Positions 1 through 64,000 of a stretch of 64,000 nt of DNA are shown here, piece by piece. The notes under the pieces are model-generated. The model saw nothing but the letters and a program-made list of their open reading frames with translations. It searched no databases and had not been told where the DNA came from. The stretch lies in sequence record ON470615.2; one strand, 5' to 3'. A program made the position numbers and the translations under genes. Source of the stretch: Escherichia phage vB_EcoM-673R5. How positions within the stretch are numbered: position 1 is the first letter of the stretch; every line of letters begins with the position of its first letter.

Positions 1-26072: not shown

Positions 26073-27630
26073 TTCTGCACCTCGCAGCCTTCAATTTCAG
26101 CCACAATCGCATCAATATCTTTGCGCAACTGGTCGATTTTGCTGACCGTGGTTTTCAGCTCAGCATTCAGCTCAGCGATATCGATAATTTCGCGAGTATC
26201 TTTCGCTTCCACATAGCTGCTCACCGACAGGTTATAGTCATTCGCGACAACAGTCTCAAACGCAACAGATTTCGCCAGATGAGCAACATCTTCCTTGCTG
26301 GCAAATACCTGCATAATTTTTTCGATATGGGCATCGGTCAGGATGTTGTTGTTAGTCTCTTTTTTGAACAGTTCGCTGGCGTCAATAAACTGAACTTTGG
26401 TATCCGTTTTATGTTTAGACAGAACCAGAATGTTTACGGCAATGGTGGTGCCAAAGAACAGGTTCGGAGCCAGTGAAATCACGGTTTCGACATAGTTATT
26501 ATCGACCAGATACTGACGGATTTTCTGCTCCGCGCCGCCACGGTAAAAAATGCCTGGGAAGCAGACAATCGCAGCGCGACCTTTGGCCGAAAGATAGTTC
26601 AGCGCATGTAATACAAACGCAAAGTCAGCTTTGGATTTGGGGGCCAGAACGCCAGCCGGGGCAAAACGTTCATCGTTAATCAGCGTCGGGTCATCGCTGC
26701 CAATCCATTTCACCGAATACGGCGGGTTAGAAACGATGGCATCAAACGGTTTTTCATCTCTGAAGTGCGGCTCAGTCAGTGTATTACCCAGCTTGATATC
26801 AAACTTGTCGTAGTTGATGTTGTGCAAAAACATGTTCATACGCGCCAGGTTATAGGTCGTATGGTTGATTTCCTGACCAAAAAAACCTTCTTCGATGATA
26901 TGGTCATCAAACTGTTTTTTAGCCTGCAACAACAGCGAACCGGAGCCTGCTGCCGGGTCGTAGATTTTGTTAACGTGGGTCTGCCCGTGCATAGCCAGTT
27001 GTGCAATCAGCTTAGAGACGTGCTGCGGTGTAAAGAACTCGCCGCCTGACTTACCGGCATTCGCCGCATAGTTAGAAATCAGGAACTCATAGGCGTCACC
27101 GAACAGGTCAATCTGATGTTCGTGGAAGTCACCAAGTTTTAACCCTTCAACCCCTTTCAGAACCGCAGCCAGGCGGGCATTTTTATCCTTAACGGTATTC
27201 CCAGGCGGTTACTGGTTGTATCGAAATCAGCAAACAAACCTTTGATGTCAGCTTCTGAAGGATAACCGTAAGCAGAACTTTCGATAGCAACGAAGATGCT
27301 GTTTAAATCCGCATTCAGTCTGTCATTGGTATTTGCTTTCGCCGCTACGTTGCAGAAAAGCTGACTGGGGTAGATGAAGTAACCTTTGGTTTTGATGGCA
27401 TCGTCTTTAATGTCATCAGTAATTACGCTGTCATCCAGTTTCGCATAACAGATACTGTCATCACCGGCTTCAATATAGCTGGAAAAATTTTCGCTGATAA
27501 AACGGTAAAAAAGCGCGCCCAAAACGTACTGCTTAAAATCCCATCCATCGACTGAACCCCTGACATCGTTAGCAATTTGCCAGATCTGGCGATGAAGCTC
27601 TGCACGTTGTTGAATACTTGTCATTTTCAT
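26069..27630 (-). CDS. hsdM: type I R-M methyltransferase subunit; frameshifts near 27000-27190
   Basis: N-terminus [25 protein letters not shown]; C-terminal fragment with AdoMet motifs ([15 protein letters not shown]). ATGA overlap with hsdS. Confidence 0.85.
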
Positions 27631-27805
27631 CCACTTATTTCAGGTTTAAGTAATTGGATGTGATTCTACAGCACTTGGATGCTTTAGCAGTTCGGACATT
27701 AGGCTACGAATGACCTGCCTAGAGGTTTGTTAAGCCGCAAAGTGCTGGTGCTTTATGCCTGTGAAGTTTATAATTGTGTACACATAACGAGTACACGAGG
27801 TATTT

Positions 27806-28027
27806 ATGCAATCCATTAACTTCCGTACCGCGCGCGGCAACCTTTCTGAAGTGCTCAACAATGTTGAGGCCGGGGAAGAGGTTGAAATCACCCGCAGAGG
27901 CCGTGAGCCAGCAGTAATTGTCAGCAAGGCTACTTTCGAAGCCTACAAAAAGCGGCGCTGGATGCTGAATTTGCATCCCTGTTTGACACCCTGGACTCCA
28001 CCAACAAGGAACTGGTTAACCGATAAT
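27806..28027 (+). CDS. phd: Phd antitoxin; one frameshift near 27946
   Basis: [49 protein letters not shown], then [24 protein letters not shown] in the adjacent frame. Junction at tacaaaaagcgg. Confidence 0.85.
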
Positions 28028-28406
28028 GAGGCATATATCACCGGAAGAACTTATTGCGCTTCATGATGCGAATATAAGCCGCTACGGCGGCCTGCCGGGA
28101 ATGTCAGATCCGGGTAGGGCAGAGGCCATTATCGGGAGAGTTCAGGCCAGAGTTGCCTACGAAGAGATCACCGACCTTTTCGAAGTCTCCGCCACCTACC
28201 TGGTGGCTACAGCGAGAGGGCATATATTCAATGATGCCAATAAGCGTACCGCGCTAAACAGTGCGCTGCTATTTCTACGCCGTAACGGGGTGCAGGTATT
28301 TGATTCACCAGAACTGGCAGACCTTACCGTAGGGGCTGCGACCGGAGAGATATCTGTATCTTCTGTCGCCGACACGTTACGTAGATTGTATGGTTCCGCG
28401 GAGTAG
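28026..28406 (+). CDS. doc: Doc toxin (Fic-fold kinase)
   Basis: 126 aa intact ([25 protein letters not shown]...[12 protein letters not shown]). ATG overlaps the phd stop. Confidence 0.9.
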
Positions 28407-28410
28407 ATTA

Positions 28411-28590
28411 ATGGCACGTAAATACAACAAATTGTCCCGTGAAGCGTTAAAGATGCTTCTTGATGGCGTGAGTCGCCGCGAGGTAAAGCAATACCTGGTT
28501 GGTAAGCAAATTGGTGCTAGGACCGCTATTGCTGTGTTATGCCGTCAGGAAATGGTTGTGCTTAAACAGAGAATGCCGGGCAGCAGATAA
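28411..28590 (+). CDS. small protein downstream of doc (pdcA-like)
   Basis: ATG 28411 within track ORF 28390-28590. Confidence 0.4.
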   Translation: MARKYNKLSREALKMLLDGVSRREVKQYLVGKQIGARTAIAVLCRQEMVVLKQRMPGSR

Positions 28591-28617
28591 AGCCCAATCA
28601 GTGATGAAAGGTGTGAT

Positions 28618-29661
28618 GTGAAAGCCGTAATTACTCCCTTTGTACAAAAAGAGCTTGGCGTCGCCACATTCAAAGTGGATCAGGAAGTCAGAAAGCTGGT
28701 GGAGGCTGGCCGTAAATTTATTATGGAGCCGGTGCCGCGTGAGTTAATCGAGCACATGGACGACGGCCTCGTTGTTTCCGAGCAAACTATGGCAACAAAT
28801 GAGGCGTTGCAGCCGTTTTTTAACAGCGATGAACTGTTTCGCCGTATTGGTGGAATTGACGCGCTGGTGGCGTGGTTGCGCAGGAAAGAGGGGCAATGCC
28901 AGGCCGCAGATCGTAGCTGGTGTGACAACCATATTGTCCACGCAGAACGAGACAATAGCGCGGTGTTGTTGTGCTGGCATCACGATAACCATTACCGGAT
29001 GCGTGGTTTTAATGAGCTGAAAGAAACGCTGCATAATAATCGCGTTAACTGGATACTGGATGTCGCCCGTCAGGAAATGGGGCTTTCAGATGGCCATGTT
29101 CTAAGTATTCAGGAACTGTGCTGGTGGGCTTTCATGCGCAACATGATGCACCTGATGCCTGAAGAAGTTTGCCGTATATCAATAAATAAGATGAAAGCCG
29201 CAACGCAGGATAGCGGACCTCTGAAAGAGGCGGATATTCGCCCGTATGACGATCGCGCTACAGCATATGTTCAGATGATGGAAGAACGCGCCGCGCCGAT
29301 GCGTGCAAAAGTATGCCCTGTGGATGTTGACTCCGACCCTGGCATGGCGCATTTCAAAATACCAAAACTGCAATCGCTAAAATTACCTGAGTACATGGAC
29401 TTTGTTGCTTCCCGTCCATGCTGTGGGTGTGGAGCGGCGGGAGCTGGCGCTCACATTACGCCTTATATCGTTCGTCATAGTCGATTATGCGCGCATGACA
29501 TTTACGCAATTCCTCTGTGCCAGTCATGCCAGCGTGATATTGAGCGTGACCGCGATAATTGGGAGAAGACGCACGGCAGGCTGGCGATGCATCAACGATT
29601 GTTCTTTGATTACGCGCTTGGAGTCGGCGCTATCACAAGTCACTCGTCGAGCGTTAGATAA
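28618..29661 (+). CDS. Cys-rich protein downstream of doc (pdcB-like), 347 aa
   Basis: Intact ORF from GTG; [12 protein letters not shown] and PLCQSCQRD clusters. Confidence 0.5.
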
Positions 29662-29662
29662 A

Positions 29663-29679
29663 ATTGCTCTAATGTATTG
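29663..29679 (+). promoter_or_regulatory. C1 operator-like site upstream of lpa
   Basis: ATTGCTCTAATgtATTg; first 11 positions match consensus. Confidence 0.5.
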
Positions 29680-29779
29680 CTATTTCTTTAATCGATGGTA
29701 TTATATTCGTCGTTGATTAGTTGACATGGGCTAATCAGTAGGTGACAGGATGTTACTTAACTGGCAGGGACGCCACTTC

Positions 29780-30202
29780 ATGGAAATAAATCACTCACGA
29801 ATTACATCGTATGAGATTGCGGATTACATGATTCGCACTAAATCTCTTCTATCAGCGAAAGAACTCGCAGCAATCCTTGAAAAGGAATACCCGCATCTGG
29901 ATGTCGATAAGCGCGATGTTTATCTGCGCTTAAAGGCTATCGCTGTGTCTAAGTATTCGTCTGTTTTGATTGATGACAGTACACGCCCACGTAGATTTCA
30001 GATCCACTCTCTGAATCCTGAATTCTTTCGCCGTAGCCGCGCTCCGCGCCGGTTTGATGAAAAACTCCAGAACGAACTCTATATGACGCAGGACGAAAAG
30101 GAACGCCGGGAGCACCAGCCTTGGGTAATGGCGCGTCAACTTTTCAATAAGGTGGCCCGTCAGCACCGTCATTACGGTAATGCCACATCCGCACGTATCT
30201 GA
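29780..30202 (+). CDS. lpa: late promoter activator
   Basis: MEINHSRITSYEIADYMIRTKSLLSAKELAAILEKEYPHLDVDKRDVYLRL; position immediately upstream of pacA. Confidence 0.7.
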   Translation: MEINHSRITSYEIADYMIRTKSLLSAKELAAILEKEYPHLDVDKRDVYLRLKAIAVSKYSSVLIDDSTRPRRFQIHSLNPEFFRRSRAPRRFDEKLQNELYMTQDEKERREHQPWVMARQLFNKVARQHRHYGNATSARI

Positions 30203-30287
30203 TTGATTGCTTGCCCGTTCCGGGCCTTTTGACATGTGACTTTCGTTACCCTCGCGTCAAAAAGAGTTTTTACGAAAGGAAGCATAA

Positions 30288-31479
30288 GTGACCTGGGACG
30301 ATCACAAGAAGAATTTTGCTCGCCTGGCGCGAGATGGTGGTTACACCATCGCACAGTATGCCGCCGAGTTTAATCTTAACCCTAATACTGCACGTCGTTA
30401 TCTCCGTGCCTTCAAAGAAGACACCAGGACAGCGGACAGCCGCAAGCCAAATAAACCAGTCAGGAAGCCACTAAAAAGCATGATCATTGATCACTCTAAT
30501 GATCAACATGCAGGTGATCACATTGCGGATGAAATAGCGGAAAAACAAAGGGTTAATGCCGTTATCAGTGCCGCAGTCGAGAATGCGAAGCGCCAAAATA
30601 AGCGTATAAATGATCGTTCTGATGATCATGACGTGATCACCCGCGCCCACCGGACCTTACGTGATCGCCTGGAACGCGACACCTGGATGATGATGGTGAA
30701 CGCTTTGAATTCGAAGCTGGCGATTACCTGATAGATAACGTTGAAGCGCGGAAGGCCGCTCGCGCTATGTTGCGTCGGTCCGGGGCCGATGTTCTGGAAA
30801 CCACTCTTCTGGAAAAGTCTCTTTCTCATCTCCTTATGCTGGAGAACGCCAGGATACGTGTATTCGTCTGGTGCAGGAAATGCGCGATCAGCAAAAAGAC
30901 GATGATGAAGGGACTCCGCCTGAATATCGTATCGCGAGCATGCTAAACAGCTGTTCCGCGCAGATAAGCAGCCTGATCAACACCATTTACAGCATCCGGA
31001 ATAACTATCGAAAAGAAAGCCGGGAGGCGGAAAAGCACGCTTTATCTATGGGGCAAGCTGGCATTGTTAAGCTGGCATACGAACGAAAGCGTGAAAATAA
31101 CTGGTCAGTGCTGGAAGCAGCTGAATTCATCGAGGCGCATGGCGGAAAAGTGCCGCCCCTGATGCTGGAGCAAATCAAAGCCGATCTGCGTGCTCCTAAG
31201 ACCAATACCGATGATGAGGAAAGGCAAACAGCCGTCGGTGGCCCTTCTCTTGAAGATCTGGACAAAGTTGCGCGAGAACGGGCCGCCAACCGCCGCGCCG
31301 ATGCCGCATTGTGGATTGAGCAGCGTAGGGAAGAAATCGCCGATATCGTTGATACAGGCGGTTATGGAGATGTTGATACTGAAGGTGTATCAAACGACCC
31401 ATGGCTGGAACAAGACCTGGACGAAGACGAGGAGGAAGACGAAGAAGTTACCCGCAAGCTATACGGGGATGATGATTAA
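30288..31479 (+). CDS. pacA: terminase small/pac-recognition subunit; frameshift near 30730-30870
   Basis: GTG start after AAGGAAG; contains the pac site. Two fragments sum to about 397 codons. Confidence 0.8.
30481..30638 (+). other. pac packaging site: 4 + 3 TGATCA/G hexamers with GATC Dam sites
   Basis: TGATCA at 30481, 30488, 30500, 30515; TGATCG/TGATCA at 30610, 30622, 30633. Confidence 0.85.
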
Positions 31480-32963
31480 TGGCCAGAAGTTGCGTAACGG
31501 ATCCACGTTGGCGCGAGCTGGTGGCGCTATATCGTTATGACTGGATTGCTGCCGCTGATGTTTTGTTCGGCAAAACACCTACCTGGCAGCAGGATCTGAT
31601 TATTGAGTCTGTGCAGGAACAGGGTAGCAAGACATCTGTTTCGTCTGGTCACGGTACCGGGAAATCAGACATGACTTCTATCATGATCATGTTGTTCATA
31701 ATCATGTATCCCGGTGCCCGCGCCATTATCGTTGCGAACAAAATTCAGCAGGTAATGACCGGTATATTCAAGTACATCAAGATAAACTGGGCTACTGCCA
31801 CCAGCCGTTTTCCATGGCTTGCTGATTATTTTGTTCTGACAGAAACCGCTTTCTATGAGGTTACTGGTAAAGGTGTATGGACTGTAGTACCGAAGGGCTT
31901 TCGTCTGGGAAGTGAAGAAGCTCTCGCCGGTGAACACGCAGATCATCTTCTGTATATTATCGATGAAGCCTCCGGTGTCAGTGATAGAGCTTTCGGTATC
32001 ATCACCGGTGCTCTTACCGGACAGGATAACCGCATCTTATTGCTGTCACAGCCTACACGCCCAAGCGGCTATTTCTACGATACACACCATAAACTGGCCA
32101 AGCGTCCTGGTAACCCTGATGGCGTTTATACGGCGATCACGCTTAACAGTGAGGAATCACCGTTGGTAACGCCAGCATTTATCAAAATGAAGCTGGCGGA
32201 GTACGGCGGGCGTGATAACCCTATGTACATGATTAAGGTACGCGGCCTATTCCCTAAATCACAGGATGGCTTCCTTCTTGGACGTGATGAGGTTGAACGT
32301 GCAACGCGGCGGAAAGTCAAGATTGCCAAAGGATGGGGCTGGCTTGCATGTGTGGACGTTGCTGGTGGTACGGGACGGGATAAGTCCGTTATCAATATCA
32401 TGATGGTGTCCGGCCAGCGAAATAAACGCCGTGTAATCAACTATCGAATGCTGGAATACACAGACGTTACAGAAACGCAGCTTGCCGCCAAAATTTTCGC
32501 AGAATGTAATCCTGAGCGATTCCCAAATATCACCATAGCGATAGACGGCGATGGCCTGGGTAAAGCAACGGCGGATCTGATGTACGAGTATTATGGTATT
32601 ACCGTACAGCGTATACGCTGGGGTAAAAAGATGCATAGCCGTGAAGATAAGAGCCTGTACTTTGATAAACGTGCTTATGCCAACGTTCAAGCCGCAGAGG
32701 CCGTAAAATCTGGTCGTATGAGACTGGATAAGGGTAATGAAACTATTGAGGAAGCGTCGAAAATCCCTGTAGGGATTAACTCCGCAGGTCAATGGAAGGT
32801 GATGAGTAAGGAGGATATGAAGAAAAAACTCAACCTGCACTCACCAGACCATTGGGATACATATTGTTTCGCTATGCTGGCGGATTATGTTCCCCAGGAT
32901 GAAGTGCTTAGCGTCGAAGACGAAGCGCAGGTTGATGAAGCTCTGGCATGGCTTAATGAATGA
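31479..32963 (+). CDS. pacB: terminase large subunit
   Basis: 494 aa intact; ATG overlaps the pacA stop; ATPase-like GHGTGKS and [10 protein letters not shown]. Confidence 0.85.
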
Positions 32964-32965
32964 AT

Positions 32966-32983
32966 ATTTGCTCTAATAAATTG
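32966..32983 (+). promoter_or_regulatory. C1 operator (TTTGCTCTAATAAATTG) just after pacB
   Basis: 15/17 consensus match. Confidence 0.55.
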
Positions 32984-33112
32984 TGTTTTTTAACTACCGA
33001 TGTTACATTGAGCCTGACCTCTTGCGCCTTGAGGCATTTTCGGTTTATGCTTATCAGGCACCTCATTAAAACGGGTGCCGGGATTGGCCTCCGCTTAAGT
33101 CTAAGGCGATAC

Positions 33113-33136
33113 AGACGCCGCTCGCGTCTTTTTTGT
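33113..33136 (+). terminator. intrinsic terminator; possible 3' end of a c4-like antisense RNA
   Basis: agacgc-cgctc-gcgtct then TTTTTT. Confidence 0.45.
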
Positions 33137-33299
33137 ATCGGCGTACACGCACACCTCTACAATGGTGGGCTGTATGGGGCTACCTTCGGGTAGGCTGGTT
33201 ACCTTGGACGCCAGTAAGGCCAACTCCGTACAGTCCACCGCCAGCAAGATTGGTCTCTTCTGCGGTGGTTACATACCAACGTCTAAGGAGGCTGCCAAT

Positions 33300-33521
33300 A
33301 TGGCTACTATCCCTACCCCAACTCATCCTGAATTTATCTGGCGCTTTTACTCCTGCCAAAAACGTCACTATCACTTCGTTATTGCACCGACAGAAGATGA
33401 GGCCCGCTCTCAGCTTCCTGACGCCCCATGTATTTTCTCTGCCCGTTTTTCCACTGATTCACGCAATTCTCTCAGTTACTGGTGCCTCCCTGTTAACGCT
33501 TCTGCTCAGGAGGGACTATGA
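33300..33521 (+). CDS. icd: Icd-like small protein, 73 aa
   Basis: AAGGAGG 9 nt before ATG; FIWRF...VIAPTEDEAR pattern; stop overlaps the ant start. Recall-based assignment. Confidence 0.45.
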   Translation: MATIPTPTHPEFIWRFYSCQKRHYHFVIAPTEDEARSQLPDAPCIFSARFSTDSRNSLSYWCLPVNASAQEGL

Positions 33522-34635
33522 GAACGTCATTAGTCACCCGTGAAGAGATGATCGAGGCAATTGAACAGCACACTGCCTGTATCAGTACCAGGGATATACC
33601 AAGCGTTATTGCCAACTACTTCATGATCACCAAACAACTTTACCGGAGAAAGGACAAGAACGCGGTTCACCGTATCCTGTTGTCTGATATCCGCGAATAC
33701 CTGCTCGAACAGGGTCATCTGAATTACGCAACCGCCGCAGCCGAAGCACGCAAGGAGGCACACAGAATGAAAGCAACTAACGTTAAATCAGAAAAAATTC
33801 ATGCACCTTCAGTTCAAGAATCGGAGCTGGTGGTTGTTCAGAATCAGTCTGATGAAATTCCCGTTCTGGAATGGCAGGGAGTGCGTGTAGTGACAACCGA
33901 GACTCTTGCTAGAGGGTATGGGACAGAAACAATCCGTATTCGCCAAAATCATCATGAGAACAAAGTACGCTTTGTTGAAGGGAAGCACTTTTTCAAAGTT
34001 GAAGGAGAATCATTGCGCGAGTTGAAGCACAGAGTAGCTTTAAACTACTCTGTAAAAATTGCTCGCAATGTTCGCTCACTCACCCTCTGGACAGAACGCG
34101 GCGCAGCCGCCACGCTAAAATGCTCGAAACCGATCAGGCATGGGCATTCTTTGAAAAACTGGAAGACAGCTACTTCCGACAAAAAGAACAGCAACCGATC
34201 GCAATCCCCCAGACGCTTCCTGAAGCCCTACGCCTGGCTGCCGAACTGGCTGAACAAAAGCAACTTCTGGAACAGAAAGCCCACCAGCTAAATCAGCAGC
34301 TGGTGGCCGCCGCTCCTAAAGTCGATTTTGCCGACCGGGTATCAGTAGCTAAAGGGATCCTGATTGGGAATTTTGCAAAGGTTGTTGGACTTAAACAAAA
34401 CGCGCTGTTTGTCTGGTTACGGGAGAACGGCATCCTGATAGCGTCCGGTGGACGTAAAAATGTGCCGTTCCAGCAGTACATCAACGCGGGGTATTTCACG
34501 GTGAAAGAAGTGGTGCTGGATGATGAAGATGGCTACCAGATACGGTTGACGCCTCAATTAACGGGTAAAGGCCAGCAGTGGTTGACGCGTAAACTGCTCG
34601 ATGCTGGCTTGTTAAAACCGGTGGCGGCTGAATAA
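33518..34635 (+). CDS. ant: antirepressor (Ant-like, KilAC-type C-terminal domain); frameshift near 34120-34290
   Basis: N-terminal WQGVRVVTTETLARGYG...KVRFVEGKHFFKVEGESLREL; C-terminal GILIGNFAKVVGLKQNALFVWLRENGIL...FQQYINAGYFTVKEV. Confidence 0.6.
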
Positions 34636-34650
34636 TGGAAGAATGCCCGG

Positions 34651-34675
34651 TTGATGCCGGGCATAATTTATTGCG
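34651..34675. terminator. bidirectional hairpin between ant and c1
   Basis: atgcccgg-ttgat-gccgggcat. Confidence 0.45.
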
Positions 34676-34693
34676 CGCTTTCGGGGTTGTCGT

Positions 34694-35517
34694 TTACTGG
34701 CTGCCCCTTCTTGGTTTTACGGCTGCGCGTAACTGATGCGGCTGACTTAACCTTTTTCTCTTCGCGAGTGATGGCAATTTGTTTTTTACATTTTCAATAT
34801 CTGCCAGGCGATATATTTTTGCTTGCGGCCAGCGGTCGCAGATGATCGGTTCTATGGAGTCATAAAGGCTAAATTTTGCTTTTTCGAATTCACCGTTGAT
34901 GATAATTCCATCACGAGAGAGTTTCATCGCAGATAAACACGCCACACAGTGGCACATGGTAACTAACTGATTTACCATCATTGTAGTTAGGGCTACTGGA
35001 AATGTAGTGGACGCGCAGCATTGTTTCGCTAAAGCCGTGTACGCGCATACGGAATTTTTCATCCTCCGGGTACTGCTTCATTAGCTCTTTTGTTGCTTCC
35101 AGGTTCTCTATGTATTTCGCACTGTGCTCATTGATCCCCGCGCTTTTTGGATGCGAATGTCCTTATCAATCAGATGAATAATGCGGCCAGCGGTCATGTT
35201 GACGCTGTTCACAGCTTCTGTCTGATAAGTTGTAACCTTACGCACACCGCGAAGGATGTTAGGCACTGGATATAAAATAGTCTTTGGGATATTGAGGTCT
35301 GGGTACTGTTCCAGTTCCCGCGCCATTAAAGTCCATTTATCAATTTCAGCCTGAATGCTGTCAGTTTCTTTGAACGGTAGAACGACAACCGGGCGTACAG
35401 GACGACCGTCGCTGGCTGTATCAACGTGTTGGGCGCGTGCAACAGCTTTTTTAGAAAGAGATCCCTGAAGCTGACGAACTCCTGGTACAGTTGTTCGCCG
35501 TAGACATAATTTATCAT
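34694..35517 (-). CDS. c1: C1 immunity repressor; at least two frameshifts
   Basis: Starts MINYVYGEQLYQEFVSFRDLFLKK; later fragments MARELEQYPDLNIPKTILYPVPNILRGVRKVTTYQTEAVNSV and DGIIINGEFEKAKFSLYDSIEPIICDRWPQAKIYRLADIENV. Confidence 0.8.
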
Positions 35518-35610
35518 TGATCCTCCTCCAGAATTGACATGGTCAATAACGCCCGGCTGAGAAAACCGGTCATTACTGACCTATATTATAGAGGATCAAA
35601 CAAAAATAAT

Positions 35611-35627
35611 AGATTTATTAGTGCATT
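35611..35627 (-). promoter_or_regulatory. C1 operator-like site between c1 and coi (AATGCACTAATAAATCT on minus strand)
   Basis: Reverse complement of agatttattagtgcatt. Confidence 0.5.
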
Positions 35628-35836
35628 TATTGTGAGTCTAACTGGTTAGTTGCCATGAGATATTCGATTGTGTCAGTGAGGTCATCCAAGTCGTCTTGGG
35701 TGATGCGGTACTCCTGATTGGATATCTTTGAGTAGTGTTCAGCAATGGCGCGGGCAGCGTCGGTTTCGGCAGGGTCTACAGATAAAGCGTTAGAGCAATG
35801 TCTAACGTCGTCGATGGTTGGTTGAATGAAAGCCAT
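35627..35836 (-). CDS. coi: C1 inactivator
   Basis: 69 aa intact ORF immediately upstream of c1 on the same strand; length matches P1 Coi. Confidence 0.6.
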   Translation of the reverse strand: MAFIQPTIDDVRHCSNALSVDPAETDAARAIAEHYSKISNQEYRITQDDLDDLTDTIEYLMATNQLDSQ

Positions 35837-36075
35837 AATTATGCCTCACTGTATTGACAACACAGAGCCTGAAGCTCTGACCTACTGTTTCACCCATGAT
35901 CCATGCTGGGGTAATCTAACAACATTGCGCTGTGTGTAAGATGAGCAATGCATAGCTGTAATGCCGTTGTATAAGGTTTCCCTGTTTGCTCATTTCCTTC
36001 TGAGCCGCTCTACAACGCTGAAGACACATTAAATAGTGAATCCAAAGTCGTATTACGTAACGGCGGCAAAACTAT

Positions 36076-36092
36076 AATTTATTAGAGCAATT
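36076..36092 (-). promoter_or_regulatory. C1 operator (minus orientation)
   Basis: aatttattagagcaat is the reverse complement of ATTGCTCTAATAAATT. Confidence 0.6.
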
Positions 36093-36155
36093 GTCAAACA
36101 ACTATGAAAAACAATCCAGTTTTTAGCTGGTGGAGTGGGATTTTTCTCCAAATTT

Positions 36156-36172
36156 ATTGCTCTAATAATTCT
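36156..36172 (+). promoter_or_regulatory. C1 operator (ATTGCTCTAATAATTCT)
   Basis: First 13 positions match consensus; about 45 bp from loxP. Confidence 0.6.
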
Positions 36173-36215
36173 TGATTTTTGTGCGCAGCTGGACGTAAAC
36201 TCCTCTTCGGACCTG

Positions 36216-36249
36216 ATAACTTCGTATAGCATACATTATACGAAGTTAT
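36216..36249 (+). other. loxP site
   Basis: ATAACTTCGTATA-GCATACAT-TATACGAAGTTAT, exact 13-8-13 structure. Confidence 0.97.
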
Positions 36250-36430
36250 CTTAAGGGTTATTGAACATGATCAATTTACCTGTAAATCCATACAGTTCAA
36301 TACCTTATCAGGTCAAATAGTGATCATTTGATCAAGGTTGCGCTACGTAAAATCTGCGAAATGTTGGCAGTGTTAGTGCTCCAGATTTCGCGTAGCGCAC
36401 TTAGCACCACCAATCAATCAGAGGTGAAAA

Positions 36431-36652
36431 ATGGGATATTCAGCTGCTAAAGTGTCCACTCATCTTGAGCTTGAGAAAAACCGTGGTTACTGGCGGGCAA
36501 AAGGGTTTGATCGTGATAGTTGTCAACTGTCATTATCGCGCGGTGAAGAGAAAATAGAACGCACGCGCGGTCGCTGGCGTTTCTATGACGAGAACCATAA
36601 ACAGGTAAAGGCAGAGCCGATCCTGTACACTTTACTTAAAACCATTATCTGA
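36431..36652 (+). CDS. hypothetical small basic protein, 73 aa, upstream of cre
   Basis: AGGTG 8 nt before ATG; stop 8 nt before the cre ATG. Confidence 0.35.
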   Translation: MGYSAAKVSTHLELEKNRGYWRAKGFDRDSCQLSLSRGEEKIERTRGRWRFYDENHKQVKAEPILYTLLKTII

Positions 36653-36659
36653 GTGTTAA

Positions 36660-37691
36660 ATGTCCAATTTACTGACCGTACACCAAAATTTGCCTGCATT
36701 ACCGGTCGATGCAACGAGTGATGAGGTTCGCAAGAACCTGATGGACATGTTCAGGGATCGCCAGGCGTTTTCTGAGCATACCTGGAAAATGCTTCTGTCC
36801 GTTTGCCGGTCGTGGGCGGCATGGTGCAAGTTGAATAACCGGAAATGGTTTCCCGCAGAACCTGAAGATGTTCGCGATTATCTTCTATATCTTCAGGCGC
36901 GCGGTCTGGCAGTAAAAACTATCCAGCAACATTTGGGCCAGCTAAACATGCTTCATCGTCGGTCCGGGCTGCCACGACCAAGTGACAGTAATGCTGTTTC
37001 ACTGGTCATGCGACGGATCCGAAAAGAAAACGTTGATGCCGGTGAACGTGCAAAACAGGCACTGGCGTTCGAACGCACTGATTTCGACCAGGTTCGTTCA
37101 CTCATGGAAAATAGCGATCGCTGCCAGGATATACGTAATCTGGCATTTCTGGGGATTGCTTATAACACCCTATTACGTATAGCCGAAATTGCCAGGATCA
37201 GGGTTAAAGATATCTCACGTACTGACGGTGGGAGAATGTTAATCCATATTGGCAGAACGAAAACGCTGGTTAGCACCGCAGGTGTAGAGAAGGCACTTAG
37301 CCTGGGGGTAACTAAACTGGTCGAGCGATGGATTTCTGTCTCTGGTGTGGCTGATGATCCGAATAACTACTTGTTTTGCCGTGTCAGAAAAAATGGTGTT
37401 GCCGCGCCATCTGCCACCAGCCAGCTATCAACTCGCGCCCTGGAAGGGATTTTTGAAGCAACTCATCGATTGATTTACGGCGCTAAGGATGACTCTGGTC
37501 AGAGATACCTGGCCTGGTCTGGACACAGTGCCCGTGTCGGAGCCGCGCGAGATATGGCCCGCGCCGGAGTTTCAATACCGGAGATCATGCAAGCTGGTGG
37601 CTGGACCAACGTAAATATTGTCATGAACTATATCCGTAACCTGGATAGTGAAACGGGGGCAATGGTGCGCCTGCTGGAAGATGGCGATTAG
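36660..37691 (+). CDS. cre: Cre tyrosine recombinase
   Basis: 343 aa intact, MSNLLTVHQNLPALPVDATSDEVRKNLMDMFRDRQAFSEHTWKMLLSVCRSWAAWCKLNNRKWFPAEPEDVRDYLLYLQARGLAVKTIQQHLGQLNMLHRRSGLPRPSDSNAV...MVRLLEDGD. Confidence 0.97.
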   Translation: MSNLLTVHQNLPALPVDATSDEVRKNLMDMFRDRQAFSEHTWKMLLSVCRSWAAWCKLNNRKWFPAEPEDVRDYLLYLQARGLAVKTIQQHLGQLNMLHRRSGLPRPSDSNAVSLVMRRIRKENVDAGERAKQALAFERTDFDQVRSLMENSDRCQDIRNLAFLGIAYNTLLRIAEIARIRVKDISRTDGGRMLIHIGRTKTLVSTAGVEKALSLGVTKLVERWISVSGVADDPNNYLFCRVRKNGVAAPSATSQLSTRALEGIFEATHRLIYGAKDDSGQRYLAWSGHSARVGAARDMARAGVSIPEIMQAGGWTNVNIVMNYIRNLDSETGAMVRLLEDGD

Positions 37692-37708
37692 CCGTTCATT
37701 TGCGCTTG

Positions 37709-37725
37709 ATTGCTCTAATCATTTG
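37709..37725 (+). promoter_or_regulatory. C1 operator-like site downstream of cre
   Basis: ATTGCTCTAATcATTTg. Confidence 0.5.
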
Positions 37726-37741
37726 ATATTTATGGTGACAC

Positions 37742-38053
37742 ATGCGGAAGGATTTCAAAATAGACGGAAAATATGTGGTGCTGTCTGTAAGCTCTCAAAT
37801 TCAGTCACCATCTGTCATTGTCACCGTAAAGTTGAGCGATAGGATGCCTGATATCGACTCGATATCTGTTGCGTTCCCCGTTAAAAGTATGCGGAGTGCT
37901 GAACATTTTGTGATGAATGCAACGGAGGAGGAAGCGCGGCGCGGGCTTACTAGAGTGATGGCGGAATTTGGCGAACTCCTGGGTAAGGTAAACAATGCCC
38001 TTTCAATCAGTTCAGCAAGATCCAAAGCGTTAACAGCTTCCATGATGAAATAA
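37742..38053 (+). CDS. small protein following cre (cra-like)
   Basis: 103 aa ORF followed by a terminator. Confidence 0.45.
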   Translation: MRKDFKIDGKYVVLSVSSQIQSPSVIVTVKLSDRMPDIDSISVAFPVKSMRSAEHFVMNATEEEARRGLTRVMAEFGELLGKVNNALSISSARSKALTASMMK

Positions 38054-38057
38054 AAAA

Positions 38058-38082
38058 GCCTGGCAAGGAGCCAGGCTGCACA
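38058..38082 (+). terminator. intrinsic terminator
   Basis: agcctggc-aagga-gccaggct after an A-run. Confidence 0.5.
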
Positions 38083-38183
38083 AAAGAGCGGGTTTGTATT
38101 CCGCATCCAATCAATCAAGAAGGAGTATAGCACACAGGTACTGAAGTGAAAAAATGTGATTCGCGATTAACAAAATATCTACC

Positions 38184-38213
38184 ATTGCTCTAATTGATTG
38201 CTATAATTAAGCC
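38184..38213 (+). promoter_or_regulatory. tandem overlapping C1 operators upstream of ref
   Basis: ATTGCTCTAATTGATTG (38184-38200) and ATTGCTATAATTAAGCC (38197-38213). Confidence 0.65.
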
Positions 38214-38296
38214 GCAGTTTTTGTCAACTACGAAGACGTTGCCATTACTTAACTCCTTGACATCATTGGCGGCCATTAGGCCGCCTTTTTTGCCAT

Positions 38297-38852
38297 ATGA
38301 AAACAATCGAACAAAAACTTGAACAGCGCCGCGAGTGGCAGAAGGCTGCCAGAGAACGAGCGATCGCTCGGCAACGGGAAAAGTTGGCTGACCCCGCTTG
38401 GCGAGAATCGCAATATCAGAAAATGCGGGATTCTATCGACCGCCGTATCGCTAAACAGAAAGAGCGCCCACCAGCCAGCAAAACGCGGAAAAGCGCGGTA
38501 AAAATAAAATCTCGTGGCTTGAAGGGAGAACACCAACGGCGGAGGAACGGCGCATCGCCAATGCTCTTGGCGCTCTCCCTGCATTGCCTGCTACATGCAT
38601 GGAGTAATATCTGAAGAGGTATCTCTGCACCATATCTCGGTCGTACCGCGCCGGGTTGTCACAAAAAGCAATTGCCCCTTTGTAGATGGCACCACCAGCA
38701 TGCAGCACCGGCTGAAGTAAGAGAAAAATACCCTGGCTGGTCCCTGTTCATGCCGATGGTGTGGTTGGAGGCAAGAAAGAATTCACCTTGCTGAACAAGT
38801 CAGAGATGGAGTTGCTGGCTGACGCCTATGAGATGGCAAACATCATGCACTA
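38297..38852 (+). CDS. ref: Ref recombination-enhancement HNH endonuclease; frameshifts from about 38525
   Basis: N-terminus MKTIEQKLEQRREWQKAARERAIARQREKLADPAWRESQYQKMRDSIDRRIAKQKERPPASK; other frames give VSLHHIS and GVVGGKKEFTLLNKSEMELLADAYEMANIMH. Confidence 0.75.
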
Positions 38853-39041
38853 ATAAATATATTATTTTTAATCTGAAATAATTGACAACTGACAAGTGAC
38901 TTCAGTCAGAATCATCACATGCCCGGTACGGATGGATCCCTTTTCAAATATTCCATGGACGGCACAGTCTGAGTACCGGGCGCTACCTTCAGTTGTATTG
39001 CTAAGCCGCCGCTGGTGGCTTTTCTTTTTGTAGGGGGCGCT

Positions 39042-39293
39042 ATGGATAAGAAAATATGCGTTGTGTCGATGAGCGTCGGCAAACCGGCGTCAATGACTGC
39101 TGCATGGATCAATAACGAGCTGATAATGGCTGAGCGGACCAGCTACCCTGAACGCCGCCGCGATATGGAACTCCAGCTGCTGCGCGAATTGCGAGAAAAA
39201 GAGGAAAAGGGTTTTATCGTGCTGGTGGAAGAGGAAAACAGCTTTATTACTGGTCGAGTTGGCCAGCGTGTAAGGTTGCGCGATCCTTCATGA
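39042..39293 (+). CDS. hypothetical protein between ref and the toxSAS gene
   Basis: ATG 39042 inside track ORF 39015-39293. Confidence 0.35.
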   Translation: MDKKICVVSMSVGKPASMTAAWINNELIMAERTSYPERRRDMELQLLRELREKEEKGFIVLVEEENSFITGRVGQRVRLRDPS

Positions 39294-39658
39294 ACGGCAG
39301 GCCGGTACTAATTGAGGCAATGCAGATTTATAAGGAGCTGGAACGCCAGAAAGCAATCAAGTTACCGCGCAAGGAATCCGGCAAATACATTCTCCACCAA
39401 AGCATCTTCGATTCCGAACACGATAAAAAAGGCGATGAATTTTTCAACATCAACTGGAGCGAAATAACGACAGAGCATGTTCTGACGTTACTATGTTGCT
39501 TTGCGACGGAATACAACAACGTTGCCAGCGCCGACTACATCAGGGCAATGGCTGGAGAAGTTGAGGCCCGCCAAGAACCATCGTTACTAAGTCCACTGAT
39601 TAACATAATTCTGGGCACCCAGATACTGGAACAAAAAAAGTGCCGAAAGGGGTATTAA
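39290..39658 (+). CDS. hypothetical protein, 122 aa
   Basis: ATGA overlap with the preceding gene. Confidence 0.35.
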   Translation: MNGRPVLIEAMQIYKELERQKAIKLPRKESGKYILHQSIFDSEHDKKGDEFFNINWSEITTEHVLTLLCCFATEYNNVASADYIRAMAGEVEARQEPSLLSPLINIILGTQILEQKKCRKGY

Positions 39659-39774
39659 CAGGCAAGCATAATTATTTTTAACAATTACATACAGTAATTT
39701 TGTGGTTACATTCTCCATTGATTTTCTAACCGCTTTATCATTAGATGTAACAGCATGTAAATCATTTAAAATGG

Positions 39775-40883
39775 ATGAAAGCAATGGGGAATGAAGTTTA
39801 TCAAAGTCAAAAATGCAAGTTGAAATATTCAAAATCTCAAATTGATAGGGCTGCTCAATTGATAAGGCACGGGTGTAGTGACGAAGAAAGGCAGCAATCT
39901 ATTGAAATGATACAAAATTTCCGTGAGCTGCATCTTTATCCATTAATGCTCATGAAAAATCATTTAGCAAGAGCAGCTGCTAAGGTTGACAAGGACAAAA
40001 AGATTCTCGTTGCAAGAAGACTTAAGCGACTTTCTACCATAATAGATAAACTAGAGCGTCCTAGTCTTGATGGAGGCAGAACTAGCAATGCAATTAAATT
40101 AACACGGATGCAGGACGTTGGCGGATGTAGGGCCATTGTCAGAAACTTAGACCAGTTGATACAGCTAAAGGAACGTCTTTTAAAAAGCAAATCTGTTCAT
40201 AGGATTGTTAAAGAGTATGATTATCTTACTCCCAAAGACAGCGGCTATAGTGGAATCCACCTTGCATACAGTTGCTTCGATCAGAAGAGGATCAATATCC
40301 GTGGCGAAAAACAAAGATTGAGATACAGTTAAGAACTCAATTGCAGCATGCTTGGGCTACCAGCCTTGAAATAATTGATACCCTTGAAGGTATCAAGCTG
40401 AAAACTTCAAGTGAAGGGCATCCAGAATGGAGACGATTTTTCTATCTAGCCGGATGTCTTGTAGCGCACGACGAAAAAGCCTGCACTCTTGATGAGCTAG
40501 TTGTATCTCAGTATGAAGGCGAGCTTAAAGAGCTGGAACGGACTTTATCTGTACGGAGGAAACTAAGCACATACACCATCGCCTTAAATTTAACTTCTGA
40601 CGCGAATTTGATTAAGAAGTTGCCAAAAAATCATAAGGGGCATTACTTAGTAACAATGAGAAATGCAGAAAACAAGCCCAATACAAAAAACAAAAAAATG
40701 TTCCTAGTGTCTGTTCGCGCATTTAAAACAAAAGAAGCAGATGAAGCCCTTGAGGCCTTAAATAAAGACGATTCTAATCCTAATGTATTGATATCTGTTC
40801 TCGTTGCTACAGATAACATTAAGTCACTAAAAAAGCCTACCCCAACTATTTTGGCTCAACAAACCAGTTTACAAAATTCTTAG
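39775..40883 (+). CDS. fused RelA/SpoT-synthetase toxin (toxSAS) with C-terminal extension, CapRel-like; one frameshift in the A-run at 40305-40315
   Basis: Synthetase motifs RRLKRLSTIIDKL, DVGGCRAIV, GYSGIHLAY, EIQLRTQLQHAWA; about 140 aa C-terminal extension; no separate antitoxin ORF. AT-rich. Confidence 0.7.
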
Positions 40884-40917
40884 ATAAGCATCTTCGTAAC
40901 GAAGGATAGTTGCTTAA

Positions 40918-40943
40918 TTTTGCCCGGTAATTCCGGGCAAAAT
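40918..40943. terminator. bidirectional terminator hairpin
   Basis: ttttgcccgg-taat-tccgggcaaaa. Confidence 0.55.
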
Positions 40944-40945
40944 TG

Positions 40946-41194
40946 TCAATCTGCATTCAGGAGCAATGCGTTATCTATGATGATCTGCTCCCATTCTTCG
41001 AATGCCCGATCGCGGACGCCCTGGGGAACACTGTTAGTTTTGAAATCGACCACCGTCCGCCATTTCCCGTCCGGGCGGTACATGCGCAGAGCTTTACTTC
41101 CCCCTTCCCTGCGCACCTCAACGTTATGCTTATCAGCAAACTCTTGTAATGCTCGTAGCGTCCCATGCTTTACTGTGTAGTATCGCTTTTTCAA
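40946..41194 (-). CDS. 82-aa basic protein, possibly the C1 co-repressor Lxc/Bof
   Basis: Intact ORF at the position where P1 has lxc after the R-M slot. Assignment rests on size and position only. Confidence 0.3.
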   Translation of the reverse strand: MKKRYYTVKHGTLRALQEFADKHNVEVRREGGSKALRMYRPDGKWRTVVDFKTNSVPQGVRDRAFEEWEQIIIDNALLLNAD

Positions 41195-41631
41195 GTTTTC
41201 TCTCCAGCCTGTGCCAAGGCTTCAACTTCCAAATCGTAAGACTCAAACTCATAGTCCTGGTCGTCAACTTCTTCAGGCACTGGCAGTAAATGCCAGGCTG
41301 AGTATATCTGACCATTATCAAAACGCTCCTGGCTGTAGAGCGTCGCGGCTATGAGTGTTAGCGCCGGGCGGTCATAACGGTAAATTTTGCGAACGTCACG
41401 GTCAACGAGACGACCGAAATTACCATAACCGCGCTCCAGTAATAATTTTTTAATTTCCGGCCAGTATGGGCCATAGCTGCGGTACAGGCGGGGATTTTTC
41501 AGTAATCGCCCGCGTAGCCCTGACAGGAAGAAATCAACGTATTCGTCTTCTGTCTTTCCTAACAATGCCGTACGCAGTACCGCCTCAAGATATGTTTTAT
41601 TCGGTTTTATTGTATCAGATAGTGTGGCCAT
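41191..41631 (-). CDS. hypothetical protein, 146 aa, upstream of the 82-aa gene
   Basis: Intact ORF; ATGA overlap with the downstream gene. Confidence 0.35.
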   Translation of the reverse strand: MATLSDTIKPNKTYLEAVLRTALLGKTEDEYVDFFLSGLRGRLLKNPRLYRSYGPYWPEIKKLLLERGYGNFGRLVDRDVRKIYRYDRPALTLIAATLYSQERFDNGQIYSAWHLLPVPEEVDDQDYEFESYDLEVEALAQAGEKT

Positions 41632-41664
41632 ATTATGCGACGCCCGGCGAACCGGGCGCTCCTG

Positions 41665-44600
41665 TTATGCGTATTGTTGGATGACGGCCAGAACGTCCGC
41701 CACGTTGTGTTTTGTCTCGATAATCCACCAGTTACCCGGGAAATCGCTGTTCTTCGCCTTCGCTGGCAGCCAGCGAGCGCCGAATTTCGCCTTGATTGCG
41801 TCTTTCGCACGGAAAAGAACGCCTTTCATGCCTGAGGCTTCCTGAAGCCCAAATACCTCGCCAGCGGCGAATTTTGGTGCGTACATCATCTTCAGGTCGG
41901 CGGTGGATACGCGATAATTCAGACCAAGAGACTGAGCTATGCTGGTGGCATCACCCTGTATTGATGATAACTCTTCTTGTTTCTCGTTTCTGGCGGCAAT
42001 TTCTTCCTCCGTGATGTTGCCAAGGGCCAGGTTTATCCGATCAGCGTCGGCCTGTTTCTCTTCATCGGTGCGTCCGGCAAGAACCGTGTTAACTCTCTGC
42101 AATATCTCCACATGATTCTTGCGCATGCTGAGCAATTCCGGCGTAACCTCGTTAAGATCCACCAGCCCAAGGATGGCAAGGTCGGAAAACATTGATACCA
42201 GGTTGTAGGTCATGCGATAGCTGAGTTGACCATAGGCTGATGGCAACTTCACCGCATCCATTTGATAGGCATCCATAAATTTAGAGCCGTCGTTTACGAC
42301 ATCCGCAATTGCCGGTGTGATTTTTCCTGTGGTGGCGGCCTCCCTGATTGCTGTTACCCACGATTGAGTCAGCGCGGCGACTGCATGATTCAGATTGGCT
42401 TTCCGTTCTGCTGCAATGTGCGCACTTGCTGCGTCCATTGCCTGCTTGATCTCGTCTTTATTGCTGTAAATGCCAATGGTGCCAAACTGTGCTGTGGTGA
42501 TCTCATAATCTGACGCCCGGACTCATGGGTACCGAAAATGGCATTGGTGACCTCAAGTTCAGAATCCCCGTTACGAGTAGCCCCTGGCTTGTTTTCTCCG
42601 GCATTTTTGCGATCGCATCCGCTATTTTCTCCTGAATTGCTTCAGGGGATAGCGTATCTCCGTATGACGCGATTACATCGCCATAATTGGAGCCAAACAA
42701 TTCAACCAGGAATGTTTCTGCCGAACGGATCTGGCGGTTATTCCCTTCCGACATCATACCAAGCACCCATTTTGCAATTGACGACTTCAGCGCGCCGTCA
42801 CGGCGATCCGGGTAAACCGCATGCTTCAGTGGGTCCGTATAGGTGCCAACAAAATCAATGCTATAGCCTGACTCTGTAGTCTGAACGCCGTATGAGTCAG
42901 TGATTTTGATCATGCCGCGCTGCTGGAAACGGTAGAAATCGTCACAGGAAATGATGTCGTTAATCCCGGCGATGGAGACGCCACCACTGATTTTCTGCAT
43001 AACAGCATCTTCATCGGGAGTTACATCCACCTGTTTATCCAGCGTCTTCACATCCCAGTTACCCGATTTGGTGCCTTTGAAGGTAAAGATGATCTCCACG
43101 TCTGCGCGCTGGCTGTCGAAGTCCAGCGACTTAATGCGAACGATATCACCGGCACAATCATAGTATTGGCCTACACGCCATGAGCGATCGCCGATAACAA
43201 GGAACTCATTCGCATGGTTAACCAGATCAGGATCAACATCCAGAATGCCTTTATTTATTGCATCCTCCACCAGCGGGCGCAGGCGTTTGATATCCGTCGC
43301 GGCCTTCTGAGTACGGTTCAATAATTTCTCATAGCGGGAGATGGCCTGAGAGATATTAGCCTTGCGCTGAATGGCGCTTTTCAACGACGCGCGATACTGT
43401 GCTAACAACATACGGTCTGTGTGATGGACGCTACCCCAGCGGGCTTTCCAGTCTGCGTTATCAGCTGCTTTGGCCATTACCGCCTGTTTGAATTTGGCGA
43501 CGTCGGCGGTGGTCTTTTCAAGTTCCGCTTTGCTTCGCTCCAATTCAGCGGTAAGTACCTCCACATCCTCACCAGCTGCGTGCTGCGCCTTGATGTAGTT
43601 CTGAAGGTCGATAGTAGCCTGTTCTTTCTGGCGAGCGCGTTTCGCAGCTTTCGCCTTATCCATTTGAACCTGCATCATTACCAGACGTTCGCCATCATCC
43701 TTAGCGGTATACATCTGCATTTCGATCATATCGTTGGCGTCGGCGTTCTCCATTTCTGACTTATCTGAACGGAGGATATCGGAGATCCAGCCTGCTTTAC
43801 GCTTCAGCGTCTTCAGTCGGTATTCATCGAAAGAACCCTTGCCGCAGTAGTAATGAACGCGAACGCTTGCACGGTTGGAGCCAACTCGAGCACCGCGACC
43901 GTTACGCTGTGCGATACTGGCTGGTGTCCATGGCAACGTCAGATGATGGATGTCAGTCGTTCCTCGATGCAGGTTGATACCCACCTCTGCCTTTTTGTTG
44001 CAGATGATGATCGGAGTCCGGCCCTCCTGGAAGTCGGCTGCAATCTTTTCCAGACCGCCCAACGACATTTCATTTTGCTGCGCGATATAGGCGTCATACA
44101 GAGCCATTTGCTCGTTGTATTTCGCTATCTGTGCATCTGTTGGTTCATCCGGTAACTCTTTCGGCGGTTTAACCGCTTTCAGTTTCTTACCGGTTTTACC
44201 TGCCTCGGCAACCGTCTGAGCATTCAGGATCCCCACCTTTGAAGGTTCAAGGTTAAGAGCATTGCAGATAATGCGCTTGAGCTTCTGGTGCTGCGTTTTT
44301 CGTCCGTGAAGATGATTTGCTTACCTTCCGGGAAAAACGCCTTCAGCGTGGCGATCAGCTTCGCGTATTTGGGTGTAACGGGGTGAGTTACGGTCTGTTC
44401 GTCAATGCCAAACTTGGCCAGGCGATTATTCACTTCCTGCTCAAATGCTTCCGGTACCTGCAACTGAATAAACTCGCCCTTATCTATCAGGGAGTATTGC
44501 GATTGCTGCGTGATCGAATCATCACTGTCGTCGTCTTCGCTGGTGGCTTGTTTAGGCAAACTGTCCGCCAGCTGCTGCACCGCATCGGCGTACTCCGGCA

Positions 44601-47600
44601 GGAAACGATAGGTGATCCTGCGATAGTACAGGTCCATGTCAGTACATACGCGGTCCATATCCCTGATTATTGAGAAGATCGGACGGGCTTTCTCGTGCTC
44701 AATCACGCCGTCTTCATTGACCGAGGTCGTTACGCCATTGTTGGCTTTGGCTGCCGCTTCCGCCTGCTGACGCAATTCTTCATACGCCGCCAGTTGTTCT
44801 TCCGTAAGTGGTGCATCCTGCTGGTGTTCGTCCAGTTCCGGGATCTCCACGGTATCCTTAACGTCTTCCGCCGTTTTAAGCGTTGTCCAGCGATGGAATA
44901 TGCCGCGCAGCGCATCAAGGTTTTCAAAGCCCACCAGCGCCATTTTTTCTTCAACTTCACCGCTGATTTTCTGTACCGTTTCCAGCCTGGTCTTGCCGAA
45001 GAATTTAACGAAGTCATCAGGACCGTAGATCCCCATCTTCTGCCAGTATTCCTTCGGCAGCACATGAGAAAGCATGTTGTATGCATCGATCGGGGTGTTA
45101 ACGACTGGCGTTGCAGTCAGGAGAACCGGTCCGCGCCCACCATTCTTTTTCATCAGGTACGCGTTTTTAATTGCCATATCCCGCGCCGATTGCGCCACCG
45201 CGCTGGTGGGCAGATAGGCCAGTTGTGACGCTTCGCGACCATTTTTATAGCTATTGCGGTAGTTGTGACCTTCGTCAGCGATCACACTATCGAAGCCCAT
45301 ATCCTCAAAGTACGGATACTTCTCTGCTTTTTCGGTGCCGGTATCTGAATACTCCGACAATACCCGGCGACGCGCGGCCTCTTTGCGGTGGGAGTCGGAG
45401 TCCATTGCGCTGGCTACGCGCCCGGCGGCAACGAAGTCATAAAGCATATCCTGTGCATGCTCATCTACGGTGTCATCACGTAGCGGAATGCGGGCGTATT
45501 GTTCTTTGGTAAACACGACTGCACGGTAATTTGAGTGCGGGATCGCGTTCATCCGCGCCGTGATAGTGGCTTCATCTGCCAGTTTTAGGGCATCGCGCAT
45601 AACTGGAGTGCCATCAGTACCAAGAACAGGTTTACCGTTCTCATCGAGCACCGGCACCTGGCGAATCTGATCGCCATCCATCAGCACATCAAGACCGACG
45701 AACAGGTAGTTACTGAATGCCTCTTCACTCAGGAATTCTTTTGCTTCGTAATACCAGTTTTCCAGCACTGATTTAGGCACTACATACGCAGTACGGGTGG
45801 AGCGACCGTTCTCATAGTTGAACGCCTCAAGCGCCAGCGCGGTCGTAGTTTTACCCAGCCCGGTGCCGAAGCCCAGGATGCCGCGCCCATCTTCGGACAG
45901 TCGGCGCACTTCGCTATTCTGGTAATCAAATGGCTGGCGCTTACCGCTTAATCCCTTCAACCCAAGCGGATCGCCAGAGTGTTCATACGGGATATTGCTA
46001 TTGAACACATCGTTGTATTTGGCAACCAGTTCATCGTAGCGATCGTGCGTCTTGATCCACTTATTGAACTGGTCCTCAAGCAGTGCCATCTGCTCGCGGT
46101 AGCCGTTCGCCGTCGCGCTATCTTTGCCACCGATACGCGCACCATTGAGATACTTTTCCAGCTGTGCCGGGAACCCGGTCGCGTTTTCACCTGATTTACG
46201 GTCCCACTCGTAGCGGATCTCGCCTGTTTCTTTATCCTTGCGCTGGACGACACCGTATCGGTGCCCGACGAACAGGCCATCACCACCGTGATAGGTGTCA
46301 GAAACCATTTCGTCGCCTTCCAGCTGCACTGACTGCACATAGCGCAGATCCGGATAGCCGTTTTCCTGCAAAAACTCCAGAATGACGGAGCGGTCGAACC
46401 AACGGCTATTGAGCTTAAAGCGGATATTCTCTGCTGGCGTCTTGATGCGCTTCTCTTCGATCGCTGCCAGCTGATTAAGGACGTTGTTCTTTACTGGACC
46501 GTCGGGGAGTGTGGCAAGGAATTCCTGTTTTGGAGCCACTATCTCGTTAATGTCGCCGCTGGTGGCGCGGGCGAACGGAACAATCCCGCCATACGGAGAA
46601 ACCGCAATACCAGGAGTGCTGGCCAATAAATTAAGCAACTCTTCATCACTGGCTGGCAGTTCGCCGGTAAACGCAAGGCGGAAATCATCGAGCTGGATTG
46701 GATCGCGGGTAAGATCGCTATAGAGATAACGCAGGGTGTCCTGATAGCTGGTGGAGTCATAACTGGCGCTGGAATCATGCGTAACCAGCTTTCCTGTTAG
46801 CTCGTCAGAAATAGTGCCATCCAGCTTAATTGCACCACGGAAAGCAAACCAGGCGCGCGCACCGCTTCCCGATAATTTAGCTATCGGACCGCGACCGGGG
46901 TTACCAAAACGGTCAATCTCTGCCTGCAAACGGGACACCAGAGAAAGGCGCTGCTGTTCGATTTGTTCAGCACTATGCCCGGCGGCCTTCATATCCTGAT
47001 ATTCAATTAACATCCGGCCAATCATCGCCCCACGATACAAGCGTTCACGGTATTTTTCAGGCTGGCTGTTAATCCAGTCCACCAGCTGCACCATATCGTC
47101 GCTGATTGATGTGGTGTACTTATCGCGGACATTTGCCATCTGGGTAAATGTCATACCGAGACGGCCTTCTGTTGTAGTCAGGTTACGCTGAAGAGCCTCC
47201 CAGCTATCCGCGCCATAACTGGCAGCATCAATCTTAAGCTCCTTACCAGCATCAGCTTCAATCCAGCGACCACCAGCATATTTTTGCCATACGCCATTAA
47301 TCAGGCGCATTTCCCCTTCATCAACAACATCTGCGGTCGGTGACGGTTCAGCCATATCGAGCAAAGACCAGTCGATACGACTTTCGAAACGATGAATCAG
47401 CTTCGCTTTAAGAGCCTGGTTATCAATCTGACCGTCGGCACGAACCTCAATACGCCCCTGGAAGCCCTTTTCCTGGGTGCCATGAACAAACCGGCGGCCA
47501 TCCTTTTCAAACCACTTGCCAGAAATAAACGTTGGCCAAAGCACATTTGCCGATTCAAGAGTGCTTTCATCCACCAGGGGATTTTCTCAGCCATCTCTGC

Positions 47601-48428
47601 CGGATGTTTGCGCATCAGCACCACATCAACGACTGTACTGGTCCCGTTTGCGTCAAAAGTACCGGTAGGCAAGCGGTGAGCGCCAAGAAATTCAGCTTTA
47701 CGGGATAAGCGCAGGCGTAACCGCTTCATGTTTGAACCTGAAACAATGGACGGCGGCACAATCACGCACATGAATCCGCCTGGCTTTATCTTGTCCAGCA
47801 TGCGGAGCATGAAGTAAGAACCCATGTCCGTTTCTTCTGCGTAAGGCTTATCGATGTTGCGTGTGTTATCACGACCGCCGAACGGAACGTTACCCACAAC
47901 ATGGTCGAATGAATCGTTAGGCGTGCTTATAGCCAGCTGTTCGAACGGGGAAATCTGTACGCTGTCTTCCGGGTGTAACAACTGGTTTATACGACCGGAA
48001 ACACTGCTGATCTCAGTCGCGGTCATCACCGTACCAACCGGTTTTGTCTCATTAAAAACGCCGGTTCCCGCCGATGGTTCCAGAGTGTTACCTACGTCCG
48101 CGCCGTAGAGCTTCATGATCTCCCAGACACCTTCAGCGATCGGCTTTGGTGTGTAATATTCGGAGACGGACCCGCCAATGCCGCCTTCACCGGTGTACCC
48201 AGCCAGGATCTGGCGCTGTTCATCTGTCAGTGTCGCGCCGTCCACCAGCGAATTAAGCAAATCTATCGCCTTCTGATTCGCCTCCCGGCGCAGTCGGTCA
48301 TAGCTTTTGCCTTCCACCTTTTCCACGCCGTATTTAATCGGCGCTCGGTGAGATGTTATTGCCCTAATGTATTTCAATATTTCGCTGACACTTGAACAGC
48401 GAAACACCCCCATAAATAGCTTGTTCAT
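41665..48428 (-). CDS. darB: giant anti-restriction protein with N6-adenine methyltransferase and SF2 helicase domains; several frameshifts
   Basis: Four co-linear fragments (343 + 1116 + 577 + 257 aa) total about 2250 codons. MTase-like DHVVGNVPFGG; helicase LGFGTGLGKTTTALA, VIADEGHNYRNS. Confidence 0.8.
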
Positions 48429-48494
48429 TGGTAATCCTTAACAAGTGACTAGTGTTAAATTCCGTTCAAACACGATGCGAATTATTCTAATTAA

Positions 48495-50225
<1,731 letters not shown>

Positions 50226-51480
50226 ACGGCAAACATTCCCAATTCACAGAGTCCGACCTAAACCACATGAAGCGGCTTAGGAATTACAGACTCTCCAAGG
50301 GCTAACACTGCCAGCCCGGCAGCTTTTATATTACGGGCCGCGTTAATATCACGATCATGCTCTGCGCCACATTCCGGGCAGTGCCATTTACGAATATTAA
50401 GAGGCATTTTTTGCATGGTGAAGCCGCAACTGCTGCAACGTTTGGAAGAAGGGAAATACTGGTCGATAGCGACAATGCTACGTCCACCCCATTCTCCTTT
50501 GTACTGGAGTTGGCGTACAAGTTCGCTCCAGCCTGCGTCAGCTATTGCTTTAGACAGCTTCGGGTTACGGATCATGTTTTTCACTTTAAGGGATTCGACG
50601 CAAACAACTTGGTTTTCGTTAATCAGTTTGCGGGACAACTTATGCAGGTTATCCATCCGACAATCGACTATTCTCGCGTGGAGGCGGGCAACCTTTAAAC
50701 GTGCTTTGGCGCGGTTCTTTGAGCCTTTTTGTTTCTTGCTCAATCTGCGCTGTAACACTGCTAATCGCTTCGCGTATTTAGCGTTGTGTCGAGGATTGCC
50801 AGTTTTAAAACCGGTATCGGTGACGAACAAATCTTTTAAACCAATATCAATGCCGACCGTGGAAACGGTGATCGGCAGTGATACAGGCTCAAACTCGCAG
50901 AGACAGGATACAAAATATCGTCCGGCAGCATCCCCTGGTGATAGTGACAGTGGATGGAGCAGACGGCAACGGACGGCTCCAGCGAACATCTAACGGCTCT
51001 TTGCTCTTTGCCATGTACAGCTTGCCGTCACGGTATTTAAATGCGCTGGCAGTTAGTTCTGCGGCCTGTTTATGCCGCTTGCTCTTAAAAACTGGGTATG
51101 CAGCACGCCCGGCGAAAAAGTTAGCAAAAGCCGTTTGTTGGTGGCGCAGAGACTGCTGGAGGGGGACGCAGGAAACGTCATTCAGCCAAGCGAATTCTGG
51201 TTCTTTTTCAGTGCCGTTAATTTGGCGCTGGCTTGTGCATAGCCGACCCTCTCATGGCGTGCGTAGTACGCATCGGTGCGCCAGCGAAGGAGGCTGTTAT
51301 AGACAAAACGCACACACCCAAAAGTCCGGGCTAATAGCTCGGTTTGTTCGGGAGTTGGATAGAATCGATATTTATAGGCACGCTTCATGTTCTATATAAT
51401 ACATTGAAACTAATGAGTATATAAATGAATACACGGACGAAAATGTTATCAAAGCCAATATACCAACAGACATTAGGTAA
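50226..51480 (-). mobile_element. IS200/IS605-family TnpB-only element in the prt-pro intergenic region
   Basis: tnpB fills nearly the whole prt-pro gap with no tnpA. Element ends not resolved. Confidence 0.6.
50258..51388 (-). CDS. tnpB: TnpB (OrfB) RNA-guided nuclease-type transposase accessory protein; frameshifts
   Basis: N-terminus MKRAYKYRFYPTPEQTELLARTFGCVRFVYNS; RuvC-like VGIDIGLKD and CVESLKVKNM; zinc finger CSSCG...CPECGAEHDRDINAARNI. Confidence 0.85.
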
Positions 51481-51500
51481 GGTAGCTGGAGGGCAATATA

Positions 51501-52520
51501 ATGACTGATGTTTTGAAAACGGTCACTGACCGCTTTTGTCTCTATAGCAATGCTCGAAAAGGTCGCCAGAACGGGCGACAGTATGTATTAAGCGCGGTTA
51601 AGACCATGCTTGAAAGCAAGGAAACTCAGGAAGGTTTACGCCTTGGAGAGCTTTTCGGCTATTACGGTCACGGTCGCCGACAGCTGACCGGCAAACTGGA
51701 AGTACCAGAAACCAGCGTAATCATGGTGGAAGGTCGCCCGGTCGTAATCGACAATGTTCCAGCGTGCCGCACAGTGGCTATATCCGTTGACGACAACGGC
51801 ATCGTTACCCATACACAGGAAATTCTTAACACAGAGCCGGGTAAAATTGTCGCCGCGATGATCGAAAGCCGAGCTGGTGGCTGGAGCTGGGCCACTGGCG
51901 GGCGTGAGTCCGGGAAAATCGCTGTAACCACCAGCTTCCATGGTGTGGATTATGTGACAACGCCGAACTATATCAGTCTGGATCATCCTGCCAGCGCCGG
52001 AATGTTTGAAAGCGCGGATTCTAAATCTTTACTGGCAGAGTCCCTGGCGGCGCATGGGTACTCCGACGAGTCAGTGCAGGCCGTTATATCCCATTACGGC
52101 AAAATGGCTGAACTGGAAATGATGGTGGAGGCGACAGAGCGTACGGCAGAACTGGAAACTGCACTACTCGAAAGCCAGGGCCGCCACCTCGAAGCAATGG
52201 CCAAGATCGCAGATGCTGAAGCGCGAATCGCTTTGCTGGAGGAAACAGCGGGTATCCGCGACGATGTGCTGGCAGCAATGCAAGACGAACTGGATAACCT
52301 CCCGATCTTCGTCTCCGCCGCCCAAAAAGACGCATTCCGCCTCAAAGAACCTGGTGATGCAAAAATCGTTGCCACACTTTTCGAATCTCTGATCAAAGTT
52401 GGCGCACGCAACTTGCCTGTCACCAAGAAAATTAAGGAGGTTCCGCAAGCGGCTAACGTCCAGGCACCGCGTGAGACAAGCATCATCACGTTTAATAATT
52501 CAATCAATCCGTTTAAATAA
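51501..52520 (+). CDS. pro: head processing protease
   Basis: 339 aa intact; GGAGGG RBS; position after prt. Family assignment by position and recall. Confidence 0.6.
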   Translation: MTDVLKTVTDRFCLYSNARKGRQNGRQYVLSAVKTMLESKETQEGLRLGELFGYYGHGRRQLTGKLEVPETSVIMVEGRPVVIDNVPACRTVAISVDDNGIVTHTQEILNTEPGKIVAAMIESRAGGWSWATGGRESGKIAVTTSFHGVDYVTTPNYISLDHPASAGMFESADSKSLLAESLAAHGYSDESVQAVISHYGKMAELEMMVEATERTAELETALLESQGRHLEAMAKIADAEARIALLEETAGIRDDVLAAMQDELDNLPIFVSAAQKDAFRLKEPGDAKIVATLFESLIKVGARNLPVTKKIKEVPQAANVQAPRETSIITFNNSINPFK

Positions 52521-52532
52521 CCACCAAAAATA

Positions 52533-52554
52533 ACCCCGGCAGCTGCCGGGGTTC
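52533..52554. terminator. bidirectional terminator
   Basis: aaccccggcagctgccggggtt. Confidence 0.55.
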
Positions 52555-52564
52555 TCGTTAACTA

Positions 52565-52819
52565 TTATCGCCTTCGTGCCATATATTTGCGCACCGCGCG
52601 GCGTGGACAATCTGAAGCGGTTTCTTTCTGCTGCATCAATCTCGCAGCCATGCTCAAAAATGTCAGGCACAGCCGAAGCCCGGCATACAATAGCGGTTCC
52701 AGTGGCCACGTCTCATTGAGCACATATACCGCCATGAAAATCGAGTCAAAAACTATCGCCGCCAGCGATAACTTCATTGTCGAAAGTCGGCGGAGCTGCC
52801 GGAGTTTATTCATTGACAA
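52565..52819 (-). CDS. small membrane protein, 84 aa, downstream of lyz
   Basis: Hydrophobic segment AAIVFDSIFMAVYVL; overlaps the lyz 3' end. Confidence 0.35.
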   Translation of the reverse strand: MSMNKLRQLRRLSTMKLSLAAIVFDSIFMAVYVLNETWPLEPLLYAGLRLCLTFLSMAARLMQQKETASDCPRRAVRKYMARRR

Positions 52820-53362
52820 GCCCCGTCAGGCAAAGCTGGCGTTCTTTTTCACGGCGAATCTTTAAACCTCGCAGGGGCACGCCGTTACTGTTCACGAAAT
52901 CAGGGAGATGGTTACACATATTCACCCATTCCCCTTTCTGCGCCCACTTGTGGATGGACGTTTCTACTCGCATGCCTCGCGCTTTGCTGTAGTAGGTCCG
53001 TAAGCTATTGCATCCCATATTGAATGCCGCGCTTGTCATTGCACTGAAGGCATTATCGGGCATGTCTTTGCCCCGGAAGTGCTGATTAATACAGCGTTCA
53101 GCGATCAGGATATTCTTTTCCCAATCAGCGGCGATTTGCTGGTCGGTTTTTCGCACACCCGGCGTTACCCCGTGTGTATTACCGATCCCGTCAGTCCATA
53201 CCCCGCCGGGCACATGTATGGATCACGTCGGCAACCTTCAGCGTTACCAATCAGCTCAAGCCCCGCCTGGTTGGTTCGCACATTGCCATTACCCATCACG
53301 ATGGTAATCATCACCGCGATAGCGCAAATTGCACCGCCTCCTGCGGCTGTTTTTCCCTTCAT
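52806..53362 (-). CDS. lyz: SAR-endolysin (phage lysozyme); one frameshift near 53200
   Basis: N-terminal MKGKTAAGGGAICAIAVMITIVMGNGNVRTNQAGLELIGNAEGCRRDPY; catalytic part GVTPGVRKTDQQIAADWEKNILIAERCINQHF...FNMGCNSLRTYYSKA. Confidence 0.8.
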
Positions 53363-53494
53363 AAAGACCTCATAAGCGAATTTTTTACGCTCCAGGACAA
53401 ACACCCATTCACAGCCAATACCGACTGACTCGATCCTTTAGAAGGCACAGGATAATGCAAATCACTTGTTAGCTACGTTTCAAAGATATACATT

Positions 53495-53511
53495 ATTGCT
53501 CTAATTAATTT
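53495..53511 (+). promoter_or_regulatory. C1 operator upstream of ssb
   Basis: ATTGCTCTAATTAATTT, 16/17 match, 20 bp before the ssb start. Confidence 0.6.
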
Positions 53512-53530
53512 ATTTTATTAGGTAAGATAA

Positions 53531-54019
53531 GTGGCACAACGCGGTGTAAACAAAGTCATCCTGATTGGTACCCTGGGGCAAGACCCGGAGATCAGGTATA
53601 TACCAAATGGCGGAGCGGTCGGAAGACTCAGCATCGCAACGAATGAATCATGGCGCGACAAGCAAACGGGCCAACAGAAAGAGCAAACAGAATGGCATAG
53701 AGTCGTTTTGTTCGGGAAACTTGCTGAAATTGCGAGTGAGTATTTACGAAAAGGTTCTCAGGTCTACATCGAAGGGAAACTTAAAACCCGTAAGTGGACA
53801 GATGACGCCGGTGTAGAACGTTACACGACGGAAATTATCGTCAGCCAGGGCGGAACTATGCAAATGATCGGCGCCCGCCGCGACGATTCACAGTCCTCAA
53901 ATGGCTGGGGGCAATCAAACCAACCTCAAAACCACCAGCAATACAGCGGTGGCGGCAAACCTCAGAGCAGCGCCAATAACGAACCTCCAATGGACTTTGA
54001 CGACGATATTCCGTTTTAG
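53531..54019 (+). CDS. ssb: single-stranded DNA-binding protein
   Basis: 162 aa intact; [26 protein letters not shown]...[32 protein letters not shown]...MDFDDDIPF. Confidence 0.92.
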
Positions 54020-54267
54020 AGTTAACTTGTGAGTTATTTGTAAATAGTTCATACACAGGCCCCTGTTAATACAGGGGATTTTTATTTCTAGTAACTATAA
54101 GAGGTGTTAATTATTAATTGACAATCTTTAGTGTTTCGCGCACCTTGCAAGTATCCAATATTTACTGATTGTGGATGCATAAAGAAGATCCACAGCGTTA
54201 CAAATTTGTATTTCTTTCTTCAGCAATTAAGCAGGCGACTTGCTCTATCCTGCCCAAAGGAACACGT

Positions 54268-55621
54268 ATGACACACTGCAAAGAAAATACTTGGTATGAG
54301 CGTCAAGGGTACAATACCACCCGCCCGAATGAGATAAGGTCGGAGTATGAACGTGATCTTTCCCGGTTAATCCACTCTTCCGCTTTTAGGAGATTACAAT
54401 CGAAGACGCAGGTGTTGGGATTGGGCGAAAGCGATTTCTACCGTACGCGGCTAACTCACTCTATGGAAGTAGCGCAAATTGGCGGCGGTATCTTGTCTCA
54501 GTTGTCTAAGCGCGATACAGATGAGGGGGTAAATTCTTACCTGACCCAAGCCTGATGCAGGCTATCTGCCTTGCTCATGATATAGGACATCCCCCTTCGG
54601 TCATGGTGGTGAGGTCGCACTAAACTACTGCATGAGATCCTATGGCGGCTTTGAAGGTAACGGGCAGACACTGCGTATACTCTCCAAACTGGATAAGTAC
54701 ACCGAAACCAATGGGCTGGATCCCACCCGTAGACTTATTTTAGGCGTACTGAAATATCCAGCAAGCTATTCAGAGGTCGTCAATGAGAGGGCTTACAGCC
54801 AGTTACAGCCAAGAAGCAATGAGTGGTTGTTTAAATCATCCGAATTTAAGCCCCCGAAATGTTACCTGGACTCTGAGGAGAACACTGTTAGATTCGCACT
54901 CCAACCTTTTGATAGTGATGATGTTAAGTTATTCAAAACGGTAAAAACTACCGCGTTGAATAAGCACAAGGAAACAATATATAAAGCACTGGATACAACG
55001 ATTATGGACTTGGCTGATGAGATATCCTACTCACTCCATGATCTTGAAGACGCAATTTCTCTGAAGATGATCGACAAAAAAATGTGGGAGGAGCACTTCG
55101 AGGACAAATCCCATTTATTTGCAGCTTGCCAATGCGACTCGTTTAATCTAAAAGCCGATGATGTAGCTGAAAAACTGTTCGGCGAAAGTTATCTACGCAA
55201 GGAGTGCATAGGGACACTTGTTCATCTGATGATCACTAGCGTTAAGCTTGAAGTGCAGAACTCTGATTTCAAAAGTAAAATTTTACGCTATAAAGTGGCA
55301 CTTCCTGCCGCGGTAGAAGAGTTACGTAAAGCCATTTTTGAGCTGGTTAGGAACAAAGTTATTCAGCACGAAAACGTCCAACTATTAGAGTTCAAAGGTC
55401 AGAAACTGATTGTGGAACTATTCAATGTACTGGCAAATGACCCAATACGTTTTCTCCCGACAGAAACTCGAAAGAAATATAATCAAGAGGAAGCAAAAGG
55501 TGATGATAAAAAAATGCGTGTCATTTGCGACTATGTTTCAGGCATGACAGATGATTACGCTACTCGACTGTATGAGAAAATATTTGTACCGAGAAAAGGC
55601 TCTATTTTTGATAGACTCTGA
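54268..55621 (+). CDS. HD-domain dGTP triphosphohydrolase-like protein; two frameshifts near 54550-54600
   Basis: [12 protein letters not shown] and LAHDIGHPP[F]GHGGE; the second is restored by one T in cccccttcgg. C-terminal [17 protein letters not shown]-rich. Confidence 0.7.
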
Positions 55622-55789
55622 TTTTTTTCTATTATATAGTACGTAGCCGGGTTCCAGAACCGCATAAAATTAGATCTGGATATAATTCATTTAATTATCT
55701 GTTATATGCCAAACATAACGATATATAATAGTGGATTAGATGTTACAACTTGACGCAGAATAAATAGCTTTTATTGGCGCATGATGCAA

Positions 55790-55815
55790 ACCCCGCAATG
55801 AAGCGGGGTTTTAAC
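55790..55815. terminator. bidirectional terminator
   Basis: aaaccccgc-aatgaa-gcggggtttt. Confidence 0.55.
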
Positions 55816-55828
55816 TGTGGTAAATGAG

Positions 55829-56197
55829 TTATAATCTTTTAATCAGGCTCTCAATATTAGTTGGTTCAAAGTAATGCTTATTAACCTCTCCATTTATGAG
55901 GAAACCGTCTTTTAGTAGTCGGTCTAGCTCACGCTCTGCTTCTTTGTTGAACATACCTGGATATATTCTCTTGTACAACTGAAACGTACCATTCATATTC
56001 CTGTAAGCATTCTCAGCAATTTCAATGGAGATTTCATTTCCGGCGTTAAATACAGGAATGAATATCTCAAGAATATCATTCTTTAACTTCTGTTTAAGTT
56101 TCTTTTTTTCAACAATATTAGAATAAAAGATACCTAAAAAAAATGTGCAGATACCAGGAAGCCAATTATTAACGAAAACCTCAGACAAAGCGTCCAC
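55829..56197 (-). CDS. hypothetical membrane-anchored protein, 122 aa, AT-rich
   Basis: Intact ORF with N-terminal hydrophobic segment LPGICTFFLGIFYSNIV. Confidence 0.4.
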   Translation of the reverse strand: MDALSEVFVNNWLPGICTFFLGIFYSNIVEKKKLKQKLKNDILEIFIPVFNAGNEISIEIAENAYRNMNGTFQLYKRIYPGMFNKEAERELDRLLKDGFLINGEVNKHYFEPTNIESLIKRL

Positions 56198-56321
56198 TAT
56201 CTTACTCCAGAGTTAAGATTGATTCTCATAACGCACAAACTCCGTTCAAGGCGATTTTTATATTACAAACTATACATAAACGCTGATCAATATCTCCAGA
56301 TTTTGTGTGCCTGTGCATGAA

Positions 56322-56338
56322 TATGCACTAATCATAAT
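56322..56338 (+). promoter_or_regulatory. C1 operator-like sequence (ATGCACTAATCATAATC)
   Basis: Shares the ATGCACTAAT core with the variants at 38844, 35611 and 16466. Confidence 0.3.
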
Positions 56339-56403
56339 CGACCAGAACTTCCGTTAATCGCTAAACTCGAACGATTCTAGCCACATAGACGATCTGTTAG
56401 TAT

Positions 56404-56712
56404 CTAATATACAAACTGATCCACATGATCACCCAAATCATCGTCGTCGTCCTCATCGCCACCATCTACTGCTGGCCAATCAACAAACCAGCCAGCGTAA
56501 AGATGCAGCGTTCGGAGAACATCACTTGCGGGAGCATCAAGGGTGTTAACGAATCCCATATAGCTATTGGGATTTGCTCCAGCTATGGCTTCAGCGATCA
56601 TGTCCTCGGTAATGTCACCGGAGATAATGCTTAAACGCCCGGAAACTTCTTCATTATCATCAAATTCGATAATGGCATCTCCACCTAATGGCGCTGCGAT
56701 TTTAATCTGCAT
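56404..56712 (-). CDS. acidic hypothetical protein, 102 aa
   Basis: Intact ORF ending in a D-rich tail (DGGDEDDDDDLGD). Confidence 0.35.
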   Translation of the reverse strand: MQIKIAAPLGGDAIIEFDDNEEVSGRLSIISGDITEDMIAEAIAGANPNSYMGFVNTLDAPASDVLRTLHLYAGWFVDWPAVDGGDEDDDDDLGDHVDQFVY

Positions 56713-57391
56713 TATTTAGCTCCTTTGCCACACCTAATAACAGTTCCAGCAATCCGTCACCATTCATCAGTGATGCGGCAGCGGCCTCTTTGTCATGATA
56801 CAACTGAAGAGCCATAGAGAATACTTCCGTTGCTGACGTTTTGGAAATAGTCGGTGATTTCTGCCGAATTTTCCCGGTGTTACTTACTGAGGCTGGCGGG
56901 TATACCTTCGCCATATAAATATTACTCAATCGAGATCTGAAGCACCATTCAGGCTTGCCACGCCCACCGATATTGACGAAAGATGGCTTATCCCCTTCAA
57001 CATTGGCCTTCAGGAATGACCGGGCTTTCTCTAACAAACCAGGGTTACTGTACTCAAGATGATGACCCAGCTCGTGCCACAGTGCACTTGCATTTTCATC
57101 GTTCAAATTGACAGCAACAACACCATTAAGATTTGCATACGCCCTACCCTTGTGGTGAATTACCCTTGATAAGGTTGATATTTTCCCGCCGGTCAGGCGA
57201 TAAATATCAGCAAGTTCCTTGCGCAGGTCTATTCCACCATTCTGTCCAGCGCGGGCTTCTTCCACTTCTTCCGTGATAAAAGAGTCGGCCCACTCAAGAG
57301 CTTTTTCTTCAGATACGGATGAGTTGGCAATCGCACTGTTCATGGCAGATAACACTTTCTCGTGGACCGAACCCATACTTTGCTGATTCAT
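56702..57391 (-). CDS. HExxH-motif protein (putative zinc metallopeptidase-like), 229 aa
   Basis: ALWHELGHHLEYSNPG. Confidence 0.4.
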   Translation of the reverse strand: MNQQSMGSVHEKVLSAMNSAIANSSVSEEKALEWADSFITEEVEEARAGQNGGIDLRKELADIYRLTGGKISTLSRVIHHKGRAYANLNGVVAVNLNDENASALWHELGHHLEYSNPGLLEKARSFLKANVEGDKPSFVNIGGRGKPEWCFRSRLSNIYMAKVYPPASVSNTGKIRQKSPTISKTSATEVFSMALQLYHDKEAAAASLMNGDGLLELLLGVAKELNNAD

Positions 57392-59687
57392 TTGCCAGCG
57401 TGTCTGCGGGTTATATGAGAATCGCTTAAGTAGTTGGTCAAGCTGCTCAAGTTCTTCTTCACTGACATACCTTTTAGCCTCACCAATAATGCCAGGAGAA
57501 TATTGCCGTTAGGATTAAACGCTCGCGAAAGGAAGAGTTTCAGCGCCCCCATGCCCTCCGATGCTTCAATATCACCAATAACCCGGTTAACAATGGCCGC
57601 ACTCTTCGGATTAGCATCCGCCAACGCTCTGGCTACGATTTGCAGGGACGATACGACCTCACGCTGCATATCAGTCCTGATCTCATCAATAAACTCTGGC
57701 GTTATGCCGTGCTCTTTAAGGATATCCCGGCCTTCCGCCGTTACCCCATCGATATCACCGACATGTTTATTAACACGACTTTGCAATGCCTTAAATGCCT
57801 TCAGAATTCCACGGGCATCATCCGCTTTACTAACGGCCTTCCTGAATGCTGGCAAGAAGTCTGAGTTAACCTCATTTTGTTGATCGGCCCACTGAATGGA
57901 GGCTTCTTTCATCTCGTCCAGAGTCAGATCACCCAACGCGGTATGGTCTGTGAATATGAGCGACAACCTCTGAACCATTTCTGCCAATGGTGATGCCGAA
58001 TGCGCCGCGCTAAGGAATGCTTTCACCCTGGTTGGGCGAATGGAAAACCAGTCAATAGCTGGTGGCATATCTCCGTTTTTTATCGCCTGCGCTATCTCGT
58101 CAAAGCCATCGCGCCCAAGGGAGGATGCGTGATTTAACAAGCCGCGAAGTAACGAATTGCTGATACCGAATAATCGGCACCATTTTTTCACGTCGGCAAC
58201 AGGCATTCGAACAAAATGCGCAAGCACTTGTACAAGCTGTTCATCCTGGGGATCTGTGCGGGAAAGCAGCCTGATCAGATGAATAATGTCTTTGATGCCG
58301 GATGCCCGATGTAATAGCAAACTGGTATACGGAGCAACACCGTTGTAACTACCGCCGGAAACGGACTCGAAAAGACCGCCGGATATCCCTTGCATGCCTT
58401 CGTTTTCCAGTTCCTGAGACACCTGGCGAAGGATATCCTGTAACGACACATCGCCGCCGCCAAACATATCCCCCAGCGCCTGGCCCTGGTGCTGTAACTC
58501 ATCATTGATACGTTGAGCCATCAACTTAAAGGCGGTGGCCATACGCTTCGCGCTACGGTTATTCGCGACGATGAACAACGCGAGTGCTTTCACTTCCGGG
58601 GCCGTTTCGCTGAACATATCCCCCTGAGCAATAACATCGGTAATATGCTGGCCTGACTCCTTCGATTGCCTTACCAGGTCTACCGCATCTTTCAATGCCG
58701 CCAGCGCCATTTTATCGAGGCTATCTGCTGTCTCAATGCCATCAACAATAGTTGTCACAGCCTGCTTGTGCGCTTCTCCTGATAAAGCCTGCATCTGGAC
58801 AAAATCATTGGCTGCCGCATTAAGCGCCGTCAGAACATTACGCATATCCGGATCAGGTTCTTCTGCAACCATCCTTACCAGGCGCGCATCCTTATATGCC
58901 TTGGCAAAGATCGCGTTTTGTATACGGTCTACAAGTTGCCGTGTTGGTCGCCCATCTTCAGTTACAAGGCCAGCCGCCTGTGTGGCACCAACTTGCGTCA
59001 TAAATCCGCGAATAAACGCGTCATTACTGCGGCTAAGCAGATCTCCGCTTTCTGACGGGTTAAAAAGCGCCATCATCGCCGGTGTTATGCTGTCGGCATC
59101 AACAAAAGCTTTTTCACTGGCTGCCATTTCCTGAAGATCAGAAATATTTGAGTCCTTGGCAAACTGAACGCGGTCAACCTTAGTTAACCGGCGGCGCACC
59201 AGTACCGGAGCCGTCATTGATTCAACCTTTTCAGGAGGTATGCCGAATTCGGTCGCATGTTCAATCAGGTACTCATGATACCGATCCGCATTGCCGTCCT
59301 GATAGGCTTTGATGATCCCCATGGTCCGTCCATTACCTGACTCAACGGCATTGTCCTCACCAATTATCGGCGCACCATGGCTGGATAAACCGGAATCAGT
59401 AAGCTGAGCTGGCCGCAAATCTTTGGATATCTGGTTAACCTGAAGAAGGCTGGATGCGCGGGTCGGTCGCGCGGCTGAAGTTCCCGGGGATAGTCAGGAT
59501 TAATTTTCCCATCCAGAGTATTGGATACCAAAAGAGCTGAGGCATCGACGATATCAAACGCTGTTTTTACCTCGTCTCCCTTCGCTGTCACCACATACGA
59601 AACCCGCCCATAATCGGGCAGGTTCTTTAGCAGCTCGATCAGCGTTTCTATGCTGGTGGCCATTACCACCTGATCGCTTAAGCTCAT
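57388..59687 (-). CDS. large hypothetical protein, about 765 aa, candidate Dar-family protein; one frameshift near 59400
   Basis: Track ORFs 57388-59418 and 59364-59687. Family assignment positional only. Confidence 0.35.
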
Positions 59688-59725
59688 CCCTGTTACGCCT
59701 TATGCTGCCTCTTTAATGTTGGCGG

Positions 59726-60067
59726 CTATCCATGCCGCCGTGTGTGCTGTTTAACCTGGTCCAGGTCGATGTATGTGCCAACATATTGACTCAAATCCTG
59801 CAAGGTACCGATAAATGCATCGGTGCTCTGATCGACGAATTTATCAGCCAGGAAATCAGCAACCAGTTTTGGCACACCATCATGTACCGAAGGTTGTTTT
59901 TCCTCGCCACTACTGCCGCCGGACACACCGTACCCCATCTGTTGCATGATCTGGTCAATTTCATCGCTGATATCCAGCAACTCCATGCCACTCGCGGTAG
60001 CCGCTTTGGACATCAGAGCATCCAACTTATCGCTGAGATCCATTAACTCAATAGCTGATAGTGTCAT
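59726..60067 (-). CDS. hypothetical acidic protein, 113 aa
   Basis: Intact ORF. Confidence 0.35.
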   Translation of the reverse strand: MTLSAIELMDLSDKLDALMSKAATASGMELLDISDEIDQIMQQMGYGVSGGSSGEEKQPSVHDGVPKLVADFLADKFVDQSTDAFIGTLQDLSQYVGTYIDLDQVKQHTRRHG

Positions 60068-60384
60068 GCCGCTACCCCCGCTTTCTGGATTGCTACCAAC
60101 AGATCAGCCAGGTGGCGAGCTGCGCCGTTAACCAGCTCTTCGTTTTCCTCAAAACGTCCGGCAGCCTGAAGGGCTGCAATCGCTTCCCGGACATTGCCCC
60201 GGGCGTTACGGATCTCCGCCATGTCAGTGCTTTGTATATCCATCACGTTATTGAGATATTCAATGGCTTTATTAGCCTCTGCATCTGCTTCGCTAACCGT
60301 TTCATCAGGCTGTGCCGTGGCCGGTTCTGGCTGAGTAATCTCACCGACTTCGGCCTGCAATGCATTGATCATGCTCTGCACCAT
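60064..60384 (-). CDS. hypothetical protein, 106 aa
   Basis: Intact ORF with ATGA-type overlap. Confidence 0.35.
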   Translation of the reverse strand: MVQSMINALQAEVGEITQPEPATAQPDETVSEADAEANKAIEYLNNVMDIQSTDMAEIRNARGNVREAIAALQAAGRFEENEELVNGAARHLADLLVAIQKAGVAA

Positions 60385-61914
60385 TTTCTCGGTGCCAGCG
60401 CCCCCAGGAAACGCAATATTGGGGAAAGTTTTTGAAACTGAGTTTTCAGCATTACGCGGAACTCGTCTGGTGAGCTGGTGGCCAGCTCCAGAGCTTTTTG
60501 TGCATATTTGCCAAACGGACCATTAGTAAGTGTCTTAGCCAGGAAGTCGAAAGAATCCTCGCGAGGCAATAACTTCAGGTCGTACTCACTCATTTGCTGA
60601 TCAGAAAGCGGGGTATCGTAAGTAGTAATGCCGTAGCGTGCATATTCATAATACGGGTCACCTTCATCAGGGCGCGGCAGAATTGCTTTGTTACCTTCAG
60701 GTATTGCGCCGGGGGCCGCCGGACGCATTTGCAGGGCATATCGATATGCACCTACAGAGACTTCTGGTTCAGGCGAAGAGCTACCGGTATCCTCCGCTGG
60801 TTCAGGTTCGACGTTTTCCGGTTTATGTTCTTCTGGTTGGACCAGGTATTCCGATACATTACCCGCTTTATAGGCTTTAAACAGCTTGCCGATCGCATCT
60901 GCCATGTCCACACCCTGTATGGATTTAGCCTTGATCATGTATACGCTGCCATCCGGATCGGTTAACTGGATATACCCTTCGCCGCCCCCAATGAATTGCT
61001 TCATTGATGCACCATTACTGAGCGTCACTTCCCCGTCCATATGCATACGATTTTTGATACTGGCAAGGCGATCCGTCAGCGCGCGAGAGTGCCCACCAGT
61101 CATCCCCGCTGGAGCAATGGTATCGCGCCCACCAGTGCGATTGAGCTGATCAATCTCCGTCTGCAAACGCTCATTCTCTTCATAAAGAGAATCCGCTTCC
61201 GATGCAACAGCGTTAATTTTCTGCTCCAGATCTGCCTTCTGCCCTTCTACCGCTGCCACCTGATCCGCGAGGTCGCTCATGGCATCCTCTTTCTGGTCAC
61301 TGTCAGCCTGTAGTTGGGTTATTTCATCAACAAGGGCTTTTTTCTTCTTCTGCGCACGCTGGAATTTTGCCGAGTTTTTCTCTGCAAGGTTGGCAAGTTT
61401 CATGGTGACCTGCGCCAGCGTCATATCACGTCCACTCATCGGAGCAACGGTGTGAGTAACGTCTTTTTATTCAGTAAGAACTGGAAAGCAACCAGCGTAT
61501 CGCTATTGGTGATCCGGTTTTCCGCTGTCGGGCTATGAAACAGAATGCTGATAGTCTGACCATCACTGAGCGGAATAATGGCTGGCAGGACCGGCAGCCC
61601 GTTAACGTTCCGTGCCCGGCCAATTTCAGCACCGCCGATCGCGCGCGCGCCGCTCTGGGCCACATCCCCGTTTTATCACTCCCCGCAGAGATTCCGGTAC
61701 CATTCAGCTTCTGGTTCAATGCCCGGACAAATGCCTGCATGGTCCGGTGTAACTGCAAACGAGTAGAACTAATCGCCTCCAGTAAATCCGTAGCACACCA
61801 GTGGATCGGCGTGTCATAGAAGAACGTAGCCTCGATTTCCTCCAGGGTGTTGGATTCCGTCATCAGATAGCGGTCCTCACCGGCCATTAATGCGCGATAT
61901 TCATCATCAGTCAC
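60369..61914 (-). CDS. hypothetical protein, about 515 aa, candidate DarA-like; one frameshift near 61440
   Basis: Track ORFs 60369-61439 and 61436-61914 abut. Assignment positional only. Confidence 0.3.
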
Positions 61915-61980
61915 TGGCGGGGAAGCACGTCAAGCCCAGGCTTGATCGTCACCCCTTTATTGATATTGAACTGTTCCATG

Positions 61981-62592
61981 TTAATTTCCTGCTTTCAGTT
62001 GCTTAAGACGGCGTTTGAGTTCGCCATTTCGGGCCTTTTCGTTATTGAGTCGGCCTGTCTCCTTATCCAGCTTCGCCCGCAAATCAGTGATCTGCTGTTG
62101 ATTGAAAGACACCGAGTTCTGCGCTGATTTATAAGCGGCAACCACCTGAGCATTCCGCTGTTTTGCCTCTTGCAGGCGCTGAAAGTTGGATTTTACTGCC
62201 GGTTTCTTGTCTACCGGATTGGCAACACGTTTCGCTTTGGCGATCAGTGATTTCTGGAATTTTGCGGAGTTTTTGCGGGCCGCTTGCCCCATGACGGTAC
62301 CAAGCGTCTTGATATCCGGCGATTGAGCGTTAGGAATAGCTTTTCCATTCAGCCTCACAGACGATATATCGCCAGTATCGTTTACCTGTATGGCAAGAAT
62401 TTGTCCGTCGTTAAGAACCAGCTTTGCGGTTTTAACTTTAACGCCATCTTTCGTTGTTGCGCGGTTGCTGGAGTCAACCTCAATTACCGTAACACCGGTT
62501 TTATTGATCGCCGCGATAAGGGATTTCAGCCCCTTTTCATTAACCTGGTCAAAATCGACCGTTGCATACTTATTTTTCGTCATCTGACACAT
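61981..62592 (-). CDS. hypothetical protein, 203 aa, basic coiled-coil C-terminus
   Basis: Intact ORF. Confidence 0.35.
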   Translation of the reverse strand: MCQMTKNKYATVDFDQVNEKGLKSLIAAINKTGVTVIEVDSSNRATTKDGVKVKTAKLVLNDGQILAIQVNDTGDISSVRLNGKAIPNAQSPDIKTLGTVMGQAARKNSAKFQKSLIAKAKRVANPVDKKPAVKSNFQRLQEAKQRNAQVVAAYKSAQNSVSFNQQQITDLRAKLDKETGRLNNEKARNGELKRRLKQLKAGN

Positions 62593-63002
62593 CCTGTGCG
62601 AGATTTATTACGTAACTTCTGCGGATTTGCTGAGTAACAGGGAAAATCCGATACAACGGGTTAATGAACGAGTCGCCATGCGTAACCATGACGTTGAAAT
62701 GCCACAGTCGCTCTCCTTTACCCATATATTCAGTGGGTATGTACAACCATTCACTGTTTTCGCCCTGTTCAGCCGACGTCAAACAACGTTGTTCGCCTTC
62801 AATCACTGTCGTCGGCTTCTGAACATCGCGGATCAATATCTGACCGTTGCGCCGCGCAAAAACGGGAATTTAGACCGGTATTTGAACGGCACCCGGATGA
62901 AACCCGGTTTAATTTCCACATCACCAAGTTCTAAATGCGTGATGTCCTTGCGTTTTAGCAAATAGCGATCGGCTAAGGCTAACGCAAGAACGCATACACC
63001 CC
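62570..63002 (-). CDS. lydB: possible antiholin; one frameshift near 62840-62880
   Basis: GGAGG then ATG 63002 overlapping the upstream stop; N-terminal MIGWGVCVLALALADRYLL. Confidence 0.35.
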
Positions 63003-63008
63003 AGCCAA

Positions 63009-63338
63009 TCATTTCCCGCCTCCCTTTTTCACCAAACTTGTAAGAACATTCAGAATGCTATCGATATTCACTCGTTTCATCCCTGAAATCACCTCATGAC
63101 CGTTATTGCTGGCTATCGTTACCATTAAGTACGTAATGGATAACTCCCAGCCCTCGTGTTGCCCCAATAGGTACGCCACCGCGCCAGCTGTCACTGCAAC
63201 AAAGATCTCCGTAACCAATCCCAACAAATTGCCAGACTGGCGACCGTCTCGGACATCCATCAGGAACGTGCCTATCCCACCAATTACTGAAAGCAGGAGC
63301 GCAATAGCAACTGGAGCTAATTCCTGTGTGTCAAGCAC
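63009..63338 (-). CDS. lydA: holin-like membrane protein, 109 aa
   Basis: Predicted TM segments (VAIALLLSVIGGIGTFL, TEIFVAVTAGAVAYLL, ITYLMVTIA), charged C-terminus. Confidence 0.45.
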   Translation of the reverse strand: MLDTQELAPVAIALLLSVIGGIGTFLMDVRDGRQSGNLLGLVTEIFVAVTAGAVAYLLGQHEGWELSITYLMVTIASNNGHEVISGMKRVNIDSILNVLTSLVKKGGGK

Positions 63339-63412
63339 AAGTTCCCTCCTACGTTGTCAGGAGGTAATGGTATGCAAAGTAACTTCTCAACCGGTTATGT
63401 TGCATAAGAGAC

Positions 63413-63676
63413 TTACCTATTCAACCGACTTTTGGAACCTTCAATAATAAGCCTGCTATTGGCGCTGAAAATAAGAACCATGCAGCTCTGAAGGCTTTCA
63501 TTCATATCCTTATATTCCGCGAGATACATGCCAATAAAGCCAGCAAGTACGGCGGAAATACATTCGGCCAGCAATTTCTTGCATGAAGACTCGTAACGGT
63601 TTTCACACAGCCCACTCAAATACGAATACACCCCACCAAGAAGGGATAACATCACGATATGTACATAAAATGTCAT
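63413..63676 (-). CDS. small membrane protein, 87 aa
   Basis: Two hydrophobic segments (HIVMLSLLGGVYSYL, ISAVLAGFIGMYLA). Confidence 0.35.
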   Translation of the reverse strand: MTFYVHIVMLSLLGGVYSYLSGLCENRYESSCKKLLAECISAVLAGFIGMYLAEYKDMNESLQSCMVLIFSANSRLIIEGSKSRLNR

Positions 63677-63804
63677 TTTTTACCTATACAACAGTAAGTT
63701 GAACAACATCTGAGAACGGTATGCACTTTGTGATTTCCACACACACTGGTTTTGTTAATTAAAACCTGTAGCTTGCAATAAATAACGATAGTGGGCAGAA
63801 AATA

Positions 63805-64000
63805 TGCTAATAGGCTATGTACGCATATAGACAAATGAACAAAACACAGCTATGCAGTGAAAAGCACTTGAAAGCGCAGGATGTGAGCTAATTTTTGCGA
63901 ATAAGGCGAGCAGCAAAAGGCTGGGCACCCTGGGTTAAAAAGGTTCTGCGTATGCTTTCCAGAGGTGATACCCTAGTCTCGGGCTAGGGACAACATTTCG
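63805..64000 (+). pseudogene. cin: serine DNA invertase (Cin/Gin/Hin family) remnant; in-frame stops; runs off the window
   Basis: Translates MLIGYVRI*TNEQNTAMQ*KALESAGCELIFANKASSKR and, in another frame, GLKKVLRMLSRGDTLV. Stops arise from substitutions, not only indels. Confidence 0.5.

Follow-up and report, generated by a model that had tools for sequence, protein, structure and literature searches.

A P1-like phage-plasmid with a probable second c4–icd–ant immunity module at pacB|c1

Genes and control elements between pacB and c1

The window, that is, the whole 64,000-nucleotide (64-kb) stretch of Escherichia phage vB_EcoM-673R5 (ON470615.2) that was analysed, contains an icd–ant antirepressor module flanked by pacB and c1. 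By our reading of the sequence, pacB ends at 32963 and is directly followed by 336 nt (32964–33299) for which the ORF list offers no credible gene; an ORF at 32960–33193 was considered and judged probably spurious. The icd and ant genes follow this stretch, and c1 lies convergent to ant, beginning at 34668 on the module side, in keeping with the preliminary description, which had placed the module directly beside immC. The 32-nt gap between the stop codons of ant (34635) and c1 (34668) holds a hairpin at 34643–34664. The features of the module are as follows:

32967–32983, + strand: C1-repressor operator-like site TTTGCTCTAATAAATTG, the positional equivalent of P1 Op51/Oc4
33022–33051, + strand: candidate promoter (TTGCGC, 18-nt spacer, TATGCT) of the leader/c4/icd/ant transcript, proposed by positional homology
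33058–33135, + strand: putative IsrK-family leader RNA with a1, b1 and an intrinsic terminator (Rfam isrK, RF01394)
33084–33090, + strand: a1 (TTGGCCT), complementary to a' of c4 and largely within the hairpin 2 loop of the leader, its last T in the 3' arm
33099–33106, + strand: b1 (GTCTAAGG), the complement of b' in c4, in a leader linker that is single-stranded
33113–33135, + strand: intrinsic terminator AGACGC-CGCTC-GCGTCT with T-run (terminator scan)
33164–33242, + strand: c4 antisense RNA, ends placed by homology to the annotated 77-nt P1 c4
33250–33256, + strand: a2 target (TTGGTCT), pairing with a' of c4 with one G-U
33281–33288, + strand: b2 target (GTCTAAGG), overlapping the icd Shine-Dalgarno sequence AAGGAGG (33285–33291)
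33300–33521, + strand: icd, 73 aa (NCBIfam phage_ICD_like, E 2.6e-13)
33518–34635, + strand: ant1, 372 aa when intact, with ORF6N and ANT/KilAC domains (Pfam)
34643–34664, no strand assigned: hairpin ATGCCCGG-TTGA-TGCCGGGCAT (terminator scan), likely a two-way terminator for ant and c1

The assignment of the two genes in the preliminary description is borne out by their products. The 73-aa Icd, preceded by the strong ribosome-binding site claimed for it, matches the phage_ICD_like model and is 74% identical to P1 Icd, with equal length, although a Pfam search with the correct Icd frame gave no match to an Icd model. The stop codon of icd overlaps the start of ant1 (ATGA, 33518–33521), and a nested in-frame ant2 start is found at 33767 behind AAGGAGG (33752–33758); it corresponds to Met-84, which is conserved in the alignment with P1 Ant1. 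The Pfam search of Ant was run on an intact relative, to which both segments of the split protein in the window are about 99.5% identical, and placed ORF6N at residues 116–202 (70.1 bits) and ANT/KilAC (PF03374) at residues 260–361 (107.9 bits against a cut-off of 25.3, E 4e-31). The overlapping antirepressor gene with a KilAC C-terminus thus stands as described, except that its frame is interrupted in the window at about 34107, where one C is missing as compared with all close relatives, leaving the ORFs 33518–34291 and 34120–34635. Relatives checked by annotation or translation have an unbroken antirepressor frame, and PGAP lists the antirepressor as a product in the top search matches. Similarity to kilA in the 64-kb window is confined to the KilAC domain shared within ant.

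Upstream of these genes, the operator-like site TTTGCTCTAATAAATTG differs from the operator sequence ATTGCTCTAATAAATTT by two mismatches, both at terminal positions; the window holds 16 C1 operator-like sites against 0.35 expected. Its orientation is that of P1, and the distances from the operator to a1 and c4 are 117 and 197 nt here and 115 and 203 nt in P1. The candidate promoter aligns by position with TTGACT-N18-TATATT of the Stx2 phage F039 and TTGACA-N17-TATATT of Gifsy-1 isrK, as well as with P51b of P1, and the −35 element begins 39 nt past the operator end in P1 as in the window. No promoter upstream of the leader passed the threshold of a consensus promoter scan, and the proposed −35 element (TTGCGC) is weak; by analogy with these loci, we place a predicted transcription start near 33058.

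The leader, the c4 RNA and their pairing

The segment 33040–33136, which the preliminary description took for a c4-like RNA, corresponds to the upstream a1/b1 leader and is probably a homologue of IsrK. Rfam isrK (RF01394) matches the leader at 33058–33134 with 49.5 bits (E 9.8e-10), 0.5 bit under the cut-off of 50, whereas the same leader in plasmid NZ_CP027133 reaches 60.8 bits; the window leader lacks a C at 33091 that is present in NZ_CP027133. By comparison, Rfam c4-a1b1 (RF03163) gave no match to the window leader at E <= 1, while it does match the canonical immI of NZ_CP027133 and Gifsy-1. Leader hairpin 1 carries two compensatory pairs. The terminator previously placed at 33113–33136 was recovered by the terminator scan as a hairpin with T-run at 33113–33135; its stem is invariant in 25 relatives, and the T-run comprises six residues in the window and seven to nine in most relatives. 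Partial read-through of this terminator would be needed for c4, icd and ant to be made. The order of terminator, C4-like RNA and antirepressor gene is that of Gifsy-1 and Stx2 F039.

The expectation that a c4-type antisense RNA controls icd–ant is probably right as to the type of control but not as to the position of the RNA, which lies about 100 bases further downstream, after the hairpin. Rfam C4 (RF01695) matches 33158–33245 over its full length (1–87) with 75.9 bits against a cut-off of 45. The predicted fold (−41.6 kcal/mol, z −4.2) leaves both recognition elements unpaired: b' (CCUUGGAC, 33202–33209) occupies the loop of hairpin 2, and a' (AGGCCAA, 33217–33223) lies in a junction. The long closing stem around the two hairpins comprises 27 pairs, 11 of them compensatory, and is 100% paired in 25 sequences. 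At the 3' end, which reads ...CCACC-GCCA, a tRNA-like GCCA follows the closing stem (33240–33243), a hint, by analogy, of an RNase P substrate and of a processed c4 of ~79 nt.

Relatives of the locus were screened with nhmmer and tblastn, and covariation was scored in 25 distinct relatives that include two Stx phages. In these 25 sequences, the a':a2 helix has seven pairs (five compensatory) with 100% of cells paired, and the b':b2 helix has eight pairs (four compensatory), likewise 100% paired. The leader sites behave in the same way: the a1:a' helix has six pairs, four with both sides changed, and is 99.3% paired, and the b1:b' helix has eight pairs, four compensatory, and is 100% paired. 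When the partners were slid by 1–3 columns as a control, pairing fell to only 33–47%. Unconstrained RNAduplex calculations of c4 against target or leader yielded z scores of only −1.5 and −0.7; long GC-rich RNAs form long spurious duplexes in such calculations, which therefore do not discriminate, and we relied on covariation. In the window type, a2 and both b sites each have one G-U with c4, which makes these helices slightly less strong than their counterparts in other types. The overlap of b2 with the Shine-Dalgarno sequence reproduces the arrangement of the annotated b2 in P1.

As reported before, GTCTAAGG occurs twice, and these are exactly the two copies in the 64-kb window (33099 and 33281). 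They do not form an antisense/target pair: the copies are b1 and b2, both of them targets, in the same sense, of the loop CCUUGGAC of c4. Judged by sequence and covariation, a1 and b1 are same-sense copies of the real targets a2 and b2.

Related loci and distribution

The P1/P7 immI locus (Op51-P51a/b-a1-b1-c4-a2-b2-icd-ant1/ant2; P1 facts are drawn from the annotation of AF234172 and from PMC8546580) has the same order of elements as the window and nearly base-for-base spacing, with 15 nt from a1 to b1 as compared with 14 nt in P1, and 31 nt from a2 to b2 as compared with 29 nt. The 73-aa icd, the ATGA overlap of icd and ant1, and the ant2 start at codon 84 are common to both. The c4 RNA adopts the same fold as in P1 and P7, b' again occupying the hairpin 2 loop and a' the junction, whereas the recognition sequences differ (a/b: TTGGCCT/GTCTAAGG in the window, TTGACAG/GTTAGTG in P1 and TTAGCAG/GATTGTG in P7). 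Furthermore, the window leader resembles the Rfam isrK model (just under its cut-off) and not the c4-a1b1 model, unlike P1/P7. Identity with P1 Ant is about 60% in the N-terminus and about 90% in the KilAC C-terminus, while the central third is an ORF6N domain unrelated to P1 Ant and absent there. The map position differs as well. In P1, immI lies between sim and kilA/repL, at 48.1–49.7 kb of AF234172 and about 45 kb away from pacB|c1, where the two genes are separated by 24 bp only; the module analysed here sits at pacB|c1 and does not match the sim to kilA-repL position of P1-type immI. NZ_CP027133, the closest complete plasmid and a near-identical one, carries the pacB|c1 module in addition to a canonical immI, and the recognition sequences of the two modules do not match.

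Our comparison also reveals likeness to Gifsy-1 IsrK/STnc1160 (orf45)/AnrP and to the isrK-C4 loci of Stx lambdoid phages, which, as the window, combine a ~77-nt terminated a1/b1 leader, a C4-family RNA, a ribosome-binding site covered by b2 and an antirepressor. The window leader and c4 are about 79% identical to those of Stx phages, and both arms of the c4 closing stem are nearly identical. By comparison, neither icd nor the ant1/ant2 pair is present in Gifsy-1 and the Stx phages, where a Rha/AnrP-type antirepressor comes directly next, and their loci have no C1 operator; their recognition sequences (TTGGCGT/TCACCG in Gifsy-1, TTAGGAC/AATCRAGG in Stx2 F039) are both unlike those of the window. 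Gifsy-1 IsrK activates antirepressor translation in trans and binds Hfq, the experimental evidence being for Gifsy-1 only (PMC4825925). The Gifsy-1 pairs G28-C162 and G31-C159, which were compensated experimentally (PMC4825925), fall exactly on the a1:a' helix formed with the Rfam C4 homologue of Gifsy-1.

The P1-like plasmids RCS47, JL22 and pTZ20_1P carry an ‘ant’ insertion at the same pacB|c1 site, with a nearly invariant operator/promoter region and the same icd and ant (88–99% protein identity). RCS47 and JL22 differ from the window in their a/b recognition sequences and c4 closing stem, and have about 20 more bases between the terminator and c4. The pacB|c1 insertion was earlier noted as ‘two short hypothetical orfs and an antirepressor gene’, the RNAs not being described (PMC6906374).

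Among 5426 complete E. coli genomes, 280 (about 5%) bear the pacB|c1 module, and 308 have the uninterrupted P1-type pacB|c1 junction. Five a/b combinations, drawn from three a-types and three b-types, were seen among the pacB|c1 modules. Cognate sets of c4 and target show no mismatch in 15 positions, as compared with nine mismatches in 15 for the window c4 against the canonical immI target of NZ_CP027133, and five in 15 for the canonical c4 of NZ_CP027133 against the window targets. Since its a' and b' are found neither in P1 and P7 nor in the canonical immI of NZ_CP027133, the module should act independently of the canonical one, with an immunity specificity of its own. In IMG/VR, the exact c4 recognition core of the window was found in 29 contigs, apparently all from the icd-based search (names compared by eye), and the contigs from that search are P1-like, with pacB upstream, wherever a flank is available; these 29 contigs gave no sign of a specificity shared with lambdoid phages.

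Proposed control and alternative readings

The segment 32964–34667 is very probably a complete immI-type module, a second, relocated copy of the P1 c4-icd-ant1/ant2 operon, with the pacB|c1 junction of a P1-like phage-plasmid as its insertion site. The pacB|c1 module is a known kind of system, and it leaves the principle of c4 control unchanged. In the proposed circuit, transcription would start at about 33058, downstream of the C1 operator, and most transcripts would end at 33113–33135, giving, by homology, a ~77-nt IsrK-family leader that displays a1 and b1. Read-through transcripts would contain c4, which, as in P1, may be cut out as a ~79-nt RNA by RNase P. The b' and a' elements, whose pairing with b2 and a2 is indicated by covariation, would then cover the icd ribosome-binding site, an effect expected from P1. 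In that event icd would not be translated, the overlapping ant1/ant2 would not be expressed, and C1, the putative target, would stay active. The leader sites a1 and b1 would compete for c4 and set the antirepressor threshold, as shown experimentally for IsrK in Gifsy-1. We infer the promoter, the processing, the repression and the decoy role of a1/b1 by analogy with these systems.

The antisense role had previously been assigned to the terminator-ended RNA at 33040–33136 itself, through pairing of gcctcc in the leader with the icd ribosome-binding site aaggaggc. Both motifs exist, at 33087–33092 and 33285–33292 rather than at 33085–33090 and 33282–33289; the 6-nt complementarity of gcctcc to ggaggc (33287–33292) is present in the window, and the RNA is probably real and terminator-ended. 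Yet only 53% of cells are paired, covariation is lacking, and 20 of the 25 relatives cannot form the pairing despite an invariant ribosome-binding site. The RNAduplex energy of 33040–33136 with 33270–33300 is at chance level (−18.4 kcal/mol as compared with −18.6 ± 2.9 for 1000 shuffles), and gcctcc is an ordinary hexamer at chance frequency, with 25 copies expected in the window and 24 present. Being same-sense, the two gtctaagg copies cannot pair with each other, and a bona fide C4 RNA sits in between, so that we regard an antisense function of this segment as very improbable. Another possibility stems from satellite phage P4, whose CI RNA, like C4, belongs to a wider family of processed antisense RNAs and acts by premature transcription termination on replication genes, not on an antirepressor. 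Complementary sites (seqA/seqC) lie both upstream and downstream of P4 CI RNA (PMC4825925). By this model, c4 would mainly control transcription, its pairing with nascent a1/b1 setting read-through at 33113–33135, and a1/b1 would be an autoregulatory sensor and not a decoy. It is favoured by b1 ending 7 nt short of the terminator stem, by a1/b1 co-varying with c4 as tightly as a2/b2, and by the 8-fold increase in read-through transcript caused by IsrK in trans in Gifsy-1 (PMC4825925), and the same idea was raised for STnc1160 by analogy with P4 CI RNA (PMC4825925). However, the IsrK effect in Gifsy-1 is mainly translational (140-fold, as compared with 8-fold for transcription), and co-expression of STnc1160 left it unrelieved (PMC4825925); in the window, the overlap of b2 with the ribosome-binding site argues for translational control. 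A mainly transcriptional role of c4 is therefore rather doubtful, though far from negligible. Translational control and a P4-type transcriptional role are not mutually exclusive.

A different question is whether the module works in this element. Besides the split of the ant frame at about 34107, one-base indels disrupt c1 at 34782, 34916, 35144 and 35447, with a fifth indel at 35593, just upstream of the c1 start, and further indels lie at 33091 and 33129; this copy may be non-functional if those differences are real. The module would then be a decaying remnant in which the RNA genes may persist while the antirepressor output is lost, and three collections hold no record identical to the window. 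However, over 4 kb the window shows 10 differences from the closest plasmid, nine of which are indels (one base is inserted, and seven sites lack eight bases in all), and six of the eight deleted bases sit in C or T runs, the usual signature of long-read sequencing error. A c1 with four indels would not keep a plasmid prophage repressed, and the 280 module-bearing genomes are at most 99.7% identical to the window, the examined relatives being annotated with intact genes. The indels in ant and c1 are probably sequencing errors, and decay is an unlikely explanation.

P1-like phage-plasmids often carry resistance genes in E. coli. Which of these plasmids can coexist, superinfect or be induced depends on their immunity circuits. 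We tentatively consider it possible that two RNA-gated antirepressor switches, each independent of the other, are common in P1-like phage-plasmids, the second at pacB|c1 with a lambdoid-type (Stx, Gifsy) IsrK/C4 leader and combinatorially reshuffled recognition loops. Such a module would set additional heteroimmunity groups among co-circulating P1-like plasmids, and the Ant of the module, in which the central ORF6N domain is different, might sense or target partners other than C1. The IsrK experiments in Gifsy-1, mapped on a1:a', also point to a testable role for the long-‘putative’ a1/b1 sites of P1. For annotation, an insertion of ‘ant plus hypothetical ORFs’ would read as a full c4/IsrK-icd-ant switch with its own specificities; the RefSeq annotation of NZ_CP027133 has no RNA genes at the module and draws a pseudo ‘ash family protein’ CDS over c4.

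Antirepressor module between pacB and c1

The ORFs flanking the insert are of the P1-like phage-plasmid type, with coi lying between the C1 repressor gene and Cre in the ORF listing. The pacB–c1 gap, which is 24 bp in P1, spans ~1.7 kb in the window (32964-34667), and the 336 nt past pacB hold no credible gene. The features of the region are as follows.

30288-32963, pacA/pacB
32967-32983, C1 operator-like site TTTGCTCTAATAAATTG, mismatched to the operator sequence at two end positions only
33022-33051, candidate promoter TTGCGC-N18-TATGCT, placed by positional alignment, predicted start near 33058
33058-33134, IsrK-type leader
33084-33090, a1 TTGGCCT, mostly in the loop of leader hairpin 2, with the final T in the 3' arm
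33099-33106, b1 GTCTAAGG, in the leader linker
33113-33135, leader terminator (hairpin and T-run; terminator scan)
33158-33245, plus strand, c4 antisense RNA
33202-33209, b' CCUUGGAC, unpaired, in the loop of the second c4 hairpin
33217-33223, a' AGGCCAA, unpaired, in the c4 junction
33250-33256, a2 TTGGTCT, downstream of c4
33281-33288, b2 GTCTAAGG, its 3'-terminal four bases forming the 5' end of the icd Shine-Dalgarno sequence
33300-33521, icd, 73 codons, AAGGAGG upstream
34668-35517, minus strand, C1 repressor gene
36660-37691, Cre

The only Rfam C4 antisense RNA in the window is a full-model match of 75.9 bits (cut-off 45). It folds at -41.6 kcal/mol (z -4.2), a stability equalled by 0 of 200 shuffled sequences, and its unpaired segments sit where b' and a' sit in P1 c4. 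The leader comprises two hairpins, a single-stranded linker and an intrinsic terminator, and scores 49.5 bits (E 9.8e-10) against Rfam isrK (RF01394; cut-off 50); the same element in the closest complete plasmid, NZ_CP027133, has one extra C at 33091 and two extra T in the T-run and reaches 60.8 bits. Its a1 and b1 are same-sense copies of a2 and b2.

The preliminary description of this module is real and right in gist, although it misplaces the key RNA and proposes an incorrect pairing. A c4-type RNA does exist upstream of icd, at 33158-33245 and not at 33040-33136; it lies 3' of the hairpin at 33113-33135 (given as 33113-33136) that had been taken for its terminator. The RNA proposed there is the a1/b1 leader, not an antisense RNA. 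The gtctaagg repeat holds, as the 64 kb contain exactly two copies of GTCTAAGG (33099 and 33281); since both copies are same-sense, they represent the target sites b1 and b2 rather than antisense and target. The other proposed contact, gcctcc with the icd ribosome-binding site aaggaggc (coordinates for both 2-3 bases off), involves an ordinary hexamer (24 copies in the window versus 25 expected); 53% of alignment cells are paired, with no covariation, and 20 of 25 sequences disrupt the pairing despite an invariant ribosome-binding site. The duplex energy of the leader with the icd ribosome-binding region is likewise indistinguishable from that of shuffled sequence.

The layout was compared with P1 immI, in which Op51, P51a, P51b, a1, b1, c4, a2, b2, icd, ant1 and ant2 are annotated (AF234172). 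From the operator start, a1 is 117 nt away in the window and 115 nt in P1, and c4 197 and 203 nt, respectively; the operator end is 39 nt from the -35 of P51b or its equivalent in both. Distances are 15 and 14 nt from a1 to b1, and 31 and 29 nt from a2 to b2, and ant2 starts at codon 84 of ant1 in both, preceded by AAGGAGG in the window. C1 operator-like 17-mers with at most three mismatches, the site upstream of the leader among them, number 16 (0.35 expected) and span 2193-53511 (e.g., 5712, 21318, 36075, 53495), as expected of a P1-type genome. The candidate promoter aligns with the isrK promoters of Stx2 phage F039 and Gifsy-1. Because its sequence is weak and a consensus promoter scan did not detect it, we only infer that it may serve the leader.

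The noncoding stretch with its terminator, the Icd-like ORF and the overlapping larger gene are present as described earlier. Icd has the same length as P1 Icd, with 74% identity, and is recognised by the NCBIfam model phage_ICD_like (E 2.6e-13); its gene overlaps ant by ATGA. The KilAC-type C-terminus proposed for Ant holds: the intact protein of NZ_CP027133 has ORF6N and ANT/KilAC domains. In the window the frame is split at ~34107. As compared with P1 Ant1, the sequence of Ant is a mosaic, with an N-terminus ~60% identical, an unrelated centre (ORF6N) and a KilAC end ~90% identical.

A 77-codon ORF (32960-33193) begins within the pacB stop region and spans the C1 operator, promoter, leader RNA and terminator. 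Relatives retain it with a length of 68-78 codons, and in JL22 it carries the annotation hypothetical gp120. The ORF is probably spurious, as its Cys-, Arg- and Leu-rich product matches no family. The RefSeq record of NZ_CP027133 names the Icd-like and KilAC proteins but annotates neither c4 nor the IsrK-like leader as ncRNA; over the c4 gene (Rfam C4, 27919-28006) it places an incomplete 'ash family protein' pseudo-CDS (NZ_CP027133.1, 27889-28002), probably a protein-model match to an RNA gene. The window also contains three tRNA genes (6392, 6470, 7976).

Covariation of c4 with its targets

Relatives comprised IMG/VR loci (re-screened by nhmmer and tblastn), the P1-like phages RCS47 and JL22, and two lambdoid phages with leader and c4 ~79% identical to those of the window. 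The 72 leaders represent 32 distinct sequences. Five recognition combinations occur among the pacB|c1 modules, with a types TTGGCCT, TTGGAAC and TTGAGAC and b types GTCTAAGG, GTCAAAGG and GCAAAAGG; F039 has an additional type, TTAGGAC/AATCRAGG. In all cases except locus L087, a1/a'/a2 change jointly, as do b1/b'/b2. The pairings of c4 with its targets are shown by covariation, and shifting the partners by 1-3 columns lowers pairing to 33-47%.

Covariation in 25 distinct sequences (alignment A3): pairs; pairs changed on both sides; cells paired
a':a2: 7; 5; 100%
b':b2: 8; 4; 100%
a1:a': 6; 4; 99.3%
b1:b': 8; 4; 100%
c4 stems: 27; 11; 100%

In L087 (2197-2491; canonical site, kilA downstream), a1 is TTGGAAC but a' and a2 have the GAGAC type, as if recombination had left the module with an a1 that does not match its own c4 any more. 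Locus L030 (same contig as L098) holds two window-type leader/c4 copies 1,566 nt apart (2256-2530 and 3822-4096), which could be a tandem module duplication or an assembly artefact. The window-type c4 closing stem is that of Stx-phage c4 (alignments A2/A3; window 33164-33242 versus loci L088 and L001), whereas RCS47 and JL22 types have another c4 stem and ~20 additional bases between terminator and c4. Given that the operator/promoter region is almost invariant in all of these types, the leader is a mosaic.

Two modules in one element and the state of this copy

The pacB|c1 module carries the only C4 RNA in the window, where similarity to kilA is restricted to the KilAC domain within ant. Judged by the map of NZ_CP027133 (99.7% identical over the query), the canonical immI would lie outside the window. 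The module does adjoin c1 as had been noted, and the immI of P1 itself is elsewhere. NZ_CP027133 has one icd-ant module beside kilA-repL, with C4 and c4-a1b1 matches, and another at pacB|c1, with C4 and isrK matches. Every cognate c4/target set has 0 mismatches. By comparison, 9 of 15 positions are mismatched between the window-type c4 and the canonical targets of NZ_CP027133, and 5 between the canonical c4 of that plasmid and the window-type targets; with such non-matching recognition sequences, the two switches of one plasmid are expected to be independent.

The canonical c4 of NZ_CP027133 (L005, 25780-26160) has a P7-type a, TTAGCAG, and its b, ACGAATG, differs from P1 GTTAGTG and P7 GATTGTG; by sequence, canonical recognition loops diversify too. 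In two IMG/VR contigs (L025, L027), an IsrK leader and c4 of the second-module type occupy the canonical immI site with kilA directly downstream, so the two kinds of module swap parts or positions.

At least 80% of the module is covered in 268 PLSDB plasmids, and at least 80% of module plus c1 in 280 of 5426 complete E. coli genomes; 308 complete E. coli genomes have an uninterrupted P1-type pacB|c1 junction. This kind of module (P1 immI/IsrK-C4 antirepressor control) is well known and the insertion site is already noted in the literature; in the literature searched, no description of the RNA parts of the insertion was found. Our analysis adds their annotation, a set of co-varying specificities, evidence for two independent modules within one element, and the mapping of Gifsy-1 experiments onto a1:a'.

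Compared over 4 kb with the closest plasmid, the window shows a single substitution and nine indels, of which one adds a base and eight are deleted bases spread over seven sites, with one-base indel positions at 33091, 33129, 34107, 34782, 34916, 35144, 35447 and 35593. They break ant once, into two ORFs, and c1 at 34782, 34916, 35144 and 35447, into three, with a fifth just upstream of the c1 start (35593); leader hairpin 2 loses one base of its 3' arm and the terminator T-run is shortened. Six deleted bases lie within C or T runs, and the indels are common to no record in the three collections searched. Long-read sequencing error, not biology, is the likeliest cause, as this pattern suggests.

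Gifsy-1 experiments and a working model

In Gifsy-1, Rfam isrK and C4 RNAs are adjacent upstream of the antirepressor gene, with a1 at U26-U32 and a' at A158-A164 from the isrK start. The pairs G28-C162 and G31-C159, verified by compensatory mutation by Hershko-Shalev et al. (PMC4825925), coincide exactly with base pairs of the a1:a' helix. In that study, short terminated IsrK, acting in trans on the read-through RNA, raised antirepressor translation ~140-fold, which makes competition for c4 a plausible function of the window leader.

In the model, transcription would begin at ~33058 and mostly stop at 33135. Read-through would yield c4, which carries a tRNA-like GCCA at its 3' end and, by analogy with P1, is presumably processed by RNase P. 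Pairing of c4 with a2/b2 would block icd translation, leaving the translationally coupled ant1/ant2 unexpressed and C1 active, and the leader RNA would titrate c4. These effects are extrapolated from P1 (AF234172 annotation; PMC8546580) and Gifsy-1. A P4-like role, in which c4 would control termination at 33113-33135, is an alternative that is partly compatible.

The main text of PMC4825925 mentions neither 'bacteriophage P1' nor 'phage P1', 'RNase P' or 'Rfam'. The start codon of 'orf45' in the Gifsy-1 isrK locus is the AUG with which the c4 closing stem opens (L121, 34131-34316; Rfam C4 69 bits), and STnc1160, the stable processed RNA of that study, thus appears homologous to c4.

Follow-up and report, generated by a model that had tools for sequence, protein, structure and literature searches.

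A predicted CapRel-type fused toxSAS gene, sister allele of CapRelSJ46, in the mat/lxc slot of a P1-like phage-plasmid

The 64,000-nucleotide stretch of Escherichia phage vB_EcoM-673R5 analysed here (record ON470615.2, henceforth the window) is that of a P1-like phage-plasmid, and it very probably carries a CapRel, a one-protein fused toxin-antitoxin defence system that is intact in nature and is written here with two homopolymer sequencing errors. Judged from its sequence, the gene is a fused CapRel-type toxSAS and a sister allele of the prototype CapRelSJ46, the J46_0058 product of Salmonella phage SJ46 (AMR59976.1; PDB 7ZTB and 9ERV; Zhang et al., Nature 2022 and 2024). A preliminary description of this DNA had already called the gene a CapRel-type fused toxSAS, a call now backed by 74% identity to CapRelSJ46 and by the retention of every functionally tested residue. 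It had also proposed the gene as the unusual system of the window, which does not hold: the allele is a sister of the prototype, sits in the genomic context from which the prototype itself comes, and is already common in databases. System and context are both already known, and the find is correct but ordinary.

Identity and domain organization of the gene

The gene runs on the + strand from an ATG at 39784 to a TAG at 40907-40909 and, once its two frameshifts are repaired, encodes a 375-aa RelA/SpoT-type protein (Table 1). The repaired protein gave an unbroken alignment over residues 1-371 to PDB 7ZTB (E = 4.6e-185), the open-state structure of CapRelSJ46 (PMC11578894), and matched PDB 9ERV over the same residues (E = 2.4e-184). 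By BLASTP it shares 74% identity and 87% positives with CapRelSJ46 over 371 aa, with one single-residue gap; against a protein of known crystal structure, this much full-length identity is enough to fix fold and family. When CapRelSJ46 was used as a tblastn query against the window as written, the match came back as three collinear pieces in three frames, at 39784-40320 (E = 9e-90), 40284-40856 (E = 2e-81) and 40829-40894 (E = 6e-7), and collinear pieces with such E-values put the match far above chance. Each of these pieces is identical to WP_000526244.1, the middle one at 96% with out-of-frame residues past the second break. The RelA/SpoT synthetase core had been recognised beforehand from four motifs (RRLKRLSTIIDKL, DVGGCRAIV, GYSGIHLAY and EIQLRTQLQHAWA), all of which are present in the + strand translation, and a profile search agrees: the RelA_SpoT core was the one Pfam match (PF04607, E = 3e-12, aa 79-193). 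PADLOC placed the repaired protein in the candidate family PDC-S33 (E = 8e-86).

The N-terminal part of the protein is predicted to form a toxSYNTH domain in which the G-loop tyrosine and the arginines that coordinate ATP are kept, and a putative antitoxin and sensor, the C-terminal pseudo-zinc-finger domain (pseudo-ZFD), is fused to it in the same polypeptide. The fusion had been described earlier with a C-terminal domain of about 140 aa; the fusion itself stands, but the antitoxin region, as delimited by experiment in CapRelSJ46, measures about 100 aa (residues 273-373). All 12 residues that were mutated in CapRelSJ46 (PMC9712102) are kept in the intact allele, namely, in CapRelSJ46 numbering, A77, R79, R116, Y155, L280, L307, V338, L339, A341, A351, Y352 and Y355. 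In CapRelSJ46, A77, R79 and R116 belong to the ATP site and docking surface; Y155 lies in the G-loop and is needed for defence; L280 and L307 are required for capsid sensing; V338, L339, A341 and A351 form the interface; and Y352 and Y355 make up the YXXY plug (PMC9712102). The YXXY motif and the six docking-interface residues (A77, R116, V338, L339, A341 and A351) are thereby all kept in the intact allele. As far as an alignment can test it, membership of the CapRel family holds for every feature.

The two proteins share their architecture end to end, at 373 aa for CapRelSJ46 and 375 aa here, together with all tested catalytic, ATP-site, interface and YXXY residues. By region, identity to CapRelSJ46 is 79% over aa 1-200 and 77% over aa 1-269, 62% in the pseudo-ZFD (270-340) and 73% in the C-terminal anchor (341-373). 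The sensor domain differs at 27 of its 71 positions, mostly around the beta6-beta7 loop, where identity is lowest (45% over aa 301-320) and where the allele described here has a one-residue insertion; helix alpha9 is mostly kept (D273, N275, L276 and K278).

Table 1. Coordinates of the CapRel-family gene, its predicted functional elements and its neighbours in the window.
Feature	Position	Strand	Basis or remark
mat (maturation control), left flank	39042..39681	+	intact reference CDS by blastn: 2 gaps, 0 mismatches
102-nt cassette-specific upstream spacer	39682..39783	+	about 60% alignment to the CapRelSJ46 upstream spacer
CapRel-family gene (predicted)	39784..40909	+	allele WP_000526244.1; 375 codons plus stop when intact
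Predicted toxin (toxSYNTH) region, aa 1-272	39784..40598	+	Pfam match and residue mapping; limits and roles from PMC9712102
R79, adenine-coordinating by homology	40018-40020	+	alignment to CapRelSJ46
R116, adenine-coordinating by homology	40129-40131	+	alignment to CapRelSJ46
Y155, G-loop by homology	40246-40248	+	alignment to CapRelSJ46
First frameshift site, codon K168	40285..40286	+	AA here, AAA in intact copies; plasmid alignments
Pseudo-ZFD, about aa 270-341	40590-40805	+	homology to 7ZTB
Predicted antitoxin/sensor region, aa 273-375	40599..40906	+	full-length alignment to 7ZTB
Second frameshift site, codons K350-K351	40829..40834	+	A6 here, A7 in intact copies
YPNY (YXXY) motif of the C-terminal anchor, Y353-P-N-Y356	40838-40849	+	alignment to CapRelSJ46
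Perfect 12-bp inverted repeat, 5-nt loop	40916..40944	.	repeat search; AATTTTGCCCGG / CCGGGCAAAATT
lxc (modulator of C1), right flank, intact	40946..41194	-	100% to reference; P1 and SJ46 annotation
ulx, conserved backbone gene	41191..41631	-	reference comparison
darB (N-6 DNA methylase/helicase, anti-restriction)	41665..48428	-	4 homopolymer deletions in the window

Proposed mechanism and trigger

Based on homology to CapRelSJ46, the pseudo-ZFD would in the uninfected cell be folded back onto the N-terminal toxSYNTH domain, with the YXXY motif sitting between R79 and R116, so that the ATP site and adenine coordination would be blocked. Upon infection, a newly made phage protein would bind the pseudo-ZFD and the anchors and stabilise the open state; the open enzyme would then use ATP to pyrophosphorylate tRNAs at their 3' CCA end, whereupon translation would halt and the infection would abort. 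Carried in the variable mat/lxc slot of a P1-like prophage, the gene would shield the lysogen, and hence the prophage, from other phages. Several of these steps have counterparts in the prototype, for which tRNA pyrophosphorylation has been demonstrated and for which the toxin domain alone is toxic and the C-terminal domain neutralises it (PMC9712102). Activation by direct binding of a phage protein, together with abortive infection, has been shown for CapRelSJ46 and CapRelEbc (PMC9712102, PMC11578894, PMC13423816). By analogy, enzymatic activity, an autoinhibition switch and a defence phenotype would be expected of the allele described here.

Other toxSAS systems fit the same outline to differing degrees. 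CapRelEbc of Enterobacter chengduensis and CapRelKp of Klebsiella pneumoniae are also fused and built on the same domain plan, the catalytic tyrosine being Y153 in CapRelEbc and Y155 here; both show that a changed sensor domain directs the system at other phages or triggers (PMC9712102, PMC13423816). The two-gene toxSAS systems PhRel/ATphRel of mycophage Phrann and FaRel2/ATfaRel2 pyrophosphorylate the tRNA CCA end, the toxSYNTH chemistry predicted here too, and are likewise described as prophage-borne superinfection defences (PMC9712102). In these systems, however, the antitoxin is a separate gene, whereas here it is fused, without a neighbouring antitoxin ORF.

By analogy with CapRelSJ46 a capsid protein may be the trigger, but with 27 of the 71 sensor positions changed, neither trigger nor phage range is transferable from the prototype. 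There is a real, if somewhat less than even, chance that this is a functional CapRel whose natural trigger is not the major capsid protein but another phage protein or a complex of phage and host proteins. CapRelSJ46 itself uses the same domain to sense Gp54 of Bas11 as well, a small non-capsid protein (PMC11578894), and CapRelEbc senses Gp0.4 of T7 in complex with FtsZ (PMC13423816). CapRelSJ46 and CapRelEbc, which block different phages, are 70% identical overall and 47% identical in their C-terminal parts (PMC9712102); the figures for this allele and CapRelSJ46, 74% overall, 62% in the pseudo-ZFD and 45% over aa 301-320, point the same way. Against a non-capsid trigger, the two leucines on which recognition of the SECphi27 capsid protein depends, L280 and L307, are kept, and so is most of helix alpha9, and with these elements retained some overlap with the triggers of CapRelSJ46 is still plausible.

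The two frameshifts

As written, the window cannot encode the protein, the gene being broken twice and hence read in three frames. At the first site, CAGAAAGAGG of the intact copies reads CAGAAGAGG in the window, and past the second shift the A-YPNY (YXXY) motif and the C-terminal helix are no longer read in frame; blastn of the window copy against an intact CapRel gene returned 2 gaps and 0 mismatches. The preliminary description had the ORF split by one missing A. A missing A is indeed the nature of the change, but it occurs at two sites, and the A-run at 40300-40320, where the error had been sought, is identical to that of the intact copies.

Comparison of 39600-41000 with otherwise identical plasmids (e.g. 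NZ_CP019054.1) revealed exactly three missing A bases and no other difference: one in the A-run 39633-39639 in mat, one at 40285-40286 and one in the A-run 40829-40834. The mat gene is itself broken, by deletions near 39284 (C3 to C2) and in its A-run (A8 to A7). On a larger scale, alignment of window positions 27806-64000 to NZ_CP103764.1 counts 44 single-base deletions against 5 insertions and 5 substitutions; the deletions, nearly all of which shorten a homopolymer of 2-8 bases, recur at about 1.2 per kb over at least 36 kb. Gene by gene, the gaps relative to the intact reference number 4 in c1, 4 in ref, 2 in mat, 2 in the CapRel gene, 4 in darB, 2 in the portal-like gene, 2 in tnpB, 1 in lyz, 2 in the dGTPase gene, 6 in hsdR, 1 in hsdM and 1 in phd.

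The comparison with intact relatives makes it almost certain that the frameshifts are assembly errors of the long-read type. We read them as artefacts because the pattern of homopolymer deletions is window-wide, because natural divergence gives no nine-to-one excess of homopolymer deletions over substitutions, and because no P1-type prophage could survive with its C1 repressor gene so disrupted. That both frameshifts are real, and that the gene is either a decaying pseudogene or a phase-variable defence gene switched by slippage, is by comparison highly improbable. Both deletions do stand in the window sequence as given, and one sits in a tract of seven A, where slippage is conceivable in principle; the first site, however, is just an A3 run and thus a poor slippage tract, the same type of change recurs throughout the compared 36 kb and leaves c1 (4 indels), ref, mat, darB, hsdR and the dGTPase gene broken as well, a P1-type prophage could not be maintained without C1, and an intact 1,404-bp version is carried by every top-ranked match listed, both in PLSDB and among complete E. 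coli genomes. The apparent disruption of CapRel in this window is not to be taken as biology, and any frameshift or pseudogene called in the window is best regarded as a probable assembly error.

The mat/lxc slot and its CapRel alleles

The window has the gene order of a P1-like phage-plasmid, with cre (36660-37691), a c8-like gene, ref, mat and CapRel followed by lxc, ulx and darB on the opposite strand. Between mat and lxc, a 1.26-kb cassette (39682-40945) houses the CapRel gene; its GC content is 0.38-0.41 against about 0.50 in the flanks, in agreement with the AT-rich insert noted at the outset. The interval first outlined for it, 39660-40945, does enclose the gene, and it takes in the last 22 nt of mat, the 102-nt spacer and the terminal hairpin as well. 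The preliminary description was also right that no antitoxin ORF adjoins the gene: a search for a separate antitoxin gene beside CapRel found none, the neighbours being mat and lxc and otherwise short unannotated ORFs on both strands. Minus-strand and alternative-frame ORFs within CapRel were considered as genes or as a hidden antitoxin and set aside, being at most 81 aa long and unannotated in every reference. An Rfam scan of 39000-41700 returned only a chance match to GP20-b, which at 19 bits (E = 0.7) falls short of the gathering score of 36, and hence no RNA element.

Upstream of the gene, the 102-nt spacer does not align to the empty slot of RCS47. The native promoter and ribosome-binding site presumably lie in this spacer; a consensus promoter scan of 39500-41250 called no promoter there. 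At the other end, the 12-bp hairpin lies between the convergent CapRel and lxc genes, abuts the lxc stop and marks the right end of the cassette. It may act as a terminator; a terminator scan of 39500-41250 did not call it, and no T-run stands behind it. Every other slot filler ends in a GC-rich hairpin of its own, before the conserved lxc end.

The contents of the slot differ among P1-like genomes (positions are those of the compared loci). P1 carries the EcoPI res and mod genes with IS5 between mat and lxc (3469-9749), as the earlier assignment of the insert to the type III res-mod slot of P1 had it; in RCS47 the slot is empty, with 39 bp only (3468-3506); in JL22 (2947-4000) it holds a gene for a 316-aa PIN_12-domain protein with a weak match to PADLOC PDC-S34; and in SJ46 (4737-6007) it holds CapRelSJ46, in the same order as in the window, mat, CapRel and then lxc on the opposite strand. 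The CapRelSJ46 gene and the one described here are thus alike in residing on a P1-like phage-plasmid, in the mat/lxc slot, each within an AT-rich cassette of its own; their upstream spacers can be aligned. The EcoPI type III res-mod shares with them the slot and the role of a prophage-encoded defence of the lysogen, but it acts by an unrelated mechanism, DNA cleavage and methylation, and occupies about 6 kb with two genes and an IS5 insertion. The mat/lxc junction of P1-like genomes is a variable swap site for defence cargo, with a type III restriction-modification system, either of two CapRel alleles, a PIN-domain protein or nothing in it.

Housekeeping small alarmone synthetases are the other family with which the protein could be compared. 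RelQ, RelP, YjbM and YwaC (PDB 5DEC, 6EWZ and 5F2V) share its RelA_SpoT nucleotidyltransferase core (aa 75-195), but resemble it only remotely (E about 1e-8), lack a sensor domain and produce (p)ppGpp instead of modifying tRNA; the YjbM/RelQ type is a single domain of about 200-250 aa, whereas the protein here has 375 aa with the extra sensor domain. It is scarcely credible that the gene encodes an ordinary enzyme of this kind, making (p)ppGpp or (pp)pApp for stress signalling, and not a tRNA-modifying toxin: generic database names and weak matches to the RelQ, RelP and YjbM structures (E 2e-8 to 1e-4) speak for it, but the CapRelSJ46 match is about 180 orders of magnitude stronger and spans the C-terminal sensor that small alarmone synthetases lack, the NCBIfam YjbM small-alarmone-synthetase model NF053588 scores 35.5 bits and does not reach its cut-off of 320, CapRelSJ46 pyrophosphorylates tRNA (PMC9712102), and the prophage slot is otherwise filled by a restriction-modification system or a PIN-domain protein.

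Several further genes in the window belong to defence or mobile-element families. An anti-phage dGTPase gene (54268-55621, +) follows ssb and is a second known defence gene on the element; the PADLOC dGTPase model recognises the intact reference copy (E = 1.7e-148), and two homopolymer deletions, near 54524 and 54590, break the copy in the window. A type I restriction-modification operon (21584-27624, -) consists of hsdR (21584-24694), hsdS (24816-26072) and hsdM (26069-27624) and adjoins phd/doc (27806-28406), with 6 indels in hsdR and 1 in hsdM relative to the reference. The portal-like gene and pro (head processing protease) are separated by an inserted gene for TnpB, of the RNA-guided endonuclease family and IS200/IS605 type, at 50258-51388 (-). 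In NZ_CP019054.1, which carries the same CapRel allele, a module of IS26, aph(3')-Ia and aph(6)-Id lies about 1.7 kb upstream of mat (positions 1-2713 of the compared locus) and replaces the backbone upstream of about window position 38715: resistance cargo has landed beside the defence slot.

With a cut-off of 80% coverage of the 1.4-kb query, the region was recovered from 49 plasmids in PLSDB and from 76 of the 5,426 complete E. coli genomes searched. The exact protein WP_000526244.1 is found on at least 1,000 public contigs, labelled no more specifically than 'GTP pyrophosphokinase' or 'RelA/SpoT domain-containing protein', and a search of a paper library by that accession found no mention of it. 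A 2025 preprint has reported CapRel or dGTPase systems as common in E. coli P1-like elements, from DefenseFinder runs on P1/D6 phage-plasmids (10.1101/2025.09.12.675607).

Within PLSDB, CapRel falls into two discrete classes, with 52 records at least 95% identical to the allele described here and 22 at 74%, of the SJ46 type; this allele is thus the commoner of the two, and no intermediates between the classes occur among 72,556 plasmids. At the DNA level the two alleles are 68% identical across the gene (5186-6313 and 4849-5970 of the compared loci), whereas the flanks are nearly the same as in SJ46 (mat 94%, lxc 97%, ulx 99.5%). Nei-Gojobori comparison of the alleles gave synonymous differences at or beyond saturation (pS 0.71-1.0), at which the dN/dS ratio is uninformative and provides no test of positive selection on the sensor. 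Gene DNA at 68% identity with saturated synonymous sites, set between flanks at 94-99.5%, argues that the alleles are old and that the cassettes were exchanged rather than having diverged in place; relative to CapRelSJ46, this is an old, separate allele swapped into the slot and not a recent variant. The two-class pattern fits cassette replacement, and possibly a balanced polymorphism.

We regard as evenly poised the wider proposition that P1-like phage-plasmids hold two anciently diverged CapRel alleles as interchangeable cassettes in one slot, the commoner of which responds to another trigger or set of phages than CapRelSJ46. If this is true, nature would have supplied a matched pair of alleles from which the re-targeting of the pseudo-ZFD sensor could be mapped. 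The finding is of value mainly for annotation, in that a generically named gene on more than 1,000 public contigs can be recognised as a probable CapRel defence gene; more modestly, the allele is a natural variant with which the evolution of trigger specificity could be studied.

Follow-up and report, generated by a model that had tools for sequence, protein, structure and literature searches.

IS608 from Helicobacter pylori is the mechanistic model of the 'peel-and-paste' transposition of IS200/IS605 elements. It inserts 3' of a 4-nt motif without duplicating it, its right end terminates in TCAA, and it possesses subterminal hairpins; the Y1 transposase needs the hairpin of the left end, as is established for IS608 and ISDra2. 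The element described here was found in a stretch of 64,000 nt from Escherichia phage vB_EcoM-673R5 (ON470615.2), which is called the window in the following. Like IS608, this copy in P1-like DNA (P1 copy) lies 3' of a 4-nt motif that was not duplicated and its right end terminates in TCAA, while hairpins like those of IS608 occur in its relatives. Unlike the P1 copy, IS608 uses TTAC as target and encodes tnpA.

A second described system is TnpB with its omegaRNA from ISDra2 of Deinococcus radiodurans (PDB 8bf8, 8exa, 8h1j). The TnpB of the P1 copy could be aligned over its full length to this protein (8bf8/8exa; residues 3-365 homologous, E=6.6e-77) and shares its RuvC triad and zinc ribbon. 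In both elements the guide RNA overlaps the 3' end of tnpB and the right end, and the TAM adjoins the left end. However, ISDra2 possesses tnpA and the TAM TTGAT, whereas the P1 copy lacks tnpA and a left-end hairpin, adjoins TCAT, and has an omegaRNA that scored above the threshold of no Rfam model.

A relative in enterobacteria is gipA of the Salmonella prophage Gifsy-1 (STM2600.1n; 79.6% nucleotide and about 85% amino-acid identity), which is annotated as 'Peyer's patch-specific virulence factor GipA' or as 'transposase'. It is likewise a TnpB-only element, lies antisense between the phage morphogenesis genes Z and U, has TCAT as its TAM, which coincides with the downstream gene's start codon, and ends in GTCAA. 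In contrast to the P1 copy, which has neither in that form, Gifsy-1 shows a hairpin at each end, a perfect one of 21 bp on the left and a GC-rich one on the right.

For the function, the homing and retention model of the ISGst TnpB and IscB nucleases is relevant, in which the joint of TAM and target in an unoccupied site is cut by the nuclease and the element is then restored or copied through recombination (Meers et al. 2023, doi 10.1101/2023.03.14.532601). The same function is proposed here for the P1 copy. The ISGst model relies on excision by TnpA from a sister chromosome, whereas the P1 copy is unlikely to be excised, and other P1-like genomes in the same cell would provide the empty sites that matter.

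Insertion at the prt/pro junction

The region around the element is that of a P1-like phage-plasmid: position 50225 is the last of prt (portal), and pro (head processing) extends over 51501-52520, followed by the genes for lysozyme and ssb. The original prediction of a TnpB-only IS200/IS605-type element at positions 50226-51500 was supported, with the caveats that the open reading frame is broken, almost certainly by assembly errors, and that the left end no longer resembles that of a functional transposon. The boundary towards pro was correct; the other one had to be moved to 50206, and the last 20 nt of the element form the 3' end of prt (Table 1). The prt-pro intergenic space that the element was thought to fill does not exist natively, as both genes overlap by 8 nt in P1 (ATGACTGA), the ATG of pro being located within the last prt codons (...GAT AAT GAC TGA).

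Table 1. Features of the element and its junctions (positions in the window)
Feature	Position	Strand	Remarks
TnpB-only IS200/IS605-type element	50206..51500	-	1295 bp; from flank comparison with P1 (NC_005856); no target-site duplication
TAM TCAT	51501..51504	-	reads ATGA on the plus strand, the start codon of pro with the next base
Left end, 112 nt	51389..51500	-	AT-rich, no subterminal hairpin, unique to P1 copies; promoter-like site just upstream of the tnpB ATG
Putative Shine-Dalgarno sequence GGAGGG for pro	51488..51493	+	inside the initial 13 nt of the left end, 7 nt upstream of the ATG; read from the sequence
tnpB	50258..51388	-	376 aa in clean assemblies (WP_001312284); two homopolymer indels here, ~50932 and ~51203
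Guide-RNA (omegaRNA) scaffold, 118 nt, six helices	50206..50323	-	overlaps the 3' end of tnpB by 66 nt and includes the non-coding right end of 52 nt; ends GTCAA; RNAalifold
New 3' end of prt, from the right end	50206..50225	+	C-terminus ...ND-IDNCPP-stop; in P1 ...NDND-stop
Predicted guide flank TATCGTTTCCCTCTTTAAAG	50186..50205	-	antisense to the last prt codons; directly after the right-end terminus GTCAA

In a base-level comparison with P1 (NC_005856), the empty site reads ...GGGAAACGATA/ATGACTGATG... and the filled site ...GGGAAACGATA/TTGACAATTG...(1295 bp)...GGAGGGCAATATA/ATGACTGATG..., with slashes at the junctions. The element thus lies between ...ACGATA and ATGA, and the target is not duplicated. 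Terminal inverted repeats are likewise absent. On the minus strand, TCAT is followed by the left end, tnpB and a non-coding right end of 52 nt with the terminus GTCAA (50257-50206), behind which the flank TATCGTTTCCCTCTTTAAAG begins.

An empty site in relatives had been anticipated and was found: P1, P7, RCS47, SJ46 and others matched both flanks at 98-99% without the 1295 bp in between (megablast against phage genomes), so that the region is shorter there and does not contain the open reading frame. This difference in size agreed across 18 P1-like phages. P1, P7 and the majority of P1-like plasmids lack the element. It was present in 23 PLSDB plasmids, the adjacent pro-lyz-ssb region matching 530 records, and in IMG/VR 3 carriers were detected beside 89 empty sites. 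Identical junctions were shared by the 23 PLSDB plasmids and 38 E. coli genomes (37 of which were shown to span the full element), and they also occurred in plasmids of E. albertii and E. fergusonii.

Both neighbouring genes remain whole. From the right end, prt gains six and two-thirds codons together with a stop codon, resulting in a tail of 6 residues, and the ATG of pro is untouched. The GGAGGG motif in the left end may serve as the ribosome-binding site for pro.

From the junctions and the features treated below, the element is very probably a non-autonomous, TnpB-only member of the IS200/IS605 elements (IS1341-type), which goes back to a single insertion 3' of TCAT at the stop/start junction of prt and pro, and whose omegaRNA would guide the cutting of empty sites. 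By descent it belongs to the IS200/IS605 family, with a TnpB-only architecture. This type of element is already known, and in sister plasmids the gene is annotated generically by RefSeq as "RNA-guided endonuclease TnpB family protein".

The tnpB gene and its guide RNA

The assignment of the gene as tnpB, made in the original prediction from its RuvC-like motifs and a C-terminal zinc finger, was confirmed by profile searches. Pfam matches above the cut-offs were obtained for HTH_OrfB_IS605 (PF12323), OrfB_IS605 (PF01385) and the Cas12f1-like zinc-ribbon (PF07282), and the NCBIfam model guided_TnpB (NF040570) matched with 357.9 bits (cut-off 100). The stricter model NF038281 gave 393.7 bits and stayed under its cut-off of 425. 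The triad D181/E265/D347 aligned to D191/E278/D361 of ISDra2, and the cysteines of the CxxC...CxxC zinc ribbon are conserved. The original prediction had seen no tnpA beside tnpB, and no Y1 transposase gene was found in the 64-kb window by tblastn; the space from the tip of the left end to the ATG of tnpB comprises only 112 nt.

In the window, tnpB is formally broken, its frame being divided into three pieces by an extra C in a C-run at about position 50932 and a missing T in a T-run at about position 51203. These two 1-nt indels are the only differences in tnpB to sister plasmids, which carry the identical insertion with an unbroken gene of 1131 nt (WP_001312284). The open reading frame is intact in four other carriers, and tnpB was annotated at its full length of 1131 nt in all five carrier records checked. 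The window shows splits of this kind in darB and prt, too. Comparison with plasmid pMB9880_2 revealed 5 substitutions and 44 gap openings over 33.9 kb, the gaps being located nearly all in homopolymers or short repeats. Because of this preponderance of indels, the two frameshifts are almost certainly assembly errors, and the window represents an unpolished long-read assembly. An interpretation of the split gene as a pseudogene was rejected on the same census.

The copies differ at about 2% of the tnpB sites. Two copies from IMG/VR matched all 376 residues of TnpB, and a further one (L141) carries a 2-nt insertion in the gene. When five distinct P1 copies (E. coli, E. albertii and IMG/VR) were compared, 23 variable sites were counted, 11 of them non-synonymous and 12 synonymous. 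The resulting dN/dS of 0.27 (p=0.002 against neutrality) shows that tnpB of the P1 copies is under purifying selection and that the gene is maintained.

For the guide RNA, RNAalifold predicted six helices in an alignment of the final ~237 nt of 57 homologues, which came from enterobacteria, Halomonas, Zobellella and phage contigs. In a structure-count test, 95% of the cells were paired, compared with 38-49% if the partners were slid; compensatory double changes occurred in 24 of 32 pairs, and none of 500 shuffles reached the observed values. The scaffold ends with the last base of the element, as is expected of an omegaRNA. Several of the helices are located within the coding region of tnpB and one of them includes the stop codon; it is therefore the RNA, not the protein, that is constrained. 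A conserved, covarying RNA structure thus spans the 3' end of tnpB and the right end, in agreement with the original prediction, which had placed the guide RNA on the minus strand around 50230-50400, reading into the 3' end of prt. The P1 copy keeps all six helices, some of them by compensatory changes relative to other lineages. Helix 2 contains two U-U mismatches, which are common to the whole sub-lineage, and the terminal (right-end) hairpin has diverged (GTTTGCC/GGCGGAC).

A covariance-model search had been suggested for the scaffold. When the window region and five homologous loci were scanned against Rfam, nothing exceeded a threshold. RAGATH-18 (RF03064) matched the same helices at 50236-50301 with 21.8 bits, which is under its gathering score of 44.9, and the match in Gifsy-1 was likewise below this score (28.9 bits). 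RAGATH-18 is the guide scaffold of IS607 TnpBs (PMC11061315), and the weak match therefore fits the omegaRNA reading, although it is a resemblance of the core helices only. Apart from this, only spurious hits of miRNA models on the left-end hairpin of Gifsy-1 occurred.

The flank TATCGTTTCCCTCTTTAAAG joined to TCAT rebuilds the empty site of P1 and is the predicted guide. The boundaries of the omegaRNA, the length of the guide and the stringency of the TAM for cleavage are likewise putative and were derived from the sequence.

Ends, target motif and translation starts

The ends and the TAM were defined by comparison with about 35 independent insertions of homologous elements. Homologues are common at 70-87% amino-acid identity, Gifsy-1 gipA being one of them. 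Related copies are clearly mobile, as individual genomes of Serratia and Klebsiella contain near-identical elements in several different places. Their flanks revealed two types of left ends, one adjoining TTAT or TTAC and one, to which the P1 copy belongs, always adjoining TCAT. TCAT was found next to the left end in all 35 distinct insertions of the latter type, with a preference for T at position -5 (20 of 35). Close relatives of the P1-copy TnpB (82-85% amino-acid identity) use TTAT or TTAC and not TCAT. All right ends terminate in G(T/C)CAA. The ends and the TAM of an insertion sequence were therefore identifiable as expected, with one shift in position: the left end and the target motif had been sought within 51389-51480, and the left end indeed covers this range but extends to 51500, while the motif lies just outside, on the start codon of pro. 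In the literature searched, the only TTCAT TAM was the one reported for the IscB of ISGst5 (doi 10.1101/2023.03.14.532601).

The left end of the P1 copy shares only its first ~13 nt (TATATTGCCCTCC) with the relatives. The remaining ~100 nt are AT-rich and were matched only by P1 copies among 260 loci. Folded as single-stranded DNA, this end was not more stable than random sequence and reached -2.6 kcal/mol (z +1.2), compared with -32.9 kcal/mol (z -7.6) for the left end of Gifsy-1. The hairpin of the right end is weakened as well (-6.6 kcal/mol); the relatives possess subterminal hairpins, which the transposase recognises, at both ends. A promoter-like sequence upstream of tnpB (TTTATA-18-TATTAT, 51425..51396) is a match to the consensus no better than chance, and in a promoter scan the matches did not exceed the shuffled expectation. 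An outward promoter in the left end serving pro thus remains speculative.

TCAT is the complement of ATGA, and in annotated records the next gene on the plus strand starts right at the left-end tip or no more than a few bases away, as pro does in P1. The starts of trbC and ybhB lie 109 nt beyond the ATG of tnpB, the left end there measuring 108 nt. In Gifsy-1, the ATG at the tip opens a reading frame of 133 codons, which is the length of the tail gene U, annotated 1 nt further. A reading frame of at least 60 codons began at this ATG in 30 of the 35 TCAT-type insertions, several with a signal-peptide-like start. In 22 of the 35, the flank of the right end contained a native Shine-Dalgarno sequence (as reverse complement and at the right distance). 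Both features together were present in 20 of the 35, compared with 4.2% of the controls (binomial p=5e-19), which were 1050 other TCAT sites in the same loci; among these, the reading frame alone occurred in 31% and the Shine-Dalgarno sequence alone in 9.9%. The elements therefore sit precisely between the Shine-Dalgarno sequence and the ATG of a gene, in antisense orientation.

Most of the enterobacterial left ends begin with CAGAATGCCTCC, which puts GGAGG 7 nt from the ATG on the strand of the gene. Left ends of the Halomonas type do not place GGAGG in this way, and a replacement of the ribosome-binding site is thus not universal. In many copies GGAGG is also the foot of the left-end hairpin, and a role in translation is for this reason only inferred. 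The pattern could result either from the choice of the target or from the survival of harmless insertions.

Tentatively, the family might be specialised for translation starts, GGAGG at 7 nt from the ATG keeping the interrupted gene translatable, and the P1 copy, which has lost the hairpin but retains the GGAGG replacement, a selectively maintained TnpB and a guide that fits most element-free P1 genomes, might now be a homing element or a weapon against co-resident rivals and not a transposon. In the literature searched, the coverage of which is incomplete and does not prove novelty, no description of the start-site habit or of the TCAT TAM was found; this landing habit is apparently undescribed.

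Mobility and possible role of the P1 copy

Since the left-end hairpin needed by the Y1 transposase has been lost, the P1 copy is probably immobile and fixed in place. In agreement with this, every copy with at least 98.7% identity was located at this one site in P1-like DNA, and no near-identical copies were found outside a P1 context. Independent transposition in E. coli ST2747 was considered and rejected, as the "chromosomal" copies keep P1 flanks on both sides. A still mobile insertion sequence, moved in trans by a Y1 transposase such as an IS200-type TnpA and restored by TnpB after excision, would be in line with the several loci that related copies occupy within single Serratia and Klebsiella genomes, and IS200C is indeed present in some carrier plasmids, right next to pro. 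However, the ends and hairpins of IS200C are unrelated to those of the family, and it was rejected as a source of the transposase. Together with the missing hairpin, the restriction of this left end to one site in P1 context, the confinement of all copies with at least 98.7% identity to a P1 context and the lack of tnpA in the window, this makes continued mobility in trans rather unlikely.

It is somewhat more conceivable, but still improbable, that the element is a decaying neutral relic of a single landing, the tnpB and guide RNA of which are non-functional and look intact only due to a recent insertion. The interrupted frame in the window, the lost hairpin, the rarity of carriers and the 2-nt insertion in the copy L141 would be explained in this way. 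Against this stand the match of the frameshifts to the pervasive homopolymer errors, the full-length tnpB in the five checked records and in two IMG/VR copies despite a divergence of about 2%, the low dN/dS, and the retention of all six helices, partly through compensatory changes. A domesticated, nuclease-dead repressor of the TldR type, which regulates a host or phage gene, also had to be considered, as TnpB relatives in enterobacterial prophages were exapted as RNA-guided transcription factors (PMC10705468) and Gifsy-1 encodes a family member for which a role as virulence factor (GipA) was described. Because the active site (D181/E265/D347), like the zinc ribbon, is intact, the element is not such a repressor, and the guide matches the sequence flanking the element itself, which is usual for transposon copies, instead of a distant promoter; this explanation is therefore highly improbable.

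An immobile element with an active nuclease could act as follows. The tnpB transcript would be processed into an omegaRNA with the flank TATCGTTTCCCTCTTT... as its 3' guide, as is assumed from the way in which TnpB and omegaRNA work elsewhere (ISDra2; Meers et al. 2023). The complex of TnpB and omegaRNA would then cut DNA containing TCAT followed by TATCGTTTCCCTCTTT..., a sequence that element-free P1-like genomes have at their uninterrupted prt/pro junction. The carrier itself would be spared, TAM and target being parted by the element. The only near-match to TAM plus guide in the window is the element's own right-end junction, where TCAA and not TCAT precedes the guide, and this would be the expected difference between self and non-self. 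The remaining activity might be the cutting of empty sites, followed either by recombinational copying of the element (homing) or by damage to co-resident P1-like plasmids.

Among the 89 empty sites in P1-like contigs of IMG/VR, 63 matched the TAM and 21 nt of the guide perfectly; in 22 the A at position 2 of the guide, beside the TAM, was replaced by C, and the other 4 differed elsewhere. A carrier could therefore cleave most of the element-free relatives entering the same cell. The observations bearing on this are neutral on balance. The rarity of carriers (23 PLSDB plasmids; 3 of 92 sites in IMG/VR), despite mostly perfect targets, argues against efficient homing. When the haplotypes of the flanks were compared (+-290 bp; 7 carriers and 81 empty sites), the carriers were distributed over five haplotypes and interleaved with empty sites, being identical only within about +-100 bp of the element. 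This mixture shows recombination between carriers and non-carriers, which is not proof that TnpB drives it, and the flank haplotypes are equally compatible with homing and with vertical descent alone.

Taken by itself, the P1 copy is one more TnpB-only insertion sequence. It also provides a practical warning, as such genes resemble pseudogenes in error-prone long-read assemblies. The family represents a clean natural case in which the 4-nt target is the start codon and the left end replaces the ribosome-binding site. This would explain the survival of the elements in tight operons of phage and conjugation genes (prt/pro, Z/U, trbC, bioA/ybhB), and insertion at start sites could mislead the annotation of gene starts. 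Having an intact nuclease and a guide directed at the prt/pro junction that is conserved in P1 relatives, the immobilised copy offers an easily tested system for homing or exclusion by TnpB between phage-plasmids. Worth following are thus the docking of the family at start sites and the possible role of the immobilised copy as a homing or competition nuclease in phage-plasmids.

TAM specificity and the empty prt/pro site

Beside the loci flanked by TCAT on the left (L009-L016), several related elements, among them L017, L018, L024, L079 and L080, carried TTAT or TTAC at this position. The left-end sequences of these elements also differ, and their TnpB proteins are only about 15-18% diverged from the TnpB of the P1 element. 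Judged from these alignments, a switch of TAM specificity seems to have occurred among very closely related TnpB proteins.

Among the empty prt/pro sites from IMG/VR (L170-L258), 22 of 89 had GAGAATGA instead of GATAATGA, at the position equivalent to window 50204. This variant, which changes D to E in Prt, does not match the guide at position 2, right beside the TAM. In the list of haplotypes covering ±290 bp, it was accompanied by a change at +55 and, with the exception of a single haplotype, by one at +48. The variant could be an escape allele or an ordinary polymorphism.

The TnpB family of the P1 element also includes gipA of the Salmonella prophage Gifsy-1, described as a 'Peyer's patch-specific virulence factor'. 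Here, TCAT overlies the ATG that opens an ORF of 133 codons; this is the length of the tail gene U, whose start is placed 1 nt further on in the record. The left end of this element forms a perfect hairpin of 21 bp with GGAGGC inside.

Features of the window and of compared loci
Feature	Sequence (locus)	Position	Strand	Remark
darB	window	44224-48428		appears split
prt	window	48504-50225		appears split
Terminator-like hairpins with T-run	window	50308-50322, 50700-50725, 51061-51078, 51326-51342	+	
Sigma-70-like match (10/12)	window	51371-51400	+	faces pro
gipA	NC_010392.1, Gifsy-1 (L002/L110)	19746-20876	antisense	between tail genes Z and U
P1-derived segment	NZ_CP007394.1, E. coli ST2747 chromosome (L262)	2144672-2150949		adjoins chromosomal genes
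IS200C (tnpA-only)	NZ_CP027133.1 (L003/L259)	7900-8620		corresponds to window ~52521-52560
insQ (different TnpB, 402 aa)	NZ_MN510445.1, pJIE250_3 (L169)	1360-2568		between convergent pro and lydE

Transcription signals and assembly quality

Terminator-like hairpins followed by a T-run were enriched inside the element on the sense strand of prt and pro (8 sites versus 1.9 expected in the scanned region), and the number of promoter matches there was no higher than the chance level. Taken with the sigma-70-like match that faces pro, these predicted signals hint that the element may block read-through from prt and that pro may have a transcription start at the left end.

Over the whole aligned part of 33.9 kb (window 30127-64000), the window differed from the sister plasmid pMB9880_2 by 5 substitutions and 44 gap openings, mostly 1-nt indels in homopolymers. 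Many genes of the window look split because of this excess of indels, the pattern of which marks the window as an unpolished long-read assembly.

Other loci and mobile DNA near pro

The segment in strain ST2747 comprises a ref fragment and the final 50 bp of prt, together with the TnpB element, pro, lyz and ssb; compared to the plasmid, about 11 kb separating ref from prt are deleted. The segment represents either a remnant left by integration or an assembly error. The P1-like backbone also contains genes annotated (L168) as anti-phage dGTPase (window ~54297-55652) and RelA/SpoT-domain protein (~39805-40932), which are accessory defence-type genes separate from the TnpB finding.

IS200C, whose hairpins at the ends bear no relation to those of the TnpB element, was located just downstream of pro in two carrier plasmids (CP027133 and CP033882) and was absent from the window. 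A group II intron was observed within the pro/lydE region of CP057937.

The insQ-type TnpB likewise lies between pro and lydE in the P1-like plasmids CP057476 and MK256965. Since this is a second, distinct TnpB near pro, TnpB elements have been acquired repeatedly by this stretch of P1 backbones.

Follow-up and report, generated by a model that had tools for sequence, protein, structure and literature searches.

A predicted single-gene anti-phage dGTPase and an unrelated 122-aa protein gene in the ssb–hxr cargo slot of a P1-like phage-plasmid

The closest described system to the one considered here is Sp-dGTPase of Shewanella putrefaciens CN-32 (Tal et al. 2022), an HD + HD_assoc protein with an H...HD...D metal site and an HxxE dyad, which acts as a single-gene system. 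Sp-type dGTPases defended as single cloned genes, the D101A mutation in Sp-dGTPase abolished defense, and an identity to Sp-dGTPase of at least 45% is the level at which homologs adjoin defense systems or islands (Tal et al.). During infection, members of the family deplete dGTP, and phage entry is not blocked (Tal et al. preprint). Depletion of dGTP together with lowered phage plating has been shown both for Sp-dGTPase and for the dGTPase of Escherichia coli G177, which protected against phages (Tal et al.). Within the same HD dGTPase superfamily, the Clover CloA and octameric Vdg dGTPases (PDB 9P8S-V, 9VWA) also have a defense role, and CloA requires the nucleotidyltransferase CloB. E. coli Dgt (PDB 4X9E), a 505-aa housekeeping enzyme that is not enriched in defense islands, and human SAMHD1 share the common HD-domain dNTP triphosphohydrolase chemistry. 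A 2025 preprint lists dGTPase as a common defense gene of E. coli P1-like elements.

The present analysis concerns a gene of this kind on a P1-like phage-plasmid, Escherichia phage vB_EcoM-673R5 (ON470615.2), of which a stretch of 64,000 nucleotides, here called the window, was analyzed. The gene lies in a lower-GC insert, window positions 54020-56403, whose limits are exactly the stop codons of two convergent genes, ssb and hxr (Table 1). Very probably, the insert is the occupant of a cargo slot that contains an intact anti-phage dGTPase of the Sp-dGTPase clade and an unrelated 122-aa gene, the breaks in the dGTPase reading frame being sequencing errors. The dGTPase finding is already known, given the RefSeq name of the protein, the published genetics, biochemistry, and structures of the family, and the reported carriage by P1-like phage-plasmids; it is real but ordinary and has little weight as a discovery. 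The precise borders of the ssb–hxr slot help to catalogue the cargo of P1-like elements.

Table 1. Features of the insert and of the genes that border it, in window coordinates
Feature	Position	Strand	Basis
C1 operator Ossb/Op21, upstream of ssb, in the flanking backbone	53495..53511	+	1 mismatch to ATTGCTCTAATAAATTT; 25.6 bits
ssb, left border gene	53531..54019	+	NCBIfam SSB models
Intrinsic-terminator-like hairpin with T tract, directly after ssb, inside the insert	54060..54087	+	terminator scan
Anti-phage dGTPase gene (predicted), HD + HD_assoc	54268..55621	+	WP_000148486.1, NF041026, PADLOC, Pfam, PDB 9P8W
First frameshift, codons 87-88: G5 here, G6 in all close relatives	54525..54529	+	pairwise alignments
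Second frameshift, codons 109-110, inside HDIGHPPFGH: C5 here, C6 in relatives	54591..54595	+	alignments
Small-gene module, hairpin + 122-aa gene	55726..56253	-	~78% identity to dGTPase-less E. coli chromosomal islands
GC-rich hairpin AAACCCCGC-AATGAA-GCGGGGTTT between the convergent genes	55788..55811	.	folding energy
122-aa protein gene, WP_000339558.1, phrog_26730	55829..56197	-	ORF; phrog_26730, 258 bits
Sigma-70-like promoter match, the sole one upstream of the small gene	56269..56298	-	TGGAGA, 18 nt, TATAGT; 9/12
Operator-like site TATGCACTAATCATAAT	56322..56338	+	chance-level partial match to C1 operator
hxr, right border gene	56404..56712	-	phrog_2292; P1 hxr/ddrB homology from 56405

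Relation of the dGTPase to described enzymes

A first-pass annotation, made from the letters of the sequence, had called a Dgt-like HD phosphohydrolase in the island, and an HD-type dGTPase with all the motifs quoted at that stage is indeed present on the plus strand. The intact protein has 451 aa; the window copy lacks two bases and is otherwise identical to WP_000148486.1, which RefSeq names "anti-phage deoxyguanosine triphosphatase." The profile searches that the annotation had recommended gave matches throughout: the repaired protein (WP_000148486.1) scores 571.4 bits against NCBIfam NF041026 (cut-off 400), 562 bits against NF003701 (cut-off 383), and 493 bits against the PADLOC dGTPase model, and its Pfam domains are HD (PF01966) at residues 61-134 and HD_assoc (PF13286) at residues 345-437. 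Among solved structures the best match is PDB 9P8W (E 3e-158), the dGTPase of Shewanella putrefaciens that served as a defense control; identity to it is 57.5% over 452 alignment columns, which span the full length, and exceeds the 45% level of Tal et al. In this alignment H64, H104-D105, H113, E116, and D251, which make up the metal-binding site and the catalytic H/E dyad, are identical, and D105 aligns with Sp-dGTPase D101, so that the catalytic residues are kept. The two enzymes share the HD + HD_assoc architecture and are of similar length (451 vs. 462 aa) but come from different hosts; the carrier here is a P1-like phage-plasmid, and the window copy is frameshifted. The curated NCBIfam and PADLOC matches, the conserved residues, and the identity to Sp-dGTPase support the view that a defense-type dGTPase is carried as variable cargo, and the gene belongs, as far as sequence can tell, to the Sp-dGTPase clade of single-gene anti-phage enzymes.

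For the E. coli G177 dGTPase (Tal et al., Table S5), the comparison covered 133 N-terminal residues, from the opening 400 nt of the gene that had been tested, and gave 83.5% identity; a 3-residue indel and divergence in the loop at residues 80-90 mark it as another allele. Chromosomal E. coli anti-phage dGTPases (e.g., WP_048216953.1) bear the same RefSeq name, have 66-79% nucleotide identity, and are on the chromosome rather than a plasmid; in the one neighborhood inspected, the dGTPase is a lone gene, the island also contains methylase and deazaguanine-type genes, and no homolog of the small gene is nearby. Clover CloA and Vdg are distant matches (E 1e-22 to 1e-45, mostly in the N-terminal part), and examination of ORFs and Pfam matches revealed no nucleotidyltransferase gene in the insert. 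The match to E. coli Dgt is weak (E 6e-24 over residues 13-124).

A replaceable slot between ssb and hxr

The low GC content claimed for the segment is borne out, at 0.397 in 54020-56404 vs. 0.49 on each flank; that of the small gene is 0.336. Local blastn places the breakpoints relative to P1, P7, SJ46, and Ro157c2 at the stop codons of the two border genes. On the left, homology to all four stops at 54017-54021, and the ssb stop codon (54017-54019) forms the edge of the slot; on the right, where the edge is the stop codon (56404-56406) of hxr, the final gene of the minus-strand dar/ddr operon, homology restarts at 56405-56406 in P1, P7, and SJ46 and at 56437 in Ro157c2YLVW. A comparison of gene content at the ssb junction had been proposed in the first-pass annotation. 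P1, P7, and SJ46 have the same insertion point, bounded by both stop codons, but different cargo: isaA-IS1-isaB in P1, the porin gene nmpC in P7, and other, hypothetical ORFs in SJ46 and Ro157c2. The segment is thus not part of the core of P1-like phages, since homology to P1, P7, and SJ46 breaks at both borders, and 54020-56403 occupies a slot between convergent ssb and hxr in which the cargo can be replaced.

The distribution of the insert is patchy. It is present in 53 of ~500 PLSDB plasmid records with a P1-type ssb and, in a set of 5,426 complete E. coli genomes, on 64 plasmids, with no copy less than 99% identical, and the dGTPase is absent from ~90% of P1-type plasmids. None of 19 P1-like phage records has the insert, and a megablast search of 50,697 phage records with it gave no match; in that collection its flanks matched 19 P1-like phages. 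From the limits of local blastn matches, the insert is of composite origin and has its seam near 55726, and the slot in this lineage holds two independent pieces, the dGTPase and the small gene. In 53900-56520, a search for terminal direct or inverted repeats returned only short chance matches. Because terminal repeats are lacking there, nothing points to transposition or site-specific insertion, and the cargo was more likely exchanged through recombination within the conserved genes on either side. An Rfam scan of 53300-56900 for structured RNA gave only a sub-threshold chance match to GIR1 (19 bits vs. a gathering score of 100).

Two one-base deletions in the dGTPase gene

As sequenced, the dGTPase is spread over three reading frames and has no single uninterrupted one. 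The first-pass annotation had spoken of a one-base repair; two are needed, one in a run of G and one in a run of C, at sites placed by pairwise alignments to NZ_CP027133.1 and NZ_CP103764.1 (Table 1). The HD motif lies in a frame that differs from those of the N-terminal and C-terminal parts, and because it is out of frame with both ends, the gene as sequenced would be unable to yield an active enzyme.

Taken at face value, two deletions that bracket the HD motif would describe a decaying pseudogene, lost perhaps since dGTP depletion costs the phage-plasmid or its host, and nucleotide-depleting effectors are indeed described as toxic when unregulated (PMC12265719). We nevertheless regard real decay as improbable. 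The same bias toward deletions runs through the whole window, which has 78 deletions and 12 insertions relative to its nearest relative; in the 24 kb around the dGTPase the same comparison gives 25 indel positions, 21 of them bases absent from the window, vs. 4 substitutions. Many of the missing bases fall in 4-6 nt runs of one base. The genes lyz, ddrB, and those on the darB side are also hit, and so many independent decays with so few substitutions are implausible. Moreover, near-identical copies of the dGTPase elsewhere are, among the matches listed, nearly all annotated as full-length CDS. The window-wide excess of deletions and the preponderance of indels over substitutions thus mark the breaks as artifacts: by their error signature, they are almost certainly homopolymer sequencing errors rather than decay, which in turn implies that the actual gene is unbroken. 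At the G and C runs, phase variation and programmed frameshifting were rejected, because the runs are short (6 nt), two independent changes would be required, and the type of error is window-wide. One-base deletions, many of which fall in homopolymers, are so frequent in the window that a gene that looks broken, wherever it lies there, is unsafe to read as biology.

The 122-aa gene, local signals, and the role of the insert

The convergent 122-aa ORF of the first-pass annotation was found on the minus strand. Its product matches no model in Pfam, NCBIfam, or PADLOC and falls in PHROGs into an unnamed family only. Its N-terminal helix is moderately hydrophobic and precedes a lysine-rich stretch, and the best 19-residue Kyte-Doolittle mean of the protein, 1.39, is below the usual transmembrane cut-off of ~1.6; the earlier description "membrane-anchored" is thus at most marginally indicated. 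Alignment of 17 homologs reveals the invariant motif KLxQKLKxDILEIFIPVFN, and an AlphaFold model built with them is mostly helical (pLDDT 72), with one long helix at residues 2-55 (pLDDT 54-79), for which Foldseek against the PDB returned nothing better than E = 1, and generic helical bundles only. An exhaustive search of 1.84 billion proteins with a profile of the family recovered only 13 representatives, all short, and no fusions.

The first-pass annotation had read the dGTPase and the small gene as a superinfection-exclusion module; in such a two-gene defense or exclusion module, the small protein could, for instance, be a sensor, regulator, or second effector. The two genes are together in every P1-like copy found, and some dGTPases require a partner, as CloA is described to require CloB. 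The co-occurrence, however, has no weight, because the P1-borne copies, being at least 99% identical, represent one acquisition. Relatives of the small gene at 84 E. coli chromosomal places (distant blastn) and homologs in Salmonella, Yersinia, Vibrio, Marinomonas, and Rheinheimera have no adjoining dGTPase, nor was one adjacent in any of the nine non-P1 small-gene contexts examined (ten with both Yersinia enterocolitica contigs). Chromosomal dGTPase homologs, for their part, were found in 28 places, and the homolog in the one neighborhood inspected stands alone. The protection afforded by Sp-type dGTPases as single cloned genes, the convergent orientation of the two genes, and the seam in the insert DNA argue in the same direction. 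A joint module is therefore quite unlikely; the dGTPase has no partner in the 122-aa gene, and the two are independent.

The neighbors of the small gene elsewhere include a Tiamat/Mokosh-like helicase in E. coli, PDC-S08 in Marinomonas, an AbiV-HEPN and a TIR protein in Yersinia, an Mrr-type nuclease in Vibrio, and, in a metagenome contig, a type III restriction system with a RelA/SpoT protein. The family thus appears to track defense islands, and its putative link to defense is one of guilt by association only. One could speculate, and we would rate the idea as doubtful, that the 122-aa protein is an unrecognised self-contained defense or anti-defense gene product that sits beside changing effectors, the P1 copy perhaps being co-transcribed with the dar anti-restriction operon.

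The hairpin between the convergent genes lies 17 nt beyond the small-gene stop and travels with the small-gene module. Its dG is -16.7 kcal/mol on the plus strand and -17.0 kcal/mol on the minus strand (z -3.2 and -4.4), with short U tracts, of 4 U on plus and 3 U on minus. Of the "bidirectional terminator" proposed earlier, the strong hairpin is confirmed, at about -17 kcal/mol on either strand, but the U tracts of 3-4 nt are weak and the consensus terminator scan makes no call there; it is plausibly a two-way terminator, as predicted from folding, with weak U tracts. The sole terminator call in 53400-56800 is the hairpin directly after ssb (7 pairs, 5 of them GC, tail ATTTTTATTT; dG -12.9 kcal/mol, z -2.7).

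It had also been proposed that an operator-like sequence lies in the promoter region of the small gene, so that P1 C1 would repress it. The consensus used was the asymmetric 17-bp C1 operator ATTGCTCTAATAAATTT, and the positive control for the scan was Ossb/Op21, whose homologous site is annotated Op21 in P1 and P7. The proposed site is upstream of the small gene and has the core TATGCACTAAT in common with a probable operator at 16466-16482. However, it has 7 mismatches to the consensus, is absent from the scan at up to 3 mismatches, and ranks 24th at 10.0 bits, whereas the 16 clear C1 operators of the window (at most 3 mismatches) score at least 20.4 bits each. About 7 sites of 10.0 bits are expected by chance per 64 kb, and in a simulation 41% of AT-rich sequences of the length and composition of the island held such a site. 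Nor does the site overlap a promoter: it is ~24 nt upstream of the sole minus-strand -35-like hexamer. The promoter match that contains this hexamer is itself weak, because the region has 5 matches vs. 7.6 in shuffles. A site of chance-level strength leaves C1 control of the small gene unsupported, and with a family that is mostly found outside P1, such repression is very unlikely.

Other promoter searches bear on both genes. A search with the -22 box of LPlyz recovered LPlyz itself at 53467, and the sole match inside the insert, at 54429 (+), is within the dGTPase coding sequence, so that neither gene has a P1 late promoter upstream. A sigma-70 consensus scan upstream of the dGTPase found none; expression of the dGTPase in the lysogen is therefore assumed.

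If the insert holds an intact Sp-clade dGTPase, as we propose, the enzyme would by homology hydrolyze dGTP to deoxyguanosine and triphosphate upon infection by another phage. The loss of dGTP would starve the DNA replication of the invader, and the lysogen and its resident plasmid-prophage would thereby be protected. The earlier label "superinfection exclusion" fits in that the enzyme is of the defense type, but it is loose, since the family depletes dGTP rather than blocking entry (Tal et al.). Going by the family, the lytic growth of P1 itself would not trigger the dGTPase. A point against the proposed explanation is that a phage with a dGTP-depleting enzyme must itself replicate DNA. The second piece, the 122-aa gene, is unrelated to the first and has a putative terminator hairpin of its own; it belongs to a family of defense and mobile islands in several gammaproteobacteria.

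Finally, a role of the dGTPase in the DNA metabolism of the phage-plasmid itself, balancing dNTP pools rather than serving defense, might be suggested by its position directly downstream of the replication gene ssb and by the existence of housekeeping dGTPases such as E. coli Dgt, but it is hardly credible, given that the gene is lacking in ~90% of P1-type plasmids and in 19/19 phage records, that it matches Dgt weakly and in the N-terminal part only but the defense clade strongly, that a terminator lies between ssb and the dGTPase, and that its GC content is unlike that of the backbone.

The dGTPase gene between ssb and hxr

The first-pass annotation described window 54020-56400, between ssb and the minus-strand dar/lyd-type operon, as an AT-rich cargo island in which an HD-type dGTPase and a small gene would form a superinfection-exclusion module. 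The observation is real, with corrections, and its interpretation is right on the dGTPase and the cargo status and wrong on the two-gene module and a proposed operator; the finding as a whole is already known. The layout was described correctly, since the ORF listing, direct reading of the sequence, and GC values agree on ORF order, strands, and the dip in composition: GC is 0.397 over 54020-56404 versus 0.49 on either flank, and drops to 0.336 within the small gene.

Features of the window from ssb to hxr
Feature	Position	Strand	Basis or remark
ssb	53531-54019	+	ORF listing, direct reading
Terminator-like hairpin with T tract	54060-54087	+	
HD-phosphohydrolase (dGTPase) gene	54268-55621	+	ATG start; ORF listing, direct reading
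AT-rich spacer, 207 nt			between dGTPase and small gene
GC-rich hairpin in this spacer	55788-55811		
Small gene, 122-aa ORF	55829-56197	-	ORF listing
Spacer, 206 nt			between small gene and hxr
hxr	56404-56712	-	then ddrB and the remaining dar/ddr operon

The repaired dGTPase product is identical to WP_000148486.1, named “anti-phage deoxyguanosine triphosphatase” in RefSeq. It scores 571 bits with NCBIfam NF041026 (cut-off 400), 562 bits with NF003701 (cut-off 383), and 493 bits with the PADLOC dGTPase model; together with the Pfam domains HD and HD_assoc and the conservation of H64, H104-D105, H113, E116, and D251 in the alignment, these matches bear out its assignment as an HD-type dGTPase. 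The closest solved structure, 9P8W (E 3e-158; 57.5% identity across 452 aligned columns), is according to its depositors the Shewanella putrefaciens CN-32 enzyme (Sp-dGTPase), “previously demonstrated to inhibit phage” (PMC12265719). The protein is 83.5% identical, across the 133 residues comparable, to the dGTPase of E. coli G177, which is likewise protective (Tal et al.), whereas E. coli housekeeping Dgt and the partner-dependent CloA match it weakly. Replacement by alanine of Sp-dGTPase D101, with which D105 of WP_000148486.1 aligns, abolishes defence (Tal et al.). Homologues with 45% identity or more to Sp-dGTPase often adjoin defence systems (58 of 110), and more distant ones do not (Tal et al.); by sequence, WP_000148486.1 belongs to the former, defence-associated group.

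By analogy, on infection the enzyme would strip the triphosphate from dGTP, emptying the dGTP pool such that replication of the invading phage would stall. Mutations that let T7 escape lie in proteins modifying the RNA polymerase of the host (Tal et al.), which suggests that the trigger of the enzyme is some consequence of the phage takeover of transcription. Carried on a plasmid-prophage, it would shield the lysogen, and hence the element itself, from other phages.

In the window sequence the gene is spread over three reading frames: the N-terminal frame ends at a stop at 54555, the middle frame holds LAHDIGHPP, and the third runs from FGHGGE to the gene end. When the whole insert is aligned with that of the near-identical plasmid NZ_CP027133.1, two differences appear and no others: a G6 run (54525-54529 in the window) is one G short, and a C6 run (54591-54595) one C short; thus, the repair proposed earlier was needed, but it takes two bases, not one. 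Compared with the nearest relative, NZ_CP103764.1, window 40000-64000 has 4 substitutions and 25 indel positions, 21 of which are bases absent from the window, many in 4-6-nt homopolymer runs. The entire window has ~90 one-base indels relative to NZ_CP103764.1, of which 78 are deletions and 12 insertions (for example, at 40285, 42581, 44296, 47577, 53201, 57495, and 61464); many fall in homopolymer runs, and the indels split lyz, ddrB, a large methylase gene, and other conserved genes. Because the indel to substitution ratio is so high and the deletion bias so strong, the breaks in the dGTPase gene point to an error-prone assembly that was left unpolished, not to decay of the gene, and the gene is very probably intact in the real molecule. 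Apparent pseudogenes anywhere in the window are best regarded as artefacts of sequencing.

A variable cargo slot

Homology to P1, P7, and SJ46 stops at 54017-54021, the ssb stop codon, and restarts at 56405-56406, the hxr stop codon; for Ro157c2YLVW it restarts at 56437. The slot is occupied by isaA-IS1-isaB in P1, the porin gene nmpC in P7, a hypothetical gene and isaA in SJ46, and three hypothetical genes in Ro157c2YLVW. These breaks and varying occupants confirm that the segment is cargo rather than core. The dGTPase insert is present in 53 of the 500 PLSDB plasmids with a P1-type ssb. A search of 5,426 complete E. coli genomes located it on 64 plasmids, with identities of 99% or more throughout, and a search of 50,697 phage records located no copy. 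No terminal repeats were found flanking it, which makes exchange through the conserved flanks the likeliest route. The presence of dGTPases on P1-like elements is already known: CapRel or dGTPase systems are common on those of E. coli, according to a 2025 preprint about P1/D6 phage-plasmids (10.1101/2025.09.12.675607).

A RelA/SpoT-domain gene at ~39784-40909 (+), whose product has 375 aa in an intact relative and matches PADLOC candidate PDC-S33 (287 bits), probably corresponds to the CapRel-type defence gene described for P1-like elements of E. coli; two one-base deletions (40285 and 40829) interrupt it in the window. Predicted type I restriction-modification genes (hsdR, hsdS, and hsdM) would lie at ~21600-27650 (-), by annotation and coordinates transferred from the near-identical NZ_CP103764.1; if they are counted, the defence loci of the element would number three or more. 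At ~50260-51390 (-), a gene for a TnpB-family RNA-guided endonuclease (IS200/IS605-type) is flanked by a 573-aa hypothetical gene and a head-processing gene, after which NZ_CP027133.1 has an extra IS200C tnpA.

The small gene, an independent passenger

The 122-aa product is identical to WP_000339558.1 and matches only phrog_26730, an unnamed family, with no match in Pfam, NCBIfam, or PADLOC. In an alignment, 17 homologues share the invariant block KLxQKLKxDILEIFIPVFN, which follows a moderately hydrophobic N-terminal helix. The family has 13 representatives, each at most 150 aa, among 1.84 billion proteins, and no fold relative was found for a mostly helical model (pLDDT 72).

Window 55726-56253 comprises the spacer hairpin, the small gene, and 56 nt 5′ of it; 84 E. 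coli chromosomes without the dGTPase carry this stretch at ~78% identity. None of the contexts of the small-gene family elsewhere has a dGTPase. In E. coli the neighbour is a 1,589-aa helicase similar to Tiamat TmtA and Mokosh MkoA; in Salmonella the gene lies in an island of methylase, Eco57I-type, and anti-restriction genes; in Marinomonas it adjoins defence candidate PDC-S08, in Yersinia kristensenii AbiV-type HEPN and TIR proteins, and in Vibrio an Mrr-type nuclease. On a metagenome contig it accompanies a type III restriction system and a RelA/SpoT protein, and in Enterobacter it is on a small plasmid. The chromosomal dGTPase homologue inspected stands alone. On this evidence the two genes do not form the module first proposed; the small gene turns up repeatedly in defence and mobile islands and is a passenger separate from the dGTPase.

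The Marinomonas neighbour (L012, 3889-4884; 331 aa) has a Pfam 5-nucleotidase domain and matches the PADLOC single-gene defence candidate PDC-S08 (E 1e-117). With the dGTPase, it brings the nucleotide-metabolising neighbours of the family to two. In both the Salmonella island (L007, 6939-7376, -) and a metagenome contig (L024, 6781-7218, -), the small-gene homologue has downstream of it a 145-aa ORF on the other strand, perhaps a conserved neighbour, which the P1 insert lacks.

Regulatory sequences

The spacer hairpin had been read as a bidirectional terminator. It is indeed stable on either strand, but has only short U tracts and belongs to the small-gene unit; it probably terminates the small-gene transcript and perhaps also that of the dGTPase. 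The terminator scan made no call between hxr and the small gene, so read-through from the dar operon is an alternative candidate source of small-gene transcription. The hxr product, labelled a possible Xre-homologous repressor in the P1 annotation, has no match in Pfam, NCBIfam, or PADLOC and a strongly acidic C-terminus, which makes the repressor label look weak. A short inverted repeat, TGTGGAT ... ATCCACA, at 54166-54190 (+), ~80 nt 5′ of the dGTPase start, could be a regulator site; no recognisable sigma-70 promoter was found in its region.

The C1 operator consensus has 16 sites with at most 3 mismatches in the window versus 0.35 expected, including the known Ossb (53495-53511). The operator-like sequence proposed upstream of the small gene (56322-56338) is not among them and scores 10.0 bits versus at least 20.4 bits for those sites, a level that arises by chance. 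Two more probable C1 operators, TATGCACTAATTAATTT at 16466-16482 (-) and CATGCACTAATAAATAT at 38844-38860 (+), have intermediate scores of 16-17 bits, below the 16 clear operators and above noise.
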